Virus record (IMG/VR): IMGVR_UViG_3300028832_000123
Location: 1-64,000 of that record
Reading direction: 5' to 3' (one strand)
DNA: 64,000 nucleotides
Origin: a virus
Lineage: Duplodnaviria; Caudoviricetes
Under the pieces are notes generated by a model that was given only the letters and a program-made list of their open reading frames with translations, was not told the origin of the DNA and ran no database searches. The translations under genes and the position numbers were made by a program. This document shows, one piece after another, positions 1 to 64,000 of this stretch (the first letter of the stretch is position 1; every line of letters starts with the position of its first letter).

Positions 1-104
1 GTCAAAGACGCTCGTCTTTGGCAAGCATTTTACGTCTTCATTTTTTTGCTATTTTGTAGCACTTTTTTGTGCATTTTTTAGCCATATGCCGTGTCATATT
101 CTAC

Positions 105-134
105 TTGCCAAAATGGGTTGAGTTTTGCTATAAT
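105..134 (+). promoter_or_regulatory. sigma-A promoter of the serine recombinase gene
   Basis: TTGCCA (105-110), 18-nt spacer, TGc-TATAAT (129-134); SD AAGGAGG at 142-148 before TTG at 158. Confidence 0.75.
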
Positions 135-157
135 ACTACATAAGGAGGTGAACATAT

Positions 158-712
158 TTGAAAATCGGTTATGCTCGTGTTTCCACACAAGACCAGAACC
201 TGGACCGTCAGCTTGATGCTCTGAACAAAGCCGGATGTGAACGCATTTTTAACGAGAAGATGACCGGAACAAAATCCGCTCGTCCCGAACTTCAGCTGAT
301 GTTGCTGACCGTCCGTCCTGGCGATACAGTCATTGTAGAATCATTCTCTCGCCTTTCCAGATCCACAAAAGACCTGCTCCAGATGGTCGAAAAACTTTCA
401 AACATGGGTGTCCACTTGGTTTCCCTTAAAGAAGATCTCGACACGACAACAGCAACCGGCAAACTAATGCTTACCATGCTGTCCGCTCTATCCCAATTCG
501 AGCGTGACCTGATCGCCGAACGAACCATAGACGGATTGAAAGCAGCAAGGGCCAGAGGTAGATGTGGTGGAAGACCTAAGCTTGGTACAGACAAGGACAG
601 GAAACAAGCCGTTGCCATGTACAATGCGAACGTTATGTCAAACAAAGAGATTGCAACCAAGTTTGGAATCTCACTACGAACACTAAGCCGATGGATAAAA
701 GAAGGGCAGTGA
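158..712 (+). CDS. small serine recombinase (resolvase/invertase family) with C-terminal HTH
   Basis: N-terminal GYARVSTQDQ catalytic motif, SFSRLSRS, ERTIDGLKAARARGRCGGRP, C-terminal HTH. Confidence 0.95.
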   Translation: MKIGYARVSTQDQNLDRQLDALNKAGCERIFNEKMTGTKSARPELQLMLLTVRPGDTVIVESFSRLSRSTKDLLQMVEKLSNMGVHLVSLKEDLDTTTATGKLMLTMLSALSQFERDLIAERTIDGLKAARARGRCGGRPKLGTDKDRKQAVAMYNANVMSNKEIATKFGISLRTLSRWIKEGQ

Positions 713-824
713 TAAACTCACTGCTCTTTTAAGTGGCCCTGTCAATTTCCTATACACAAAAGCAACGCCTGACGTATATATATATGTTTTCCTTAAAAAA
801 ATATATAAAAGTGGGACAATGAAT

Positions 825-854
825 AAAAAAACAGGGGTGTTATCCCCTGCTTTT
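825..854. terminator. bidirectional intrinsic terminator between convergent resolvase and terS
   Basis: A-run, CAGGGG(832-837)-tgttat-CCCCTG(844-849), then CTTTT. Confidence 0.7.
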
Positions 855-1410
855 ACTCATCCGGTAAGCCTTCGAGCAGTCGTTTACGTGCTTCCGTGGC
901 GTCCAGATCCTGCATCGGATTGTTCGGTGTGACTACGACCTCTGTTGTATCAGTATATCCGTAATGGTTTTTACCGAGGAAGATCAGATTTGGCGGTGCC
1001 GCCTTTCCGTTAAGCATGTAGTCCTCCCACATTTCCTCGATAAAATTGTATGCTTTTTTTATCATGTCTATGCTTGCGGGGCTTATTGTCTTCCCATTCT
1101 GTCCCGTCTTCCATGCCCACAATGTCTTTCTCGATACACCCAAAGCATTTGCGAGACCAACAATACCCGGTTTCATGTCGTTATCAGCACAACGTTGAAG
1201 ATACCAATTAATCCTTTCCTGTACGTCTTCTGGTTTGTTCATATCGACAGCCGGCGCATTGAATGAAGCGAGTGCAAAAGAAATATACTTTGCATTATCG
1301 CCTGGTTCCGCATATTCTTGACCGAAGTTTGCAAGGTCAGGACGGTTCCGTTTTTTCTTCTGCTGAACGATGTCAACGATTTTGTCCTTGGTATCATCCA
1401 TATTTATCAC
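853..1410 (-). CDS. putative terminase small subunit
   Basis: HTH-like GIVGLANALGVSRKTLWAWK and C-terminal LIFLGKNHYGYTD..EVVV, typical of Firmicutes phage TerS. Confidence 0.75.
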   Translation of the reverse strand: MINMDDTKDKIVDIVQQKKKRNRPDLANFGQEYAEPGDNAKYISFALASFNAPAVDMNKPEDVQERINWYLQRCADNDMKPGIVGLANALGVSRKTLWAWKTGQNGKTISPASIDMIKKAYNFIEEMWEDYMLNGKAAPPNLIFLGKNHYGYTDTTEVVVTPNNPMQDLDATEARKRLLEGLPDE

Positions 1411-1532
1411 CTCATTTAAGCCTATTTTTAAGCGATTCTACCCGTGTCTCGTTTCGGACGCAGAATTATTCATCCGACCACCTGTCACGGGCATTCTACC
1501 ACCCTTCGTTGTCATTCTACCACACCCTGTAG

Positions 1533-2969
1533 TTACTGTCCATCATGCCATGCGTTTGGAATCTCCTCGAACGGTTTATCGTAGGGTGCCACAGCAGGGA
1601 TGAAACCGTTCTTTGCTTTCGCCAGGAAGTGTTTGATAATCGGACGATCTGTGGGTTCGGACACGTAGGAGTCAGAGTAGCGTGACGGCAACGGGAGAAT
1701 CCGTGGTGTGCAGACGAAATTGAGAACGTCCTGCTCAAGGTGCTCGTAGTGTACCTTGTTTATCGTGTTAATGACTTCGGACGCTATGCCGTTCTCCGTC
1801 ATGAGTTTGAGATTCATTAACATAACTCCGGCGTTGTAGTATGGCTTATGTGTATGGTTATGATTACGTACCTCTTCCACAGCAGCGAAGTAGTGGTTGT
1901 CGATATCATAGTTCCATATGTCGGAGATATCGTCAACGACTACGGTATCCGGATCGAGCCATAGCACACGCTCGACATAGGGCGGAAGAATACGGGTAAG
2001 TCCGGCTCGCAGGGTGGTCATGTAGCCGTACCAATGGATAATGTTCGGGCAGTCAGGCGGAAAGATTGTCTGGGAGGATACGTTAATGCAGTGGAAGATA
2101 GGCGGGAGATCCTTACCGACGTCATCATTGTCAACAAGCAGGAAGATCTTGTCCACCTGCGAGTGGCATAGCAGTGACTTTGCGGAGCTGATCATCATAT
2201 CCTGCACACGGTGGTCTCCGGCGTAGACAACATAGCGTGGTTGCGGGGTGGTGTGTGTTGCCCAGTACTGCACGAGGGGGAACTGTGTCCATGCGTCGGC
2301 GTGGAATCCGGCGTAATGCTTGATGATTGTACGGGACGGTGTGCCTGTGATATTGAAGCCTGGGATAGTGACGTTGTAGTCTGGAGGTAACGGGTCAAAC
2401 CTGTTACCGCAGATGAGATTAAAGGCGTCCTGCTCCGGATACTGGTGGTAGGTAGTGTTGAGTTCCTGAATGATCAGGTCATCCTTACCGGAGTCACGGA
2501 GCAAGGTAAGGTTATACAGCACAAGCCCGAAGTTTGCGTACGGGACGCCACGAATCTGTGAGCCACGGGGTTCGAGTACAGCTGCGTAGTAGGCGGACGT
2601 GAGGTCGTAGTCCCAGAGTGCGGAGATTGATCCGCATGTGATTGTGTCAACGTCAAGGACGATTGCACGGGGAGCGTCTGGAAACAACTTGGAGAGTGTG
2701 GCTTTCATCAGAGCCATGTAGGTGTAACGTGTACGGAAGGACGGGGAGTTGCGGGAGAAGAATGTCTGCTGTGAAATGTTGTACACGTGTACGTTGGCAG
2801 GAGTTTTGTACGGGAGCTTGTCATGCTCTATGAAAAGGTAGACCTGCACGTCTGGGTTGTAGTAGAGCATGGAGTTATATGCCGCCGGAAGCGTAGAGTA
2901 CAGGTTTGCGGTGGCGAACATTGCGACGATGTGGTCTGAGTGACCGGTGTGGATTACTGGATTACTCAA
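1533..2969 (-). CDS. glycosyltransferase family 8 protein with two tandem GT8 domains
   Basis: Two copies of the GT8 signature set: IVLDVDT / LWLDPDT (DxD), YANFGLVLYNL / YYNAGVMLMNL, EQDAFN / EQDVLN, IIKHY / IIKHF. Confidence 0.9.
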   Translation of the reverse strand: MSNPVIHTGHSDHIVAMFATANLYSTLPAAYNSMLYYNPDVQVYLFIEHDKLPYKTPANVHVYNISQQTFFSRNSPSFRTRYTYMALMKATLSKLFPDAPRAIVLDVDTITCGSISALWDYDLTSAYYAAVLEPRGSQIRGVPYANFGLVLYNLTLLRDSGKDDLIIQELNTTYHQYPEQDAFNLICGNRFDPLPPDYNVTIPGFNITGTPSRTIIKHYAGFHADAWTQFPLVQYWATHTTPQPRYVVYAGDHRVQDMMISSAKSLLCHSQVDKIFLLVDNDDVGKDLPPIFHCINVSSQTIFPPDCPNIIHWYGYMTTLRAGLTRILPPYVERVLWLDPDTVVVDDISDIWNYDIDNHYFAAVEEVRNHNHTHKPYYNAGVMLMNLKLMTENGIASEVINTINKVHYEHLEQDVLNFVCTPRILPLPSRYSDSYVSEPTDRPIIKHFLAKAKNGFIPAVAPYDKPFEEIPNAWHDGQ

Positions 2970-2985
2970 GGTTCTGCACCTTCTT

Positions 2986-4008
2986 TCATAGCGGGGATGT
3001 TGTTGATGAATAATAAGAGTCTTTCAGCGTGTTGATCAGTGCTGTGATTCTCTCGCAGGAGTGCCCGTCACAGGCGCCGGCAGTAATGGAACGGCACATG
3101 CGTTCTTCTGCTGTAATTCCATAGTTGGCCATTCGCATGTGTATTGTTTCGATAAGTTCGGACTCTGACTTTACAAAATAGTCTGTATATCCGTATGGAT
3201 ACGGGAGATACATGCCACGTTCACAGGCGTATTGTGTATAGTCAGACGCAAAGTAATTATCTTTGCGCTTGTCGAACAGTATAATGGGTTTGTCGAGCAG
3301 TAAGGCATCGAACATAATGGAGGAGTAGTCGGTGATGACAATGTCTGCGTCGTACAGGTACGGAGTAGTAGGCATGTAAGCTTCTATGAGTTTAATGTGC
3401 TTGAAGTACTCTATTCTGAACGGTGTTTCTGCTTCCGCATCGTGCGATGCAATCCATGGATGAAGCTTAACGATCAGCTCCTCATTGTCCGTCAGTTCGT
3501 CGTCAATGTACCGCCAGTCTATTTCAGGTGACTTCGGGTCGAATCTGTCACGGAAGGTGGGAACGTACAGGTATGTTATCTTGTCGTTGCTTTTCTTTGG
3601 ACGGTTGTTGAAGTACTGATCCGTGCGGGGGAAACCGAGCGGAAGGATCCGTTCTGACGGTACGCCGGTACACTTGCTCCATACCGGTATCATCTTCTCG
3701 CTTGCGGAGATGATGAAGGTCATGTTATCTGCCAGACTTAAACGGTAGTACGGACGCATGGGTTGGTCGAGTCCGATTTTCTTTCCGCCCTGTATGCCAT
3801 GCCAGATCATGATGACGTTCTTGCGTTTCCACTTCGGGAAATCATCCATCACCACGACAGGATACCTGTCTGACATATAGGCTTCACAAAACCCAGGTTC
3901 GTTTGTGTTCATGAATACCTTACTGCCAGGATAAGCATCGAACATAGCGGTAATGTTCTCACAGCGTGGCATAGGACGGAAGGAAGCGAACAGAACTGGA
4001 TTACTCAT
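2986..4008 (-). CDS. CDP-glycerol glycerophosphotransferase family protein (TagB/TagF-like)
   Basis: IMIWHG, LGFPRTD, LYVPTFR, IVKLHP, ADIVITDYSSIMFDALLLDKPIIL motifs; likely ATG at 4008 overlapping the upstream stop (track start 4032). Confidence 0.9.
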   Translation of the reverse strand: MSNPVLFASFRPMPRCENITAMFDAYPGSKVFMNTNEPGFCEAYMSDRYPVVVMDDFPKWKRKNVIMIWHGIQGGKKIGLDQPMRPYYRLSLADNMTFIISASEKMIPVWSKCTGVPSERILPLGFPRTDQYFNNRPKKSNDKITYLYVPTFRDRFDPKSPEIDWRYIDDELTDNEELIVKLHPWIASHDAEAETPFRIEYFKHIKLIEAYMPTTPYLYDADIVITDYSSIMFDALLLDKPIILFDKRKDNYFASDYTQYACERGMYLPYPYGYTDYFVKSESELIETIHMRMANYGITAEERMCRSITAGACDGHSCERITALINTLKDSYYSSTTSPL

Positions 4009-4357
4009 TCTTACCAGCTCCTCTCTTTTCAAGGAGGCCCATTTCCTCCATCACGATCCGGCATGCCCTGCGGATTACAATCCAAATTGCACTGGTGCTG
4101 ATGCCTGTGCTCTTTGAGTAGTCTTGCACAGCGAACAGCCCGTCACCCCAGTGCCTTGTAAAGAACATTTTGAGGATGTTTTGATCTGTCTTTACGAACC
4201 TGTGGAGGAACAGGTGATTGCACAGTGCGTAGATCTTTTTGTTTGATTCGGGAAGGTTATCCCAGTTGTCCACCCCGTCACGTTCCATTGCGAAGTAGGT
4301 ACGCCAGCAGTGAGTTGCTGTTTCCCACCACCACGGGAACTTCTGTGCTTGTCTCAT
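4001..4357 (-). CDS. hypothetical phage protein
   Basis: ORF coupled to neighbours in the operon; no recognised motif. Confidence 0.55.
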   Translation of the reverse strand: MRQAQKFPWWWETATHCWRTYFAMERDGVDNWDNLPESNKKIYALCNHLFLHRFVKTDQNILKMFFTRHWGDGLFAVQDYSKSTGISTSAIWIVIRRACRIVMEEMGLLEKRGAGKNE

Positions 4358-4365
4358 TGTTTATA

Positions 4366-4572
4366 TCACCTCACTCCGAAGTAATTGTTATCGGTGGGTA
4401 TAGGTCCGGACTCTGTCATGATCGCTACTCGTTCGTCGAGTTCCTCAAGCCTGTCAGCTGCCTGACGTGCGACCTCGATACGATCCTTTGTCAGCATACC
4501 GCCTGTGTCTGCCATAAGCCGGAGCCGGCGGATTAACTGAAGAGTTGGAATCTGTGGTTTTACTTTGCTCAA
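4366..4572 (-). CDS. hypothetical protein
   Basis: 68-aa ORF in operon context. Confidence 0.55.
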   Translation of the reverse strand: MSKVKPQIPTLQLIRRLRLMADTGGMLTKDRIEVARQAADRLEELDERVAIMTESGPIPTDNNYFGVR

Positions 4573-4576
4573 TGTC

Positions 4577-5239
4577 TCATTCCCCTTTCGTTACGTTGTG
4601 TTTGTTGAACTCGACTGTTCCAAGGTGCCCGATTGTACGGGTGGAATCGCACCAGATCTTTTCGCCGAGCAGTTTTACCCTGTAGCAGAAGGATATATCC
4701 TCACTGGCCCACGTGTATGGGGCGAATGCCGGTCCAAACTTATCCCATACACGTTTCAGTAACGGGACCGATGTAATTACGCACCCGAACCCGCAACCTT
4801 CCACGTTGAACTCGGTGTCTGCCGGAATGTCTGTCATGGTTGCGATCTTCTTCTGCACCTGCCCGTCTTTCAGCTCCGGCTCGTCTATGGTTTTGTACAG
4901 CACGGGCGTAAACGGTGGCTTGCGCATGTAGTAGACTTCAGTAAGCATGTCTACATTCCCAAGGATGTGCATGGTTGAGAGCATGTGCTCCAGAATGTCA
5001 GACGGGAATGTCATGTCACTGTCAAGCCAGAGCACGTAGTCGAAGTGTTGCTCGATAGCTGTCAGTGACAGCAGGTTACGTGAGTCATATATCAGTGAGT
5101 TGGATATCGGGCACAGCTTTATCTCGTCGCCGAAGAATTTTTGTTGTGAGTACATGAGCATTTCGATCAGAGACACGCCGAATTTTACCGGCCATGTGTC
5201 CATGCAAGGTACTGCTACCAGAATTTTCATACGTTCCAA
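4577..5239 (-). CDS. GT-A fold (GT2-like) glycosyltransferase
   Basis: ILVAVP start, SRN, YVLWLDSD (DxD), GCGFGCV, SEDISFC, IGH; clear paralogue of 59566-60210. Confidence 0.8.
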   Translation of the reverse strand: MERMKILVAVPCMDTWPVKFGVSLIEMLMYSQQKFFGDEIKLCPISNSLIYDSRNLLSLTAIEQHFDYVLWLDSDMTFPSDILEHMLSTMHILGNVDMLTEVYYMRKPPFTPVLYKTIDEPELKDGQVQKKIATMTDIPADTEFNVEGCGFGCVITSVPLLKRVWDKFGPAFAPYTWASEDISFCYRVKLLGEKIWCDSTRTIGHLGTVEFNKHNVTKGE

Positions 5240-5442
5240 CCTTTCTTCCTCATCTCGCTTAATGCGCTTTCTATTTCGTCGTTGTGTGTACTGACGTATT
5301 CGGCAAGAGATTTATTTATAATCTCTGACATGCTTGCGTGTTTATCTCCATGAAACATTTTTTGAAATAAGGCTGTAGTCATCAGTTTAATGTGCATATC
5401 TTTATCCATCATCACGGTTACCTGTATTCTTTTACGTGCCAT
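5227..5442 (-). CDS. small hypothetical protein, possibly ribbon-helix-helix DNA-binding
   Basis: N-terminal beta-like RIQVTVMM followed by helices (SMSEIINKSLAEYV). Confidence 0.45.
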   Translation of the reverse strand: MARKRIQVTVMMDKDMHIKLMTTALFQKMFHGDKHASMSEIINKSLAEYVSTHNDEIESALSEMRKKGWNV

Positions 5443-5473
5443 TTAGATTAATTCACCCCTTTTCGTGTATTTT

Positions 5474-5801
5474 TGTCCCACTTTTTTTGTATTGTCCCAC
5501 TTTATTTTGCCGAGTGGGACAATTTTTGACGGCTGTAAGCGTTGATTTTTCTACGTCTGTCCCACTTGTCCCACTGTGTCCCACTGTTTTTACATACACC
5601 TATGCGCACGTAACGTGTGTGCGACATGCTGTTTTTTATATTTTTTTCTATAATATATATGGGTGTGTATGAAAATAGTGGGCCAAAGTGGGACAATCGC
5701 ATTTTTGTGACGTGTAAGCATTGATTTTCCTCACTTTCTTGTGTCCCATTCATAGTGGGACACGGCTGAAATAATGGGACAATTAAGAAAAAAGTGGGAC
5801 A
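5474..5801. repeat. iteron array, putative replication origin
   Basis: Nine exact GTCCCAC/GTGGGAC copies (5475, 5494, 5514, 5559, 5568, 5578, 5688, 5755, 5794) plus variants around an AT-rich core, immediately downstream of the DUF927 helicase gene. Confidence 0.8.
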
Positions 5802-5803
5802 AT

Positions 5804-7711
5804 TTAGAACGGCATATCCGGATCCTCCACGGCAACATAACTCCTGTATGCTTCACGTTCAGCGTCAGACGCAGATGCCGTGTCTCCGGAAATGCGAAGA
5901 GCAATGCACCTGGCTCTTCCGTTTGGCAATGTCTTGCGAACGGTTAACCTGCGCTCGTCTCCTCTGCCGTGATCCTCAAACTCAAGCATGTTGTGGAGCT
6001 TTGCCCAGTTAAGGAACGGCTTTAATGCGTAGCCATTGTTCTTCAGAACATTTTCAAATACGTTCTTATTGATATACGCAATGTCACCTTCAATAACGCC
6101 CCAGAATTCACCATTGTTGCTGTCAACAGATTCGAATCGCCTTGGGTTCTGATCTATCCACCCGATAAGGAACTCATAGCACCGTCTGTTGATGTCAGAT
6201 TCTTCCTTGGTGATCAGGAATTCTTTCAGTTCGTCTGAAGTCAGGTTGTTCCCGTCCTTAAAGATCGCCATGGTCGCCAGTGCATCAGCTGCCAACAGGA
6301 TTGATGCGGACAGCACCTGCTTACCGTCAATGCCGTCAGAAAGTTCTTTGTAATACTTCTTCTGGAGTTGCTTCAGGGCGTTAATGATCTCTTTGCTTGA
6401 GATTGCATCGACAAATTTCTTTCCAGCGAATCCGTAGTTTTCTTTCAGCAGGGCTGCCGTTTCCCGTGCAGTCTCATCATCCTCGAACAACGGCTGATTC
6501 TTGTAGTTAACCTCAATGGTACGTACCGCAGCGCCACCGCCGGAGTTGCTCTGGATGATCGGCGTTTCTCCGGTCGTTATGATGCACGTTGACCACCTCT
6601 TCTGGAGCTGAAGTCCGCCTTCTTTTGCGCCACGGCCCTTGCTGACACCTTCGCACAGCATATAGATAATGTCATCGAAGTTCCTGCGGTTGTCATTGAT
6701 CACCTGCAACTCGTCAAGCATGACAGGAAGATTACAGCAGAAGGCGGCATGCAGTTCAAAGCTGACTCGTGTACCGCTGAATGTTTTTGCCAGTCCGCCA
6801 AGCTCCGGATTGCCCCAGATGCTCGCTGCAAGCATAAGCCCTACCGTCTTACCGCAACCCTTCTCGCCCCAAAGGTGTACAAAAAATGGAAGAGCGTCAA
6901 GGAGCTTAACCAAAGGCGCTGCGAACCCTGCAGCCAGTGCGATCCTCGCCGGAACGGAGTCTCCTGCACGAACCTTCTTTGCCAGGTCCATCCATGTCTG
7001 CTCGTCTCCGGTTGGTTTAAGCTCACGATATACCTTATCGAACTCAACACTCTCTCCGTCATATGTGATATCGTCCACGTATGGCATAAACCGCCCGTCA
7101 GCGAGCCATCCCATATGTGATACTGAATTTTGTATAGGCAGGTCATCATAGTTTTTGCTTTCGAGAAGGCTCATAAAGCGCACGACTTCCTTGGCGTTCT
7201 CGGAGTTAACAGCCACATCCTGCTTGGACAGGCCAACTATCTTCTGGGCAGAGGATAATTGCTCACGGGACGCCGTAATAGTCTTCCACTTCCCGCTCTT
7301 ACCACGCTGAAACGCAATCTCAAGCTTGGCTTCGAGCGTTTCAATATTGGTTACACGCTTTATCGGCATAATCGGATGTGATATAACCTCGACCTCCATG
7401 CCGAATTCGTTAATGCGGGTCACTCTGTCCGTGCATGTATAGGATCCGCAGCGCAACGTAACAGGCTGATTCTCGAACATGGTGTCAGCGCTGATATCAT
7501 CTATGGAAATCTCCTTGCGCTGTGATGCAATGTAGGATTTCCACATTGCCATGAAACCTTTGAAGCCAAGTGACAATGCCATGTCACGGGTCTTCTGAAT
7601 CATCTGTTGCTGAATGAACGGATTCTTTTCCTTGTATATGGCGGCGTATGGTTTGTCTGTTGTAAAGTCTTCCAGTACATATTGTTCTACGAGAGGTACA
7701 GCTTCACTCAA
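5804..7711 (-). CDS. DUF927-family replicative helicase/ATPase
   Basis: HMGW motif, Walker A GEKGCGKT, Walker B VMLDE, GVSKGRG, IITTGE; acidic C-terminus ending DMPF. Confidence 0.85.
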   Translation of the reverse strand: MSEAVPLVEQYVLEDFTTDKPYAAIYKEKNPFIQQQMIQKTRDMALSLGFKGFMAMWKSYIASQRKEISIDDISADTMFENQPVTLRCGSYTCTDRVTRINEFGMEVEVISHPIMPIKRVTNIETLEAKLEIAFQRGKSGKWKTITASREQLSSAQKIVGLSKQDVAVNSENAKEVVRFMSLLESKNYDDLPIQNSVSHMGWLADGRFMPYVDDITYDGESVEFDKVYRELKPTGDEQTWMDLAKKVRAGDSVPARIALAAGFAAPLVKLLDALPFFVHLWGEKGCGKTVGLMLAASIWGNPELGGLAKTFSGTRVSFELHAAFCCNLPVMLDELQVINDNRRNFDDIIYMLCEGVSKGRGAKEGGLQLQKRWSTCIITTGETPIIQSNSGGGAAVRTIEVNYKNQPLFEDDETARETAALLKENYGFAGKKFVDAISSKEIINALKQLQKKYYKELSDGIDGKQVLSASILLAADALATMAIFKDGNNLTSDELKEFLITKEESDINRRCYEFLIGWIDQNPRRFESVDSNNGEFWGVIEGDIAYINKNVFENVLKNNGYALKPFLNWAKLHNMLEFEDHGRGDERRLTVRKTLPNGRARCIALRISGDTASASDAEREAYRSYVAVEDPDMPF

Positions 7712-8069
7712 TGTTATTCACCTCCCCTCCCATAAAGTATGATCCTTTGCTGATTCCTTTCTTTTTCCCGTATGTATTAACAAGAACGTTATATACATCA
7801 ACAGGGATTGAAAGTATATTTGCGCCCTGGTTCAAGAGCATTGCCACGTATAATCCAAATTCGGGGTGCCCGTATGTGGTTGCGTAAAAAATCGGATCTC
7901 CAAAGCTCGGATATTTATGCCCTTTCAGATATGATTCACAGCTTCTGTCGAATAGTGCTGACAAGATGTGGCCGGCAGCTTCGACACGTAAATACATAGG
8001 CAGTTCCTTGTCTGCCATGATTGGACGGTATAATGCTTTTACCTTTTCCCGTGCTTTATAGTTAAGCAT
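7704..8069 (-). CDS. hypothetical protein
   Basis: 121-aa ORF overlapping the helicase start, downstream of the promoter at 8123-8151. Confidence 0.55.
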   Translation of the reverse strand: MLNYKAREKVKALYRPIMADKELPMYLRVEAAGHILSALFDRSCESYLKGHKYPSFGDPIFYATTYGHPEFGLYVAMLLNQGANILSIPVDVYNVLVNTYGKKKGISKGSYFMGGEVNNIE

Positions 8070-8122
8070 TTATCGAATCCTCTCCCCTTACATAAAGGTC
8101 ACAACAACTACAGTGTAAAGAT

Positions 8123-8151
8123 ATTGTACTACTTATAAGAGTAAAAAACAA
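8123..8151 (-). promoter_or_regulatory. promoter with 17-bp operator-like element
   Basis: TTGTTT-17-TACAAT on minus strand; spacer holds TACTCTT-ATA-AGTAGTA (8127-8143). Confidence 0.55.
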
Positions 8152-8163
8152 TAAATAAATACC

Positions 8164-8469
8164 TCAGTGAATGCTTTCATAAAGCGTATAGTCTATTGAT
8201 CCGTGAACGATTGTCCCTGTGTCCATGCGTTTCAGCGTTCCATCCATTGCTCTCATGGCGTATCCTGTTGGCTCAAACATAAGCTTGCTGTTTGATACGT
8301 AGGCTTTTGCCGTTATGATTTTTCCGTTTTTTCTGAATTGAATATATATCGGTTTATCAGTAAACGGATCGAGCACTGTCATGTCTACGTATCGTGTCCC
8401 GCAGAATGGGCATTGAAGATCCGACACTTCTTTTGCAGCCCCGCAGTTAATGCAGTTTGTCTTGCTCAT
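8164..8469 (-). CDS. zinc-ribbon protein
   Basis: N-terminal CxxC...CxxC (TNCINCGA..CPFCGT); paralogue of 16411-16638. Confidence 0.7.
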   Translation of the reverse strand: MSKTNCINCGAAKEVSDLQCPFCGTRYVDMTVLDPFTDKPIYIQFRKNGKIITAKAYVSNSKLMFEPTGYAMRAMDGTLKRMDTGTIVHGSIDYTLYESIH

Positions 8470-8656
8470 GTATTCCTCCTTAATTGTAAGGCTTGAAGTC
8501 TGTTTGTCTCTGTTCTCTCTTCAGCCGTTTAATCGCTCTCTTGCATTCAGGGCATACATATACGCCTTTGTATTCTATTGGGCATGGAAAATCTCTTCTG
8601 CTGTTACAGATTATGCACTCGGTGAATGTTACGAGTTCTTTATCGCTTTCCATACT

Positions 8657-8935
8657 TTAGTCAACCTCTTTCTTACATTCACCATTAAAGCAGAAGTTTC
8701 CATCTGAAGGCATTCGATTGTAGTAGCTGTCGTCGCATATATACGGGCATGTGTAATCCCTAAATGCAGAGTCTTCATACCTCGGCGCAGCAACCTTGCC
8801 GTTTTCATATACAGGTCTGTGAATACAAAACTTACAAGGTATAACATACGCAATTGTGGTGGTCTGTGCAGGACTCAATGCAATTTCTTTGTTTGATATG
8901 TACTGTGCATGCAAATTATCGTTTGATACTACCAT
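8657..8935 (-). CDS. hypothetical Cys-containing protein
   Basis: CKFC..CPYIC..FCFNGEC pattern; operon context. Confidence 0.5.
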   Translation of the reverse strand: MVVSNDNLHAQYISNKEIALSPAQTTTIAYVIPCKFCIHRPVYENGKVAAPRYEDSAFRDYTCPYICDDSYYNRMPSDGNFCFNGECKKEVD

Positions 8936-8942
8936 TATTTAT

Positions 8943-9167
8943 TCATCCCTTCTCGATCATGTTCCTGATCATCCTGTCAAAGCCGTCCGACTTTACCCTG
9001 TACTTATTTCGTTTCTGTTGCAGGTACTGGAGCAACGCCTTGCGCACTTCGACTTCCGGATAATCGCACATCCTCTCACGTGTCTGTACTGGGTGAACAT
9101 GTTCAGCTGCCTTTGTTACAATTGGATAAGGCACCCCGTACTTATCAGCTATTGCTTTCAGTGTCAT
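8943..9167 (-). CDS. hypothetical protein, possible HTH
   Basis: MTLKAIADKYGVPYPIV resembles an HTH. Confidence 0.5.
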   Translation of the reverse strand: MTLKAIADKYGVPYPIVTKAAEHVHPVQTRERMCDYPEVEVRKALLQYLQQKRNKYRVKSDGFDRMIRNMIEKG

Positions 9168-9855
9168 CTGCTACCTCCCATATTAACTTTATATCCTGCA
9201 CAACCTTTGCGACCTTGCATCCGAGCTTTTCTGCTTCCTGCTTGTACAGGTCTTCGATGCTGTCCGGAAGCGTCTCACCATTCTTGATCATGTCATGCAG
9301 TCTTTTGTTGACGGCATCAGCGAGTGGATCGGTTTTGATCTGGACATCATGTGCTTCCGGTACTGAAGTGCTGATATGGCTGTATGGGTGATAACCATAC
9401 TTGTCATAGAACATTTCTTCTGCACGTTGTATGATTTCTTCCCTTGATGATCCACGTTCATAGAGGTGCCTTGCGAGCCGGTCCTGTGCAATCTTCAGAA
9501 GCATTTTGCTGTTACGTCCATAACGCATGACATTACTAAACAGTCTCCCGGTACCCAGTTTTAATGAGAAGATATAATACGGTTCACAGCAATCGAACTT
9601 TATCTGGTTCATGTCATGCTCGTCATTACATACATTGAGTTTTACAATCCGATTTCTCCGAATACTGTACTGAACCTTAACGGGCCTTTTACGCTGTTCG
9701 TCTTCCACAACGTCATCGCTTACTTCGTATTCCTCGACATCCCCATCATTGGGATAATTGATCAGCTGATAATACCTGGCTTTTTCTTTATTGAAAAATA
9801 CCTTGTTTATCCCGTAATCGCTATAGTCTCCAGACATTACGATGTAAACTTTCAT
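9145..9855 (-). CDS. hypothetical phage protein
   Basis: 236-aa ORF with N-terminal MKVYIVMSGDYSDYGI..VF motif common in phage hypotheticals. Confidence 0.6.
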   Translation of the reverse strand: MKVYIVMSGDYSDYGINKVFFNKEKARYYQLINYPNDGDVEEYEVSDDVVEDEQRKRPVKVQYSIRRNRIVKLNVCNDEHDMNQIKFDCCEPYYIFSLKLGTGRLFSNVMRYGRNSKMLLKIAQDRLARHLYERGSSREEIIQRAEEMFYDKYGYHPYSHISTSVPEAHDVQIKTDPLADAVNKRLHDMIKNGETLPDSIEDLYKQEAEKLGCKVAKVVQDIKLIWEVADDTESNS

Positions 9856-9858
9856 AGC

Positions 9859-10179
9859 TTACCTCTTCTTTCTGATGATATACTTACCACGCTTTGTAGA
9901 CCACGTCTTGCTTTTTTTGTCATAGCTCAATGTCTCATGCGCAATGCTGTCACGAAGCTTATCGCCGGAGCTTGTCTTGACATACTGGTTGGTCTCTGCA
10001 TTGTATATGTCATACGACTCACGCCTTTTAATCTGATTGCTTGACGTGATAACACTGGCATCCGCAACAGCTTTCCGCTTCTTCTCTTCCTGTGCTTCCT
10101 GCTGTTGTGCCACGCCCTGCTTTGAAATGGACTGTGAGGATCTGGGGTGCGTATGATAATATGATTTACTCTTTGCCAT
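9859..10179 (-). CDS. basic hypothetical protein
   Basis: Probable start MAKSK at 10179 coupled to the upstream stop (track start 10305). Confidence 0.5.
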   Translation of the reverse strand: MAKSKSYYHTHPRSSQSISKQGVAQQQEAQEEKKRKAVADASVITSSNQIKRRESYDIYNAETNQYVKTSSGDKLRDSIAHETLSYDKKSKTWSTKRGKYIIRKKR

Positions 10180-10813
10180 GCCGGTCATACCTCCTCTTCT
10201 GAAATGTTTCCATAGGAACAATGTTTCCTTCGCACTCGTTTGGAATGGATCCGTAGAACAAGATTGTCCTCGGTTCGAGCACTTCAAGCATCTTGTCATA
10301 TCCATGCAGGAACATCGTCTTGTCTTCCTTGCGTTTCATCATACCAACACTGCTGATTGCTACGGTTCCTTTGTACGGTTCCCCGTCAAAACACCATTTG
10401 TAACTGCTTTCATCAGTCCAGGTTACCGTAGGGTATACTCGGCAGCCTATCTCCTGCATCCATGCGCCGAGCACATGCTTCCGGTAGTGATTCCATATCT
10501 GCACCATAAAGGGCCAGTCAGTATACGGAGAAAAGTCCGGAGACAATATTGCCCTATATTGTTTAAGCATGGGTGCATACTTCTTTCTGTTGTTCCACAA
10601 CGGCTCAAAGCGGTAGTCATGGATAAAAAAATGTATGCCGTGTTCTTCCCTGCCGTACCATGTGGATCCGGCTTCATTAAACGGGATGTATTCTGCCGAC
10701 ACGTACGGTTCCGGTGTAATGATTGGGATATCGTACGCACCTTCTACATACTGAGGAACAAAGTCTACATTGTTTATGAAGTGATCAATGGCGTACTGTC
10801 TGCGGTCACTCAT
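10166..10813 (-). CDS. DUF4417-like protein
   Basis: HFFIHDYRFE, ILSPDFS, WNHYR, YPTVTW, CFDG, ILFYG motifs. Confidence 0.8.
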   Translation of the reverse strand: MSDRRQYAIDHFINNVDFVPQYVEGAYDIPIITPEPYVSAEYIPFNEAGSTWYGREEHGIHFFIHDYRFEPLWNNRKKYAPMLKQYRAILSPDFSPYTDWPFMVQIWNHYRKHVLGAWMQEIGCRVYPTVTWTDESSYKWCFDGEPYKGTVAISSVGMMKRKEDKTMFLHGYDKMLEVLEPRTILFYGSIPNECEGNIVPMETFQKRRYDRHGKE

Positions 10814-10827
10814 TGTACCCTCCAGGT

Positions 10828-11001
10828 TTAAAGCTTTTTGCCAGTGACAAGAAGAACAAATAATCTTGTTAATGAGTCCTGCGCACGTTGATATGGGTCC
10901 GCAACCATAGTTACTTTTTCTGCTTCGATCATCATATCTATTTCATCGTTAATTCTTTCTTTATATAAGTTGATTATTTTTTCTATTTTGTTATCATTCA
11001 T
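10828..11001 (-). CDS. small hypothetical protein
   Basis: MNDNKIEK... start at 11001 overlapping the PAPS-reductase stop (part of track ORF 10828-11187). Confidence 0.5.
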   Translation of the reverse strand: MNDNKIEKIINLYKERINDEIDMMIEAEKVTMVADPYQRAQDSLTRLFVLLVTGKKL

Positions 11002-12274
11002 ACTTGATAAAGTCCTTTCCATATATCTGACACAGATCATAGAAAACTTTTCGCATACCAAGACCCTTTTTGCTCGGAACCCAAATCTTTTTCGGATTCC
11101 AATTCTGCCAGTCACCATCCATTTTAGGCGCTGAAGGATCGTACTTCGGATTGTCAACCCACTGACCGCCACCCATGCAGTACTCATACTGCTTCGGGTG
11201 AGTCTTGGATAACCTTATAAAACGAGGTTCCTTTTCGATGTGAATTCCGAATCCGCAGTACACACATCCGGTCCTATCGCACCCTGTACATTTAAGCTTG
11301 CACTGGCTTCCAAGCAGGTTCTCGTAGTATTCATATCCATTGTCATCAACGTTGACAATATCACCATACACACTGGCAATCTCGATGCCTTCTTTCAGGA
11401 CATAATGCAGAATATCTTGCTCTGTCCAGAAGCTTAATGGAGCGCTTACCTGTTTCCCTGCTTCAAAAGCGTTGCATCCATGTTGGATCCACTTCTGTTG
11501 CCGGAGCCGTGACTCTTCAGCCATTGTACCAAGGTATGGTACCCTGTGAGTTTCTTTCTGGTATCCTTTCAGCACATTCTTTTTCATGATATTACAGCAG
11601 TAATGGCTAATCAGGAACTGTGTTTCCTGACAGAGCGGAAGCCATTTCTTTTTGCTGAACAGAGAATTCTCGTTAAAGTCTCCTGTTCCGAGCAAAGCCT
11701 TCCGTCTCCAGTTCTTCCAATTGTGCTTATCGTACTCGCCTTTCACAGGGGCGGATGTTACGCCGAACATTCCTTCTTCCGGCTGCTCTTTCGCTTGTTC
11801 TTCAGAGCTGCTTTCGTTTGTTGTATATAAACGAGGAACGCCAAACAATTCATCACGTTTCCCAAGGGCCCATGCGCCGGCGGGCCTCTCGTCTTCCTTC
11901 TCTTCCTTGTGCGGGACAATGTACCTCGCCGCATGGATTGCTTCAGCAACCTCTTTTGAAATCAGCGGATATCCATACTTACTGATTACTTCATCAAACC
12001 GCATCTTCGGTCTGATGAATAACGCTCCCATTTTTTTTGCGAATGCCTGGATTTCAGGGTACTCAAGTCCCGTGTTTGCAAATACCAGGGGAACGTCAGG
12101 ATACATACTATGCACAAGGTGGGCAAGCACAGTACTGTCCTTGCCACCCGAAAATGAGATCATAACGTTACCGTCAAAATGCTTATACCACTCGATGATT
12201 CTTTCCTCTGACATGGTAATCTTTGCTCTTAACGGTAGTGCCTGTAACTGTTGAAGTAGTATCTTATCTCTCAA
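10994..12274 (-). CDS. PAPS reductase family protein
   Basis: PP-loop SFSGGKDSTVL, FANTGLEYPE, CCNIMKK, GTMAEES..R, RTGCVYCGFG. Confidence 0.9.
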   Translation of the reverse strand: MRDKILLQQLQALPLRAKITMSEERIIEWYKHFDGNVMISFSGGKDSTVLAHLVHSMYPDVPLVFANTGLEYPEIQAFAKKMGALFIRPKMRFDEVISKYGYPLISKEVAEAIHAARYIVPHKEEKEDERPAGAWALGKRDELFGVPRLYTTNESSSEEQAKEQPEEGMFGVTSAPVKGEYDKHNWKNWRRKALLGTGDFNENSLFSKKKWLPLCQETQFLISHYCCNIMKKNVLKGYQKETHRVPYLGTMAEESRLRQQKWIQHGCNAFEAGKQVSAPLSFWTEQDILHYVLKEGIEIASVYGDIVNVDDNGYEYYENLLGSQCKLKCTGCDRTGCVYCGFGIHIEKEPRFIRLSKTHPKQYEYCMGGGQWVDNPKYDPSAPKMDGDWQNWNPKKIWVPSKKGLGMRKVFYDLCQIYGKDFIKYE

Positions 12275-12572
12275 AATTAATCATCTCCTCTGCGATCCTG
12301 CTAAGAACGTCATAAGCGCACGGTAATGCAATGCCGTTTCCCCACATTTTATATTGTGCAGAATCGGAACCATTTACTCCGTCACACCACCAGTCTGGAA
12401 ACCCCTGAAGACGAGCGCATTCTGTTGGCGTAAGGCGACGAAGCACATATTTCTTCTTTGAGTTTTCTTCCTGAACAATGTCTGTAAAATCTTTATAATC
12501 ACGATTTTTCAAAGCGCTTGATACCCCCCCCCTCAGAAATTCGGAGTGGCTTTGTCTCGTCCAGTAAATCAT
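12264..12572 (-). CDS. C5 DNA methyltransferase C-terminal part (TRD-like unit plus motifs IX-X)
   Basis: RRLTPTECARLQGFPD and QYKMWGNGIALP. Confidence 0.85.
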   Translation of the reverse strand: MIYWTRQSHSEFLRGGVSSALKNRDYKDFTDIVQEENSKKKYVLRRLTPTECARLQGFPDWWCDGVNGSDSAQYKMWGNGIALPCAYDVLSRIAEEMINFER

Positions 12573-12681
12573 TATCTCTCCTTATTACAGGAAGCATATC
12601 ATTGAACGCATCCTGTCCGGTGTAGCTTCCGGGGTGGCTGTTAGCGCATAGCGCTCCTGTCACTGTCGGATATACTTTCAT
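12499..12681 (-). CDS. methyltransferase variable-region (TRD-like) module ORF
   Basis: VTGALCANSHPG unit; ATGA overlap with upstream module; starts MKVY. Confidence 0.5.
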   Translation of the reverse strand: MKVYPTVTGALCANSHPGSYTGQDAFNDMLPVIRRDNDLLDETKPLRISEGGGIKRFEKS

Positions 12682-12950
12682 GTTATAATCACCACAAATT
12701 CACGTTCTATTCCCTGCCGGAGTCCCTGCCCTTTGTAATAGCTCGCGTCAAGCGTAGATGCTATGCCCCCACCTGAAGAATTGAGGACGAGCTTCCTGAC
12801 TTCTTCGTCCTCATCTTCACGGTCGATTAGCACAAACGGCGTATTGTTTCCGCCGGTACCCATGCGTGACGATAAACACTGCACAATGCCGGAAGGATCC
12901 ATCGTGACTCGGCTGTCATTGGGATGGTTTTCAATGGCATATACTTTCAT
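12678..12950 (-). CDS. methyltransferase variable-region module ORF with two TRD-like units
   Basis: IVQCLSSRMGTGGNNTPFV and IASTLDASYYKG; starts MKVY. Confidence 0.6.
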   Translation of the reverse strand: MKVYAIENHPNDSRVTMDPSGIVQCLSSRMGTGGNNTPFVLIDREDEDEEVRKLVLNSSGGGIASTLDASYYKGQGLRQGIEREFVVIIT

Positions 12951-13128
12951 TTGTTTTACTTTGCTCCGCTTTCAACACATTTTTTTGAGGTTCTGTAATG
13001 TACAGAATCAGCGCTGCGTCACCTCCACCTCCATAGTGGTATTTAGTGCATAACGTTGCGCTTATTTCTCCTTCCTTATAAGCTGTACAGTTATTTTGTT
13101 CCGGTACAAAGCAAATTATTTCAGCCAT
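12931..13128 (-). CDS. methyltransferase variable-region module ORF
   Basis: ISATLCTKYHYGGGG unit; ATG at 13128 overlaps the stop of the alternate-frame ORF. Confidence 0.5.
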   Translation of the reverse strand: MAEIICFVPEQNNCTAYKEGEISATLCTKYHYGGGGDAALILYITEPQKNVLKAEQSKTNESICH

Positions 13129-13848
13129 CTGAACCAACTACTTCCATCAGTGCTTCCATTAACATAGGCGGAAGCTCTTTCCTGCGCTCCTTTGCCCGTC
13201 TGATGATCCCAGCACACGCCCTTAGACTTAAAGAGTATTTCTCCGGCACGTTCGCTTGCAAAATCTGCAACAAGGTAGATTCTCTTACGACGCTGGGGCA
13301 CTCCCCAGTATTGAGCATCGTATACTTTCCAAGCGATGCTATATCCGTCTCCCAATATGCACCCAGCAGGTTGCCATGCCCCGTCCGCAGGTCGAGGCAC
13401 ATCAACGGTATCGTCGCAGACGGAGCAGAACGCATTGAGGACGGCTCTGAAGTCCTCTCCTTTGTTGGAACTGAATGCTCCTGGGACGTTTTCCCATACA
13501 GCGAATCGAGGAAATTTGTTTGCTGTAGCATTTCGCATCTCCTTAATAATTCTGATTGCTTCAAAGAACAGGTTGGATCTTTCTCCGTCGTGTATTCCTG
13601 CTTGTTTCCCAGCGATTGAGAGGTCCTGACATCTAACACGGCGAACCAAATGTAATAATGTCCACCGCTTCAATATCACCCCCTTTTATATCCGTCACGC
13701 TTCCGAGTTGTTTGCAGTGTGGGAACCGTTGTGCTTCGACTTGTAAGCAAAATGGTTCCACTTCTGAATTCCATACAGGTTCAATTCCATGCATGGCTCC
13801 GGCAAGCTCGAAGCCACCGCTTCCGGAAAAGAGCGATCCGAGTTTCAT
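13116..13848 (-). pseudogene. C5 DNA methyltransferase catalytic part, interrupted at the catalytic Cys by a 7-nt insertion (or recoded)
   Basis: Motif I SLFSGSGG from ATG 13848, motif IV GSPC then TAG (13635-13633); QDLSIAG, motif VI WENVPG and motif VIII PQRRKRIYLV continue in a shifted frame to 13116. Confidence 0.8.
13121..13639 (-). CDS. alternate-frame protein overlapping the methyltransferase (M.EcoHK31I beta-like arrangement)
   Basis: 172-aa ORF on the same strand in another frame with protein-like C-terminus STLLQILQANVPEKYSLSLRACAGIIRRAKERRKELPPML. Confidence 0.6.
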   Translation of the reverse strand: MLDVRTSQSLGNKQEYTTEKDPTCSLKQSELLRRCEMLQQTNFLDSLYGKTSQEHSVPTKERTSEPSSMRSAPSATIPLMCLDLRTGHGNLLGAYWETDIASLGKYTMLNTGECPSVVRESTLLQILQANVPEKYSLSLRACAGIIRRAKERRKELPPMLMEALMEVVGSDG

Positions 13849-13853
13849 CTGTC

Positions 13854-14921
13854 TCACCCCGCAATCCTTACCGGAAGAATCAGCCTGTACCCGCTGTTTT
13901 CTCTGGTATCGATTACGCACGGACTGCTCTGGGTGTTGAACTTTATCACGACCTTATCATCCGTAATGGAGTTGATTGTGCTGACCAGATACTTCTGGTT
14001 GAAGGCAATCGTAATATCCGGTCCGGTTTGCTCGCAGTCGATGCCGGCTTCATATTCCGCCTTACTGCTCTTACTGGACACTGTGAGCTTATCGCCGGAT
14101 GCTTTGAGTGTAACGATCAGCTTTGCTTCGTCGCAGATCGCACTGCTGTTTTTCAGGGCATCACGTAACGGCTCGGTGTCAATGAGGATCTCGGTCTTGA
14201 AATCTGTCGGCAGGATCCGCTTAAAGTCCGGATACTCGTTCGCCAGCAGGGAAGCGGATAACAGCATGCCGTCAGTCTCCGCCTGAATGCGCTTGCCGTC
14301 CGTTATAATCTTGATCGTCTCGCCTGACACGGTGTTGTTTTTGATCAGCTTTGCGAAGGTGCCAGGGACTACCATCACAACGTCATCGCACTCACAGGTC
14401 TGTGTGTCGGAAGCCATCTTAAACCCGTCCAGTGTGGTCATTGTGATACTGCCCTTCTCACAGTTCATATGAATACCAGTCAGCACGAGACGTGTCTGAT
14501 CCGTGGCAATGGCAAATTCCACTGCATTGTAGGAATATGCGAACTGGGAAGCATTGACCGTGATAACCTTTCCGGTTACGGGGACATTAGCGGGGATCTT
14601 TGCAGACACGATAGGAAGACGTGTGCGACCGGCACCTTTTACTATACAGGTCTTACCTTCTGTAGTGATTGTGATGTCGCCGGAGCACATAGAACAAACC
14701 CGTGCGAACAGGGAACCATCCACGCAGAAAGACTCGCCGTCACCGCCCAGCAGCGGTGTGCTCATTACTGCGGAGAAGGATCCGTTTGTCCCACGGGCCG
14801 TCAGTGTGTTGTTGTCATGGATTATTTCGATGTTGCTTCTGTTCTGGTCTTTCGGATCGATGCACTGTGATAAAGCTTTCATCATCCGGTTGAGTTCTGA
14901 TGCAGGTACTTTGATATTCAT
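13854..14921 (-). CDS. dnaN: DNA polymerase III beta sliding clamp
   Basis: 355 aa; TLDGFKMA, NEYPDFKRILP, IAFNQKYL, C-terminal LILPVRI. Confidence 0.85.
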   Translation of the reverse strand: MNIKVPASELNRMMKALSQCIDPKDQNRSNIEIIHDNNTLTARGTNGSFSAVMSTPLLGGDGESFCVDGSLFARVCSMCSGDITITTEGKTCIVKGAGRTRLPIVSAKIPANVPVTGKVITVNASQFAYSYNAVEFAIATDQTRLVLTGIHMNCEKGSITMTTLDGFKMASDTQTCECDDVVMVVPGTFAKLIKNNTVSGETIKIITDGKRIQAETDGMLLSASLLANEYPDFKRILPTDFKTEILIDTEPLRDALKNSSAICDEAKLIVTLKASGDKLTVSSKSSKAEYEAGIDCEQTGPDITIAFNQKYLVSTINSITDDKVVIKFNTQSSPCVIDTRENSGYRLILPVRIAG

Positions 14922-14998
14922 TATTCTTACTCCTTTATGTAGTATTGATTGGTAAAAAAATTAGTTGTGGTATATTATCTGCCAATACAGGGCATCCG

Positions 14999-15652
14999 TT
15001 ATTCTTCTTTTATGACATCAGGATTTATATCCGCTGCCACAAGTACATCTGTGATAAATTCATCTGGAATCCATATTCCTGCCTGTGTGCAAACAGCGTA
15101 CTGAACCTTTGCGATGGACATAATAGAGCTTCCCTGTTCTGTCATCGTCTTTGTCAGCACTTTCAGAAGGTTAGCAACTCCTCCGTGGCTACTGGTCTTT
15201 ATCTTTCCTGTTTTGGTTAACTCCTTTGGGATTTGTGCTATGATATCGTTTGTTTTTTCCATAAATTCCGCCTTCCTTTTTCTGAAATAGGCTTCAAATC
15301 CTGCCATGAATATTGAGAACTTCTCTTCCTGTATGATTGCTTTTTCCCAACTTCCAAAGCAGTCTTTTACATATCCTTCGCAGATCACATCCCCTTTTCT
15401 GCTAAACAGGCCAGCAGCTTTTCTTAATGGAGAACCGCTTTTCTGACTTGACAGTTGTTTCGCAAGGTATCTATCAAACACCGAATAACTATCAATTCCA
15501 CCCGGCGCATAGAATCCTTCGTATTTTTCAAATGCGTATATTGTTGGTTTCCCTTTAAGCCTTACAAGCGGTTCGCTATCTGTTATTGATCTGCATTTTT
15601 CATATATTGATCGTCTGCACAGATCTTCTAACATTGTTTGCCTGTTCACCAC
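14999..15652 (-). CDS. hypothetical protein
   Basis: 217-aa ORF, AT-rich; no recognised motif. Confidence 0.6.
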   Translation of the reverse strand: MVNRQTMLEDLCRRSIYEKCRSITDSEPLVRLKGKPTIYAFEKYEGFYAPGGIDSYSVFDRYLAKQLSSQKSGSPLRKAAGLFSRKGDVICEGYVKDCFGSWEKAIIQEEKFSIFMAGFEAYFRKRKAEFMEKTNDIIAQIPKELTKTGKIKTSSHGGVANLLKVLTKTMTEQGSSIMSIAKVQYAVCTQAGIWIPDEFITDVLVAADINPDVIKEE

Positions 15653-15780
15653 CTTCCTGCGTCGTGTATTCCGTCACTTCTTATGCTTCCTGTACCATCT
15701 TTCCACAAGAGCAATTGCATAGATCGGGAGCAGAATAAAGATAACCAGAAAAACTTTTTCCATTTTGTTTTCTCCTTTCA

Positions 15781-16077
15781 TCAGTCGCATGATGTGCCGA
15801 CATTGATGTACGCATACTCGTTATCGAACCAGAATCCATATACGCCGTATCCACGGTGCCACATTGTTGCAATCCCGCCATTTCGCCTATCAAGCATATC
15901 CATCAGAGCTTCGCCGGCCTCGTGATGTTCCATGCTTTTCAGTTCGGACAACTCGCCATCAAGAAAATCGCCGATCCGCATGACTCTCATCCGGCTTCCA
16001 CTCGCCAGGGTCTTTGCTTCTTCGATTGACAAGGGCCTAACTTCTATCCCTTCCACGAATGCTTTATTAACCATCAT
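15781..16077 (-). CDS. hypothetical protein
   Basis: 98-aa ORF coupled to upstream gene. Confidence 0.5.
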   Translation of the reverse strand: MMVNKAFVEGIEVRPLSIEEAKTLASGSRMRVMRIGDFLDGELSELKSMEHHEAGEALMDMLDRRNGGIATMWHRGYGVYGFWFDNEYAYINVGTSCD

Positions 16078-16303
16078 TTTTGTTTCTCCTGTTCATAGTC
16101 TCCTTGTTTAGATATTCAATAACTCCAGCGAGCAGGTAAATTCCGAGCGGATTATTCCCTGCATTTACGCTCGCATCGCCACAGTCCTGGGCCGTCTGCT
16201 TCCACCACTCGTCTGTGTCTTCCGGTGGAAAGTGCTTGTTAAGGAAATCAAAAGCTATTCTGAACATCCGAGGATGCAGAGCAGCATATTCTTCCGGTGT
16301 CAT
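16067..16303 (-). CDS. hypothetical protein
   Basis: 78-aa ORF with SD, downstream of the promoter near 16363. Confidence 0.55.
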   Translation of the reverse strand: MTPEEYAALHPRMFRIAFDFLNKHFPPEDTDEWWKQTAQDCGDASVNAGNNPLGIYLLAGVIEYLNKETMNRRNKNDG

Positions 16304-16362
16304 CCTGTATCACCTTCTTGTAAACTCATCGTAAGATGCCCTCCATATTTTTCTGTGTGGTA

Positions 16363-16390
16363 ATTATACTACATTAAACAGTATAATAAA
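16363..16390 (-). promoter_or_regulatory. promoter with 17-bp operator-like element
   Basis: TATAAT (16363-16368, minus strand); TACTGTT-TAA-TGTAGTA at 16367-16383; weak -35. Confidence 0.5.
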
Positions 16391-16410
16391 AGTTAAAAAA
16401 ATATTACAGA

Positions 16411-16638
16411 TCATACGTGTACGCTTTCCAGTTTGCCGTACATATTCCTGTGAAGCATTCCCTTCTCGTCACGGTAATAATCAGCGAAAGTATCCGTTAC
16501 AACCATGGCGATCTTTTGTGCGTCAATGGTTAAATGCGAGGTTATCTGGTGTTCTTCCGGCACAGTCGTACCGCAGTACTCGCACTTGCGATGCATATTC
16601 AGTGGAGCGCCACAGTTTGGGCAGTTTGTTCTGGGCAT
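16411..16638 (-). CDS. zinc-ribbon protein
   Basis: TNCPNCGAP..CEYCGT; paralogue of 8164-8469. Confidence 0.7.
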   Translation of the reverse strand: MPRTNCPNCGAPLNMHRKCEYCGTTVPEEHQITSHLTIDAQKIAMVVTDTFADYYRDEKGMLHRNMYGKLESVHV

Positions 16639-16782
16639 GTTATCACCTCACGAATACTTTCCCGCAGTGTCTACAGCGCATGACTGTTATTGTGTTCTTT
16701 TTATCAGAAACCACAATGTCATACGTCACCGCTTCCAGATCATGACCGAACATCAGACACTCGAATTTTTTCCATAACTTCT

Positions 16783-17346
16783 TCAGCATTTTCTTACCTC
16801 CATGCAGTACATCATGCAGTCATCAGCAAATCGTCGTGCGTCAGGAAGAAGTTCGACTGCTGTGCAGAATTCTTCATCCCACTCGCCATAGGTCCTTGGT
16901 CTCTTCTCGTCACGTACGTTTTCAAGCCGGCGCACGATGTCTTCAGCAGTCAGCGCCAGATTGAATTGCATCCGGTCTTTCCACTCCTGAAACTCTGCTC
17001 TTTGTTTTTGTGCTTTTTTTAATTTTTCTGCCCGTTTTAATGTCTCGATATCAAGTGGCGCATAAATATCAATTCCAAGATTAAATGTGTCATTAAACCA
17101 CTGAATCGCATTTGGGAACTGCATGTTGTAGTATTGTTGAACAAAAGAAATAACGTCACCACCACGTTTACATTGATGGCAATAAAACCCACGATTACCA
17201 TGATATAATACACAATTATAATTTTGACCACCATGCAATGGGCATTTACACCTGCCGTGTTTTATCTCTAACCCTATTGCTATTCCAACATCAATTGCAG
17301 AAATATTATCTTTAATAATTTGTGTTGCAACTTCAAGATTGTTCAT
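16783..17346 (-). CDS. CHC2 zinc-finger protein (primase zinc-binding domain only)
   Basis: CPLHG...FYCHQCKRGGDVISFV...FPNAI; no TOPRIM domain follows. Confidence 0.85.
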   Translation of the reverse strand: MNNLEVATQIIKDNISAIDVGIAIGLEIKHGRCKCPLHGGQNYNCVLYHGNRGFYCHQCKRGGDVISFVQQYYNMQFPNAIQWFNDTFNLGIDIYAPLDIETLKRAEKLKKAQKQRAEFQEWKDRMQFNLALTAEDIVRRLENVRDEKRPRTYGEWDEEFCTAVELLPDARRFADDCMMYCMEVRKC

Positions 17347-17834
17347 TGCTTATTACCGATTTTCCTTCCTTGATTTCCAACTGGTTGCTCAAACAATCTT
17401 TTAATATCCCATCCTCTGTAATATCTATCATAGTATATCTTGGGTTTAATTCCTGTAATTCTTGACCATTCCATAATGGTGTGTGTTTCACCATTATATG
17501 TTAGTCGTACATTATTACATCTATTATTTTGTTGTTCTCTCATTGTTACCCATCGGCAATTAGAAGGTTCGTAATTCCCTTTTGAATCTATTCTATCAAT
17601 TGATAGCGTATCATTATATCCATTTGCTAATGCCCAGTCTCGAAAATTAACAAAGCTTTTCCATTCATTACAAACAGTAATTCCTTTACCTCCATAAAAT
17701 TTATAGCTATCTGTTTTTTTGTTTTTACATCTATTTAAAATACTATTCCAAATTCTATAAATTCTTGTATTTGTCATATGATGCTGCATCATTCCAAATA
17801 CTCCTCCATCTCTGCACCCATCTTCCTGTAACAT
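17343..17834 (-). CDS. HNH homing endonuclease-like protein
   Basis: YRIWNSILNRC, YGGKGITVCNEW, SIDRIDSKGNYEPSNCRW; visibly AT-rich. Confidence 0.85.
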   Translation of the reverse strand: MLQEDGCRDGGVFGMMQHHMTNTRIYRIWNSILNRCKNKKTDSYKFYGGKGITVCNEWKSFVNFRDWALANGYNDTLSIDRIDSKGNYEPSNCRWVTMREQQNNRCNNVRLTYNGETHTIMEWSRITGIKPKIYYDRYYRGWDIKRLFEQPVGNQGRKIGNKQ

Positions 17835-19186
17835 GTCTTCCGCTTCTTATATGCCCCAAGACAGAAGCCAATGTTGTCAACGAAGTCGTACACTACTGGA
17901 GTTTCTTTTCCTTCCGCTGTTCTCCGGATCCGTCCTACAGACTGGGTAACAATGGCACTGAACTTGCAAGGCGAAGCAAGGAACAGCCGGTCAAGGCATG
18001 GGATATCCAACCCTTCTTTTGCAAGGCTGTAACTGGCAAACAGATACTTCTTCTTACCTGTCCGCATGTCTTCCAGCGCCTGGGCACGTTCTTCCTTGGC
18101 TTTCTTGCTCTGCATCTTTCCGTCAACGTATGCGCAGTCTTTCTGCATTTCTTCCGGAAGGTGACGAATCAGTTCCTTTAGCTGCTCAAGACGGTCCGAA
18201 AGAATCAGACAGCTGTGATTTTTATTATCCATAATCATTGTGGCAATCTTATAATTCCTTCTGTTCAGCGTGGTCAAGTATTCGATCAGCTTCACATAAT
18301 TGATTGTACCGTCAGGATTCAGGCAGTTATCATCAACTTCGACGCCGGTCGGAAGCGCTTTAACCTTCACGCCCATCACCCTGTCCGCAACCGCTTCCTC
18401 CGGAACCTCATACGCAATCGGTCCGATCAGTGCGAACGTTGCTTTAATCAACCCATCAGATCTTTCCGGGGTGGCAGTCAGACCAATCTTATGACGTGCG
18501 GACAAGTGGTTCAGAACCTTCTCATACATGGTAAAGGACGTGTCGGATGTGCAGCACCTGTGACACTCGTCAACAATCACAACGTCCCAGTAATCCCTGT
18601 ACTGAGTCAGTTCCAGTTTGCTCATGGTCTGAACCGTAGCAAATGTAACACCTACGCCGACATTAACCCTGCCTTCGGTGATCGTACCGATCAGACTTTT
18701 GTCAATGTACTGAAGCGCACGGTCACGGCTTTGGTTCAGCAGGTCTGCTGTATGACACAGCCATAACGCCCTGCGCCGGAGTGATTTGATTATGGCAATC
18801 CCGCACTGCGTTTTTCCGCTTCCGGTTGTGGCTTTCAAAATGCCGTAAGTTTTTTCAATCATGCCACGGACAGCATCGGTCTGGTAGTCATACAGCCCCA
18901 TGTCCAGTCCGCCGTAGTCGATCACCGTATCCTGCCGGAAGTCGCAGAAAATTCCGGTACCCTTCAGCATGGGCATCAGTTCCCTGATTATTCCGAACGG
19001 CAGGATCAGCGTGTTTCCATTCCATTCATACATCCGGATGGTCTTCGGCGTCTTTCCTACCCAGAAGCCCATGCGTACTTTTTTCTCGTACACGGGGTTC
19101 GGAAAGTCAAGGTTGTCTTTAGCCCATGTAATGATCTCTTTGGTTGGATCGTCTATGTAAATGCGGTTTGCAATCTTTGTGTTCAT
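17789..19186 (-). CDS. superfamily 2 DEAD/DEAH-box helicase
   Basis: ATTGSGKT, VDECH, GLTATPER, KEGLDIP, QSVGRIRR. Confidence 0.95.
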   Translation of the reverse strand: MNTKIANRIYIDDPTKEIITWAKDNLDFPNPVYEKKVRMGFWVGKTPKTIRMYEWNGNTLILPFGIIRELMPMLKGTGIFCDFRQDTVIDYGGLDMGLYDYQTDAVRGMIEKTYGILKATTGSGKTQCGIAIIKSLRRRALWLCHTADLLNQSRDRALQYIDKSLIGTITEGRVNVGVGVTFATVQTMSKLELTQYRDYWDVVIVDECHRCCTSDTSFTMYEKVLNHLSARHKIGLTATPERSDGLIKATFALIGPIAYEVPEEAVADRVMGVKVKALPTGVEVDDNCLNPDGTINYVKLIEYLTTLNRRNYKIATMIMDNKNHSCLILSDRLEQLKELIRHLPEEMQKDCAYVDGKMQSKKAKEERAQALEDMRTGKKKYLFASYSLAKEGLDIPCLDRLFLASPCKFSAIVTQSVGRIRRTAEGKETPVVYDFVDNIGFCLGAYKKRKTCYRKMGAEMEEYLE

Positions 19187-19635
19187 TTATCCTCCGCCCA
19201 GATCTTGCTGGATTCAAGCCAGTCTTCAAGGTTCCATGTTTCGGTCTTCATCATCTTCGGGGTAATGCTTTTGTGCCCACGGCCCTCAAGCGTTTCAATG
19301 CGTGACAGGGACACCATGCGGATATTGGACAGTGGCGGTTTTCCATCTTCTGCCGGAAGTTTCAGTGCAAAGTAGCACAGTTCACCGCAACGCTTTGTGA
19401 ACAGCTTCATGGCAGTGCGCTGATTTTCCTCGACTCTGGAGAACACGAAACCTTTCTCTGCGTCGCTGATTTCTTTACCGTCGATCAGCGTATGAAAGGA
19501 TCCTTTTACCGCAATGATATCCGCCGGCTGACCTTCCCTTTTCTGTTGCATTACATGTGCCCAGAAGCCATGCTTTGCAAGGATCTCTGCGAAGTCATTC
19601 TCGAATTTGTTCCCTGATGTTTTGTTGTTCGGCAT
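19183..19635 (-). CDS. PD-(D/E)xK nuclease, probable Holliday junction resolvase
   Basis: GNKFENDF, PADIIAVK, IDGK pattern of Hjc-like enzymes. Confidence 0.7.
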   Translation of the reverse strand: MPNNKTSGNKFENDFAEILAKHGFWAHVMQQKREGQPADIIAVKGSFHTLIDGKEISDAEKGFVFSRVEENQRTAMKLFTKRCGELCYFALKLPAEDGKPPLSNIRMVSLSRIETLEGRGHKSITPKMMKTETWNLEDWLESSKIWAEDK

Positions 19636-19821
19636 TCACGTCACCTGCTTCTCGTTTTATTCGTTGCTTTTCCCAGTATCTTTTTTCCATTTCGATCAGC
19701 TGATCGATACAGCTTTCATGCATCGGAGTGTTGTCTTCATCGTCGAATAAATACGGCATGGCATACTCCTTATAAGGCTGGGATGTGGTCTCTCTGTACG
19801 CACTTAATCCCAGTGGCTCAT

Positions 19822-20226
19822 TTAGAACGGCAGTTCATCGGTTTCAACAGCAGTGAATCCGCCGGTAGGTGCTGATGCAGGTTCGCTCGTGGGTTCCGCA
19901 TCCTGTTCGCCACGAGGAGACAGGAACTCGACCTCGCTTGCGTTTACCTCCAGTGACGCACGGGCTTCACCGTCATTGGATGTGTACTGCCGGACGCTGA
20001 CGGATCCGATAACGCTTGCCTTCTTGCCTTTGGACAGATACTTGGCGCACAGTTCACCCAGTGCGCCCCACGCAGCGATTCGGAAGAAGTCTGCGCCAGG
20101 TTCAGGATTGCTCTGTGTCTTCCTGCGGTTCACGGCAACAGTAAAGTCGCATACGGTTGTGCCGGACGGAGTCTGCCGGACTTCAGGATTTTTGGTGACG
20201 TTGCCGATAATAATCAGTTTATTCAT
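19822..20226 (-). CDS. ssb: single-stranded DNA-binding protein
   Basis: MNKLIIIGNVTKNPEVR, FTVAVNR, acidic tail DELPF. Confidence 0.95.
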   Translation of the reverse strand: MNKLIIIGNVTKNPEVRQTPSGTTVCDFTVAVNRRKTQSNPEPGADFFRIAAWGALGELCAKYLSKGKKASVIGSVSVRQYTSNDGEARASLEVNASEVEFLSPRGEQDAEPTSEPASAPTGGFTAVETDELPF

Positions 20227-20235
20227 GCTGTTACC

Positions 20236-20619
20236 TCATTTCAGATATTCGAGTTCTTTCTGGATGTCTTCCGGAATATTGTCCTGCCATACGTAGCTGT
20301 TTTTCAGCACGTATTCGTTGTAGCTTGTTGCTGTGCCGTTTGCCCTCATCTTTGCCTGGTCAGCCCAGCTTTTCTGTTCTTTGTTGTCGCTGTCTTTGTA
20401 CTGTTCCCAGATCAGTTTGTCCTCGGTATAACTTGCGATCATGGAACGGCAGGTATCCTCGACTCTTTTCAGAGTCTTATAATTTGTTGCGTCATCTGTC
20501 TTCTGTACCGCATACATATTGGTGTTCCAGATGCTCCGACCGATAGGGGTGAGAGTTATAAAGACGATCAGCCCGACAATAATGAGACCAATGGCAAACC
20601 ATTTCTTTTCGCTGTCCAT
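20236..20619 (-). CDS. membrane-anchored hypothetical protein
   Basis: N-terminal TM helix FAIGLIIVGLIVFITL followed by a helical soluble domain. Confidence 0.7.
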   Translation of the reverse strand: MDSEKKWFAIGLIIVGLIVFITLTPIGRSIWNTNMYAVQKTDDATNYKTLKRVEDTCRSMIASYTEDKLIWEQYKDSDNKEQKSWADQAKMRANGTATSYNEYVLKNSYVWQDNIPEDIQKELEYLK

Positions 20620-21180
20620 TTAATTCACCTCGTATTTCACAACAGGGCTTTCAACTTCAAACGGGATATCGCTGTACAGGTACTCGCCGGTCCACTCGAT
20701 GTAATTGCCGTTCGGTGTGAAGAAGAAAATACCGTTATCATTTTCACCGTAGCTGCCGTCTACATCGGCAAGCCATTTGTTTTCAAGGTGATAAGTACCA
20801 CCGCAAACCAGTTCGTAATATTCACTGTCCGGTGTCAGATAACTATTCAGGCTCGATACCTTACCATCAACTACGAACCTGCCGGCAACCGTATTCCCTG
20901 CAAACAGCACGATATATCCAAGAGGTCTCTTGATCGGGCACAAAACATTCTTTGCCTTTTCACGCAGGCCATTCACCCAGTACGTGCGTCTGATCAGGTT
21001 GTACCGTTCCAGTGAGTAGTCGATATCCTTTGGCGTGGGCTGGTTTCCGGAGAGGTTATTGGCAATCTCAATTGTGGACGCCTTGTCCATTTCGCTGTTG
21101 GTTGTGACTGAATCGTCACAGCTTGCAAACACGAACAGGCACACGATGAGGACAAGAACAACAGCAATTTTCTTTTTCAT
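20620..21180 (-). CDS. putative lipoprotein
   Basis: MKKKIAVVLVLIVCLFVFAS-C signal peptide and lipobox. Confidence 0.75.
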   Translation of the reverse strand: MKKKIAVVLVLIVCLFVFASCDDSVTTNSEMDKASTIEIANNLSGNQPTPKDIDYSLERYNLIRRTYWVNGLREKAKNVLCPIKRPLGYIVLFAGNTVAGRFVVDGKVSSLNSYLTPDSEYYELVCGGTYHLENKWLADVDGSYGENDNGIFFFTPNGNYIEWTGEYLYSDIPFEVESPVVKYEVN

Positions 21181-21193
21181 ATTGATTTCTCCT

Positions 21194-21844
21194 TTACTGT
21201 TCCGCGGCAGCCATCAGCTGTCCGGCGAGATCGTTCTTGGGTTCTTCTGTATGTGCTTCTTCCTGTTTCTGCTCTTCCTGCTTTGCTTCGAGAGCTGCCT
21301 TGGCTTTCTGTCCGCATTCAATACACAGGCACTTGCCGTACTTTTTCTTGCTTACATCGGCAAGCTTTTCTGCCGTGAAGCTTTCGGTACCGACAATGTC
21401 CTTTCCGCATTCCTCGCACTTCGGGGCAACGTACTTGGCTCCGGTGGGCACCTTATCACGGATGCGGATACCGTCCACCTTTTCTCCGGTACTGGGGTCC
21501 CGCACATCATGCACGATGTACAGCTGGATCCTTTTACCTACCAGCGTTTCGGCGTCCACTGCCTTGAACAGTTTCCGCAGGGTTTTCCGGTTTGTTGCGT
21601 TCACCACCAGAGGACGAACGACGTTGGAAATACCGGCAACCTTTTCCTCAACGAAGGTGATCACGTCATGGTTTTCCTTGCCACGAGCCAGCGTGATCAG
21701 TCCGTTGTACAGGCTCTTGATCGTGAGGATCGGTTCAGAGCCAGGATCAAGGTCTTCAGCGCCCAGATACTCGCTGTTGCGGTGAGCGCCGAGCCGTTCC
21801 TTGCCTTTAAGTGGCGACAAGTTTTGCAGTTCCTTCGGGATCAT
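21194..21844 (-). CDS. putative ssDNA annealing/binding recombination protein
   Basis: Adjacent to the exonuclease; YLGAEDL and NATNRKTL core; C-terminal CEECG...CLCIEC zinc module seen on phage recombination proteins. Confidence 0.55.
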   Translation of the reverse strand: MIPKELQNLSPLKGKERLGAHRNSEYLGAEDLDPGSEPILTIKSLYNGLITLARGKENHDVITFVEEKVAGISNVVRPLVVNATNRKTLRKLFKAVDAETLVGKRIQLYIVHDVRDPSTGEKVDGIRIRDKVPTGAKYVAPKCEECGKDIVGTESFTAEKLADVSKKKYGKCLCIECGQKAKAALEAKQEEQKQEEAHTEEPKNDLAGQLMAAAEQ

Positions 21845-21858
21845 AGATGTATACCTCC

Positions 21859-22674
21859 TTATTCTTCTTCCCCTTCAAAGTTGATATAGCCGGGGATGTA
21901 GGCTTCATTGGGAATATCATCAACGTACCCAGGCCAGTAATCGATTTCTTTGCACTCATGCAGTTTGTCGATCAGTTCACGGAATACGTTCACGCCATAC
22001 TGCATGACGTCCGGAGTGACCTCGACCACGTTTACGCTGTACGGGGGTTTCTTTTCCTGTACAACAAACAGGAATACCGGACGGTAGTCAATGTCATGGT
22101 TGTGCATGACCGCTTCTGTATAGAAAGCAGATTGGAAAGTATAGCCGAGGTCGAACATCTTCCGGATAAACTTATCCGTGTCAGCTGACAACGCTGTCTT
22201 GTAGTCCACAACGGCGATTTTGCCGTCGAGACACTTGATCAGCCTGTCGAGCTTTGCCTTGCACTTCTCGCCTGTCTCCGGATCGGTCCAGAACAGCGGG
22301 ACTTCTGTCTCGCCGTCCTCAGTCAGCAGACTGTGTGCCAGCGTACACTTGTGCAGTGCGTCTGACATTTCCTGAATCGTCTTCAGATCCTCGGCAGAGA
22401 TAATGGTCTTGCCTTCACTCTGCGCAAGGAACTGCTCGTACAGGGCTTTCCCTTCCTTGGTCCGGCGGTCGCATGCAGGAGCGACTGCATACTCGTCGAA
22501 GAACGTATCCGGTTCAAGGACCATCTTGTGCGCTGCGGAACCGAACGTCAGGGCCGGAGAAGATTCTTCCTGCGGGTGATCGAGAAAGTACTTGTACTTC
22601 TCTGGGGAATCGTGCATCAGCCACAGATCTGTTCTGCGGATACCTTCTGCCTTGTTGTACTGTTGTTCTGTCAT
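21859..22674 (-). CDS. PD-(D/E)xK exonuclease (RecE/exonuclease VIII-like)
   Basis: FGSAAH, CKAKLDRL, VVDYKT, QSAFY, FLFVVQEK. Confidence 0.9.
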   Translation of the reverse strand: MTEQQYNKAEGIRRTDLWLMHDSPEKYKYFLDHPQEESSPALTFGSAAHKMVLEPDTFFDEYAVAPACDRRTKEGKALYEQFLAQSEGKTIISAEDLKTIQEMSDALHKCTLAHSLLTEDGETEVPLFWTDPETGEKCKAKLDRLIKCLDGKIAVVDYKTALSADTDKFIRKMFDLGYTFQSAFYTEAVMHNHDIDYRPVFLFVVQEKKPPYSVNVVEVTPDVMQYGVNVFRELIDKLHECKEIDYWPGYVDDIPNEAYIPGYINFEGEEE

Positions 22675-22833
22675 GTGTTCTCTCCTTTACTCTTTTAAGT
22701 AGTGATAATGGGGATTTAAAAACCGGCTGTCCCCTACCGGTCGGCGCATAGTCTTTCCTTGCTTTGCGTACCACCTGAAGAAAGCGAAGAGTGGATTCGC
22801 CATCGAGGAAGGACACATATAAGGAGGGATGAT

Positions 22834-22881
22834 ATGTTCAGGGTTATACCCTTCGCCGGTATGATTATCACTCTTTTGTAG
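22834..22881 (+). CDS. candidate 15-aa hydrophobic peptide MFRVIPFAGMIITLL, antisense to the operon
   Basis: AAGGAGG at 22821-22827, 6 nt before ATG 22834; stop TAG 22879-22881. Confidence 0.3.
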   Translation: MFRVIPFAGMIITLL

Positions 22882-23092
22882 AGTGACGAATCGGCTGATT
22901 TCTTGCGTACCGTTTCTTCCGCCAACAGTTGCGTTTCTGTGCGTCGCTCATTACGTCTGAGCTTACCCTTTTATCACGGTCCGCCTTTTTCGCCGCTTCA
23001 AGTTCCTCCTTCCATGCTTTATATCTTACGCACTTACTATGATGCGCACCGCATCCCTGTAATGAGCATTCTATACATGGACACTTTCTCAA
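22868..23092 (-). CDS. small Cys-rich hypothetical protein
   Basis: CPCIECSLQGCGAHHSKC. Confidence 0.6.
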   Translation of the reverse strand: MRKCPCIECSLQGCGAHHSKCVRYKAWKEELEAAKKADRDKRVSSDVMSDAQKRNCWRKKRYARNQPIRHSTKE

Positions 23093-23592
23093 TTAGCCCA
23101 CTCTCCCATGTTATACGGACAGAGAAGTCCGCTGTAATCATCGAGCGGAAGGATGGATGTAAGCAGGTTATACAACTGACATCCGGAACAGGTCTTATCG
23201 TCCTCGGTACACTCACGACACTTTGTTCTGGCAATATCGACAAGCGCTTTGAACTCATCGCATGTCATGAGTATGTTTGTCGAAAAGCTTGAAAGCTTCG
23301 GGGCTATACGAACATCATAATCATGCTTCGTGTTTTCCAGGGACGTACGCTGATTCATTGGAATGGTTTCAAGAACCTCGTTCATCAGATCGTCCGTTTC
23401 AGCATAGAGTTTCTCCAGACGTTTCTGACCATCCGGAATCATTTCAAGGCGCTGCGCAATGTCTGTCTTCAGCTCTCCAAGCGTTGATACAGCGTTCCCA
23501 AACCACAGCATGGCAAACCTTTCATTGCGGGTCATCCGTACCGCATCTTCACGTGATGGCAGGAGCTGTTTCTTTACAATATGCACTGTCAT
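23089..23592 (-). CDS. hypothetical protein with C-terminal Cys cluster
   Basis: CRECTEDDKTCSGC..CPY. Confidence 0.65.
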   Translation of the reverse strand: MTVHIVKKQLLPSREDAVRMTRNERFAMLWFGNAVSTLGELKTDIAQRLEMIPDGQKRLEKLYAETDDLMNEVLETIPMNQRTSLENTKHDYDVRIAPKLSSFSTNILMTCDEFKALVDIARTKCRECTEDDKTCSGCQLYNLLTSILPLDDYSGLLCPYNMGEWAN

Positions 23593-24116
23593 TCCCCTTC
23601 CAGCTCAAGATATTTGCTTTGGATATATCCGCAGTTGGTTACGCACCAGTCATTACTCCACCAGAGAACCTTGACCGAAGCCTGTGGTTTCAGCCATCGG
23701 ATTCTGTTTCCGTTTACCATGTTCCGTGCAGCGAGTCGTCCTTTACTGATGACGGTGGCAGACTCGTTTGCGATTATCGGCTCGTCATACACAACATAGC
23801 CGGAGTGGATCCACCCTTCGTCTGATTCGAGAGCGAGGTTTGTGCAGTGCAGGAAGCCGTTCTTGGATTTGCCGTCAAGTGTCAGTGGCTCTCCGCATTC
23901 AAACCTGCCGATCACTGTGGATTTCTTTGACGCTGTCTGCCGGATGTTCACATATCCATCGCACAGCACGTACGCTTCCTTCGTTTCTGCGTGGGCCGTG
24001 GAGATCAGCATGTTGTAACCTGCGATGAACAGGTATATGACGAGCACGATCAGCAGGATCTGGATAAAGGTCCGGAATAACTTCCAGGCTTCTGTATCAC
24101 GAAAGTTCTTCTTCAT
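23589..24116 (-). CDS. membrane-anchored SH3b-domain protein
   Basis: TM helix, then YVNIRQTAS..G..GWIHSGYV and a second SH3-like repeat ending GYIQSKYL. Confidence 0.7.
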   Translation of the reverse strand: MKKNFRDTEAWKLFRTFIQILLIVLVIYLFIAGYNMLISTAHAETKEAYVLCDGYVNIRQTASKKSTVIGRFECGEPLTLDGKSKNGFLHCTNLALESDEGWIHSGYVVYDEPIIANESATVISKGRLAARNMVNGNRIRWLKPQASVKVLWWSNDWCVTNCGYIQSKYLELEGE

Positions 24117-24297
24117 GTCTTATCTCCTTACTCTCACCTCATCAAATTCACTAAAAATTGAATACTGGCACCGAAACCAAGAATCATGACCGCAGTGCCA
24201 ACAATGGCACAGAAAACAACCAGAAATGCCATAGCATCGAACTTGAATCGTTTCTTCATTGGAGCCTCCTATTTCGGCCTATTCATGGCTTCCGGTT

Positions 24298-24564
24298 TTA
24301 TTTGCCCAACAGGTTTTTGTACTCTCTTAACAGTTGCAGAACATCCTTCCGAAGTGTGACCATGCACGTTGCATTGATGCCATCGTTATAAGGACATTCT
24401 TTTTTACATCCTGCTATCTGACTACAAAACTCCATCCCTTTGATTGCCTTGTCGAGATTCTTTGTAGCGAGTGCGTGTTTGCAATCGGTTTCCAACACAT
24501 CCTTACAAGGTAAGTAGAAAACCGTACAATCTCCATTGGTGTTTATCAATTCGCATTTTGTCAT
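24298..24564 (-). CDS. hypothetical Cys-rich protein
   Basis: 88-aa ORF in operon context. Confidence 0.5.
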   Translation of the reverse strand: MTKCELINTNGDCTVFYLPCKDVLETDCKHALATKNLDKAIKGMEFCSQIAGCKKECPYNDGINATCMVTLRKDVLQLLREYKNLLGK

Positions 24565-24919
24565 TCCTGCTCACCGTCCTTACCGCCTGTAATGCAGTAT
24601 ACTATCAATTCAAGACGTTGTTTTAATGGCATTTGTTCAATCATTTGATTCCATTCGTTGACTTTCGCAAGGTATTTCTCGTAAGCTGAATGAAACAGTT
24701 TTTTTATATCGGTCATTCCTTTTCACCTGCCTTTTCTTGTTGCCAATACAGGGCGCTGTCAGTTCCAAAATCCACCCCACCAAAGCAGAGCAATCAGCAA
24801 TCCATCCGCAATCAGTTCACGCACAACGTTATACGTTCTCGGTGCCGTTTTTCCGTGATTGATTAACTCAATGCCCAAGTCTATTGACATGATAACAACC
24901 ATGATTATTTGCGGTGCTT

Positions 24920-25303
24920 TCATTCCTTCTCACCTTCCTTTGGTGGTTCCGGCATATACTTCCAATGTGTGACAACGTGATCCATAATCCCCGGCCCTTT
25001 GTAAAAGTGACCGTCACCGAATTTGTATGTCCTTACATCACCAAATGATGTATAGCAGATAACCTCTGTATAATCGTGTGTAATGGGACTTATTTTTTCA
25101 TCCGGCAACCTCTCGCTAACAGGAATCCACTTCGGCTGTTCAGTTTTCAACCTGTCAATCTCTGCCTGTTGCTCTTTCAGCAGTTCAAGCGCATCTTCCG
25201 CAATCTTACAGCATTTCAATCCTTCACAAGTGCTGTCGTTTTTTCTATCTTTCAGCAATTCAAGCCCTGCGATAACCTTCTCTAACTCTGCCAATTTTTT
25301 CAC
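24920..25303 (-). CDS. DUF551-like protein
   Basis: WIPVSERLP...VTHWKYMPEPP. Confidence 0.8.
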   Translation of the reverse strand: MKKLAELEKVIAGLELLKDRKNDSTCEGLKCCKIAEDALELLKEQQAEIDRLKTEQPKWIPVSERLPDEKISPITHDYTEVICYTSFGDVRTYKFGDGHFYKGPGIMDHVVTHWKYMPEPPKEGEKE

Positions 25304-25355
25304 CTACCTTTTGGGGATGAATACCGTCAAATTGATTTTCAGCCTTTTCACGGCA

Positions 25356-25739
25356 TCACATAAACCGCATTATTACCCTGTGTCTTGCACAATAGGCGAA
25401 CATCGTAAACCACTCGGCATATTTTTCCTTCGTGTAATCATCATCGGTCAGAGCATCAATTTTTTCACTGTGCCGTTTCATAGCGTTTTTGATCTTCCTG
25501 CACTCTGAAACTGTAAACTTACCGTCACAATCACTGTGCCAAAGGAACAAATCAAGGTCATCATCACACTTACTGTTCCACATGGCTACTTCTTCATCTG
25601 TAAGCATCCTATTGGACATATAGGCTTTTTCGCACTCATAACCATATATGTACCTAACAACTTTCTTTCTGAACAATGCAAAATGACCGTATCCGATGTT
25701 GTAATTCCCTCTTCCGTGAATCTCTACATCAAGGCTCAT
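25356..25739 (-). CDS. hypothetical protein
   Basis: 127 aa; FLWHSDCDGK motif recurrent in phage hypotheticals. Confidence 0.65.
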   Translation of the reverse strand: MSLDVEIHGRGNYNIGYGHFALFRKKVVRYIYGYECEKAYMSNRMLTDEEVAMWNSKCDDDLDLFLWHSDCDGKFTVSECRKIKNAMKRHSEKIDALTDDDYTKEKYAEWFTMFAYCARHRVIMRFM

Positions 25740-25745
25740 TCCTGC

Positions 25746-25991
25746 TCACCTGCCTTTGCCCCAATTAATGTTTTTTCTGACATAATCAACGGCTTCAGCG
25801 AGATACATTTCTCTTTCAACATTGACCGTTATCATTTGTGGGTGTTTATTATGCTTTCCGAATTTATGACCACAACAGCAACAGTAATTCCCCGGAATTC
25901 CGTGAAAGTATGCCTTGCACTTCTTGCAAAACAAAAACGGTTCGTTCACTGTACCATTAGGCATTACCTGTTCAAGCCTTGCGAAAATCAC
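25746..25991 (-). CDS. small zinc-ribbon-like protein
   Basis: CKKC..CCCCGH. Confidence 0.5.
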   Translation of the reverse strand: MIFARLEQVMPNGTVNEPFLFCKKCKAYFHGIPGNYCCCCGHKFGKHNKHPQMITVNVEREMYLAEAVDYVRKNINWGKGR

Positions 25992-26128
25992 TAACTGTTC
26001 TCTCCCTTCATGCCGTGAATAGCTTCATAAGGTCCGCAGTAGTTGTTATTCTTAACTTGCTTTCCAACTGATTCAGAAAGCTCATTTTCGCTTCTATCGC
26101 CATGTAAATGGCCTCCTTTAATATGTCG

Positions 26129-26392
26129 TTATATCCCGCTCCTCTCAAACGACCGGAATAACTCATTGCTTGATATAACCTGCATGACTGGGAGCATGCC
26201 CTTTGCCCAGTTGATAAATCCTTCTCGTGGGATCCTGTAACTATGACCGATCTTTGAAATCGGGAAGCCGAGGTACTTTGGATCTTTGCCGGCTTCGTCC
26301 CGTATCAGCTGCGGTTCGCAGTGAATGCAGTCCGCCACTTCCTGCACGGATAGGAAATCACGATCCAGTTTTTCTATCTCTGAAAGTTTCAT
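26129..26392 (-). CDS. winged-HTH DNA-binding protein, possible excisionase
   Basis: FLSVQEVADCI...KIGHSYRIPREGFINW, Xis/HTH_17-like. Confidence 0.7.
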   Translation of the reverse strand: MKLSEIEKLDRDFLSVQEVADCIHCEPQLIRDEAGKDPKYLGFPISKIGHSYRIPREGFINWAKGMLPVMQVISSNELFRSFERSGI

Positions 26393-26404
26393 AGCTATTT
26401 ACCT

Positions 26405-26701
26405 TCAGGCGACAGCGACCTGGTTTAACTGTTCCGCATGATTCTTCTTGTACTCTGCATAAAGCATTTCCGTTCGGCGCTCGTTTGTCAGGTACGGAGC
26501 AGTCAAAACCAGATGTGTAACGGACTGTTCAAAGGTATCGGCTTTCTCTCCGATCAGTTTGTAAATTCCGTCAGCTGTCTCCATAAAGCTTTTCCAGAAC
26601 GGATCCCTTCTGGGTCCGCATTTTTCGAGTGCATCGTGAATCTTCAGCAGATCACGACATGCTACGACATCCCGCAGTAATGCGTCCTTTACACTGTTCA
26701 T
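26405..26701 (-). CDS. unknown ~95-aa protein, paralogue 1 of 3
   Basis: Aligns by eye with 29948-30217 and 31119-31403. Confidence 0.7.
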   Translation of the reverse strand: MNSVKDALLRDVVACRDLLKIHDALEKCGPRRDPFWKSFMETADGIYKLIGEKADTFEQSVTHLVLTAPYLTNERRTEMLYAEYKKNHAEQLNQVAVA

Positions 26702-26738
26702 TTTACTCTCCTGTTAATTTGTGCTACTCGTTTAAGTA

Positions 26739-26966
26739 TTAGTCACAGGTATAAAAAATAGACTCTTCGCTGACCCCGTAGTATTCAGCCATGATCTTAC
26801 GCACTTCAGGCTTCGGGTTACGCTCTCCTGATTCATATGCGCAGAGAGAACTGTACGGGATTCCGGTTTCACGGCTGACGCCAGTCTTGGTACGGCAGCC
26901 ACGCAGTTGGCGGAGTCTTTCGCCAACAACTTTCGGACTTACTTTCTTCTTCATCGTAAAGCTCAT
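26739..26966 (-). CDS. Cro-like XRE HTH regulator
   Basis: RLRQLRG..TGVSRETGIPYSSLCAYESGERNP; divergent from the cI-like gene. Confidence 0.85.
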   Translation of the reverse strand: MSFTMKKKVSPKVVGERLRQLRGCRTKTGVSRETGIPYSSLCAYESGERNPKPEVRKIMAEYYGVSEESIFYTCD

Positions 26967-26991
26967 GTATTCACCTCCATTTCTTGACTCT

Positions 26992-27081
26992 ATTTTACTC
27001 TTTTGTGCAGTAATTTCAACACTTAAAATGTTAACTTTTTGTTAATTATGTGTTGATTTTTACTACATAATATGATATTGT
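26992..27081. promoter_or_regulatory. divergent cro/cI promoters with two operator-like sites
   Basis: Minus: TTGAAA-16-TAAAAT containing 26996-27012; plus: TTGATT-17-TATTGT containing 27061-27077. Confidence 0.65.
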
Positions 27082-27102
27082 TATTGCAGGAGGTGATAAT
27101 AT

Positions 27103-27453
27103 ATGCGTACATTTGGCGAGAATTTGCGAGAATTGCGTAAAAGCAGAGGATACAGTCAGGAGAAGTTTGCGGAAGTAATAGGAACAAAGCAGGTCAATGT
27201 CAGCGCATGGGAACTTGGCACACGTGTACCGTACCTTGCGACGATCCGTGGCATTGCCGAAACCTTTAAGGTTCCGCTTTCCTCCCTGATATCCATCGAG
27301 CAGACAGGACTTGACGAAGACTACATAAGTTCGGTTTCGGAAGCGATCAAGACCGAACCGAAACTGCGGGAGATCCTTGACAAGATCCTGTACATGCCTT
27401 CCTCTGACCTTGACGCTTTACTCGGAATCATTAACGCAATGACAAAGAAATGA
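27103..27453 (+). CDS. CI-like XRE repressor
   Basis: FGENLRELRKSRGYSQEKFAEVIG....VSAWELGTRVP. Confidence 0.9.
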   Translation: MRTFGENLRELRKSRGYSQEKFAEVIGTKQVNVSAWELGTRVPYLATIRGIAETFKVPLSSLISIEQTGLDEDYISSVSEAIKTEPKLREILDKILYMPSSDLDALLGIINAMTKK

Positions 27454-28580
27454 ATTGTATCAAATGTAAAGCCATTATTCCAGATGGATCCGCATACTGC
27501 AACTACTGCGGAAAGAAACAGTCTGTTGAAAAAAAGCGCTCCAGAAAGACCCGTGGCAATGGGATGGGATGCGCTTATCGCCGTGGGCAGACATGGACCG
27601 CTTGCGTAACAATCGGATGGAAAACTCCTGCTGACCCGTCCAAACCGAAAACACCTATCCGGCGCACGAAGGGCGGTTTCCCGTCGAAGAAGGAAGCAAT
27701 CGCATACTGTCCAGCCCTGCTTGTGGGCGGGATCGCAAAGCGACAGGAAGCCCCAAGACTGTCAGAGTACTGGAAGACATACTCTGAAGGGCGTATGCTT
27801 ACACTCGGAAAGAATACACAGTCCGCATACCGTACCGCATGGAAGAAACTGAGGGCCGTACATGATATTCGTGTAGACAGTATTACTGTTGAACTTTTGC
27901 AGAACACAATTGACGAAACGTGTCATTCACACGACACTGCCGGAGACTGCAAAAGTTTATTATCCAATTTATTTGCGCTTGCAGGGGCGGAACAAACCGC
28001 AAACAGTTCCCTGCCTTCCTTTATTGTATTGCCAGCCTATGCGGAAAAGGAACGGGAAGTCTTTACTGCTGAAGAGCAGGTCGCTTTATGGAAAGCATAT
28101 GATAACGGAGACATTCGTGCAGCCGTACCGCTTCTTATGATCGCTACAGGTATGATGCCAGGTGAAATGCAACAGCTGAAGGCAGAGAACATAGACATCA
28201 ACGGAAGGGTTATCGTGCGATCCGGATTGAAGACAGCTGTACGGAAAAGCACACCGATAGTTTTGTCGGACTCGATTACTCCGGTTGTGCGGGATCTGAT
28301 TGAAAACGCACAGCTGTCCGGATATCTTTGGAAACGTGACGAGAAAGCATGGTATAAAAACTACTATGATATCCTTGAGCTGTCCGGATGCCGTCGCCTG
28401 ACTCCGTACTGTTGCCGGCACACGTGCGCAAGCAATCTTTCCATTGATAAAAACATTCCATCGCAGACAATCCGTAAGGTTATGCGATGGAGCACGGCAA
28501 AGATGCTGGATCGGTACAGTCATCCGTCTACTGAGGATGCACTCGCTGCGGTGAACACGGTCACACGCCCTGATGTATAG
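27450..28580 (+). CDS. int: tyrosine integrase
   Basis: N-terminal Zn ribbon and arm domain; TGMMPGEM (catalytic Arg position reads M/P), LKT, YCCRHT, VMRWSTAKMLDRYSH. Confidence 0.9.
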   Translation: MNCIKCKAIIPDGSAYCNYCGKKQSVEKKRSRKTRGNGMGCAYRRGQTWTACVTIGWKTPADPSKPKTPIRRTKGGFPSKKEAIAYCPALLVGGIAKRQEAPRLSEYWKTYSEGRMLTLGKNTQSAYRTAWKKLRAVHDIRVDSITVELLQNTIDETCHSHDTAGDCKSLLSNLFALAGAEQTANSSLPSFIVLPAYAEKEREVFTAEEQVALWKAYDNGDIRAAVPLLMIATGMMPGEMQQLKAENIDINGRVIVRSGLKTAVRKSTPIVLSDSITPVVRDLIENAQLSGYLWKRDEKAWYKNYYDILELSGCRRLTPYCCRHTCASNLSIDKNIPSQTIRKVMRWSTAKMLDRYSHPSTEDALAAVNTVTRPDV

Positions 28581-28812
28581 TTTACATACTGCTTACATCA
28601 ACGGATGTGAACGTTGATTTTACTATATTCTTATTTCCTCTGCTAAGGGAGTAGACGGGTTAAACCGTGCCCGGGTTCAAATCCCGGCTTCTCCGCTTAA
28701 AACCCTGCAAGATCAACGCTTGCAGGGTTTTGTTATGTTGTAGTATTTATACTGTTCATTGTCATAAATTGTCGTAAGTGGTGTTCTACTGTTTACACTA
28801 CTGTTTACATCA
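28580..28812 (+). other. attP: core = 3' half of tRNA-Ser(GCT) (~28640-28696) flanked by arm-type repeats
   Basis: CTGCTAA anticodon loop, long variable arm, T arm CCGGG-TTCAAAT-CCCGG, acceptor 3' strand CTTCTCCG, no 5' half; GTTTACA/GCTTACA repeats at 28580-28600 and 28787-28812. Confidence 0.85.
28701..28731 (+). terminator. intrinsic terminator after the attP tRNA half
   Basis: AACCCTGCAAG-atcaacg-CTTGCAGGGTT followed by TT. Confidence 0.8.
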
Positions 28813-29787
28813 TTCCTCATACCCAGCCATGTATTTTGACAGGTCAAGTTCTTCTCCTCGTGACGGGCAAAGGAACACCCCGTCATCTTCCAACCTGTCA
28901 ACATATGGTGTGAATTGTTCTTTTAATAATCTGTTCAGTTCAGGAACAATTCTTACCGGCTTTGCGTTCAATATGCTATCAAGACACCATTCACAGTCTC
29001 CGAATATCCGGCTGAATGATGATTTTGTCAAAACAACATTGCGTTCCTGAAGCAACTTGATCATGGCCCGTGGGAATTCAAGGTGCAACGCAAAGCATTC
29101 CGCTTCTGTTGTTGCTTTATCTGATCCTATAATATTGAAACCATGCCCAAGATAAATATGTCCAAGTTCAATAGCAATTGCAAGCTTTAGCTTTCCGAGA
29201 GGAGCATTGCGCCTGACAGCAAACAGATAATGTTCGTGTTCTCTATCGTCAGCAATAACAGATGTCATGACCATGTCGCCCTGCTGACTGCTCATTACTG
29301 CGTTTGTTTCACACAGGTCATCCAGTTCCGATTCATCTTCAAATGATACAATGGAAGCACGTTCTGATGCCTGAAGAATCTGTTGAGGATATATTGGCGT
29401 TCTCGATACGTTGAATTTAATCAGCGCACGGGCTGCCTGTGTTGCTGCGGTAGTACAGTCTATGGTTTTCTTTCCTGTTTCTTTCCAATAGATTGTATTG
29501 TTCACCATTTCAAATTGGTGGATCAACGGTGTACGTAATTTATCTGCAACGATTTCAAGGTTGTCTCCTGGATCGCCCAGTCTTTCGCTGGACCAGCCCA
29601 TGAGGTACGGTCTGCTTACATTAAATAAAATAGCAAGCTGATGAACACGTTCCGGCGGGATGTTCGTGATAAGACCATGTTCATACTTATATACTGTGGC
29701 TCGCTGAATACCCAAATATGTAGCAATGTCATTGAGTGACATTCCTTTTTCTGTTCTCAATTCTCTTAATCTGTCCGCAAATGTCAT
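28810..29787 (-). CDS. XRE HTH fused to an ImmA/IrrE-like domain
   Basis: N-terminal HTH (FADRLRELRTEKGMSLNDIA); C-terminal LAIAIELGHIYLGH...EAECFA, HExxH degenerate. Confidence 0.75.
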   Translation of the reverse strand: MTFADRLRELRTEKGMSLNDIATYLGIQRATVYKYEHGLITNIPPERVHQLAILFNVSRPYLMGWSSERLGDPGDNLEIVADKLRTPLIHQFEMVNNTIYWKETGKKTIDCTTAATQAARALIKFNVSRTPIYPQQILQASERASIVSFEDESELDDLCETNAVMSSQQGDMVMTSVIADDREHEHYLFAVRRNAPLGKLKLAIAIELGHIYLGHGFNIIGSDKATTEAECFALHLEFPRAMIKLLQERNVVLTKSSFSRIFGDCEWCLDSILNAKPVRIVPELNRLLKEQFTPYVDRLEDDGVFLCPSRGEELDLSKYMAGYEE

Positions 29788-29947
29788 AACTGTAACCTCC
29801 TACGTTTCATATTATACTACCGCCTACATTAAAAGTCACAATGTAATAAAATTTTAATACTTTTATACTTTACAAGTTACAATTATTCTGTATAATGTGT
29901 ATCGTAATAAGTCACGTATACTAAATAAGTTACAAAGGAGAATCTGC

Positions 29948-30217
29948 ATGAACATCGAATCTGTATTTCTGAACTTGGTGGATGCTGGACTTATGGCGAA
30001 AAAGATGGACAAGGCAATGCAGGACGCTGGGTTCGATAACAACCCGTACTTTGAAATCTACGGTTGTGTGGCCCAGGCGATTATTCACATGCTTGGTGAA
30101 GCAGAAAAGGACTTTGAGAATACGGATGCTTGCTATGCTCTGTCTGATAAGATCCACGGCAGGAAGGAACGTGTGCAGTATCTCGTTGATGCTTATAATA
30201 AAGTTTCATCTCAATGA
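29948..30217 (+). CDS. unknown ~90-aa protein, paralogue 2 of 3
   Basis: SD AAAGGAG before ATG 29948; upstream TTTACA-16-TATAAT (29869-29896). Confidence 0.75.
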   Translation: MNIESVFLNLVDAGLMAKKMDKAMQDAGFDNNPYFEIYGCVAQAIIHMLGEAEKDFENTDACYALSDKIHGRKERVQYLVDAYNKVSSQ

Positions 30218-30253
30218 TGAGACTTTTTTATGCGAATACTTATTACTTTAACA

Positions 30254-30282
30254 TTTACTTTTACCGTTATTTGTAGTACATT
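30254..30282 (+). promoter_or_regulatory. tRNA-array promoter with operator-like element
   Basis: TTTACT-17-TACATT; TACCGTT-ATT-TGTAGTA at 30262-30278. Confidence 0.55.
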
Positions 30283-30292
30283 ATACGTACAT

Positions 30293-30377
30293 GAGGGATT
30301 GGCAGAGTGGTTGAATGCACCGGTTTGCTAAACCGGAGTGGCGCAAGTCACCGCAGGTTCAAATCCTGCATCTCTCG
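30293..30377 (+). tRNA. tRNA-Ser(GCT)
   Basis: Acceptor GAGGGAT/ATCTCTC, anticodon arm CCGGT-TTGCTAA-ACCGG, long variable arm, GGTTCAAATCC T arm. Confidence 0.95.
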
Positions 30378-30382
30378 CTTTC

Positions 30383-30599
30383 GTTACGGTGGCGGAATAG
30401 GTAGACGCTATAACATATAGCATTGACAGCCCAACATTCACTGGTACATTGAGGGTGTCCGGCAGAGTAAATATGACCGATAGGGAATGTGGCGCAGTGG
30501 ATCGATATGGCATGAGTCGGATAAAGCCATAACGTGAAAACGTCAGAAGATACTTCAATGTATGTGAGGTGACAGAAATTCAAATCCTCACCCGTAACG
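30383..30599 (+). ncRNA. tRNA-like structured RNA with large insertion
   Basis: Acceptor-like GTTACGG/CCGTAAC, Leu-type D arm GCG-GAATAGGTAGA-CGC, T-arm-like TGAGG...TTCAAAT-CCTCA, ~150-nt internal region with several helices. Confidence 0.7.
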
Positions 30600-30605
30600 A
30601 ATCAC

Positions 30606-30693
30606 GGTGGATTGACCGAGTGGTTTAAGGTAGCTGTCTTGAAAACAGCAGGTCCGAAAGGATCCGTGGGTTCAAATCCTACATCCACCGCCA
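30606..30693 (+). tRNA. tRNA-Ser(TGA)
   Basis: GGTGGAT/ATCCACC, loop CTTGAAA, long variable arm, encoded CCA. Confidence 0.95.
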
Positions 30694-30694
30694 T

Positions 30695-30767
30695 GCTTTT
30701 GTAGCTCAATTGGCAGAGCAATCGCCTTGTAAGCGATAGGCTGTGAGTTCGAGTCTCACCAGAAGCC
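30695..30767 (+). tRNA. tRNA-Thr(TGT)
   Basis: GCTTTTG/CAGAAGC, ATCGC-CTTGTAA-GCGAT, GTTCGA T loop. Confidence 0.93.
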
Positions 30768-30773
30768 CATTAT

Positions 30774-30847
30774 AGAGGTGTCGCCAAGATGGTTAAGGCA
30801 TGGGACTTTGACTCCCATATTCGCAGGTTCGACTCCTGCCACCTCTG
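30774..30847 (+). tRNA. tRNA-Gln(TTG)
   Basis: AGAGGTG/CACCTCT, TGGGA-CTTTGAC-TCCCA. Confidence 0.93.
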
Positions 30848-30917
30848 CGACAGAGCGACCGCTTTGTGCGGAGCCAGGATGTGCGACCGGAAACGGCGAC
30901 GGCATCCGTCCCCCTTT

Positions 30918-30989
30918 GGGGCATTAACTCAATGGTAGAGTGTCTGCTTTGCAAGCAGAATGTTGCAGGTTCAAATCCTGTATGCTCCA
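30918..30989 (+). tRNA. tRNA-Ala(TGC)
   Basis: GGGGCAT/ATGCTCC with G3:U70, CTGCT-TTGCA-AGCAG anticodon arm. Confidence 0.93.
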
Positions 30990-30994
30990 CTTAC

Positions 30995-31068
30995 GCTCCC
31001 ATAGTCCAATTGGAAGAGACATCGGATTTAAGCTCCGACATGTCAGGGTTCGAGTCCCTGTGGGAGTA
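30995..31068 (+). tRNA. tRNA-Leu(TAA) with short variable loop
   Basis: GCTCCCA/TGGGAGT, TCGGA-TTTAAGC-TCCGA, 5-nt variable loop, CAGGG-TTCGAGT-CCCTG. Confidence 0.8.
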
Positions 31069-31118
31069 CTACAGTCACATAAACATGTGGCTCATAAAAT
31101 AATATGGAGGGATTGCCC

Positions 31119-31403
31119 ATGAATATGGAGAAGGCTTTAACGGAACTTGTCAGCGCTGTAAAAACGGCAAAAAAGATGGACGAAGCAATGCGGGAAGCAG
31201 GATACGAAAATAACCCGTACTTTGACATCTGGGGAAACATTGCAGAAGCGGTCTATGCATTGCTCGATGAGCACACAGATACATTCGACAGCTCTGTAAC
31301 AGCGCAAGTCATCAGAGATATGGCAAACGTCCCAATCAACAAAGCCGTAGATATCCTTTGGGCAGTCTTCAAGCGAAAAGAACTGTTATCCGATCCAAAG
31401 TAA
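31119..31403 (+). CDS. unknown ~94-aa protein, paralogue 3 of 3
   Basis: GGAGG SD before ATG 31119; strong similarity to 29948-30217 (AKKMD.AM..AG..NNPYF.I.G). Confidence 0.75.
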   Translation: MNMEKALTELVSAVKTAKKMDEAMREAGYENNPYFDIWGNIAEAVYALLDEHTDTFDSSVTAQVIRDMANVPINKAVDILWAVFKRKELLSDPK

Positions 31404-31440
31404 AAATCACCCCACTCCAGTCTGGAGTGGGGCTTTTTGT
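31404..31440. terminator. bidirectional terminator
   Basis: AAAA..CCCCACTCCAG-(tct)-GGAGTGGGG-CTTTTT between convergent genes. Confidence 0.8.
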
Positions 31441-31754
31441 TAATACCTGTACGGGGGCATCCATTCCGGATAGTGTCCTGAATAATCATATCCAGGATAC
31501 ATGTCACGGCTCGTATACCTTCCCATGCTGTCACGTCCTCTGCGGTAAGAACGTCCGGATGCGTCCTTGTCTTCCCATCCGTCAGCGTCTTTCATCGCAT
31601 TGTACGTGGCTGCACATTTCAGAGCATGATACAGGATATCAGCACGTTCAACATCCTGCACAGACATTTCCGGAAGATCTTCCATGTACTTCTTATCCAG
31701 TCTGTCAAGCTCTTTGCACATTGCTCTTTCGAGGTGCTCGTAATGATTTGCCAT
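31440..31754 (-). CDS. hypothetical protein of post-lysis module
   Basis: 104 aa; RRGRDSMGRYTSRD motif. Confidence 0.7.
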   Translation of the reverse strand: MANHYEHLERAMCKELDRLDKKYMEDLPEMSVQDVERADILYHALKCAATYNAMKDADGWEDKDASGRSYRRGRDSMGRYTSRDMYPGYDYSGHYPEWMPPYRY

Positions 31755-31769
31755 TGCTCTTCACCTCCA

Positions 31770-32528
31770 TCACGCAGCAGGAGCGGTGGTGGTGGTGACA
31801 GGATAGCGGTTAACAAAGAACTGGGTCTGTGCGGTCAGGGCGTTCTGAATGTAGTTGTTGCTATTCAGAGCGGTGATCTGCCGTTCCAGGTCTGCGATGC
31901 GCTCATTCTTCGCATCGATCTTGTCGGCGCACATCTGATCGAGGATGCGCTGAATACCCATGTTCTGGTTGGTCAGGATGTCACGTACGCCATCGGACAG
32001 CACCTGCCGGTCCGCACAATGTTCTGCCAGGATCGTGGAGGTCTGATTGGCTGTGGCAAGCCTGTTTTCGCAACAGCAGGAGGCCAGTTGGCTCTGCATG
32101 CCGTTGAATCCCTGCATGGTAGCCATCTGCGCCGCGAAGTTCTGTTGCATTCCTGCGATCTCACGGGCGTTGGCCCCGATCTCAGCCTGGGCAAAACCAT
32201 TGGCGATGTTGCTGTTAACGCCGGCAAAACCGGAACACAGGGAAGTCTGGAGGTCGCCGAAACCAGAAGTAACAGCGTTCTGAACTCCGGTAATACCGGA
32301 GATCACAGCGGACTGGTCAAAGCCACGCTGTACGTCGTTGTTGACCATCATCGGTCCCATGCCGTTACCGCCACCGAAACCACCGAAGTTACCGCCCCAG
32401 CCACACAGCACGATCAGCAGGAGAATAAATCCCCAGCCACCCATGTCGCCAAAGCCACCCATACCGCCGTTACCGTAACCGCCCATAGGAGCCACGGGCA
32501 TCACGATGTTGCCATTTGTGTCAGTCAT
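31770..32528 (-). CDS. Gly-rich membrane-anchored protein with SCCCEN cluster and coiled coil
   Basis: GGYGNGGMGGFG, TM WGFILLLIVLCGWGG, LASCCCEN, KIDAKNERIADLERQI. Confidence 0.8.
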   Translation of the reverse strand: MTDTNGNIVMPVAPMGGYGNGGMGGFGDMGGWGFILLLIVLCGWGGNFGGFGGGNGMGPMMVNNDVQRGFDQSAVISGITGVQNAVTSGFGDLQTSLCSGFAGVNSNIANGFAQAEIGANAREIAGMQQNFAAQMATMQGFNGMQSQLASCCCENRLATANQTSTILAEHCADRQVLSDGVRDILTNQNMGIQRILDQMCADKIDAKNERIADLERQITALNSNNYIQNALTAQTQFFVNRYPVTTTTAPAA

Positions 32529-32677
32529 TGTTTTTGATTCCTTTCGTTTTTATTTTTCCAATCGTCTATGCGCACTCGACGAAAAGAATCAAAGTGTTTA
32601 TTCCATGCATTATTTTGAACGAAAATACCTGTTTTCATTCAAAAAGCGTGAAAATAATGCACGGTATTAACATTATT

Positions 32678-32842
32678 AACTTGAAACCAACTTGGAAAAA
32701 CTTGCGACTTAATTCCAAGTTAGTATCAAGTTTAGTATCAAACTTGGAAAAATTGGCCTGTTTTTTCCAAGTTAGTATCAAGTTTAGTATCAAACTTGGA
32801 AAAATTGGCCTGTTTTTTCCAAGTTAACTTGCCTGTAACTTG
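32678..32842. repeat. 52-bp exact tandem duplication embedded in AACTTG/CAAGTT palindromic repeats
   Basis: Unit starts at 32713, 32765 and (partial) 32817. Confidence 0.9.
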
Positions 32843-32923
32843 CTGAAGCTTTAATTATTCAGCATCAAAATCGCTGTAAGTAAAGAAAATCAACGGTTTC
32901 TTTACTTGACGGTTACTTGATTA

Positions 32924-33136
32924 TCATCTTCCAAGCATTTGCCTTGCCCACTGGATCTGTTCCTGTGTCACGGTACCGGTCTGCTGAAGCCAGTTGAGAA
33001 GCTGCCCAGGATCATTCCGTACTTCTGCCGGCGCATTGGGAAAAATCTTTTGCACCATCATCTGCGGGTTCTGGAACTGCTGGGCCAGTTGCTGTACCTG
33101 TTGCATGGCATTCTGAATCTGAAATAAAGGATTCAT
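32924..33136 (-). CDS. Gln-rich small protein
   Basis: MNPLFQIQNAMQQVQQLAQQFQNPQ. Confidence 0.7.
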   Translation of the reverse strand: MNPLFQIQNAMQQVQQLAQQFQNPQMMVQKIFPNAPAEVRNDPGQLLNWLQQTGTVTQEQIQWARQMLGR

Positions 33137-33585
33137 TACACTTCCCCCTTCGCTTTCCGTCCGGATATACTCAGGCTGTCTATGGTTTCCATCAGTTCTT
33201 CTTTCATTCTGTCAAGGTCTTCCTTGCGTACATATTCGCTCAAATCAGGCTGTTTTGCCGTGCCGTCAAAGCCGGATGACTTCTCGCCCGTCTGCACTCC
33301 TTCGAGCGTGTAATGTGCCTTCTGAAGCGGATTAGGCATGCCCATCGGGTTAATGCTCTTAAGATAGATTACAGTGTCGTTCGTGTCCCACAGGGCAATC
33401 GGTTTGTTACAGGGCCATCCCTGTGGCATCTGATACGCTTTGGCTCCAACCTCTCCGTCAACCCAGATCAGTCCCTGTGCCTGCGATTCCTGGTTTGCAA
33501 AGGACATCTGTGTCCCTTGCAGATTCGGGTATACCTGTTGCCCGTAGTTCCATGACGGCTGGTATGTTGCCGGCAGATAACTCAT
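33136..33585 (-). CDS. hypothetical protein of post-lysis module
   Basis: GLIWVDGEVGAKAY..LWDTNDTVIYLKS motif. Confidence 0.75.
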   Translation of the reverse strand: MSYLPATYQPSWNYGQQVYPNLQGTQMSFANQESQAQGLIWVDGEVGAKAYQMPQGWPCNKPIALWDTNDTVIYLKSINPMGMPNPLQKAHYTLEGVQTGEKSSGFDGTAKQPDLSEYVRKEDLDRMKEELMETIDSLSISGRKAKGEV

Positions 33586-33588
33586 AAC

Positions 33589-33978
33589 TCATTCCTTCTT
33601 TCTGAAATAAAATGAAAGTGTTTCGTTTCCGCTGTCCCACGAATCCAGATAATCTCCATTACGTATGCATACTGCGTGGCTGCCTGTGCCTACAATGTAC
33701 GTTCCTTCAGGATACATATCGCAGAACTCCCTTACGGTTATGCATTCCGGACAATGTCTCGGCAGCAGGAACGGCTCAAAACCACGGTCATACAGGTACA
33801 TACCCCATACATGGTTCACGCTGGGCATACTGCATTCCGACCTGCCAACACGGCACAGATCGTCGTACACCTTGTACCAGTCTTTTCCGGTTGCAAGGCA
33901 TATCGCCCTGATCACACAGTCCGGTTCAGTCCTGCCGAGCGGATTCGGATTTGCATAGATCCACATCGTCAGGCGCAC
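33589..33978 (-). CDS. possible papain-fold (Cys-His-Asp) peptidase-like protein
   Basis: NPNP..DCVIRAI, GTGSHAVCI, DYLDSWDSG. Confidence 0.55.
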   Translation of the reverse strand: MRLTMWIYANPNPLGRTEPDCVIRAICLATGKDWYKVYDDLCRVGRSECSMPSVNHVWGMYLYDRGFEPFLLPRHCPECITVREFCDMYPEGTYIVGTGSHAVCIRNGDYLDSWDSGNETLSFYFRKKE

Positions 33979-34336
33979 TCCGGACTAATGCCACAGTCTG
34001 TAAGGATCATGTCAGCAACAGAATCATCATCCGGATACAGGTCCATCAGTGTGGCTGTAAGGAGCATCATGGCATATGCAGTCTCCGGACTTGCTCCGAT
34101 TGCTGAAACTATCCTGTCAATGTTCTTTTTGCATTTGCGTGGGTACATCCGAAACACCTTCCTTTCGCTTAAAATTGTGCAATAAAAAAGGCCTACCCAC
34201 AAGTTCGTGGATAGGTCTTCAACGGTTCATGTTTGGTTCATTTACGGGTCATGTGAAATAGAAATGTACAATTTAACGAATAGCTTTTTCGGTCGGGAAA
34301 TTTGGGGTGCAATAGCGTCCTTATCATGGCTCCGTT

Positions 34337-35950
34337 TTATTGGCTGTTCACATAAACTGTGTTGTCAAGATCACGATAGTCTGTAATATACGTTGAATCC
34401 AATCCAAACACACAACTTGACGAACTTGAATCTACGATATTGTAATAACCGTAGATGCTTCCTTTTTGTGCTGTTGAGTGAATAACTCTTGTGTGATTTG
34501 TTTTGAATCTGCAACTATCCAGAATCAGTTTCCCATTTGCATCAAATATCACGCTGTAACCTTGTGCAATAATATCGCACTCCTTAAATGTGACATTCGT
34601 TTTGAACGTTGTACTGAGCGATGTGTTTACAAGCCTTCTGCCGCTCATTTTGCAATTATGGAAGAGGACATTATGAACCGCATAAGCACCAACGTTTAAC
34701 CTTATGTCGCAATTTATGAACTGAAGGTTTACATTCATTTCTTGCATTGCGATCAAAGGCTTATCTGTTCCATCAACATGATAGATTGTGCAGTTTTCAA
34801 ACACTACGTTAGGAGCAGTATTTGAAGCATAATAAGTCATAATTATGGAGGAGTTACCGGAAACCATATCCTCTGAATAATGATTGTGCATGGCAATAAT
34901 TGCATTTTTAATTATCATGCACGTATTCGGTTCTGTTGATGCAAAGTGAGAACATTTTGCCGTGATATTATCGACAATAACGTTTGAGTTTCCAGCTTCA
35001 CCTTCCTGCTGTGTTGCACTTTCAATCAGTATCACATCATCAGAGTAAGCGTTCCCATTGAACGCTAAATTTGTAAGGTTTATGTTTTTCAGTTTTGTTG
35101 ATCCATAGAACATGTGATAACCGCCCGGAGAGATAGCCATATCATCAAAAATCCAATCGGTTATGGAAAGATCACTGATGTTTTGACAATATATCCCCAT
35201 TCCGCAGTTATTCATTTCTATATCGTTCATGCAGATATTACGTGTTCTGTAATCTGCTTCTGAACTTGCTGTGTTCCACGTTCCAATCGTGAAACAATAG
35301 CCGATCTGTATAAACCGTAATTTTGCAAATGTTATAAATGAGCAGTTGTCTATTGTAAAGACATGAACATTTGACAATAAAGCACCTGTCCGAACAGAAT
35401 GTTCCCCCGGTGAATCAGGCGTTTTATCGTTTGTTGATTTGAATGTAAGTCCTTCAACGTGTATGTTTTCACACTCCAAGAAGTCAAACAAACGGCTGTT
35501 TGCTGCTGTTGAGTGCTTATAAATAGATCCTGTGCCTATAATCTTGATGTTTTGTTTGTTCTGTATCCTGATTTCAGAATCACAGATATATTCCCCATTC
35601 ATCACATAAACAGGAGAATCTACCGCAAACATAGCAGCTATGGCTGTGCTGTCATCTGTCACCCCATCACCTTTCGCACCGTACATTTCCGGTGTCAAAT
35701 AAGGAATAACGTTGCTTGCTATGTCAGAAACAGGAATCCCTGTTTGCGGTTTTTGATATGCCGTATCAGCAAGACCAAGAGAATCCTGCACACCGGATGA
35801 TAAATCGGTGTCAGGGATGCCACCACTCGGCTTTGTGTATTTGCCCTCTATTCCGCTCTTAATATCCTCAAAATCTTTCTTGAAAAGCCCTTTTATAAAT
35901 GCTAAGTCCAACATGTTTTTACACCTCGCTCCACGTGCCGGCGTCAGCAT
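34337..35950 (-). CDS. right-handed beta-helix protein (pectate-lyase-3-like; depolymerase or spike)
   Basis: TPEMYGAKGDGVTDDSTAI followed by Asn/Ile-rich beta-helix repeats; N-terminal KPSGGIP/KPQTGIP repeats. Confidence 0.75.
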   Translation of the reverse strand: MLTPARGARCKNMLDLAFIKGLFKKDFEDIKSGIEGKYTKPSGGIPDTDLSSGVQDSLGLADTAYQKPQTGIPVSDIASNVIPYLTPEMYGAKGDGVTDDSTAIAAMFAVDSPVYVMNGEYICDSEIRIQNKQNIKIIGTGSIYKHSTAANSRLFDFLECENIHVEGLTFKSTNDKTPDSPGEHSVRTGALLSNVHVFTIDNCSFITFAKLRFIQIGYCFTIGTWNTASSEADYRTRNICMNDIEMNNCGMGIYCQNISDLSITDWIFDDMAISPGGYHMFYGSTKLKNINLTNLAFNGNAYSDDVILIESATQQEGEAGNSNVIVDNITAKCSHFASTEPNTCMIIKNAIIAMHNHYSEDMVSGNSSIIMTYYASNTAPNVVFENCTIYHVDGTDKPLIAMQEMNVNLQFINCDIRLNVGAYAVHNVLFHNCKMSGRRLVNTSLSTTFKTNVTFKECDIIAQGYSVIFDANGKLILDSCRFKTNHTRVIHSTAQKGSIYGYYNIVDSSSSSCVFGLDSTYITDYRDLDNTVYVNSQ

Positions 35951-36155
35951 TAAATGTCTTCACATCTCCGGTATCTACTTCAAGAAAACACGATCCGGAG
36001 CAGATCCGGATAACGTTGTTGCCATCATGAACCTCAGTAGGTTTTGTGTCTGTAGACAGGCCGGAGAATGAAAAGTATCTCATGTTCGGAACAAGCGCCA
36101 TTGTTGCGTCACGGGCCGGTCTACTTCCTGTAATATACACACTCATGTTCATCAT
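35919..36155 (-). CDS. small phage protein
   Basis: GLSTDTKPT..FLEVDTG..W motif; SD present. Confidence 0.6.
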   Translation of the reverse strand: MMNMSVYITGSRPARDATMALVPNMRYFSFSGLSTDTKPTEVHDGNNVIRICSGSCFLEVDTGDVKTFNADAGTWSEV

Positions 36156-36215
36156 TCCTTTCTGTTGAAATAATGCGGTACACTTTCAGTTGTCCTTACT
36201 CATATACCGCACTGC

Positions 36216-36449
36216 TTAATATTTGTTATACTCCTCTTCCATTATTCGGAATATCTTATGTCCGCCATTATGAACCTTTCGCTTTATTGTAGAATCTGAC
36301 AGGTGAAATTCTTCTTCCAGTTCGCCAATCGTTTTATCGTCTACATAAAATCTGATCAGCAGCTGTCTGTCTATATCCCCCTGTATGAATTCTTCTGTTA
36401 GCTCACGGAACCGATGGTTGCTGAATATCTCTGGTTTCTGTTTTTTCAT
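36216..36449 (-). CDS. small HTH protein (sigma region 4-like)
   Basis: LLIRFYVDDKTIGELEEEFHLSDSTIKRKV. Confidence 0.65.
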   Translation of the reverse strand: MKKQKPEIFSNHRFRELTEEFIQGDIDRQLLIRFYVDDKTIGELEEEFHLSDSTIKRKVHNGGHKIFRIMEEEYNKY

Positions 36450-36726
36450 TCAGCACCTCCGGACTCACACCGTTCATCCTGGCGAATGTTTCCAGCCATT
36501 TTTCAGTTCGTGCAGTGTAGTTGTCAACAAACACTTTTGACTGTTCAACAGTGGCACTTGCTACCTTAATGGCAGCAATGGAAACAGCTACGACAGCAAT
36601 GGTCAGAAGGATAGCGACAACAATGCACAGGTTTTTCATACTGCTGTTCATGTGCGTCAGGTGCATCTTTTCCATTTCTGACTGATGCTTTGGAACCATT
36701 GGAACATCATTGCGATTCTCGTCCAT
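36403..36726 (-). CDS. single-TM membrane protein
   Basis: Likely start MDENRN; TM LCIVVAILLTIAVVAVSIAAI (part of track ORF 36403-36822). Confidence 0.6.
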   Translation of the reverse strand: MDENRNDVPMVPKHQSEMEKMHLTHMNSSMKNLCIVVAILLTIAVVAVSIAAIKVASATVEQSKVFVDNYTARTEKWLETFARMNGVSPEVLNEKTETRDIQQPSVP

Positions 36727-36727
36727 A

Positions 36728-36937
36728 TTATTCCTCGTCTTTCGGCGCTTCAGGGATGCCTGTAGCCATTGCCAGGAGGATAGAACATACGAATCCGAAT
36801 GCACCAGCTGACAGGGCACCAATCCAGTTCACGTCCCCCAGTACTACAGCGCCACCGCCAATGAAAGCGAGGGCGCTTTCCGCAAAAGTCCGGATACCAC
36901 GAATCAGGGCTGCCTTCCAAAATTTCCAAGTGAACAT
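36728..36937 (-). CDS. holin (r1t-type)
   Basis: FWKAALIRGIRTFAESAL...VNW..ALS...SILLAMATGIPE. Confidence 0.9.
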   Translation of the reverse strand: MFTWKFWKAALIRGIRTFAESALAFIGGGAVVLGDVNWIGALSAGAFGFVCSILLAMATGIPEAPKDEE

Positions 36938-36954
36938 TGTAAATTCTCCTTTCC

Positions 36955-37425
36955 TTACTGTTGCCAGTCACTTTCTCTATACTCACCGTCAATGAGATAA
37001 TTCCTCATTGCGGTTTGTACATTCTTCGGGGCAGAGTCTTTCTCCAGCAGGGCAAGCATGCCATGACACAACGCTTTGTTCCCATTCTCCAGCCGGCTCA
37101 CCCTGTTCTCGAAAGCGTTCAGCTGACGGGTATGCGAGTCTATGTTCTCCTTATCCGCAGCGAAGCGCTTATCGATTTCAGCGAACTTACTGTCGAGTTC
37201 CGGTTTAAGCTTTTCCATAACCTTATCCGCAATGCGATCCGTAATGTCCTGTCCATTCAGTTGCTGACGTTGCATGCGCCGTTCGTGTTCCTTCCGGAAA
37301 ATTTCAATAACCTTATACCCAAGCACAACAAGGGCAGCAAGTCCGACGAGCACAACCATGAAATTCCACAGCATTGACGGGGATATGCCTTCAATCTTCG
37401 GCAGTTCATTTTCCATTTTCATCAC
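36955..37425 (-). CDS. membrane protein with coiled coil (lysis cassette)
   Basis: TM MLWNFMVVLVGLAALVVLGY followed by coiled coil. Confidence 0.7.
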   Translation of the reverse strand: MMKMENELPKIEGISPSMLWNFMVVLVGLAALVVLGYKVIEIFRKEHERRMQRQQLNGQDITDRIADKVMEKLKPELDSKFAEIDKRFAADKENIDSHTRQLNAFENRVSRLENGNKALCHGMLALLEKDSAPKNVQTAMRNYLIDGEYRESDWQQ

Positions 37426-37430
37426 TCTCC

Positions 37431-38270
37431 TTAATACTTTCCTTTGCCGTCCCCGACAATGTCCAGGAACTGTGCCATCATGTACCAGCCTTTACGCTTA
37501 CCGCAGTTGATCTTTGCCCATTCTTCTCCCGGGTCGATGATCGTAACCTCAGTACCGCATGGGATGCTGTCCCATGTTTTGCAACTCGTGCTCGGATATT
37601 GTCGCAGTTTCACGGGCTTTCCGTTGTCCGCCACAACAATTGCCTTACAGTCAGAAGTCGCAATCGGTTCCTTAATGATGTCTTCGGCTTTACTCGCCGT
37701 TGTACCGCCGTCTTTGCCGGCGGCATCCACAATCGGTTTTGCCTTACCGTGGTAATTCCATCCGCCGTTCAGGTTGGTGTCAACCTTCATGCGGGGGCTG
37801 GTCATGTGTGTAATTTGCAGAGGACTCACGCTCGTTACTGCCCCTACGTGATAGTAGTCATTAAGGTCGTGATTGTAGTATGCTCCGGTAGGTTTATATC
37901 GGTTCGGCAAATCATACTTGTGTGATATGGATCCGCCGTTACATGCCTTTCTTACTCTTCCGTCTTTGTCGCATGCCTTGTAAATAACATCGCCGAGTTC
38001 GAGGTCGGATACCCGTTCGATATACTCAAGGTCTACCGTCTGGTATCTGGCTGCGTAGTTACTGCCGTGGATGCCTGTCCACTTCAGGCCCATCCGCTGG
38101 ATTGCTCCGATGATCAGCCCGATACAGTCGCAGGTCCCGTCCGTCCCGTCCCCTGGCTGTTTGTATGCAGGGTTTAGGGATTTGATCTTGGCGATCATGG
38201 AGAGAAACTTCGTTACGAGTTTTTTGTAGGCGTTGATAACAGCCTGTGCCAGACTTTTGAACACGCTCAT
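37431..38270 (-). CDS. endolysin: NlpC/P60-like cysteine peptidase plus SH3b
   Basis: GTCDCIGLI, HGSN, YYHVG, ITHMT; C-terminal VKLRQYPS..GWYMMAQFL. Confidence 0.8.
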   Translation of the reverse strand: MSVFKSLAQAVINAYKKLVTKFLSMIAKIKSLNPAYKQPGDGTDGTCDCIGLIIGAIQRMGLKWTGIHGSNYAARYQTVDLEYIERVSDLELGDVIYKACDKDGRVRKACNGGSISHKYDLPNRYKPTGAYYNHDLNDYYHVGAVTSVSPLQITHMTSPRMKVDTNLNGGWNYHGKAKPIVDAAGKDGGTTASKAEDIIKEPIATSDCKAIVVADNGKPVKLRQYPSTSCKTWDSIPCGTEVTIIDPGEEWAKINCGKRKGWYMMAQFLDIVGDGKGKY

Positions 38271-38629
38271 CCGTTGTCACCGCCTTCCTCTTCCGGCTGA
38301 TCCGGTTCGGTGCTCTTCGAGCCAAACTGGATCCGGACCTTGTCAAGCATCGCAAGTAGTCCTTTTTCATAGGTGCTGTTCCTTGTGTATGCCCATACAT
38401 TCAGAAGCATGACGCCTGTAGTCATCAGACCGAGGTACACAACGTTGATGGATGTCTCCGGATGGATGAGCATAATAACGGAAAGCCACGACAGGTATAC
38501 GGCCCAGAATATTGCTGTCCACCTCGCAAGCCATTTGGAAAATTGATTACGGGGATCAATGTTCTTTCCGCTCATACACTCACCACCTTCCTTAACTGAA
38601 AAGACACCGAACAACAGGATTCCTCCCAC
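38267..38629 (-). CDS. two-TM membrane protein, holin/antiholin-like
   Basis: Two hydrophobic segments, directly upstream of the endolysin. Confidence 0.6.
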   Translation of the reverse strand: MGGILLFGVFSVKEGGECMSGKNIDPRNQFSKWLARWTAIFWAVYLSWLSVIMLIHPETSINVVYLGLMTTGVMLLNVWAYTRNSTYEKGLLAMLDKVRIQFGSKSTEPDQPEEEGGDNG

Positions 38630-38659
38630 CGTTCGGTGTCTACACTACTCTTCCGCTTA

Positions 38660-38689
38660 ATAATAGCACAATATGTAGTACTTGCACAA
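38660..38689 (-). promoter_or_regulatory. lysis-cassette promoter with operator-like element
   Basis: TTGTGC-18-TATTAT; TACTACA-TAT-TGTGCTA at 38664-38680. Confidence 0.6.
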
Positions 38690-38812
38690 GAGTATGTACA
38701 CATTTTTGTTCGGCTGTTACCTGATCACTGGTCACTCGGCTTGCAAGGAAGCAAGCACCTCATAAAGTTAGTCACGTCAATTGCCACGAAAATAGTCCTT
38801 TTCACGGCTTTA

Positions 38813-39406
38813 TTATGTAGTCATAAACTCCACACTGATACCATAATGTTCAGCGCAAGCATCAGCAGAATCATAGGATTGATTGTCCGTGAATCTCAAT
38901 GTCAACACAAATGAGTCTGCATTTGCAGGAACAGACAGTTCCACAGGAACCTCACTACAATTAAAATCATCACGTTGGATGCCTTTTATCTTGTGAGCGT
39001 GTTCTCCTGATGCTCCGCTGTCAACGTCCTTTGTCCATACGATTCTTGCCCCTGTCCCATTGTAGAAAGCAGTTTTATCTGTTGCGTTCACTTTTACTTT
39101 TGTTGTCCCTTGTGGGAGTTTTATTGCATACGGATAATCAACATATGCTGTTGAGGCACAAGCCAACTGCCGTTCCGTTGCACTTATCCCTTTCCCAAAT
39201 GCCGTCATATATTTCGTTGCATTTGTGGATGATGGTGTTGTATATGTTGCTAAAGGGTCTGAATATGCCGCTGTCCTCCATTCCCATACTATTTCAAGCG
39301 TAGGCACAGGCGGTACAGGATCAAAACTCACGGTTTCGATTTTATGACCGGAAAAATCAGTTCCCGGAATAATTAATGTGTTCGCCATTTCCTGCACCCC
39401 TTTCAA
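38813..39406 (-). CDS. hypothetical, likely tail-fibre-associated beta-rich protein
   Basis: 197 aa; N-terminal LIIPGTDFS motif. Confidence 0.6.
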   Translation of the reverse strand: MKGVQEMANTLIIPGTDFSGHKIETVSFDPVPPVPTLEIVWEWRTAAYSDPLATYTTPSSTNATKYMTAFGKGISATERQLACASTAYVDYPYAIKLPQGTTKVKVNATDKTAFYNGTGARIVWTKDVDSGASGEHAHKIKGIQRDDFNCSEVPVELSVPANADSFVLTLRFTDNQSYDSADACAEHYGISVEFMTT

Positions 39407-40893
39407 ATGCTCAACCGGATGAAATGCGCTCCGGTTGTGTTTTCACATATCACTTTGCCGATTGCGCTTGTATCGCTTGCATCAAGGCTTAATGTACCAT
39501 CACTTGCAACATTCAGATAATAGCCGATTGTAGGAGAAACAAAGCCAAGCAGTTCAGCGCATACCCAGCCTTCATGTTGAACGTATGCGATATTGTTTGT
39601 TGAATCATAGTAATAAATAATTCCAATGCAATCATCCGCACCTGTGGCAAGCTGAAGGTGATACCGACCGCTGTTTTTCATCGCAACCGCCTTTTTTGCG
39701 GTTAGTGCTGTATACTGAAGATACTGCACGGTATCCCCTGTTTCAAACAGCATACCGTCCCAACCTTCAACCATAGCACCCTTCACATTGCCGTGAATGA
39801 AAAGGTGCTGTGCTGTCCAGCTTGATCCTTTATCCTCCATGATCCAATTAAACACACAGTTGAACAGGTAATAGTGATTTTCAACAGATGAAGCGTAATC
39901 CGTTGCCGTGAAACCAAATCCACGGCAGTTTTCCATAATAACAAGATTCGACTGTCCGCTTGTGTTTGTGTGGATTGTCACAACGTCCCCAAAGTCACAA
40001 TCATTAAACAGGAACACTTTTCGCCCGTCTACACCTGCTCCGTAACTGATGTTCCCGTTACCGCCTGACGTTGTATTTGTTGCAAAGAATCGGCACTTTT
40101 CGCACCGTCTGATTTTCGGTTTTGTGGAAGAAAACGACATATCATCGTGAACAGCATACCGGATATTGTTTGCCTTGACGGTCAGGTTTTTAAGACCTGA
40201 ATTGCCTTTGATGTTCAGCGTTGATACATGGTTTCTGGTTGTCTGATCGTATGTGGTTGTGTCCATTTCGGCGGTCAGCACTACATCATCACGCAGGATT
40301 CCCATTCCTTCAAGCGTGATACCGTCCGTAATTGTCAGACCGACAAAACCTTCTGCGCTGATTTCTTCGCTTGTAAACTCGGAAAGAATATCGTATGTTC
40401 CCGGTGCTATCTGAATTACAAACGGATTGTCAGCGGATGCTCCTGCTTCCTGTGCTGTTTCAACGGCAGACCGGATAGATCCGTTTGCAGCGACTTCGAT
40501 GATATGAGGATTCAGTTTTTCACTGTCAAACAGTTCCGTTTTGATATGACCGTTTGCAAACCTTGCGAGAACATTTCCGTCAGGATCAGACAGGTCTAAA
40601 TCAACTCCGGTTTTCGTACTTTCTTTTATATCCGGTTTGCCCTGTAAACCGCTCAATACACTGGATAACTGAGCGCCCAAGTTAGTCGGGCCTTCCTTGG
40701 TTGTGTTCGCCCAGGTCGTATTCGCAGTGTGCCCATCCGGCAAATAATAAACCTGGCCGTTATGCACTACATATGTGCCGGCTTCATTTGCAACAGACTC
40801 AACAAACTGAGTGGCAACCATACTTTTCAGTTGGTCCACTATAATCTTTCCGTCTTTGAGTTTCATTACTTCATCCGGAATACTCACGTTCAT
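39403..40893 (-). CDS. beta-helix tail spike/receptor-binding protein (pectin-esterase-like)
   Basis: SIRSAVETA..PFVIQIAPGTYD, SGLKNLTVKA, RYAVHDD, repeated CxF strands. Confidence 0.7.
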   Translation of the reverse strand: MNVSIPDEVMKLKDGKIIVDQLKSMVATQFVESVANEAGTYVVHNGQVYYLPDGHTANTTWANTTKEGPTNLGAQLSSVLSGLQGKPDIKESTKTGVDLDLSDPDGNVLARFANGHIKTELFDSEKLNPHIIEVAANGSIRSAVETAQEAGASADNPFVIQIAPGTYDILSEFTSEEISAEGFVGLTITDGITLEGMGILRDDVVLTAEMDTTTYDQTTRNHVSTLNIKGNSGLKNLTVKANNIRYAVHDDMSFSSTKPKIRRCEKCRFFATNTTSGGNGNISYGAGVDGRKVFLFNDCDFGDVVTIHTNTSGQSNLVIMENCRGFGFTATDYASSVENHYYLFNCVFNWIMEDKGSSWTAQHLFIHGNVKGAMVEGWDGMLFETGDTVQYLQYTALTAKKAVAMKNSGRYHLQLATGADDCIGIIYYYDSTNNIAYVQHEGWVCAELLGFVSPTIGYYLNVASDGTLSLDASDTSAIGKVICENTTGAHFIRLSI

Positions 40894-40899
40894 ACCTCC

Positions 40900-43599
40900 T
40901 TAATCGTCAAATAACGCCTGTGTATGTGCGTCTGTGGCAAACGTAATCATGTCGCCGATGTTGACCTCAGTCCAGTGCGCTGCTGTCCAAGCCTCAGACG
41001 AGTTGATCTGCGTGTTGCACTCGTACATTTTTCCGTCGTGTAGACAATGTTTCCCGACAAGGATCGGCAGAGTAAGATCGTCATAACTCTGTGCAATAAC
41101 ATCGGAACTGAAATCGATAACTTCAAGCTTTGTACCGCCGGTACCATCCGGATTACAGTGAACGTAAACGTCGCCGGCAAGACGCTCATTACCGGCCCAG
41201 TCAAGACTGCGTGCGTTGGAAAGGGAATTGTCACCGGTACCATTACCAATGATCTCTACGTAATTGTAATCGTAATCCTGAGACCAATGTGATGCAACCC
41301 ACGATGAATCTGTGTTTGCAGTACGACAAACATATCCAGTAACTGTATTTCCATTCGATATTTTTACTTTTTCTCCAATAGAATACGTCGTTCCAGCAAC
41401 CCATTCGGGCCAGGTTGAATAGCTGTCAACAACATTGAATCTACCGCCAACGTGAGAGCTTGACGCAACGGCTTTTGTTGCGTTTCCTTCCGTATGTGAA
41501 AATGTTCCGTTTGCATGCGTGTATCTTCCCTCTGCGTGTGCGAATGCACCACCTGCCTCAGTACTGTCACCTTCTGCGTGGCTGTACGATCCGGAAGCTT
41601 GTGTTGCATATCCTTCAGAATGCGAACAATAAGCAGACGCCTGTGTTTGGTTCCCTTCTGCGTGTGCGTACACATATGCTGTCGTCTGATATCCTTCTGC
41701 ATGGCCGTATGAACCGGTTACATTTGTTTCGCATCCTTCCGTATGTGCCCCTGCGGCTGATGCCTTCGTCCTTATGCCTTCTGCATGAGCGCCATCGCCG
41801 TTTGTAAGCGTCTTAACGCCTTCTGTATGAGACGCACTTCCTTCCGCTTTGCTGTAATAAACAGTTCCGTTTTCTGTATAATCTCCGCCAATACCTTCCG
41901 CATGAGAACCAGTAGAAGTGGCAGTAGTGTTCAGACCTTCAGCATGCGAATAATCGCTTTTGCTTTCAGTTCCAGAGCCTTCAGCGTGAGATGCTATGCC
42001 TGTAGATTTTGTCTGATCACCTTCAGCGTGAGAACGGTTTCCTTGTGAACGAGTCAGGTAACCTTCAGCGTGAGATTCTATTCCGTCAGCATATGTGTCG
42101 TAGCCTTCAGCATGGGACGCTGCATATGAAGCTCTTGTTTTATGGCCTTCTGCGTGACCGCCATAAACTTCCTGGCTTCCAGCAGCGAAAACTCGTGTTT
42201 GATATCCTTCTGTGTGAGAAGCATAGCCTTGCGCTTCGGATGTTTCTGTATAGGTTCCCCTATTTACTGTTCCGCCTGTGCCTTCAGCGTGGGATGCCTG
42301 ACCACTTGCTTTTGTGCTAAGGCCTTCAGCGTGGGAATTTTGGCCGGCAGATGCCGTGCTGTTTCCTTCTGCATGAGAGCAATGACCAGTAGCTAATGTG
42401 GAAACGCCTTCTGCGTGTGAATTTTCACCGCTTGCTGTAGTATAATTGCCTTCTGCATGTGATTGTACATTTGAAGCGATAGTACTAAATCCTTCCGCAT
42501 GCGAATTAACCCCACTTGCAGTTGTACGATAGCCTTCAGCATGAGATAAATTCCCATCAGCTACCGTTTCGAGTCCTTCTGCGTGAGCAACTCCTCCGCT
42601 TGCTCTTGTGCCTTGCCCTTCAGCATGAGAATACACTCCGCTCGCCGTAACATTTTCACCAAACGCAAACGAAGCTTCTCCGGATGTAGTATTCTCTTTC
42701 CGTCCCCTGCTCAGGGTCGTTTCCAGTACCGTGTCCCGCTTGTCAGCTTTGCCGGTAACGTCCACGTAGGAAATATCAATGTACTGCGAGCCAGTCCAAC
42801 GGTACTGGTGATTGTTTGACGTACTGATGTAGATCTTTCCGCTTTCGCCAGGATTCGGGAACTGCGAAAGTGATGGGTACTCGACAACGTCATCCACATA
42901 AGACGGAAGCTGTTCAGACGGAACACGTCCGGTTCCATCCAGGGACGCAACACCGCCGGACATTCCCTTCCGGATGTCGTCATTAAGTTCCGCCGTCTTT
43001 GCGTACGGAGAAAGGTCAATCGATCCGGGGATATTAAACGGGTCAGGGTTCGGTAATTCACCGTTATTTTTCCATGTCAGCACACCGTTCTCGTCTACGC
43101 TCGGCGTGTACACTGCGCCAGGGGCACCGTCAAATTCTCCTGACGCCTTTGCACGTTCAAGCTCAGTTTCGATCTGCTGTCCCATTCCGGAAGCGACATC
43201 ATCAACATGACCGACAGCAGTGTTAAGCGCTGCTATCAGCTGATCGAGAATGCTCTGTTCTTCCGGCGTGGGCGGATCAATCGTGGGCAGGGCCGTACGA
43301 GGATGGACCTTGATCATGTTGGCGTACACGGTCTGCCCGTCGTTTGCCGTGTTATGCAGGAACAGCCAGAAATAGACCGTCTTTCCGGAAGTCAGCACAT
43401 GATCAGGAATGCCAACACCTTCCGGATCGCCGATCATCGGAATGCTTGCGCCTTTGCTTGAGTTTGCAAAATGAACAGTATAAGAAGACGGAAGGTCAAC
43501 TCCTGTAATAAGCATTTTCTGACCATAGTCATACTGCCACAGGAAACCTTCCTCTCCTGCAATTCTGTTGAGGATCTGATAATTTACTGTTCCTGCCAT
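40900..43599 (-). CDS. tail fibre: BppU-like N-terminus, ~26 xHxEG 14-aa beta-roll repeats, CBM5/12-like module
   Basis: LWQYDYGQKMLI start, GVASLDGTGRVPSEQLP, SHAEG repeats, WVAGTTYSIGEKV..YVC..W. Confidence 0.85.
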   Translation of the reverse strand: MAGTVNYQILNRIAGEEGFLWQYDYGQKMLITGVDLPSSYTVHFANSSKGASIPMIGDPEGVGIPDHVLTSGKTVYFWLFLHNTANDGQTVYANMIKVHPRTALPTIDPPTPEEQSILDQLIAALNTAVGHVDDVASGMGQQIETELERAKASGEFDGAPGAVYTPSVDENGVLTWKNNGELPNPDPFNIPGSIDLSPYAKTAELNDDIRKGMSGGVASLDGTGRVPSEQLPSYVDDVVEYPSLSQFPNPGESGKIYISTSNNHQYRWTGSQYIDISYVDVTGKADKRDTVLETTLSRGRKENTTSGEASFAFGENVTASGVYSHAEGQGTRASGGVAHAEGLETVADGNLSHAEGYRTTASGVNSHAEGFSTIASNVQSHAEGNYTTASGENSHAEGVSTLATGHCSHAEGNSTASAGQNSHAEGLSTKASGQASHAEGTGGTVNRGTYTETSEAQGYASHTEGYQTRVFAAGSQEVYGGHAEGHKTRASYAASHAEGYDTYADGIESHAEGYLTRSQGNRSHAEGDQTKSTGIASHAEGSGTESKSDYSHAEGLNTTATSTGSHAEGIGGDYTENGTVYYSKAEGSASHTEGVKTLTNGDGAHAEGIRTKASAAGAHTEGCETNVTGSYGHAEGYQTTAYVYAHAEGNQTQASAYCSHSEGYATQASGSYSHAEGDSTEAGGAFAHAEGRYTHANGTFSHTEGNATKAVASSSHVGGRFNVVDSYSTWPEWVAGTTYSIGEKVKISNGNTVTGYVCRTANTDSSWVASHWSQDYDYNYVEIIGNGTGDNSLSNARSLDWAGNERLAGDVYVHCNPDGTGGTKLEVIDFSSDVIAQSYDDLTLPILVGKHCLHDGKMYECNTQINSSEAWTAAHWTEVNIGDMITFATDAHTQALFDD

Positions 43600-43627
43600 T
43601 CAATCACCCCCACGGTTCAAATAACAA

Positions 43628-43666
43628 AAGGCACCAAACGAATGATTGCTCACCGTTTGGTGCCTT
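43628..43666 (-). terminator. 13-bp hairpin followed by a U-tract on the minus strand
   Basis: AAGGCACCAAACG (43628-43640) / CGTTTGGTGCCTT (43654-43666). Confidence 0.7.
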
Positions 43667-43687
43667 GAAGTATTCTTTTACAGCTAC

Positions 43688-43716
43688 ATTATACACAAAA
43701 TCAGCCGGTTTTGCAA
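43688..43716 (-). promoter_or_regulatory. near-consensus sigma-A promoter upstream of the tail fibre gene
   Basis: TTGCAA (43716-43711), 17-nt spacer, TATAAT (43693-43688). Confidence 0.7.
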
Positions 43717-44675
43717 CGGGTAATTATCCGGATCCAGTTAGTAAGCGCTGGCCGGTCCGGATTCAGGTACCCGCCGGTTTCCGCTTCGCTTTCGCTCGCA
43801 TGCAACACCCTGTACAGATCGTCCTTTTTAATCCGGTTCAGTGCGTCAGCTTCCTTAATGATAAACTCACGCACCCTGTCACGAAAATGCTCCCATCCGT
43901 CCGGCAGATCCGTGCGAGTAAGGTTCACGTACGCATCCGTCAGCGTCCGTCCGGCTTGCAGGTCTGCGTCCTGATAATTGTACTCACGGAACTTATCAAG
44001 CACATACAGGTTGCGATCAAAGTGCCCTTCCATGTTTTTCAGCAGCCGACTCTTATCGAGCGTAACACTGCCTTCCCTGTAGCACCACACGTACAACGGT
44101 GCAGGAGCCTTAATATGGCCGATGCGGGATGCGGGTGTAAGTATATTCGCAATCGCATTGAAAGCGCTGTCCTCGCTCATATACAGGTCTTCACAGAAGC
44201 GCAAATGATTATCCTTTATGAAGTCAAGCCTGTAATACTTGTTGTGGATCCATACCAGGTCGAGCTTATCGTGCGGTTGCAACTGTATTCCTTCCGGCCC
44301 GTAACTTTCCATGACGAACCCGCCCCAGAGAATGTCGTAATCGTTCGTTCCGAGAACCTCGAATACAAACCTCAGTGCATAGATACTTGCGTACGTGTCG
44401 TCACAGTCGCAGAAGCATACCCACTTTGCGTCGGCATGGTCAATACCGTAGTTCCGTGTAGCTGACACACCTTTATGCGGGAGCTTTGTCTGTACGACCT
44501 GGCACGGGACGTGAGAAAAGTTCTTTTTCGGGAACGGATCCGTTCCGTCATGAATGAGATGTACACGCATTTGCGAGAAGTCCACACCCTTCTGGCATGA
44601 GAGCATGTCGAAGAACGGACGGACAATGCTCCAGTCCTCAGTATAGTGTGGCATAATTATCTCAAGCGTTTTCAT
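43701..44675 (-). CDS. glycosyltransferase family 2 inside the tail module
   Basis: IIMPHY, IHDG, GVSATRNYGI, WVCFCDCDD, SEDSAF. Confidence 0.9.
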   Translation of the reverse strand: MKTLEIIMPHYTEDWSIVRPFFDMLSCQKGVDFSQMRVHLIHDGTDPFPKKNFSHVPCQVVQTKLPHKGVSATRNYGIDHADAKWVCFCDCDDTYASIYALRFVFEVLGTNDYDILWGGFVMESYGPEGIQLQPHDKLDLVWIHNKYYRLDFIKDNHLRFCEDLYMSEDSAFNAIANILTPASRIGHIKAPAPLYVWCYREGSVTLDKSRLLKNMEGHFDRNLYVLDKFREYNYQDADLQAGRTLTDAYVNLTRTDLPDGWEHFRDRVREFIIKEADALNRIKKDDLYRVLHASESEAETGGYLNPDRPALTNWIRIITRCKTG

Positions 44676-44938
44676 TCTTTTCTCAGCCCCGCAGTCATAA
44701 AGTCATCGTCCTCACGTTTGACGTCAAACAGATACGTGAATCCGGTGTAGACCATTACGTCGTTTCCGTTGGTGTACGTAATGCTCGACGTGTTTTCCGG
44801 ATTGTTCAGAATAAGGAACATATCCTGATAGGTAACGTTCTGATCGTATACGTATACGAACAAGTTAATCCCGCTTTTTATAACGTAGCTGTTATTGAAT
44901 ACAGTGCCGTCATTCAGCGTCAGGTACTGCTGTTCCAT
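44672..44938 (-). CDS. small tail-associated protein
   Basis: 88 aa, coupled to neighbours. Confidence 0.65.
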   Translation of the reverse strand: MEQQYLTLNDGTVFNNSYVIKSGINLFVYVYDQNVTYQDMFLILNNPENTSSITYTNGNDVMVYTGFTYLFDVKREDDDFMTAGLRKE

Positions 44939-45236
44939 CCGGTTCCTCTCCTTCCTTTACTTCCATGATTCCGAATTCAGGGACAAGGGGTTCCTCGGCT
45001 GCCTTGGCTTTTTCTTTCTTTACGGCATCGGCGATGTGGCGCAGGGATTCAATGTTCATGCCGATGTCATTTGCAAACGGCATGGCAACATCAACAGGGA
45101 AGAACTCGTACAACTTGCCAATGATTGCACCAAGGTTGCGGTTGATCTGAAGCAGTGCATCGTCAACGTTTATTGTTTGATGCTGTGCTTCTTCTTTCTG
45201 GATTGTTCCTACTTCGACGATGGGTTCATTTTCCAT
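44910..45236 (-). CDS. hypothetical acidic protein
   Basis: 108 aa with SD. Confidence 0.6.
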   Translation of the reverse strand: MENEPIVEVGTIQKEEAQHQTINVDDALLQINRNLGAIIGKLYEFFPVDVAMPFANDIGMNIESLRHIADAVKKEKAKAAEEPLVPEFGIMEVKEGEEPDGTAVPDAE

Positions 45237-45253
45237 GATGATTCCTCCTTAAA

Positions 45254-48200
45254 TTATGTTATCTGTGTGTAGTAGTACTTTGTACCGCCACAACTGGAAA
45301 CCTTAAACCATACCCATCTGTTATTCTTAAAATTGGATACTTTTGTAAGGCTTGACTGTGAGCATCCCATTGCCTGTGACGCTGCTGATTTTACATTCGC
45401 CTCAGTTGCAGAGCTTGGCATATACCATGAGGAATTGGTTGAAATTGTAGGAGCGCTATGAGAAGATGTAGGGACATAATATGTTTGTCCGTAATCGCTG
45501 AACTTACAATCTCCACCGCCATCATATCCGCCACGATTATAGCCAACACATATATACGCACCTGGTGTTAGATTTGTGTTGTTTGATCCTGGACCGTTCA
45601 CATAATATAACTTTGGAAGCGGAACATACCAAGTTTTTGATGTCTGGTTATGCCATGTATTGTTAGCGTCTTTATAACGAACATAAACATGACGTGACGT
45701 TCCAGGAACAGAGCAGTCAATAAAGCTTGCATAGCTACCCGGTGTTGACGTATAACCGAAGTTTGCATTATTGAATACCTGAGAAACTCCAGCGTCATAC
45801 CCTGTCTGGTACCTGTCCGCCGGTCCGGTGAGAGTACGTGACGCAACATTCGTTTTGCCTGATGCACCACTTGATGCTTTTGCCTGGGCATAAACCGTAA
45901 CTGTTTCGCCGTATCCGAGCGTTTTTGCTGTTGTACTGTCAAGACCTACCGTCCCGTAGCAACCAGACCATCCGTTTCCATACGCACCATGCGATACACG
46001 AGCAACCGCTGTTCCTGTTGCGCTTCCCACACGGATGTACGCATAGTTATTATCAGCAGACGGATAATAGTTCGTTGTACCCTGATCTCCAACAGCAACG
46101 GAAGGATACTTAACAGCAATGGATCCGTTTGTAGAAGCACCGGTCGGAACACTTAATTTTGCACGGGCTGCAGCCCAACCATCGTTATACGCTTCAAGCC
46201 CGCTTACGGATCCGCCAGAAGAAGCAACCTGCGTTCCGTCACCGTACGCATATCCATATGCCGTATACCTATGTGTACTGCTGTTATAGCTCTGGGAAGA
46301 TACGCCGGCAGTGACCGTCATAGACACGTTGTTTGCGGTACCGCTCGTCGTTTTGCTCACGGTCCATACATTCGCATTATTTCCGGTACCCCAGCTTCCG
46401 GCGACATGTGCGCTGTCATATCCAGGGACGTTAACAGAAATACTTGAAATGCCAACATTACCGCTTGTCGGCGTGTATGTGCCGTTCTCAGTAACGGTTC
46501 GTGTTTCGAGCGGTACGGCAAACTGCGGTGTACTGCCAATACGGCTTCCGCTCATGTTCTGGATCTGTACATTTGTTCCGCTCAGACCAAGCTGATAATT
46601 CAGCTGAGATCCCTGTACTGCGTTACCGCTTTGGTTATCATACGCTTCGATATAATACTGTCCGCTTGCAGCATTAAACCTGGCCTTGGCGTCTACTGAT
46701 GTGACGTTAACTTCTATACTGCTAAGTCCGATATAGTTTGTGTCCGGAGTATACGTACCGTTCGCTGTAACCGTTTTTGTCTGAAGCTTGCTCGCCACGT
46801 TCACCGTCGGGCTGAACACAACACCGTCGCTATACTGTCCGCTTGAGCCATACACAGAGCTGATCGGAATGGTTGCCGTTGTGCCGTTCCATGTGACAGC
46901 GTTCGCCTGAAGCAGACGCTCAAGTGTTTCACCCTGAGGACTGGCGGTAACAGTAAGCTTGCTGCCGGTCCACGAAGCGGACAATGTTGTGCTTCCGCCG
47001 GAAGCGGATCCGTCTGTATATCCTGCGTCGTACGCAGCGTTTGCCAGGATGCCTACTTCCTTGTGCAGAATAACCTTGTCAGCGTCGCCCCCTTCGTCCT
47101 GTGAATAAACATAGTAATCACGCTTTACGTAATGGTTATTGCCGATCTTTTCGTATGTTACCGGATCTGATGTATCCGGAACAATGCCGTCATATACCGT
47201 TCCTACGTTTACGTTTCCCTGCGGGGTTGCGGTTACTGAGTAGTTTCTGCCACTCCAGCTACCGCTCAACTGGGTGGCCCTGCTAAAAGACCATGTGTCC
47301 GTTTGACCACTAAACTTTACAAGGGTAAGTGTATATGTATTGCCGCTTAATGTAAGGTTTGAGCCTGAATAGCCAGAAGCAACACTAAGCTTACCCATAC
47401 CGTATATAGGCTTTATGTAAACAGTATTAGCTTCAACTTCGGTTGCTGTTACCTTTGTGGCGAGAAGGTTTGAAAGTGTTTCGATTTTTGCAGCGATGTA
47501 TTCTGCCGTAACATCGCTCAGGCTTGCCTTGCCGTTAATGACTGTTGTACTCTTTGTATTGCCGATGTATACCTTATCAGCGTCAATTATTGCGTTACTG
47601 CCCTCGGCGTTAATTGCAAGCGCAATCGTTGCCGGCGTAACAACACCGTCCTGACCTGCAACAGGGTAGATCTTTGCGTACCAGTCAGACGCCGTCTGAT
47701 TGACTACGCTACGCATTGAGTTTACTTCGTTAACCAGTTCAGAATGCCAATGCGACGCCGTCTGATCAACATAGCTGTGAAGGCTGTTCACCGTGTCGTC
47801 AAGCTGTGAATGCCAGTAGGACGCCGTCTGCACAACCTCGCTGTGAAGGCTCGTGATATCATTATCAAAAGACGTGCGCAGTCTGCTCTCCGTCATCTGC
47901 AATGCGCTGCGGATACTTGCGTCCGCAGACATAAATTCCAGTCGCAGATGCGATTCCGTATAGTCAAGCACACTGCGGAGATAGCCGTTCTCGTCGAACA
48001 TGGCCCTGTGAATCTCTTCACTGCTCCGCATTCCGCCTGTCCCACGACGGTATTTCTTTTTGCTTACCAGGGAAATGGATTCACGTTCCTTATTACCCGT
48101 GGAGTTAACCTGAATATGCGGGGTTCCCTTCCACACCATGCGTGTGCTGTGTACAGGGCTTGAATAATTTCTGCCGTCCTGAGTAATCGTCACGACGTCC

Positions 48201-48313
48201 CCGGACTCCATTGCCCAGTCCGCAAACGTACTTGCTTCATACGGATGATATCCGGATACGCTGTTCAGGCGTTGAAGAATAGGGGTAAGCGACGCACCTG
48301 TTACGTTTGCCAA
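45254..48313 (-). CDS. large tail tip/spike protein with coiled coil and Ser/Thr/Gly-rich modules
   Basis: ESGDVVTI OB-like region, 22-aa QTAS.W repeats, duplicated TVT.NGTYTP..G.SSI.VNV, repeated AY..G(Y/W) motifs. Confidence 0.8.
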   Translation of the reverse strand: MANVTGASLTPILQRLNSVSGYHPYEASTFADWAMESGDVVTITQDGRNYSSPVHSTRMVWKGTPHIQVNSTGNKERESISLVSKKKYRRGTGGMRSSEEIHRAMFDENGYLRSVLDYTESHLRLEFMSADASIRSALQMTESRLRTSFDNDITSLHSEVVQTASYWHSQLDDTVNSLHSYVDQTASHWHSELVNEVNSMRSVVNQTASDWYAKIYPVAGQDGVVTPATIALAINAEGSNAIIDADKVYIGNTKSTTVINGKASLSDVTAEYIAAKIETLSNLLATKVTATEVEANTVYIKPIYGMGKLSVASGYSGSNLTLSGNTYTLTLVKFSGQTDTWSFSRATQLSGSWSGRNYSVTATPQGNVNVGTVYDGIVPDTSDPVTYEKIGNNHYVKRDYYVYSQDEGGDADKVILHKEVGILANAAYDAGYTDGSASGGSTTLSASWTGSKLTVTASPQGETLERLLQANAVTWNGTTATIPISSVYGSSGQYSDGVVFSPTVNVASKLQTKTVTANGTYTPDTNYIGLSSIEVNVTSVDAKARFNAASGQYYIEAYDNQSGNAVQGSQLNYQLGLSGTNVQIQNMSGSRIGSTPQFAVPLETRTVTENGTYTPTSGNVGISSISVNVPGYDSAHVAGSWGTGNNANVWTVSKTTSGTANNVSMTVTAGVSSQSYNSSTHRYTAYGYAYGDGTQVASSGGSVSGLEAYNDGWAAARAKLSVPTGASTNGSIAVKYPSVAVGDQGTTNYYPSADNNYAYIRVGSATGTAVARVSHGAYGNGWSGCYGTVGLDSTTAKTLGYGETVTVYAQAKASSGASGKTNVASRTLTGPADRYQTGYDAGVSQVFNNANFGYTSTPGSYASFIDCSVPGTSRHVYVRYKDANNTWHNQTSKTWYVPLPKLYYVNGPGSNNTNLTPGAYICVGYNRGGYDGGGDCKFSDYGQTYYVPTSSHSAPTISTNSSWYMPSSATEANVKSAASQAMGCSQSSLTKVSNFKNNRWVWFKVSSCGGTKYYYTQIT

Positions 48314-49456
48314 TTATTCCACCCCCTTTAATAACGGATTGTCCTGAATCAGATATGTCACGCCGTCACCGAGACCATTATAAATATCATAATCGCCGTT
48401 GGACGCACGGTTGCACACACGATCAATCTGCTGCGTTTCGTACCAGTACGGATGGAATTCATCGTACCCATGCTCGTCCAGTTCCTGATCAGTGGACTGT
48501 ACCCACGTAAAGCAAAGCACACCTTCACGATTAAATTTCAGATTGCTCGCTCCGGCTTCCGCAATCCATCCCATAACCTCACGCATGGTCACTCGCCCGA
48601 AGTCCTCAGGCTCCCTGTTAATGACCGCCGTACTATTGATAAACGTACTTGTTTCATACTGTACGCCGACATAGTTGCAAAGCGCTGCGAACAGGTTGCC
48701 GATGGTAATCGGGTAGGTAATGTTCAGATCAGCAGCTGACGGCATGTCATCCTCAAATCTCTGCATGTAATCATATGCCGTGAAATGGATATTGATAACA
48801 GACGGCACGTTCGGACGATCCGCTGTAAAGTGCCCGAGCGGGACAAATTCATATGTCCGGAGCAGGGTGCCCTGCCAGATCCGCAGGATGTTGTTCGCAA
48901 AGTGGATCCCTTTCCCTACCCACTTTGCCATCTGTGCGATCATAAAGTCATTCAGGGTTACACTGTTCTGATAGGTGCCTGTGCTGTCTTTATATACCTT
49001 TACTGAATCGTTTTGCAGATAACAGTACACATAATCACCGTAAATCAGCATGCTCATAACTCTGGCCGTAGGCTGACTGTTCACCGCTGTTCCGTCCCGC
49101 TTAAGATACGGGCTTTCCGTATATGCCACGTACGTATGGCTTGCGGAACTCGCCTGTACAAAACCGTTTGCAGTGACTGTGCTTGCGCCGATCTGCGCTC
49201 CAATGGTTGCTTCAAAATCTCCGAACTCGTAATTGTCAAGCAACCCGTTGTCGTTCAGCAGATCAAATGTAAGCTCATTGCTCGGCGTCTGTCCGATGGC
49301 AATGTCTTCTTCGGCATTGAATAAATCCTTAAACTCAATGCCTTTTGACACATCAATATCTGCGCTTGTGAACACAGCATCCTCAAAAATAAGCAAGGGG
49401 ATCTGATGCGCCCCGTTTGCCACTGCGCTGTGGAATGCCGCGCTTGCGTTGTACAT
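48314..49456 (-). CDS. baseplate hub/Tal-like tail protein
   Basis: Position after Dit; TYPITIGNLFAALC, REVMGWIAE, IQDNPLL. Confidence 0.7.
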   Translation of the reverse strand: MYNASAAFHSAVANGAHQIPLLIFEDAVFTSADIDVSKGIEFKDLFNAEEDIAIGQTPSNELTFDLLNDNGLLDNYEFGDFEATIGAQIGASTVTANGFVQASSASHTYVAYTESPYLKRDGTAVNSQPTARVMSMLIYGDYVYCYLQNDSVKVYKDSTGTYQNSVTLNDFMIAQMAKWVGKGIHFANNILRIWQGTLLRTYEFVPLGHFTADRPNVPSVINIHFTAYDYMQRFEDDMPSAADLNITYPITIGNLFAALCNYVGVQYETSTFINSTAVINREPEDFGRVTMREVMGWIAEAGASNLKFNREGVLCFTWVQSTDQELDEHGYDEFHPYWYETQQIDRVCNRASNGDYDIYNGLGDGVTYLIQDNPLLKGVE

Positions 49457-49491
49457 ACATGATCCCCTTTCTTGTACCTGCCGATGAAATA

Positions 49492-49521
49492 ATTATACTA
49501 CATGTTGTAGTAATGAATCAA
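49492..49521 (-). promoter_or_regulatory. promoter with perfect 17-bp palindrome in the spacer
   Basis: TTGATT-18-TATAAT; TACTACA-N3-TGTAGTA at 49496-49512. Confidence 0.75.
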
Positions 49522-50213
49522 TACTCAATAAACTTGACCTTCAATGAAAACTGTGCGATATCCGCCTTTTCCTGTAAGTAATAATGCGCCTTGCCGGTCC
49601 GGTCACCAACGTAGTACGTTCCGGTGTAGGTGCCGTTGAACGTCCTCGGATCGATTGCGGTGAACGTGAACTGCGGAGAGTTGATCATTCCGAGAATCTG
49701 CTGAAGCATGGCCCAGTCAAGGCTGTTCCAGCTTATCTCAAAGTTGATCTTTGTCGCAACATACGCACGGTGCAGAAGACCTGTTGCGTCACGGCTGCCG
49801 GACGTGTCGAGGTCGCCGATCTGATACGAGAACTCCGACGGATCCGGAACGTTCGTGCCGTTGATCTGGAAGCCCATTGTATATTTATATCTGCGCATAA
49901 TAGGTCGCTCCGTCCTTTCCTGTGAGTAGTACCATTCCTGGCGAAGGTGAAGACGCTCGGCATAGTCGTCCGCTTCTGCGTCTGTATCGAATATGCCGAG
50001 GTATTCACCTGTGTCCTCAAAGTACGCAATGGCGTCTTCCATACTAAGGATCTCGCCGGCACATACGGTAGGGATGAGATATACCTTATCGTCATACCCT
50101 ACCGATATCGACAGCTCTGTGCTGTACTCGCCGTCGTGATAGACAACGATTCGATTGTTCAGATCGATGTTGCCTTTACCCCATCTTCCTATGGTGTCGT
50201 CAAAGTACGTCAT
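49518..50213 (-). CDS. distal tail (Dit-like) protein with extra N-terminal domain
   Basis: After TMP; C-terminal INGTNVPDPSEF..GSRDATGLLHR..YYVGDR; N-terminal GNIDLNNR..LIPTV..YLGIFDT..ADDYAERLH. Confidence 0.7.
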   Translation of the reverse strand: MTYFDDTIGRWGKGNIDLNNRIVVYHDGEYSTELSISVGYDDKVYLIPTVCAGEILSMEDAIAYFEDTGEYLGIFDTDAEADDYAERLHLRQEWYYSQERTERPIMRRYKYTMGFQINGTNVPDPSEFSYQIGDLDTSGSRDATGLLHRAYVATKINFEISWNSLDWAMLQQILGMINSPQFTFTAIDPRTFNGTYTGTYYVGDRTGKAHYYLQEKADIAQFSLKVKFIEY

Positions 50214-53200
50214 TCAGGCGTCGCCTCCCATCCGACCATTTTCGTCCAGGCAGCATTGCTCTTTGCGTTATGCTCACCCCATCCGGAGTTCGGCGTAACG
50301 TTGATGTTCCATTCCTTCTGCAATAGCTGACTCAGCAGGGATACGCATGTAGCGAGCTGTGCAACCATGTCTGCGCTGCCACGCTGTACGCCGGCAGCAA
50401 CGGTGCTTGCTTCAGCCTGAGGATCGTTCGGCTCGGTCTTGACCGTTGTGTCGGAAGGCGTGTAGTTGTTGTAGCTCGTGTCGCTGTAGTTGAAGCCTGC
50501 ACTGGCAGAGAGCCGGACCGGAACAAGATTCGCTGTATTAATCTCCGGAGTAATACCTTCAAGCTTACCACTATTGTTGATGTCTTCTCCATTGTATTCA
50601 CGAATCTTTTTAATCAGTTCGTCATAGGATTTGGTGACTTTTTCTATCTCTTCAGTGTACTCACCCCAGCTGAGATAATCACTCTTTGAAGGATCAATTT
50701 TTGTCCTGTACTGGAGCGCTTCCGTCTCAGCTTCACGAAGACTCTCAAAGAGAGAGGTAATTTCGGATACTTCACTTTCATCAAGCTTGCTGAAGTCAAA
50801 AGCATTAAGGATATCTTCGTAAGACCATCCAAGTGTTTCCTTGAGTTCCTGAATAATGCGAGTAGGATCTGCGAAAGCTTCTTCAAGGGCATTTACGATT
50901 TCTTTCCTTGTTTCATCCGTAAGATAATTCGGATCCTTGTTAATAAGATCCAGTTCATATGCTACAGAAAACTTTAATGCATCGTCAATATTGCCGGCCA
51001 TCATTTCATCGTAGAAGGTTTCATAAAGAGCTTCCTTAGATCCTGCGGCATATTGTTCAGCAACATCCGTTTTCCAAACTTCCTTACCGTTCCTGGCGAT
51101 ATACTGCTTCAGCTTTTCCGGAACAGCCAGGCCGGCTTCTTCCATTGCTTTTTCAAGCGGAACAAATACATTATCAACATAGGATTTCAATGCACGTTCG
51201 TCGCTTGAATCCAGTTCAAGATATCCAGCAACAGACTGTTCAACCAATGCAGAAAGGGCATCATTTACGGAATTATTGATTTCTTTTTTCTGATCTTCCC
51301 ATCTTGTGAAATAGAAACTTTCCATACTGTCATAGAAAGCTTTCATGTCATTATATTGATCATCCTTAATGAAGCCCTTATCATGATACTTCTCAAGGTC
51401 TTTACGGCTCTGCTCCAGCGATTCCATTTCCGCATTGTATTGTGCTTCTGCAGCTTCGAGTGCAGGCTGAATAGTATCATTGCCCATGGACTTAATAAAT
51501 TCAACAGCCTTGCCGATAGGATCTTCAGAACCAAAGTCGAAACGCATTCCTTCCGAAAGAGCTACCCTGAATTTGTCGAGACCGGTTTCAGTTTCTTCAG
51601 CAAGCATTTCATACAATTCTTTGTACCGTTTAAGACCTTCTTCATCAATTGTGCCTGTGATGATTTGGTCTTCAAGCATCCGGATTTCCTTTTCAAATGC
51701 GGCATGAGCACCATTCATGATGGTTTCCATCTTGAGAGCTTGTGCCTTATATTCAATTGCAGCTTCTTTGATTTCATCGGATCCGTTCTTAATAGCTTCG
51801 TCCAGACCGGCATACATCGTGCTATAATTTATTTCGCTGATTTCTCTCATTGTTTCAAGCACAATATCCCAGGTAGCTTTAAATGCATCAGCATCCTTTT
51901 TGCTTAATTTTTCATTTCCTTTAATGGTTTCATTAAGTACTTTAATAGACTCAAGCGTATCATTCAGCGTTTGAGTATTTTCACCAAGGGTGATTGATGT
52001 GTTAACAACGAGATTACTATCAGCTGTACGCCTGTCCATTTCGGCCTGCAGTTCTTTCAGATACTCATCCGGATCGATGCCGTCTTTTCCCTGTGCCGCA
52101 AAAGCATCAATGGCCATTTGCTTATATTCAGCATCTTTTTCGGCTTTAATAGAAAGTGCAATACCGATTGTAAGGGCAATCAGACCAGTAACAACACCTG
52201 TTGCGATAGATGCTGCAGTACATGCTCCAGCTGTAGCTGCGATAAGTCCTGCACCAATACCAGACTCAATCGCACCAAGAGCGTTAAGCATGAAGCTCCT
52301 GCCTCTTTGCTGCTGTGCAGCCGCGCCAATAGCATTCTTAATATTTACAATGCCATTAAGAGCAAGCGTAAATGCAGCTGTATAAATTCCGGAACCTGCT
52401 AATATCTTTTCTGCAATTCCTCCGGCAATGGTTGCTCCTACTGCTCCAGTAAGTGCATCAGCAATAAGCCAACCGGGATCACCAGTGTCCGTATAAAGTT
52501 GTCCGGTAAGATCCGTAAGCACAACAGACAATGCAATAGTCGCTCCAGAAGAGAAGCCGAGCGCAATCTTACTGAGTACAGGCAGAACATCAGCAACACC
52601 CTTGCTGAATCTCCACGCAAGCATGCCAGCTTCGATCAGTCCGACTGTCGTAAGAATCGTATTGAAGTTTTCCTTAACAAAGTCAACAATGTCCTTAATC
52701 TTATTGTCGAACCTGTTGACCTCCTCGAACATCTTCAGATAGTCTTCGGCTGTAGTCGTTCCGGCACCGGATCCACCGCCCGTCTGGCTCTGGATAATGT
52801 TCAGTTCATCCCAGTCCGCAAGCAGGTCCTTAATCGCTGCGCCTGCTCCCTTGGCAGCCTTCTTCTGCTTACTGAAAGCTTCAGTCGCAACAGGAAGCGC
52901 ACGAGTCCATGTCTGCTGTCCACCAAGCAGTGCGAAGAACTGGTTCGCATAGTTTACAAGTTGGATGAACCAGTTAACGACTGTGTTCAGGACTGGAACC
53001 AGAGCCTGAATAGCTGGGGCCAGAGCAGCGCCAAGGCTGTTCTTCATCTGGTTAATGGCAGTAGCAGCTGAGTCCATAGCAGGCGCAAACGAACCACCTA
53101 TGGCTTTACTGTATCCGTATACGTTCTGTAAGCCTTCCGAGAATCCGGAAGTGATATGTTTAATAACGCTACGGATCATGCGATACTTAATAATCTGTTT

Positions 53201-54952
53201 AAACCGGCCAATCAGGCTGGATATGGTCGGGAACATGGACTTGATTCCTTTGCCCATTCCGTGCCATACATCGCCAAAGGAACGTGTTGATTTAACGGTT
53301 TCCTCCTGGGCCTGTTTCAGCTGTTCTATTTTTTCAATGAGAGACTGGATAGCCATAGAACGTTCTGCAATTTGCTGTGTGTCAACCTTATTCTGGTTGA
53401 TATCGTCTGCAAGAGCCTGCTTCATGCCTTCCATTTTCATAGTAAGCAGGTCAACGTTGTTATAATTATCAATAATATTCTGCACCATCTCCATGCCGTA
53501 CGCACGTTGCAGATTATCGGTTGCATTTACGGTTGCAGGCACAGCGTTCAAGCTTGCAAGCTTCTGCTTTACCTCGTCCAGCGTCATACCAAATTCACGG
53601 GCCATAATCTTCATTGCATACAACTGTTCTTCCGGAGATCCCTGACCGTGTAGCCACTGAGACATGAGCGAGTTCATGCCCATAGCCTTTTCACGTACAC
53701 CATTATAAATATCCTCGAAGGAATATTTGTTCGCATAATATCCAGTAAACTTTTCTTGTGCCTTTTCTGTTGCACTTCCAAGATTGTTGGTTTCATTTAC
53801 TGCTTCTTTTATTTCTTCAACAACGCCATGAATTGTCTCTTGTGCGTCAGTATATACAGTTGCAATAATAGGTTCATCTTTAATATACGGCTCCCCGACC
53901 ATCTGGAAATCAGGTCTCCACCCGTTCCAGATAGAAAGTGCATTTTCTTGAGCGACACCACGGTTGATGTCTTCACCAGACATAAGTCTCATGCTTTCTT
54001 TTTTGAACCATCCGAGTTCAGAAGAAAGCTTTGAGAACGTCTGGTACATATCCTCAAACGGATTGTATTTTATGCTTGTAACAGCATCACCGATCTCTTC
54101 CAAACGTACTTTAAATTCGCCGGCCGCGTCGGCTGCACTGTGAATTGTTTCTTCAATCTTTACAAAGTCAGAAGAATCGGACGATGTCATACGGCTCATG
54201 GCGTCCATGTCCATACCATAATCGTCCGGGATCCCTTTTCGTCCATGAAGCTGCAGGTTAAGTTTAAGCAGCGGTTCCCTGAAGGAAACCTTTGTCTCCT
54301 CCTGGATATCCTTCATCCTGTCAACAACCTGCTGATAATCAACAAGATCCTTTTTCGCCTGTTCAACCGGAGCCGTTGTGGCACTAACCATTTCATTACC
54401 ATTGAATGAACTGCTGCCCGTCACGGCCTTAATCCGTTCCATAACGTTCGCATATTCATTCAGCGCTTCAGCAAGTGCCTTGACCCCGTTTGCTTTTTTC
54501 TCAAGACCGGAAGGAATGGACTTTGCGCCTTCACCAATGGCGGACATTGCCATTCCTGCTTTATATGCGTTATCTACATTCCACTCTCCGCCGAGAGCTT
54601 CCCTTATTTTCGTAATCTGCGTACCGGCCTGACCGATCTTAATCCCTTCGCCGATAGCTTCCTTAATATCTTTAATCGGCTGTGCGTTAAATTTAACGCT
54701 CTCCACTTCCTTAAACGCCTTATGATAATCCTTCATGGCGTTCAGGAATGTACCGACATTTGCCAGCGCCTTGCTGTTTCCGCTGACACTCTTCGCAAAT
54801 GTATTCAGGGGCTTTGAAACACCGGACAAGTTCAGCCCTGTACCGAGCGCCGTCTGAATACGAACAAGTGCGTCAGTAAGGTGATTAAGACCTTTTGATG
54901 CTGATTCAGAATCGTCATGTATTTGTAAATTCAGAACTCCAACTTCAGGCAT
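50210..54952 (-). CDS. tape measure protein
   Basis: 1580 aa, helical Ala/Gly-rich hydrophobic middle, located after the tail chaperones. Confidence 0.92.
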   Translation of the reverse strand: MPEVGVLNLQIHDDSESASKGLNHLTDALVRIQTALGTGLNLSGVSKPLNTFAKSVSGNSKALANVGTFLNAMKDYHKAFKEVESVKFNAQPIKDIKEAIGEGIKIGQAGTQITKIREALGGEWNVDNAYKAGMAMSAIGEGAKSIPSGLEKKANGVKALAEALNEYANVMERIKAVTGSSSFNGNEMVSATTAPVEQAKKDLVDYQQVVDRMKDIQEETKVSFREPLLKLNLQLHGRKGIPDDYGMDMDAMSRMTSSDSSDFVKIEETIHSAADAAGEFKVRLEEIGDAVTSIKYNPFEDMYQTFSKLSSELGWFKKESMRLMSGEDINRGVAQENALSIWNGWRPDFQMVGEPYIKDEPIIATVYTDAQETIHGVVEEIKEAVNETNNLGSATEKAQEKFTGYYANKYSFEDIYNGVREKAMGMNSLMSQWLHGQGSPEEQLYAMKIMAREFGMTLDEVKQKLASLNAVPATVNATDNLQRAYGMEMVQNIIDNYNNVDLLTMKMEGMKQALADDINQNKVDTQQIAERSMAIQSLIEKIEQLKQAQEETVKSTRSFGDVWHGMGKGIKSMFPTISSLIGRFKQIIKYRMIRSVIKHITSGFSEGLQNVYGYSKAIGGSFAPAMDSAATAINQMKNSLGAALAPAIQALVPVLNTVVNWFIQLVNYANQFFALLGGQQTWTRALPVATEAFSKQKKAAKGAGAAIKDLLADWDELNIIQSQTGGGSGAGTTTAEDYLKMFEEVNRFDNKIKDIVDFVKENFNTILTTVGLIEAGMLAWRFSKGVADVLPVLSKIALGFSSGATIALSVVLTDLTGQLYTDTGDPGWLIADALTGAVGATIAGGIAEKILAGSGIYTAAFTLALNGIVNIKNAIGAAAQQQRGRSFMLNALGAIESGIGAGLIAATAGACTAASIATGVVTGLIALTIGIALSIKAEKDAEYKQMAIDAFAAQGKDGIDPDEYLKELQAEMDRRTADSNLVVNTSITLGENTQTLNDTLESIKVLNETIKGNEKLSKKDADAFKATWDIVLETMREISEINYSTMYAGLDEAIKNGSDEIKEAAIEYKAQALKMETIMNGAHAAFEKEIRMLEDQIITGTIDEEGLKRYKELYEMLAEETETGLDKFRVALSEGMRFDFGSEDPIGKAVEFIKSMGNDTIQPALEAAEAQYNAEMESLEQSRKDLEKYHDKGFIKDDQYNDMKAFYDSMESFYFTRWEDQKKEINNSVNDALSALVEQSVAGYLELDSSDERALKSYVDNVFVPLEKAMEEAGLAVPEKLKQYIARNGKEVWKTDVAEQYAAGSKEALYETFYDEMMAGNIDDALKFSVAYELDLINKDPNYLTDETRKEIVNALEEAFADPTRIIQELKETLGWSYEDILNAFDFSKLDESEVSEITSLFESLREAETEALQYRTKIDPSKSDYLSWGEYTEEIEKVTKSYDELIKKIREYNGEDINNSGKLEGITPEINTANLVPVRLSASAGFNYSDTSYNNYTPSDTTVKTEPNDPQAEASTVAAGVQRGSADMVAQLATCVSLLSQLLQKEWNINVTPNSGWGEHNAKSNAAWTKMVGWEATPE

Positions 54953-54985
54953 AGTCTTATCCTCCTTGCTGACGCACCCGTATTC

Positions 54986-55495
54986 TTACTGCCCAGTGCT
55001 TTCCTGCTTTTGTTTCTCTGCCTTGCGGATAATGTTGCCGTTCATTCTGGCAACCATCTGCTGGAACAGAGACATCGCAAGTTTCGACTGGTCTTCTTCT
55101 TTCTTCTTCCGTTCTTCCTCTTCAGTCTTCAAAGCAGCCTTCCGTTCCTCATCAGCCTTTACCATATACGGTCTGTCCGTATACTCCGGCGGATCGGTTA
55201 GCTTTTTGACGGGTACAGCTGCAACCTGCATCTGTACCGTGTGAAGAGCTTCTCGGATGTAGTGACCCATGTTCCATGCGTTCCGGTCAGAGATCCGCAT
55301 TTCATTCTCCATGCGGATCTGATAGGCTTTACGGAAAGCCCGACGTATGCCGGACTCTCCGTGCCAGAACTGTTCATAGGTCATGCCGATTGCCATATAT
55401 TGCGGAAGAAGTTCATCGAACAAGTCTCCATACGGGGTTTTACTCGTCCGCCTGGATCGTTCAGGTTGTCCTTCTTCCGTCAGACAACTTCCCAC
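54986..55495 (-). CDS. tail assembly chaperone, downstream (T-like) frame
   Basis: YMAIGMTYEQFWHG motif; overlaps the upstream chaperone in the -1 frame. Confidence 0.7.
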   Translation of the reverse strand: MGSCLTEEGQPERSRRTSKTPYGDLFDELLPQYMAIGMTYEQFWHGESGIRRAFRKAYQIRMENEMRISDRNAWNMGHYIREALHTVQMQVAAVPVKKLTDPPEYTDRPYMVKADEERKAALKTEEEERKKKEEDQSKLAMSLFQQMVARMNGNIIRKAEKQKQESTGQ

Positions 55496-55914
55496 GTAGG
55501 GTCGTCATCCTCTTTCGCCCCCTTCGGGTCTTCGAGAAATTCCTTCACCGGATTCATGTACAGCGCAACCAGTTTCGCCAGCAGTTCCGGCTTGTGGGTC
55601 TGGTGGTCCCAGATCTTCTCGATCCGTTCAGTGGTGATCTTGCCGTTGTAGCGTGAACGGAATGCGCCGGAGAACAGTGCTTCAGCCGTGGTGACAGGGA
55701 AATCCATGTCAACCTTAAAGCCGTTCCGCTCCATAGCCTTCACAACATGGGGCGTAAACTCCAGGGTGTAGCGGTTGCCCCACTCGTCCTTCACTACCAG
55801 GGCACTGATCTTTTCCTCTTCAGGGGCGGTGTTTTCCATGTTCTCTACTGCCTTTGCAGTCTTTTCATTCGCAGCCATAGTCTGCCTTCCTTTCTCGCCC
55901 GATATTTCAGGCAT
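55480..55914 (-). CDS. tail assembly chaperone (G-like)
   Basis: YTLEFTPHVVKAMERNGF..LFSGAF; between tail tube and TMP. Confidence 0.75.
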   Translation of the reverse strand: MPEISGEKGRQTMAANEKTAKAVENMENTAPEEEKISALVVKDEWGNRYTLEFTPHVVKAMERNGFKVDMDFPVTTAEALFSGAFRSRYNGKITTERIEKIWDHQTHKPELLAKLVALYMNPVKEFLEDPKGAKEDDDPTWEVV

Positions 55915-55969
55915 CGTAAATAATATTTATGGAAAGGGGGAGAAGAGGACCTCCTCCCCCTGCCATACG

Positions 55970-56416
55970 TTAGTTGGACGCAAACACAACAACCGTAGAG
56001 GGAGTTGCGCTGATGGTCATACCGACCGCTTCGTTGACGCCACCGCCGGAGACACCCGCAGAGACCTCACCAGTCCAGGTGAACTTGCCGTTGTGACCGT
56101 CGGGGATTTCGTTACCGCCGGTACCGGAAGCACCGAACCAAATGGCGTACTCGTACTGGTGACCTTCCAGAGACACGATCTTGGCGTAGTTTTCAGGGGT
56201 GTAGTTTGCTCCCAGAGTAAACTCGGCTGTATCACCGATACCCTGAATGAAAACCCTCATGTAGTCGGACAGCGTCGTGATATCGATACGGTCCTTCGGG
56301 GGAATCAGGTCGGGGAAGTTGGTGATGTCGATGACCTTCGCAAAGGTGCCGGAAGTCGTGGAGCGGTACATAAAGTAAGTCTGATACGTGGAAATACCTT
56401 TCTGACCTGCTGCCAT
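55970..56416 (-). CDS. major tail (tube) protein
   Basis: PDL..PKDRIDITTLSD..FIQGIGD..FT..ANY..GGGVNEAV. Confidence 0.85.
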   Translation of the reverse strand: MAAGQKGISTYQTYFMYRSTTSGTFAKVIDITNFPDLIPPKDRIDITTLSDYMRVFIQGIGDTAEFTLGANYTPENYAKIVSLEGHQYEYAIWFGASGTGGNEIPDGHNGKFTWTGEVSAGVSGGGVNEAVGMTISATPSTVVVFASN

Positions 56417-56528
56417 AGCTTTATCTCTCCTTTCACAAAAGACTTTGGATGTAAAAACGCATGAAAGCGTGGATAAAATCCAATCCCGCAGTCATGCGTC
56501 TACAATGTGTTTAATTCGGCGGTATATA

Positions 56529-56921
56529 TCAGATCCTGTACAGGTTTCCGTCCCTGTCCACAACTGCTTCATACCGTCCAACCCACCGTTTTACTTTCGG
56601 GTTGTCGAGGTTCGGAATGAACTGTCCGCTCATCCTCGTGAAGTTCATTGCGATCATTTCCTTGTCAGCGAGCCTTGCAAGCTTTTTTGTGGTTTCCCGT
56701 TTACCCGCAAAAAACTCAAGCTGATAGGTGATCAGTGAATAATTTTCCACCGGAGTGGAAGTCTGGAGCCGACGCACAGTGGCGTTGTCCATTTCGTACA
56801 GGCATCCGGCAGGTAGCTTTGCAAGAGTCTCCGGCGTGTCGGAAATAAACTGATTATCCGCACAGTACTTGGCAACCTTGTCATAAACTCTCGTGAATAT
56901 TTTCACTTCGTAGTCGTTCAT
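56529..56921 (-). CDS. tail terminator/completion protein
   Basis: Position and size; TYQLEFFA, RWVGRYEAVV. Confidence 0.7.
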   Translation of the reverse strand: MNDYEVKIFTRVYDKVAKYCADNQFISDTPETLAKLPAGCLYEMDNATVRRLQTSTPVENYSLITYQLEFFAGKRETTKKLARLADKEMIAMNFTRMSGQFIPNLDNPKVKRWVGRYEAVVDRDGNLYRI

Positions 56922-56934
56922 GGTTGCTCACTCC

Positions 56935-57441
56935 TTATGGGATGTATTCAGCGATCACCTTTCCGCCTATCGCCTCGGCCTCATCCTGCAAGTCCCGCAA
57001 TGTGTTGTACATAAACGGCCTTGCCGCCATACCTGCCGTCCAGTGAAACTGTCCGTCATATCCCCTGTATACCCAGCCGTCAAGTCCATGCCCTTTCGAG
57101 TCGTACTGGTAACCGTTCGGCTCCGGATGCGACTGTATCGATCCGACAACGCCGGTTCCGTATTCCACGAATACTGCGTACATGACTCCTGTGGTGATAA
57201 TGCCTTCCTTGTCGTTCAGCATTGCTGCCTGAAGGCTGTCAGACAAAGCACCGGAATCGTATGCAGGGTTCCAGAACATGATCAGTTCTGCCTTGGCGAT
57301 CTCCACGCCTTTTTCGATAAGCGTTTCAATCAGGTTAGTCATGGCTGAAGACAGCTGGTTCCGAAAGTCCTTAATCGCCTGAATTGCATGGGCTACAGAC
57401 GCAGGATCGAGCGTCATGTCAATGGTCTTCAGCACAATCAC
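56935..57441 (-). CDS. HK97 gp10-like neck protein
   Basis: YAVFVEYGTG, GMAARPFMYNT. Confidence 0.85.
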   Translation of the reverse strand: MIVLKTIDMTLDPASVAHAIQAIKDFRNQLSSAMTNLIETLIEKGVEIAKAELIMFWNPAYDSGALSDSLQAAMLNDKEGIITTGVMYAVFVEYGTGVVGSIQSHPEPNGYQYDSKGHGLDGWVYRGYDGQFHWTAGMAARPFMYNTLRDLQDEAEAIGGKVIAEYIP

Positions 57442-57845
57442 GGTTCATCACCGTCCGGAATCGGAATCTCTTCCTCTTCAACGTCAGGAATTGGAATCTC
57501 TTCCTGTTCAACCGTCATCATTCGCAATGCAATGTTCTTCACATTGGTAGTGTCTGCTACTGCACGAACCTCATACTTGTTCCCCTTCCACAGGATGTAA
57601 CCGTCCTCTTTGATGTCGGCGCTCACGTTTGCCATGACGAGCACGTGCGTGTACCGGAGGTCCCGCCCATAAAATTGCGGGTTGGTATGCCCACTCGCTG
57701 CGGATATCGATCCGTGGTACGTTACGGGGTTTCCGTACACGGGATTCGGCTCGCCTGTATGGTCGCCGTCTCCATTGAGATCGGAGCCACGCCCGATGCA
57801 AGGGAAGTATTTAAAGGTCTTCTGGTCTCGCCTTAATCCTCTCAT
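57438..57845 (-). CDS. head closure/head-tail adaptor protein
   Basis: Position; YGNPV..ISAASG..FYG..YEVRAVAD. Confidence 0.7.
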   Translation of the reverse strand: MRGLRRDQKTFKYFPCIGRGSDLNGDGDHTGEPNPVYGNPVTYHGSISAASGHTNPQFYGRDLRYTHVLVMANVSADIKEDGYILWKGNKYEVRAVADTTNVKNIALRMMTVEQEEIPIPDVEEEEIPIPDGDEP

Positions 57846-57857
57846 GCCGCCACCGCC

Positions 57858-58196
57858 TTAAATGACAACCTTGGCGAATGGTACGATTTCTTTCAGCATT
57901 TGTTCAGGCACATCAGAGGAACCGTAGTTTCTGTGGACTCCGTTCTCAATATGCTGAATTTCACCTTCCGCACCACGCTTTTCAAGCCAGTAACAGCTTA
58001 TGCGAAGCTGGAGGTTGTCGTACCTTGACGGCATCGTTTTGCCGTTCGCCTGTCCTTCAAAAGGATAGAGCTTTGACATGATGAGGGCTTCAGCGTCATC
58101 GAGGTAGTCTCCGAGAATATCAGGTTCAGTGAACTGATCGGGATCCACATCCTCAAGACGTCTGCGGAGCCGTTCAATCTTCTGGTCCCTTGTCAT
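57858..58196 (-). CDS. head-tail connector protein (gp6/gp15-like)
   Basis: KRGAEGEIQHIENGVHRNY. Confidence 0.85.
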   Translation of the reverse strand: MTRDQKIERLRRRLEDVDPDQFTEPDILGDYLDDAEALIMSKLYPFEGQANGKTMPSRYDNLQLRISCYWLEKRGAEGEIQHIENGVHRNYGSSDVPEQMLKEIVPFAKVVI

Positions 58197-58211
58197 CTCG
58201 GATCACTCCTT

Positions 58212-58451
58212 TCATTCGCTTGCTTTTTTCCGGCGGGGTGCAGCTTTCGGCTTTTCCTTGGGTTCCTCCGGCGCTTTCTCTGCTTCGACAGGCTTCTCTT
58301 CCTTTACCGGAGCGGGCTGGGTGGCAGGTTCCCCTACCACCGCAACCATATCTCCCAGTTCAGGAACGGCAGTCTGATCGACATCGAAAATCTCGCCAGC
58401 ATGGTACCAGTCTCCGTCATACTTGACGTTGGTTTTCGCCTGGACTTTCAT
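58212..58451 (-). CDS. small capsid-associated protein
   Basis: VKYDGDWYHAGEIFDV plus Pro/Lys/Glu-rich tail; directly after MCP. Confidence 0.65.
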   Translation of the reverse strand: MKVQAKTNVKYDGDWYHAGEIFDVDQTAVPELGDMVAVVGEPATQPAPVKEEKPVEAEKAPEEPKEKPKAAPRRKKASE

Positions 58452-58467
58452 TCCCGTTCCTCCGATC

Positions 58468-59538
58468 TTAATAAACCTTCAGCAGGGCCACCTGGTCCAT
58501 CTGCTCATAGCTGGGCAGGATGATCTCGGACACGATGGTGTTGATGTTCACCGGATGCGGTTCGGTAATCTGGGTAACGGCGACACCGGTATCCACGATA
58601 GCCACATCAGCCATGTTGGAGCTGATCAGGTCAGCTTCTTCAGGCGTGGTGCCCAGATAAGTGGTGCCCAGAGTGCTGTCCGGCAGGATGGCAACATAGC
58701 CATCGGGGACGAACTTGAAGGTGTGCTTGTTCTCGTTCTGGTACTTCTTGTCATAAACCAGAAGCTCCAGTTCGGCGCTGTCACGCAGGACCTTCTGCAT
58801 ATCGGAGTCGGTGGGGTTCGCCACTGCAACACCTGAAGTGGTGATGAACCGATTCAGAAGAGCCTTGTTGCCACGCAGGGTGCGCAGGGTGGCACTGTTC
58901 ATAGCCATGATGGCAGCCTGACCGCCCTTGTCGCTGATGGCGTCCTTACCCTGCTGAATATCAGCCAGAGGATCGGAGTGGTCCTTGTCGTCCCACTTGC
59001 TTGTGCCGGCCAGGGCAAAGTAGTTGGTGCGCTTCCAATCGCCGTCGGGGTCGTAGTTGTAGGTGTAGTCCACACCGTTTGCCACGATGGAGATACCCAC
59101 GTTGCCGTTCTCGGCAAACAGGAGCTGCATGCGCATCCGCTCGCCCACGACCCGTGCGCCCTCGATCAGCTGATCGGCATCATCGAACACCTTGGCGATG
59201 ATTTCACGCACATAGGGGTTGGAGCTGTCCATCGCCTGGAGGATGTTCTGACGGTCCTTTTCCTTGATCTTGAAGCCTTCACGGAAGAAGGGCATTTCGC
59301 TCTCGATCTTGGAAACGCCCATCCGGTCACGGTAGGTGGCCTTGGCGTCAAATGCGCTGGGCATCAGAGAAATCGGCAGTCCCTTGGAGCCTTTGAACCA
59401 GCTCAGATCGAGACCGGCCTTCTGCTGACGGGGGAACAGAGCTTCGCCGATATATGCGTCGTTGGAAGTCTGCGCTTCAGTCCAGTGCATACTGATGGCT
59501 TCGGGGGATACAATCGTTTTAAAAGCGTTGAAATCCAT
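58468..59538 (-). CDS. major capsid protein (lambda E-like family)
   Basis: 356 aa; EALFP, SAFDAKA, MPFFREG, ERMRMQLL, SEIILPS. Confidence 0.9.
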   Translation of the reverse strand: MDFNAFKTIVSPEAISMHWTEAQTSNDAYIGEALFPRQQKAGLDLSWFKGSKGLPISLMPSAFDAKATYRDRMGVSKIESEMPFFREGFKIKEKDRQNILQAMDSSNPYVREIIAKVFDDADQLIEGARVVGERMRMQLLFAENGNVGISIVANGVDYTYNYDPDGDWKRTNYFALAGTSKWDDKDHSDPLADIQQGKDAISDKGGQAAIMAMNSATLRTLRGNKALLNRFITTSGVAVANPTDSDMQKVLRDSAELELLVYDKKYQNENKHTFKFVPDGYVAILPDSTLGTTYLGTTPEEADLISSNMADVAIVDTGVAVTQITEPHPVNINTIVSEIILPSYEQMDQVALLKVY

Positions 59539-59565
59539 AGTTGTTATCTCCTTTCATTGGATTTG

Positions 59566-60210
59566 TTATTCTGGCCATTGCACGTGCCGGAGCATATGTC
59601 CGCATCCAACCCGTGCATCCGCATAAATTGAAATTCCGTTGGCTCTGCACTGTGAGCAGAAGTACAGGTCTTCACTCAACATGCCACGGTTTTCGTTTCC
59701 GTAATTCACCCAGTCATACCAGGGATACGAAAGCGTCTGGAAGATGCTTGTGCGAATAAGAGCACATCCCATTCCACCGCCGTGGATCTCAAAAGCTGTT
59801 ACGCCGTTCTCCTGCATTTCGTGCAGTTCTTCCGCTGTGTATTCCGATTCAAGCGGATAGTGGTAATACTCTTTGCCGTCTGCGTCCTTCAGCTTACAGG
59901 CGCACGTTCTTCCGTGATACAGGTTATCAGACCCCCTGTGGGCGTAATAACCGATACAAACGTCTTTATCATTTTCCAGAAGGCACATCAGTGCATTCCT
60001 CGGAAGAACAACGTCGTTATCGACCATCAACACATATCCTGCGTTCAGATTGATAGCCTTCTGTGCGATCTTGTTCCGTGCAGTGGCTACGTCATAGCCA
60101 CGCACAGACTCGAACAACACTTCATGATCGCCTTTATCCAGATCCCACAGTGATTTGTAGGTGTCCGGAAAGATGGTCTCGTACGTCGGTACGGCAATAA
60201 GTATTCTCAT
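59566..60210 (-). CDS. GT-A fold glycosyltransferase between decoration protein and MCP
   Basis: ILIAVP, ARNKI, YVLMVDND (DxD), GGGMGCALI, SEDLYFC, CGH. Confidence 0.85.
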   Translation of the reverse strand: MRILIAVPTYETIFPDTYKSLWDLDKGDHEVLFESVRGYDVATARNKIAQKAINLNAGYVLMVDNDVVLPRNALMCLLENDKDVCIGYYAHRGSDNLYHGRTCACKLKDADGKEYYHYPLESEYTAEELHEMQENGVTAFEIHGGGMGCALIRTSIFQTLSYPWYDWVNYGNENRGMLSEDLYFCSQCRANGISIYADARVGCGHMLRHVQWPE

Positions 60211-60224
60211 CGGTTAACCTCCGA

Positions 60225-60599
60225 TCAGGTTTCTCCGGTTTCTCCGGTAGCACCAGTCTCGCCTTCGACAGCGCTGATGTTGGTCCGGAACACGATTCCG
60301 GGCAGTGCTTCATACAGCGCAGACACATAGGTCACACCGCTGTGAGCCTGTGCCTTGGTGGAGTCGATGACAGCCTGAACCACGGCAGCGCCATTGGGGT
60401 TCGCAGCGGTATCTACGTCATACAGCAGGATACCGACAGCGCCGGAGCCAGTAGTTGCTTCGCCGGCAGCGGTCAGGGGAGTGCCACCCTTAACGATGGT
60501 TCCGCTTCCAGGAGTAGCCACTTTGATCGGGATACTCACGGGGTTGGTGCAAGCCAGCCATTCAACGCTTCCGCCGATTACGGTCTTCGTAAATTTCAT
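60225..60599 (-). CDS. head decoration protein with C-terminal (Gly-X-Thr)4
   Basis: IVKGGTPL, VGILLYDVD; ends GET-GAT-GET-GET. Confidence 0.8.
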   Translation of the reverse strand: MKFTKTVIGGSVEWLACTNPVSIPIKVATPGSGTIVKGGTPLTAAGEATTGSGAVGILLYDVDTAANPNGAAVVQAVIDSTKAQAHSGVTYVSALYEALPGIVFRTNISAVEGETGATGETGET

Positions 60600-60642
60600 G
60601 AAACATTTCTCCTTTCGTCAGGTTTTCATATTGGTGTCATCC

Positions 60643-61320
60643 TTACCGGATGAAACTCTGCAACTGACTACGAATAGAATTTCCTCTACCCGCCTTCTGC
60701 TGACCGAGTTCTTTTGCCAGTTTCAGGGCTTCCTGCTTTTCACGGTCCTCGGAACCGCCACCTGCTCCGGGCGGGGGCACTTTGCCGAACTCAACCCGCA
60801 GGGCTTTTTCCTTCGCATCCCATGCCTGTTTGATCAGAAGCAGAGCGTTCTCGACGTTCTCGCATCCGACCAGGCTTTCAGCGATGTTTCCGGCGGTAGC
60901 TTCATCCACTCCGAGATTGCCCATAACGGACTTGGTCGCCTTAATACGGGACACCTCCCGCTCAAGCTCTGCCACATGCTGGGCAGCCTTTTCCTCGGCT
61001 TCCTTCTTATTCGCAGCGTCAATCTCTTCTTGAGTCTGCTTGGTGCGCAGTTCCTTTTTGTACTGGGCGGCTTCGCTGGTAGCCTTATCAAGGGCTGCCT
61101 TCTGCTTCGCCATGTCGGCTTCCATCTGCTTAATCTTCGCAGCCAGATCCTCTCCGCCACCTTCGGGCTTCGTCTCTCCGGCAGGGGACGCAGGTTCTGC
61201 ACTTGCGCCAGTACTTTCGCCGGCAGGAGCTGTCTCTCCACCAGCGGTTTCTCCTCCTGTTTCAGCAAAAAACTGAAGGTTCAGAGGAAGCATTCCTTTT
61301 CGTTCCAGTTCCATTCTCAT
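60643..61320 (-). CDS. capsid scaffolding protein with Prp-type cleavage motif
   Basis: LPLNLQFF/AE N-terminal motif, coiled coil, PPPGAG near the C-terminus. Confidence 0.85.
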   Translation of the reverse strand: MRMELERKGMLPLNLQFFAETGGETAGGETAPAGESTGASAEPASPAGETKPEGGGEDLAAKIKQMEADMAKQKAALDKATSEAAQYKKELRTKQTQEEIDAANKKEAEEKAAQHVAELEREVSRIKATKSVMGNLGVDEATAGNIAESLVGCENVENALLLIKQAWDAKEKALRVEFGKVPPPGAGGGSEDREKQEALKLAKELGQQKAGRGNSIRSQLQSFIR

Positions 61321-61403
61321 TCTCCTTTGCGGTTATAGTCTTCTCTGACTGTATTGCGGTTATAGTCTTCTCTGACTTTATGAAAACAGACTTCAGTCTG
61401 TAA

Positions 61404-63194
61404 TCAACTCCTGAATCCGACTCCGTTGTCTTTCCGTGCCTTATTCGCACAACTGCGGGAGTCATAAATCTGATTGGCTTCGTGCTTCAGGAAACGCTTT
61501 CCGCATACGGGGCAAATGCCATACCGTCCCTCACTGCTTCCTGTACCGCTCTTCTCCTCGCTTCCTGCCTGGGCTTCAATTCCTTCAGCGGACGCCGGAT
61601 TAACGGTGTTGTTCTCGTTGAACGGCAGCCCTTCTGTCTGTGCGTTCATTTCCTTCAGCTCTTCAGCAAGCCTTTGCTGATACTCGTCATAAATGATGGC
61701 ATCAGCTTCCGGATCCTTCGACAGGTGGCTATACTTGAATGCCTGAATTGCCGGCATACCCGCTGCACGAAGCACTTGGAAACTCTGATTCTTTACGAGC
61801 AGGTCCTCGTAACTCTGTCTCCAGAATCTCGGCTCAAGGTCGCTGATCTTCAGTCCTTCAAGCATGTCGTTCTGTCTGCACATCTTGAGAACGATCTTCA
61901 GGAACTCGGTCTCTGCCCGTTTCCACATCGCCTGTGTTTGCAACGCACGGGCTTCTGCATGCCACCAACCGTTCCGAAGAATCACGGCCCCGTTGTTACT
62001 GCTGTCTCCGGTATTGGCGCTCCCCTGGCTCGGCATACCAACAATCTCATACACAATCTGCTTCATTGCGCTTACGAGACTGTTCGTCTGGCTCTGATCG
62101 AGTTGCTCGTTCAGGTAATACAGTTTCTTACCACCATTGCTGTTGGTTGTAGGCGGGAGCTGAATAGCGCCGAGGTCCTTCAGAGCCAACAGCTGCTCAC
62201 GGCTGATATCTACGCCGTCAAACACCATGAGGGCCTGAATGAATTGCTCAACACCGTCGAGCTGATTCGAGAACGTCAGGTTAATTGCGTCAAGCAATGT
62301 CAGCACATACTCGAATGCACCAATCCGGTCCGGATTGCAGGGATACTCGACCAACGTTACCAGACCGAAGTTGTGTTTCTTCTCGTCGGTAATCTCCAGC
62401 CCTTCACCATTTGCAGTTCCGGTAATAGTGTACGTGACGTCTTTTGTGTATACCGTGTACTCGACTTCACTTCTCGGCGGGTCTTTGAACACATAGGTAA
62501 CGCCCATTGCCGGACGCTTCTTGACGTCGTTAAATTTAACCAGGTAAGTGTTTTCAACGTCGGGCTTGCAGATCTCAAACGGGGCTTCATCGAGGAACTC
62601 GTCCCAGTCAGGATCGTCGCTGTTTGAATAGGTAAGGCGATAAGTGACACCGCAGGTAAACATGTCGTGAGCCATCTCAAGGTCAAGCGCCTGTTTACCC
62701 TCGGAAATCATCATGTCATTTACGGAAGCGACCTTTTCGGTGATCTCCTTCACAAGCTCGCCGTTCTCGTCCTCTTCCTTCTTTCGCACGTCCTTATTGC
62801 CACGCCGGCTGACGTACTGGATCGGTTCTCCTGCGAACTCCGCTTCCTTAAACGCCGTAATCTCGCTCGCAATGTTCACGATGATCTTGTTGTTGATATC
62901 GGCGTTATTAACCTTGGTACGGTTGATAACAGGCTGAATGCCTTTCTCGTAATTTTGAAGAAAAACGATTTCAGCTCTATTCTTCTGATGTATGCTCAAC
63001 GTCTTCTGAAGTACGTCAATCACATTGTCACGGGTGATCTCCGTTTCTCCGGTATAAATGGGACGACGGCCGTGGAGTTTTCTGGAGAAATCGATATTGC
63101 AGTTACCGTCTGGGATGCATGAGTCCGCAACCTTTTCCCGTTCGGTCATACCGTTCCTCCTCCCGTTGATGCTAAAAAAGGCACCGAACAACAA
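61404..63194 (-). CDS. portal protein (SPP1 type) with C-terminal Zn-finger-like extension
   Basis: NNKIIVNIASEI..GEPIQY, LVEYPCN, GVILRNGW; tail CPVCGKRF..YDSRSC. Confidence 0.9.
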   Translation of the reverse strand: MLFGAFFSINGRRNGMTEREKVADSCIPDGNCNIDFSRKLHGRRPIYTGETEITRDNVIDVLQKTLSIHQKNRAEIVFLQNYEKGIQPVINRTKVNNADINNKIIVNIASEITAFKEAEFAGEPIQYVSRRGNKDVRKKEEDENGELVKEITEKVASVNDMMISEGKQALDLEMAHDMFTCGVTYRLTYSNSDDPDWDEFLDEAPFEICKPDVENTYLVKFNDVKKRPAMGVTYVFKDPPRSEVEYTVYTKDVTYTITGTANGEGLEITDEKKHNFGLVTLVEYPCNPDRIGAFEYVLTLLDAINLTFSNQLDGVEQFIQALMVFDGVDISREQLLALKDLGAIQLPPTTNSNGGKKLYYLNEQLDQSQTNSLVSAMKQIVYEIVGMPSQGSANTGDSSNNGAVILRNGWWHAEARALQTQAMWKRAETEFLKIVLKMCRQNDMLEGLKISDLEPRFWRQSYEDLLVKNQSFQVLRAAGMPAIQAFKYSHLSKDPEADAIIYDEYQQRLAEELKEMNAQTEGLPFNENNTVNPASAEGIEAQAGSEEKSGTGSSEGRYGICPVCGKRFLKHEANQIYDSRSCANKARKDNGVGFRS

Positions 63195-63289
63195 TTTCTC
63201 GCTGTTCAGCGCCTTTTTGCAAAATTCTAAGATCCTAACTCCCCGTACATTGGTCGCTGATAAACCACATACGTAGTCCGGATAACTGA

Positions 63290-63318
63290 ATTATAACTAC
63301 ATATTGTGGTAATGTCAA
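63290..63318 (-). promoter_or_regulatory. consensus sigma-A promoter of the portal operon with operator-like element
   Basis: TTGACA (63318-63313), 17-nt spacer, TATAAT (63295-63290); TACCACA-ATA-TGTAGTT at 63295-63311. Confidence 0.85.
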
Positions 63319-63373
63319 TACTTTATGCACAATAAAAATACAGTACACAATTAAAAACACGAACGTTCGGATT

Positions 63374-64000
63374 TTACAATTTACAAAAGCGTTCATTGCG
63401 TTTCCATTTTCTTGTCTCGTTAATCGGAACGCTTAATGCTTTATCTACGGGCCATGACATATATTTAATTCTTGCAAACACTTGTTTATACGGCATCCCG
63501 GCAAGCTCGCAAGCTTCAGCCAAAGACATATCCCGCCCATTATATGTCACGTGAAATGTCGTTCCACGGTTACGTGCCTGTTTAGGCTTACTTATCCATT
63601 TGCAATTTTCGGGACAGTAATCACCGTCATTGTCAATGCGTTCAATAGTCAGGCTATCATTATACCCATTTTCTTTTGCCCATTTTGCGAACACCGTGTA
63701 ATCATGCCATTCATCGCAAACCTTAATTTCTCTGCCGGCATATCGACGATTGCGCACATCATCTTTTTTGCTCGGATCACATCTTATGCACATATGACTC
63801 CATATCGTGAACAACCGTGTTCCGGATTCTCCATGTTTCAATGCATTCTGATGATCACGGGAAAAGCATCCGCACGAGGACGTATGTCCGTTCCATACGT
63901 ATTCACCCCTGTACCAGCGGACATCACCGCATTCACATTTACATTCCCACATCCATCTTAAATACTTCCCATTCTGCCTACGCTCAATAGCAAGAACAAT
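63374..64000 (-). CDS. HNH homing endonuclease-like protein, 5' truncated by the window edge
   Basis: Frame open to 64000; WECKCECG, SSCGC, KHGES, TIERIDNDGDYCPENCKW. Confidence 0.85.
   Translation of the reverse strand: MVLAIERRQNGKYLRWMWECKCECGDVRWYRGEYVWNGHTSSCGCFSRDHQNALKHGESGTRLFTIWSHMCIRCDPSKKDDVRNRRYAGREIKVCDEWHDYTVFAKWAKENGYNDSLTIERIDNDGDYCPENCKWISKPKQARNRGTTFHVTYNGRDMSLAEACELAGMPYKQVFARIKYMSWPVDKALSVPINETRKWKRNERFCKL

Follow-up and report, generated by a model that had tools for sequence, protein, structure and literature searches.

A predicted family of phage RNAs with a leucine-tRNA-like shell and differing inserts in place of the anticodon arm

The locus and the architecture of the element

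The window analysed here comprises positions 1 to 64,000 of the viral record IMGVR_UViG_3300028832_000123 and covers most of this 79.5-kb record, which has direct terminal repeats. Genes for an integrase and a CI-like repressor are followed by a phage tRNA cluster (Table 1), in which six tRNAs (Ser-GCU, Ser-UGA, Thr, Gln, Ala and a 75-nt Leu-UAA) were identified by ARAGORN and Rfam. Neither of the two gave a call between 30378 and 30606, the interval that holds the gene of 217 bases described here. The preceding tRNA-Ser ends at 30377/8 and the next tRNA-Ser begins at 30606, such that the element is 4-6 nt away from each of them, in agreement with the tRNA-like spacing that had been pointed out in the original prediction. 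As judged from its consensus match, the promoter upstream of the cluster probably drives an operon which includes the tRNA array. Two paralogous ORFs of about 90 amino acids, without Pfam match, bracket the array within one promoter-terminator unit.

In a blastn search of the array against 50,697 phage records, matches were obtained only to the flanking tRNAs, and the relatives found via the neighbouring CI-like repressor carried no array. Two of the relatives of the repressor locus (L005, 9514-9864, and L006, 7101-7451) gave an ARAGORN tmRNA call with the tag DEEEIYCELKAA. The tRNA-Gln and tRNA-Ala genes of the array are separated by a G+C-rich gap of 69 nt (30849-30917), the other gaps measuring 1-7 nt; this gap can form two hairpins, which were not above shuffles (z = -1.32), and had no Rfam match. 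The Leu-anticodon tRNAs (UAA, CAA) seen in the window (30995-31069) and in another locus (L270, 6428-6501 and 6767-6840) are only 74-75 nt in length and do not have a long variable arm.

Table 1 Features in and around the tRNA array, with the parts of the 217-nt element.
Feature	Position	Strand	Description
Integrase	27450-28580		
CI-like HTH repressor	28810-29787	-	
Sigma-70-type promoter	29869-29896	+	TTTACA-16-TATAAT; 11 of 12 consensus matches; assigned by consensus match alone
89-aa ORF	29948-30217		Downstream of the promoter
tRNA array	30293-31069		
Element, whole gene	30383-30599	+	217 bases
Acceptor stem, 5' strand	30383-30389	+	GTTACGG; pairs with 30592-30598; covaries across the family
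U8 G9 and Leu-type D arm	30390-30408	+	U8 G9 at 30390-30391
D arm	30392-30408	+	3-bp stem GCG/CGC, 11-nt loop GAATAGGTAGA; class II tRNA-Leu pattern
Hairpin H1	30409-30419	+	TATA-ACA-TATA; in the place of the anticodon arm; 3-nt loop, without anticodon; by eye and centroid fold
Linker between H1 and long arm	30420-30444	+	Contains ACATTC (30434-30439)
Long arm	30445-30562	+	In the place of the class II variable arm; closing helix TACATTGA/TCAATGTA (30445-30452 with 30555-30562) plus GTGTC/GATAC
Internal hairpin of long arm	30506-30531	+	TATGGC/GCCATA
Internal hairpin of long arm	30532-30543	+	ACGT-GAAA-ACGT
U48-equivalent	30563	+	U directly 5' of the T stem
T arm	30564-30591	+	6-bp stem GTGAGG (30564-30569)/CCTCAC (30586-30591)
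T loop	30570-30585	+	16 nt, TGACAGAAATTCAAAT = UG-ACAGAAAUU-CAAAU; 9 nt added to the usual UGCAAAU
Acceptor stem, 3' strand	30592-30598	+	CCGTAAC
Discriminator	30599	+	G; CCA not encoded
99-aa ORF	31104-31403		Paralogue of the ORF at 29948-30217
Intrinsic-terminator-like hairpin	31410-31432	+	Closes the putative operon

The RNA of this gene has the upper body of a leucine tRNA and no anticodon arm. The acceptor stem GTTACGG/CCGTAAC of 7 bp, which had been predicted from the sequence, is present and covaries in the family described below, and the predicted Leu-type D arm is found as GCG-GAATAGGTAGA-CGC. The stretch that replaces the anticodon and variable arms, originally estimated at about 150 nt, measures 155 nt (30409-30563), and no anticodon arm with a 5-bp stem and a 7-nt loop was found in the element or in the short members of the family. 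H1, the small hairpin at the beginning of this stretch, can be extended into the D stem by GC/GC. With regard to the T arm, the 9 extra nucleotides noted in the original prediction are real, but the stem has 6 bp rather than 5 and the insertion is located between UG and CAAAU. Acceptor and T stems thus stack to 13 bp (7 + 6). Pair 3-70 is U-A, which bears out the reported absence of G3:U70.

A common shell with unrelated inserts

A homologue search had been proposed along with the original prediction. By means of pattern scans, we recovered more than 140 distinct relatives from viral, metagenome and MAG contigs, all with a common shell and with unrelated inserts of 28-190 nt. A scan of viral contigs for the 16-nt T loop yielded 97 matches, about 20 of which had the complete architecture. 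The parsed set comprised 141 distinct members of 90-217 nt plus one outlier of 348 nt, and the element is the longest cleanly parsed member; its own genome carries a single copy. The element follows the plan of the family, i.e. acceptor strand, UG, a D arm of the GCGGAAUAGGUAGACGC type, insert, AU, a T stem of 6 bp with a GG/CC end, and second acceptor strand. A family model built here (R1) matched the element twice, at 30504-30599 with 45.6 bits and at 30383-30448 with 29.5 bits, because the long insert splits the match. We are almost certain that the element belongs to this family of phage RNAs with a tRNA-Leu shell.

Covariation, likewise suggested as a check, was assessed with a set of 28 diverse short members. 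Of the cells in their three shell helices, 98.4% were paired, compared to 33-46% when the partners were slid, and acceptor, D and T stems showed compensatory changes on both sides at 12 of the 16 shell pairs. Within the D stem, pairs 10-25 and 11-24 covary, with G-C changing to A-U and C-G changing to U-A or A-U, and the T stem occurs as GTGAGG/CCTCAC, GTAAGG/CCTTAC, GTAGGG/CCCTAC, GCAAGG/CCTTGC and CTAGGG/CCCTAG. The acceptor stems differ from locus to locus and yet are complementary if the 5' strand is taken as the 7 nt before the D-arm motif; acceptor pairing was in part a parsing criterion in the larger set, and an unbiased parse agrees. The G-U pairs are on the plus strand of the element, which fits an RNA read from that strand. 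As for the loops, when only members with a D arm outside the search pattern are counted, about two thirds have GAATAGGTAGA as D loop. The nucleotide before the T stem was T in 141 of 141 members, the unbiased sample for this count being the 65 members of the 16-nt class, as the 7-nt-loop class had been fetched with ATG in the pattern.

Regarding the distribution of the family, the 20-mer GGTGACAGAAATTCAAATCC was present in only three of 185,579 species genomes, all of them rumen or gut MAGs (Erysipelotrichaceae, Succinivibrio and Lachnospiraceae), and in more than 119 metagenome contigs. We sampled 150 further genomes from the family of the Lachnospiraceae MAG and obtained a match in one of them only; thus, the family is mainly phage-borne.

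In an unbiased scan of viral contigs, in which the D arm and the commonest T stem were fixed and the loop was left free at 5-22 nt, at least 97 loci were found. Among the 97 matches listed, the T loop was TGCAAAT in 80 cases, TGCGAAT in 8, TGTAAAT in 5 and TTCAAAT in 1, with 1 or 3 extra nucleotides in a few and a 16-nt loop in none. UGCAAAU is the T loop usually seen in the family, and the element is part of a minor subfamily, mainly from rumen and gut, whose 16-nt loop in this case keeps the ends of UGCAAAU with 9 nt inserted. All T-loop insertions, be they of 1, 3, 9 or 17 nt, separate UG from CAAAU and are situated at the elbow tip. The 17-nt insertion was detected in a long-loop scan on the minus strand of L326 (4022-4128), where the T loop has 24 nt (TG + 17 nt + CAAAT) and the extra bases can form a small hairpin with CAGAAAU, as in the 16-nt loop of the element. 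In L034, a member at 6145-6325 combines a D loop enlarged by 53 nt with an unexpanded T loop, TGCAAAT; neighbouring copies in this phage have the 16-nt T loop.

With regard to the middle of the RNA, many members have a stub hairpin after the D arm, recognised by eye, with a loop of 3-6 nt and often of the form CUUA...UAAG; a 7-nt loop of the anticodon type was absent across the family. The long arm emerges where the variable arm of class II tRNAs does, and the U before the T stem fits U48. A distance of exactly 2 nt (AU) separates the helix of this arm from the T stem in 90 of the 108 non-redundant insert types compared to 32 in shuffles, if a complement of 5 nt is considered, and in 42 compared to 4.7 in shuffles for a complement of 7 nt; the signal was lost one nucleotide off this register. 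As to k-mers enriched in the inserts, only the AAGGUUG junction after the stub hairpin stood out.

All of the complementarities that the original prediction had assigned to the insert of the element exist, but no insert helix is beyond chance on its own. Pair probabilities were 0.43 for the closing helix, 0.3 for GTGTC/GATAC, 0.85 for TATGGC/GCCATA and 0.87 for ACGT-GAAA-ACGT; the longest uninterrupted stem, of 10 pairs, was equalled in 33 of 200 shuffles, and the fold of the whole element had a z of -1.55. The proposed pseudoknot pairing of ACATTC (30434-30439) with GAATGT (30485-30490), which would cross the long helix, exists as a complementarity without comparative support, and in nested folds it competes with the long helix (pair probabilities of 0.46 vs 0.43). 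No homologue of this insert was found by blastn against all fetched loci or by a two-block pattern scan of viral contigs. The closing helix (30446-30452 with 30555-30561) is in the same register as the long-arm helix of the family. Homology of position supports the long helix of the original prediction, and does not do so for the other helices of the insert. Antisense matches of the element within the window were at chance level, the longest being 11 nt. A promoter-like site, TTGACA-16-TACATT with TG, is found inside the insert at 30423-30450; 8 such sites were counted in the region compared to 4.5 expected, and this one may be due to chance.

The 141 members represent 116 insert types. Inserts are conserved inside a type while the acceptor stems differ (L100/L187/L195), and in some phages (L034, L152 and L163) 3-6 copies whose inserts differ form an array. 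The cores of two members, L232 3665-3762 and L233 4758-4855, are 100% identical from acceptor G6 to C67; their flanks are unrelated, and their acceptor pairs 1-5 differ, each set being self-complementary. This identity is direct evidence of cassette exchange; most simply, the invariant sequences of the D and T arms would serve as the sites at which cores recombine. In addition to 3-4 shell RNAs, the 13-kb locus L163 has 20 Rfam tRNA matches, a tmRNA (RF00023, 94 bits) and a cow-rumen-3 RNA (RF03083).

These data bear on the main rival to the interpretation that we prefer (see below), namely that the shell is a processing or stability handle, like the 'tRNA scaffold' used in the laboratory, and that the differing inserts do differing jobs, e.g. 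as sRNA, aptamer or RNA decoy. The number of insert types, the shared core of L232 and L233 and the restriction of expansions to the periphery, i.e. long arm, T-loop tip and, in L034, D loop, all speak for such a division of labour, and the conservation of inserts within types and the multi-copy arrays fit a cargo better than a pure shell decoy. On the other side, the sequence of the shell is far more conserved than its shape needs, with a widespread D loop, no Rfam family was matched by the inserts of the element and of the members in the six other loci scanned, the insert of the element has neither a homologue nor an antisense match of more than 11 nt in the window, and the shortest members carry an insert of 28-40 nt only. 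We consider this explanation possible, but would not expect it to be the correct one.

A same-strand tRNA was found at a distance of 1-9 nt from 25 of the 141 members, so that the release by RNase P and RNase Z suggested in the original prediction is plausible. Such a tRNA was present within 500 nt of 52 members. The locus of 86 members, often short, contains no same-strand tRNA, and no conserved protein family that would hint at a partner was found in the neighbourhood of the members. The many solitary members between protein genes, the position of the element inside an mRNA-tRNA operon and the movement of cores between loci would all be expected if the RNA were mere punctuation or a selfish element, i.e. 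a tRNA-derived module that directs RNase P/Z cuts or spreads by recombination and has no role in trans. However, ordinary tRNAs or simple hairpins would suffice for this, the flanking tRNAs already give cut sites in this array, and selection on the folded RNA is implied by the long arms having been maintained and by the hinge nucleotides and the odd T loop being strictly conserved. We regard a role of this kind as improbable.

Comparison with known RNA classes

Searches of the element against Rfam 15, at gathering as well as permissive thresholds, returned nothing even at E up to 10, and the members of six other loci returned nothing up to E = 1. ARAGORN made no call on the element or on the members in the 12 loci checked. 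The claim of an unrecognised class of non-coding RNA therefore stands as far as Rfam 15 and ARAGORN are concerned, but its design has a precedent in RNA1 of phage T5 (see below). No description of the family was found in the literature searched; in a 2023 catalogue of 10,006 viral candidate RNAs, the available text mentions tRNA-like candidates only where they overlap with ARAGORN.

The element shares with tRNA-Leu (RF00005) the acceptor stem, U8, the 3-bp D stem with a GAAU.GGUAGA loop, U48, the T arm and, immediately upstream of the T stem, a long arm in the manner of a class II variable arm. It differs from tRNA-Leu by the missing anticodon arm, the T stem of 6 bp, G55 and the A-U-rich end of the acceptor stem, and the discriminator is variable in the family. 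A canonical tRNA was rejected based on the 6-bp T stem, the 16-nt loop, the missing anticodon arm and the lack of a RF00005 match at E up to 10, and the element is very probably unable to decode. A tmRNA resembles it by having a tRNA-like domain formed from both ends around a large structured middle; this class was rejected as well, since pair 3-70 is U-A, ARAGORN detected no tag frame, RF00023 did not match and the middle is not conserved.

An intron-bearing tRNA gene, in which the 155 nt would be an intervening sequence whose removal yields a decoding tRNA, is suggested by the tRNA-Leu-like shell, and phage tRNA genes with introns do exist, including group I introns in tRNA-Leu. Against this, no ribozyme or intron model matched (E up to 10 for the element, E = 1 for the members in six other loci), the inserts are unrelated between members and thus have no shared catalytic core, no conserved halves of an anticodon stem are found beside the insert, and the shortest members, with 90-97 nt, have the length of a tRNA without having a 7-nt anticodon loop. 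We judge this explanation highly improbable. In particular, a group I intron host was rejected based on the unrelated inserts and on the lack of a RF00028 match at E up to 10, in line with the original prediction, which had seen no group I intron core. In one insert type of the relatives, the strands CTGATGA...GAAAC had raised the suspicion of a hammerhead; this candidate was dropped because CTGATGA is inside a hairpin, a third member does not have it and Rfam gave no match.

YrlA (RF02553) is likewise a non-coding tRNA mimic with acceptor-, D- and T-like modules and no anticodon, but RF02553 did not match the element. YrlA RNAs are permuted, ending in a Ro-binding stem with the acceptor-like helix closed by a loop, and are linked to rsr/rtcB. 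In contrast, the element ends in its acceptor stem and has no rsr/rtcB-type genes nearby. YrlA is reported to be an anticodon-less tRNA mimic which also occurs in phages (PMC4201824).

The closest known RNAs are stable RNAs of phages T5 and T4. T5 RNA1 (NC_005859, 30501-30644) is annotated as 'tRNA-like stable RNA with unknown functions'. It is part of a phage tRNA cluster and shares the design of the element: an acceptor helix, a D arm of the Leu type (CCGGAATTGGTAGACGG) and a T arm are present, and the anticodon and variable arms are replaced by about 85 nt. Its T stem, however, has the canonical 5 bp and its T loop is UUCAACU. With 19 bits, it scored no better against R1 than true tRNA-Leu genes, and we rejected it as a family member in favour of an analogue or a very distant relative. 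The species 1 and 2 RNAs of T4 (rnaC and rnaD, NC_000866, 70908-71171) are small, stable and encoded at the end of the tRNA cluster of that phage, and rnaC has a canonical T arm and an imperfect acceptor-like helix; unlike the element, they lack a Leu-type D arm. Their best R1 score was 6.6 bits (rnaC, E of about 5), and they too were rejected as members. By analogy, T5 RNA1 and T4 rnaC are a precedent for such RNAs being made and being stable. First described in the 1970s-80s, the tRNA-like stable RNAs of T4 and T5 still lack an assigned function.

Possible functions of the RNA

Our best explanation, which we hold with somewhat less than even confidence, is that the element is a non-decoding mimic of a class II tRNA, excised by the enzymes that process tRNAs and serving as a decoy or competitor by virtue of its upper body. 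Transcription from the promoter at 29869 would cover the RNA along with the rest of the array; the RNA would be released by RNase P together with RNase Z or exonucleases as its tRNA neighbours, tailed with CCA, and would accumulate as a stable L-shaped RNA. It would then act in trans via the tRNA upper body and the acceptor end, either by mimicking or by competing for a host factor that reads tRNAs without regard to the anticodon, candidates being nucleotidyltransferases of the MenT/AbiEii type, toxSAS or LeuRS itself, and the swappable long arm may add specificity or a second activity. It is likely that the RNA is processed and stable; that acting as a decoy or competitor is its actual job is more doubtful.

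Concerning the processing, positions 74-76 are T-rich in the family and C is rare, as suits CCA-less substrates of RNase Z. The acceptor ends are rich in A-U, and G1 is rare in them, which is unlike good RNase P substrates, and the 9-nt insertion at the tip of the elbow should alter the surface that is read by RNase P, T-boxes and the ribosome. Two roles brought up in the original prediction fared less well: a decoy for anticodon nucleases is unlikely, since the family has no 7-nt loop of the anticodon type and the stub loops have 3-6 nt, and a decoy for T-boxes is weakly founded, since there is no anticodon to pair with a specifier. A role as synthetase or upper-body decoy, or as scaffold, seems possible. 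Among the candidate targets, MenT3 extends the 3' ends of tRNAs and uses the long variable arm (PMC11541572), and the toxSAS FaRel2 is described as acting on the CCA end and as implicated in antiphage immunity (PMC11559606).

An alternative to such a decoy is that the RNA is charged by LeuRS (or SerRS), and either donates the aminoacyl group in a non-ribosomal transfer or ties up the synthetase, with the 13-bp stack keeping the RNA off EF-Tu. The stack of 7 + 6 bp is one pair longer than in a canonical tRNA; tRNA-Sec also has a 13-bp stack and is excluded from EF-Tu. LeuRS of E. coli reads the hinge set U8, A14, A15-U48, G18G19, A20a, U54, C56 and A58, and in E. coli a minimal tRNA-Leu that lacks both the anticodon and the variable arm can still be charged (PMC9976931). 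The same Leu-type hinge positions are conserved in our family, and the sequence elements A15-U48, G18G19, A20a, U54:A58 and G19-C56 are all present in the element. In addition, A73 is found in 40 of the 62 members of the UGCAAAU class compared to about 37% A in the flanks. Position 55, however, is G instead of U, which removes one partner of the G18:U55 contact listed as important (PMC9976931), and A73 is far from universal: A makes up 51%, U 29% and G 16% of the discriminators in the family, A falls to the background level of 40% in the 16-nt subfamily, and the element departs from the A73 rule of LeuRS with G73, an antideterminant for the E. coli enzyme (PMC9976931). No linked transferase gene was found either. 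The unconserved discriminator argues against leucylation as a general function, and we regard an aminoacylated carrier or synthetase titrator as quite unlikely. Because of the discriminator and of G55, we favour an upper-body mimic which is not charged or only partly charged.

A more far-reaching version of the mimic, which we put forward as a speculation and consider rather unlikely as a whole, would be that phages use the leucine-tRNA chassis as a modular display platform. Exchangeable modules placed at the variable-arm site, and in this subfamily also at the T-loop tip, would be moved between phages by recombination via the D and T arms, would be processed and protected like tRNAs, and would each neutralise or hijack a different host factor, e.g. 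a defence toxin that reads tRNA ends. If the RNAs are indeed decoys for tRNA-directed defences or carriers of functional modules, they would be both a counter-measure of a kind new for phages and the natural equivalent of the tRNA scaffold used in the laboratory.

Apart from its role, the family shows that a design like that of the T4 and T5 RNAs is widespread among phages whose hosts are gut, rumen or dairy bacteria. It is modular, under strong structural selection and missed by the annotation tools tried here; it thus marks a gap in phage annotation and is probably a missing piece of phage-host RNA biology. The presence of members in cultured phages of Leuconostoc and Latilactobacillus makes the family testable at the bench. 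One unannotated member is located in the cultured Latilactobacillus phage TMW 1.1365 P3 (L323 3002-3105; OQ240257, 11399-11503) and another in the cultured Leuconostoc phage LN34 (L324 1438-1534; KC013027, about 146-250). The 28-mer of the LN34 T arm is also present in 13 further records of Leuconostoc and Liquorilactobacillus phages.
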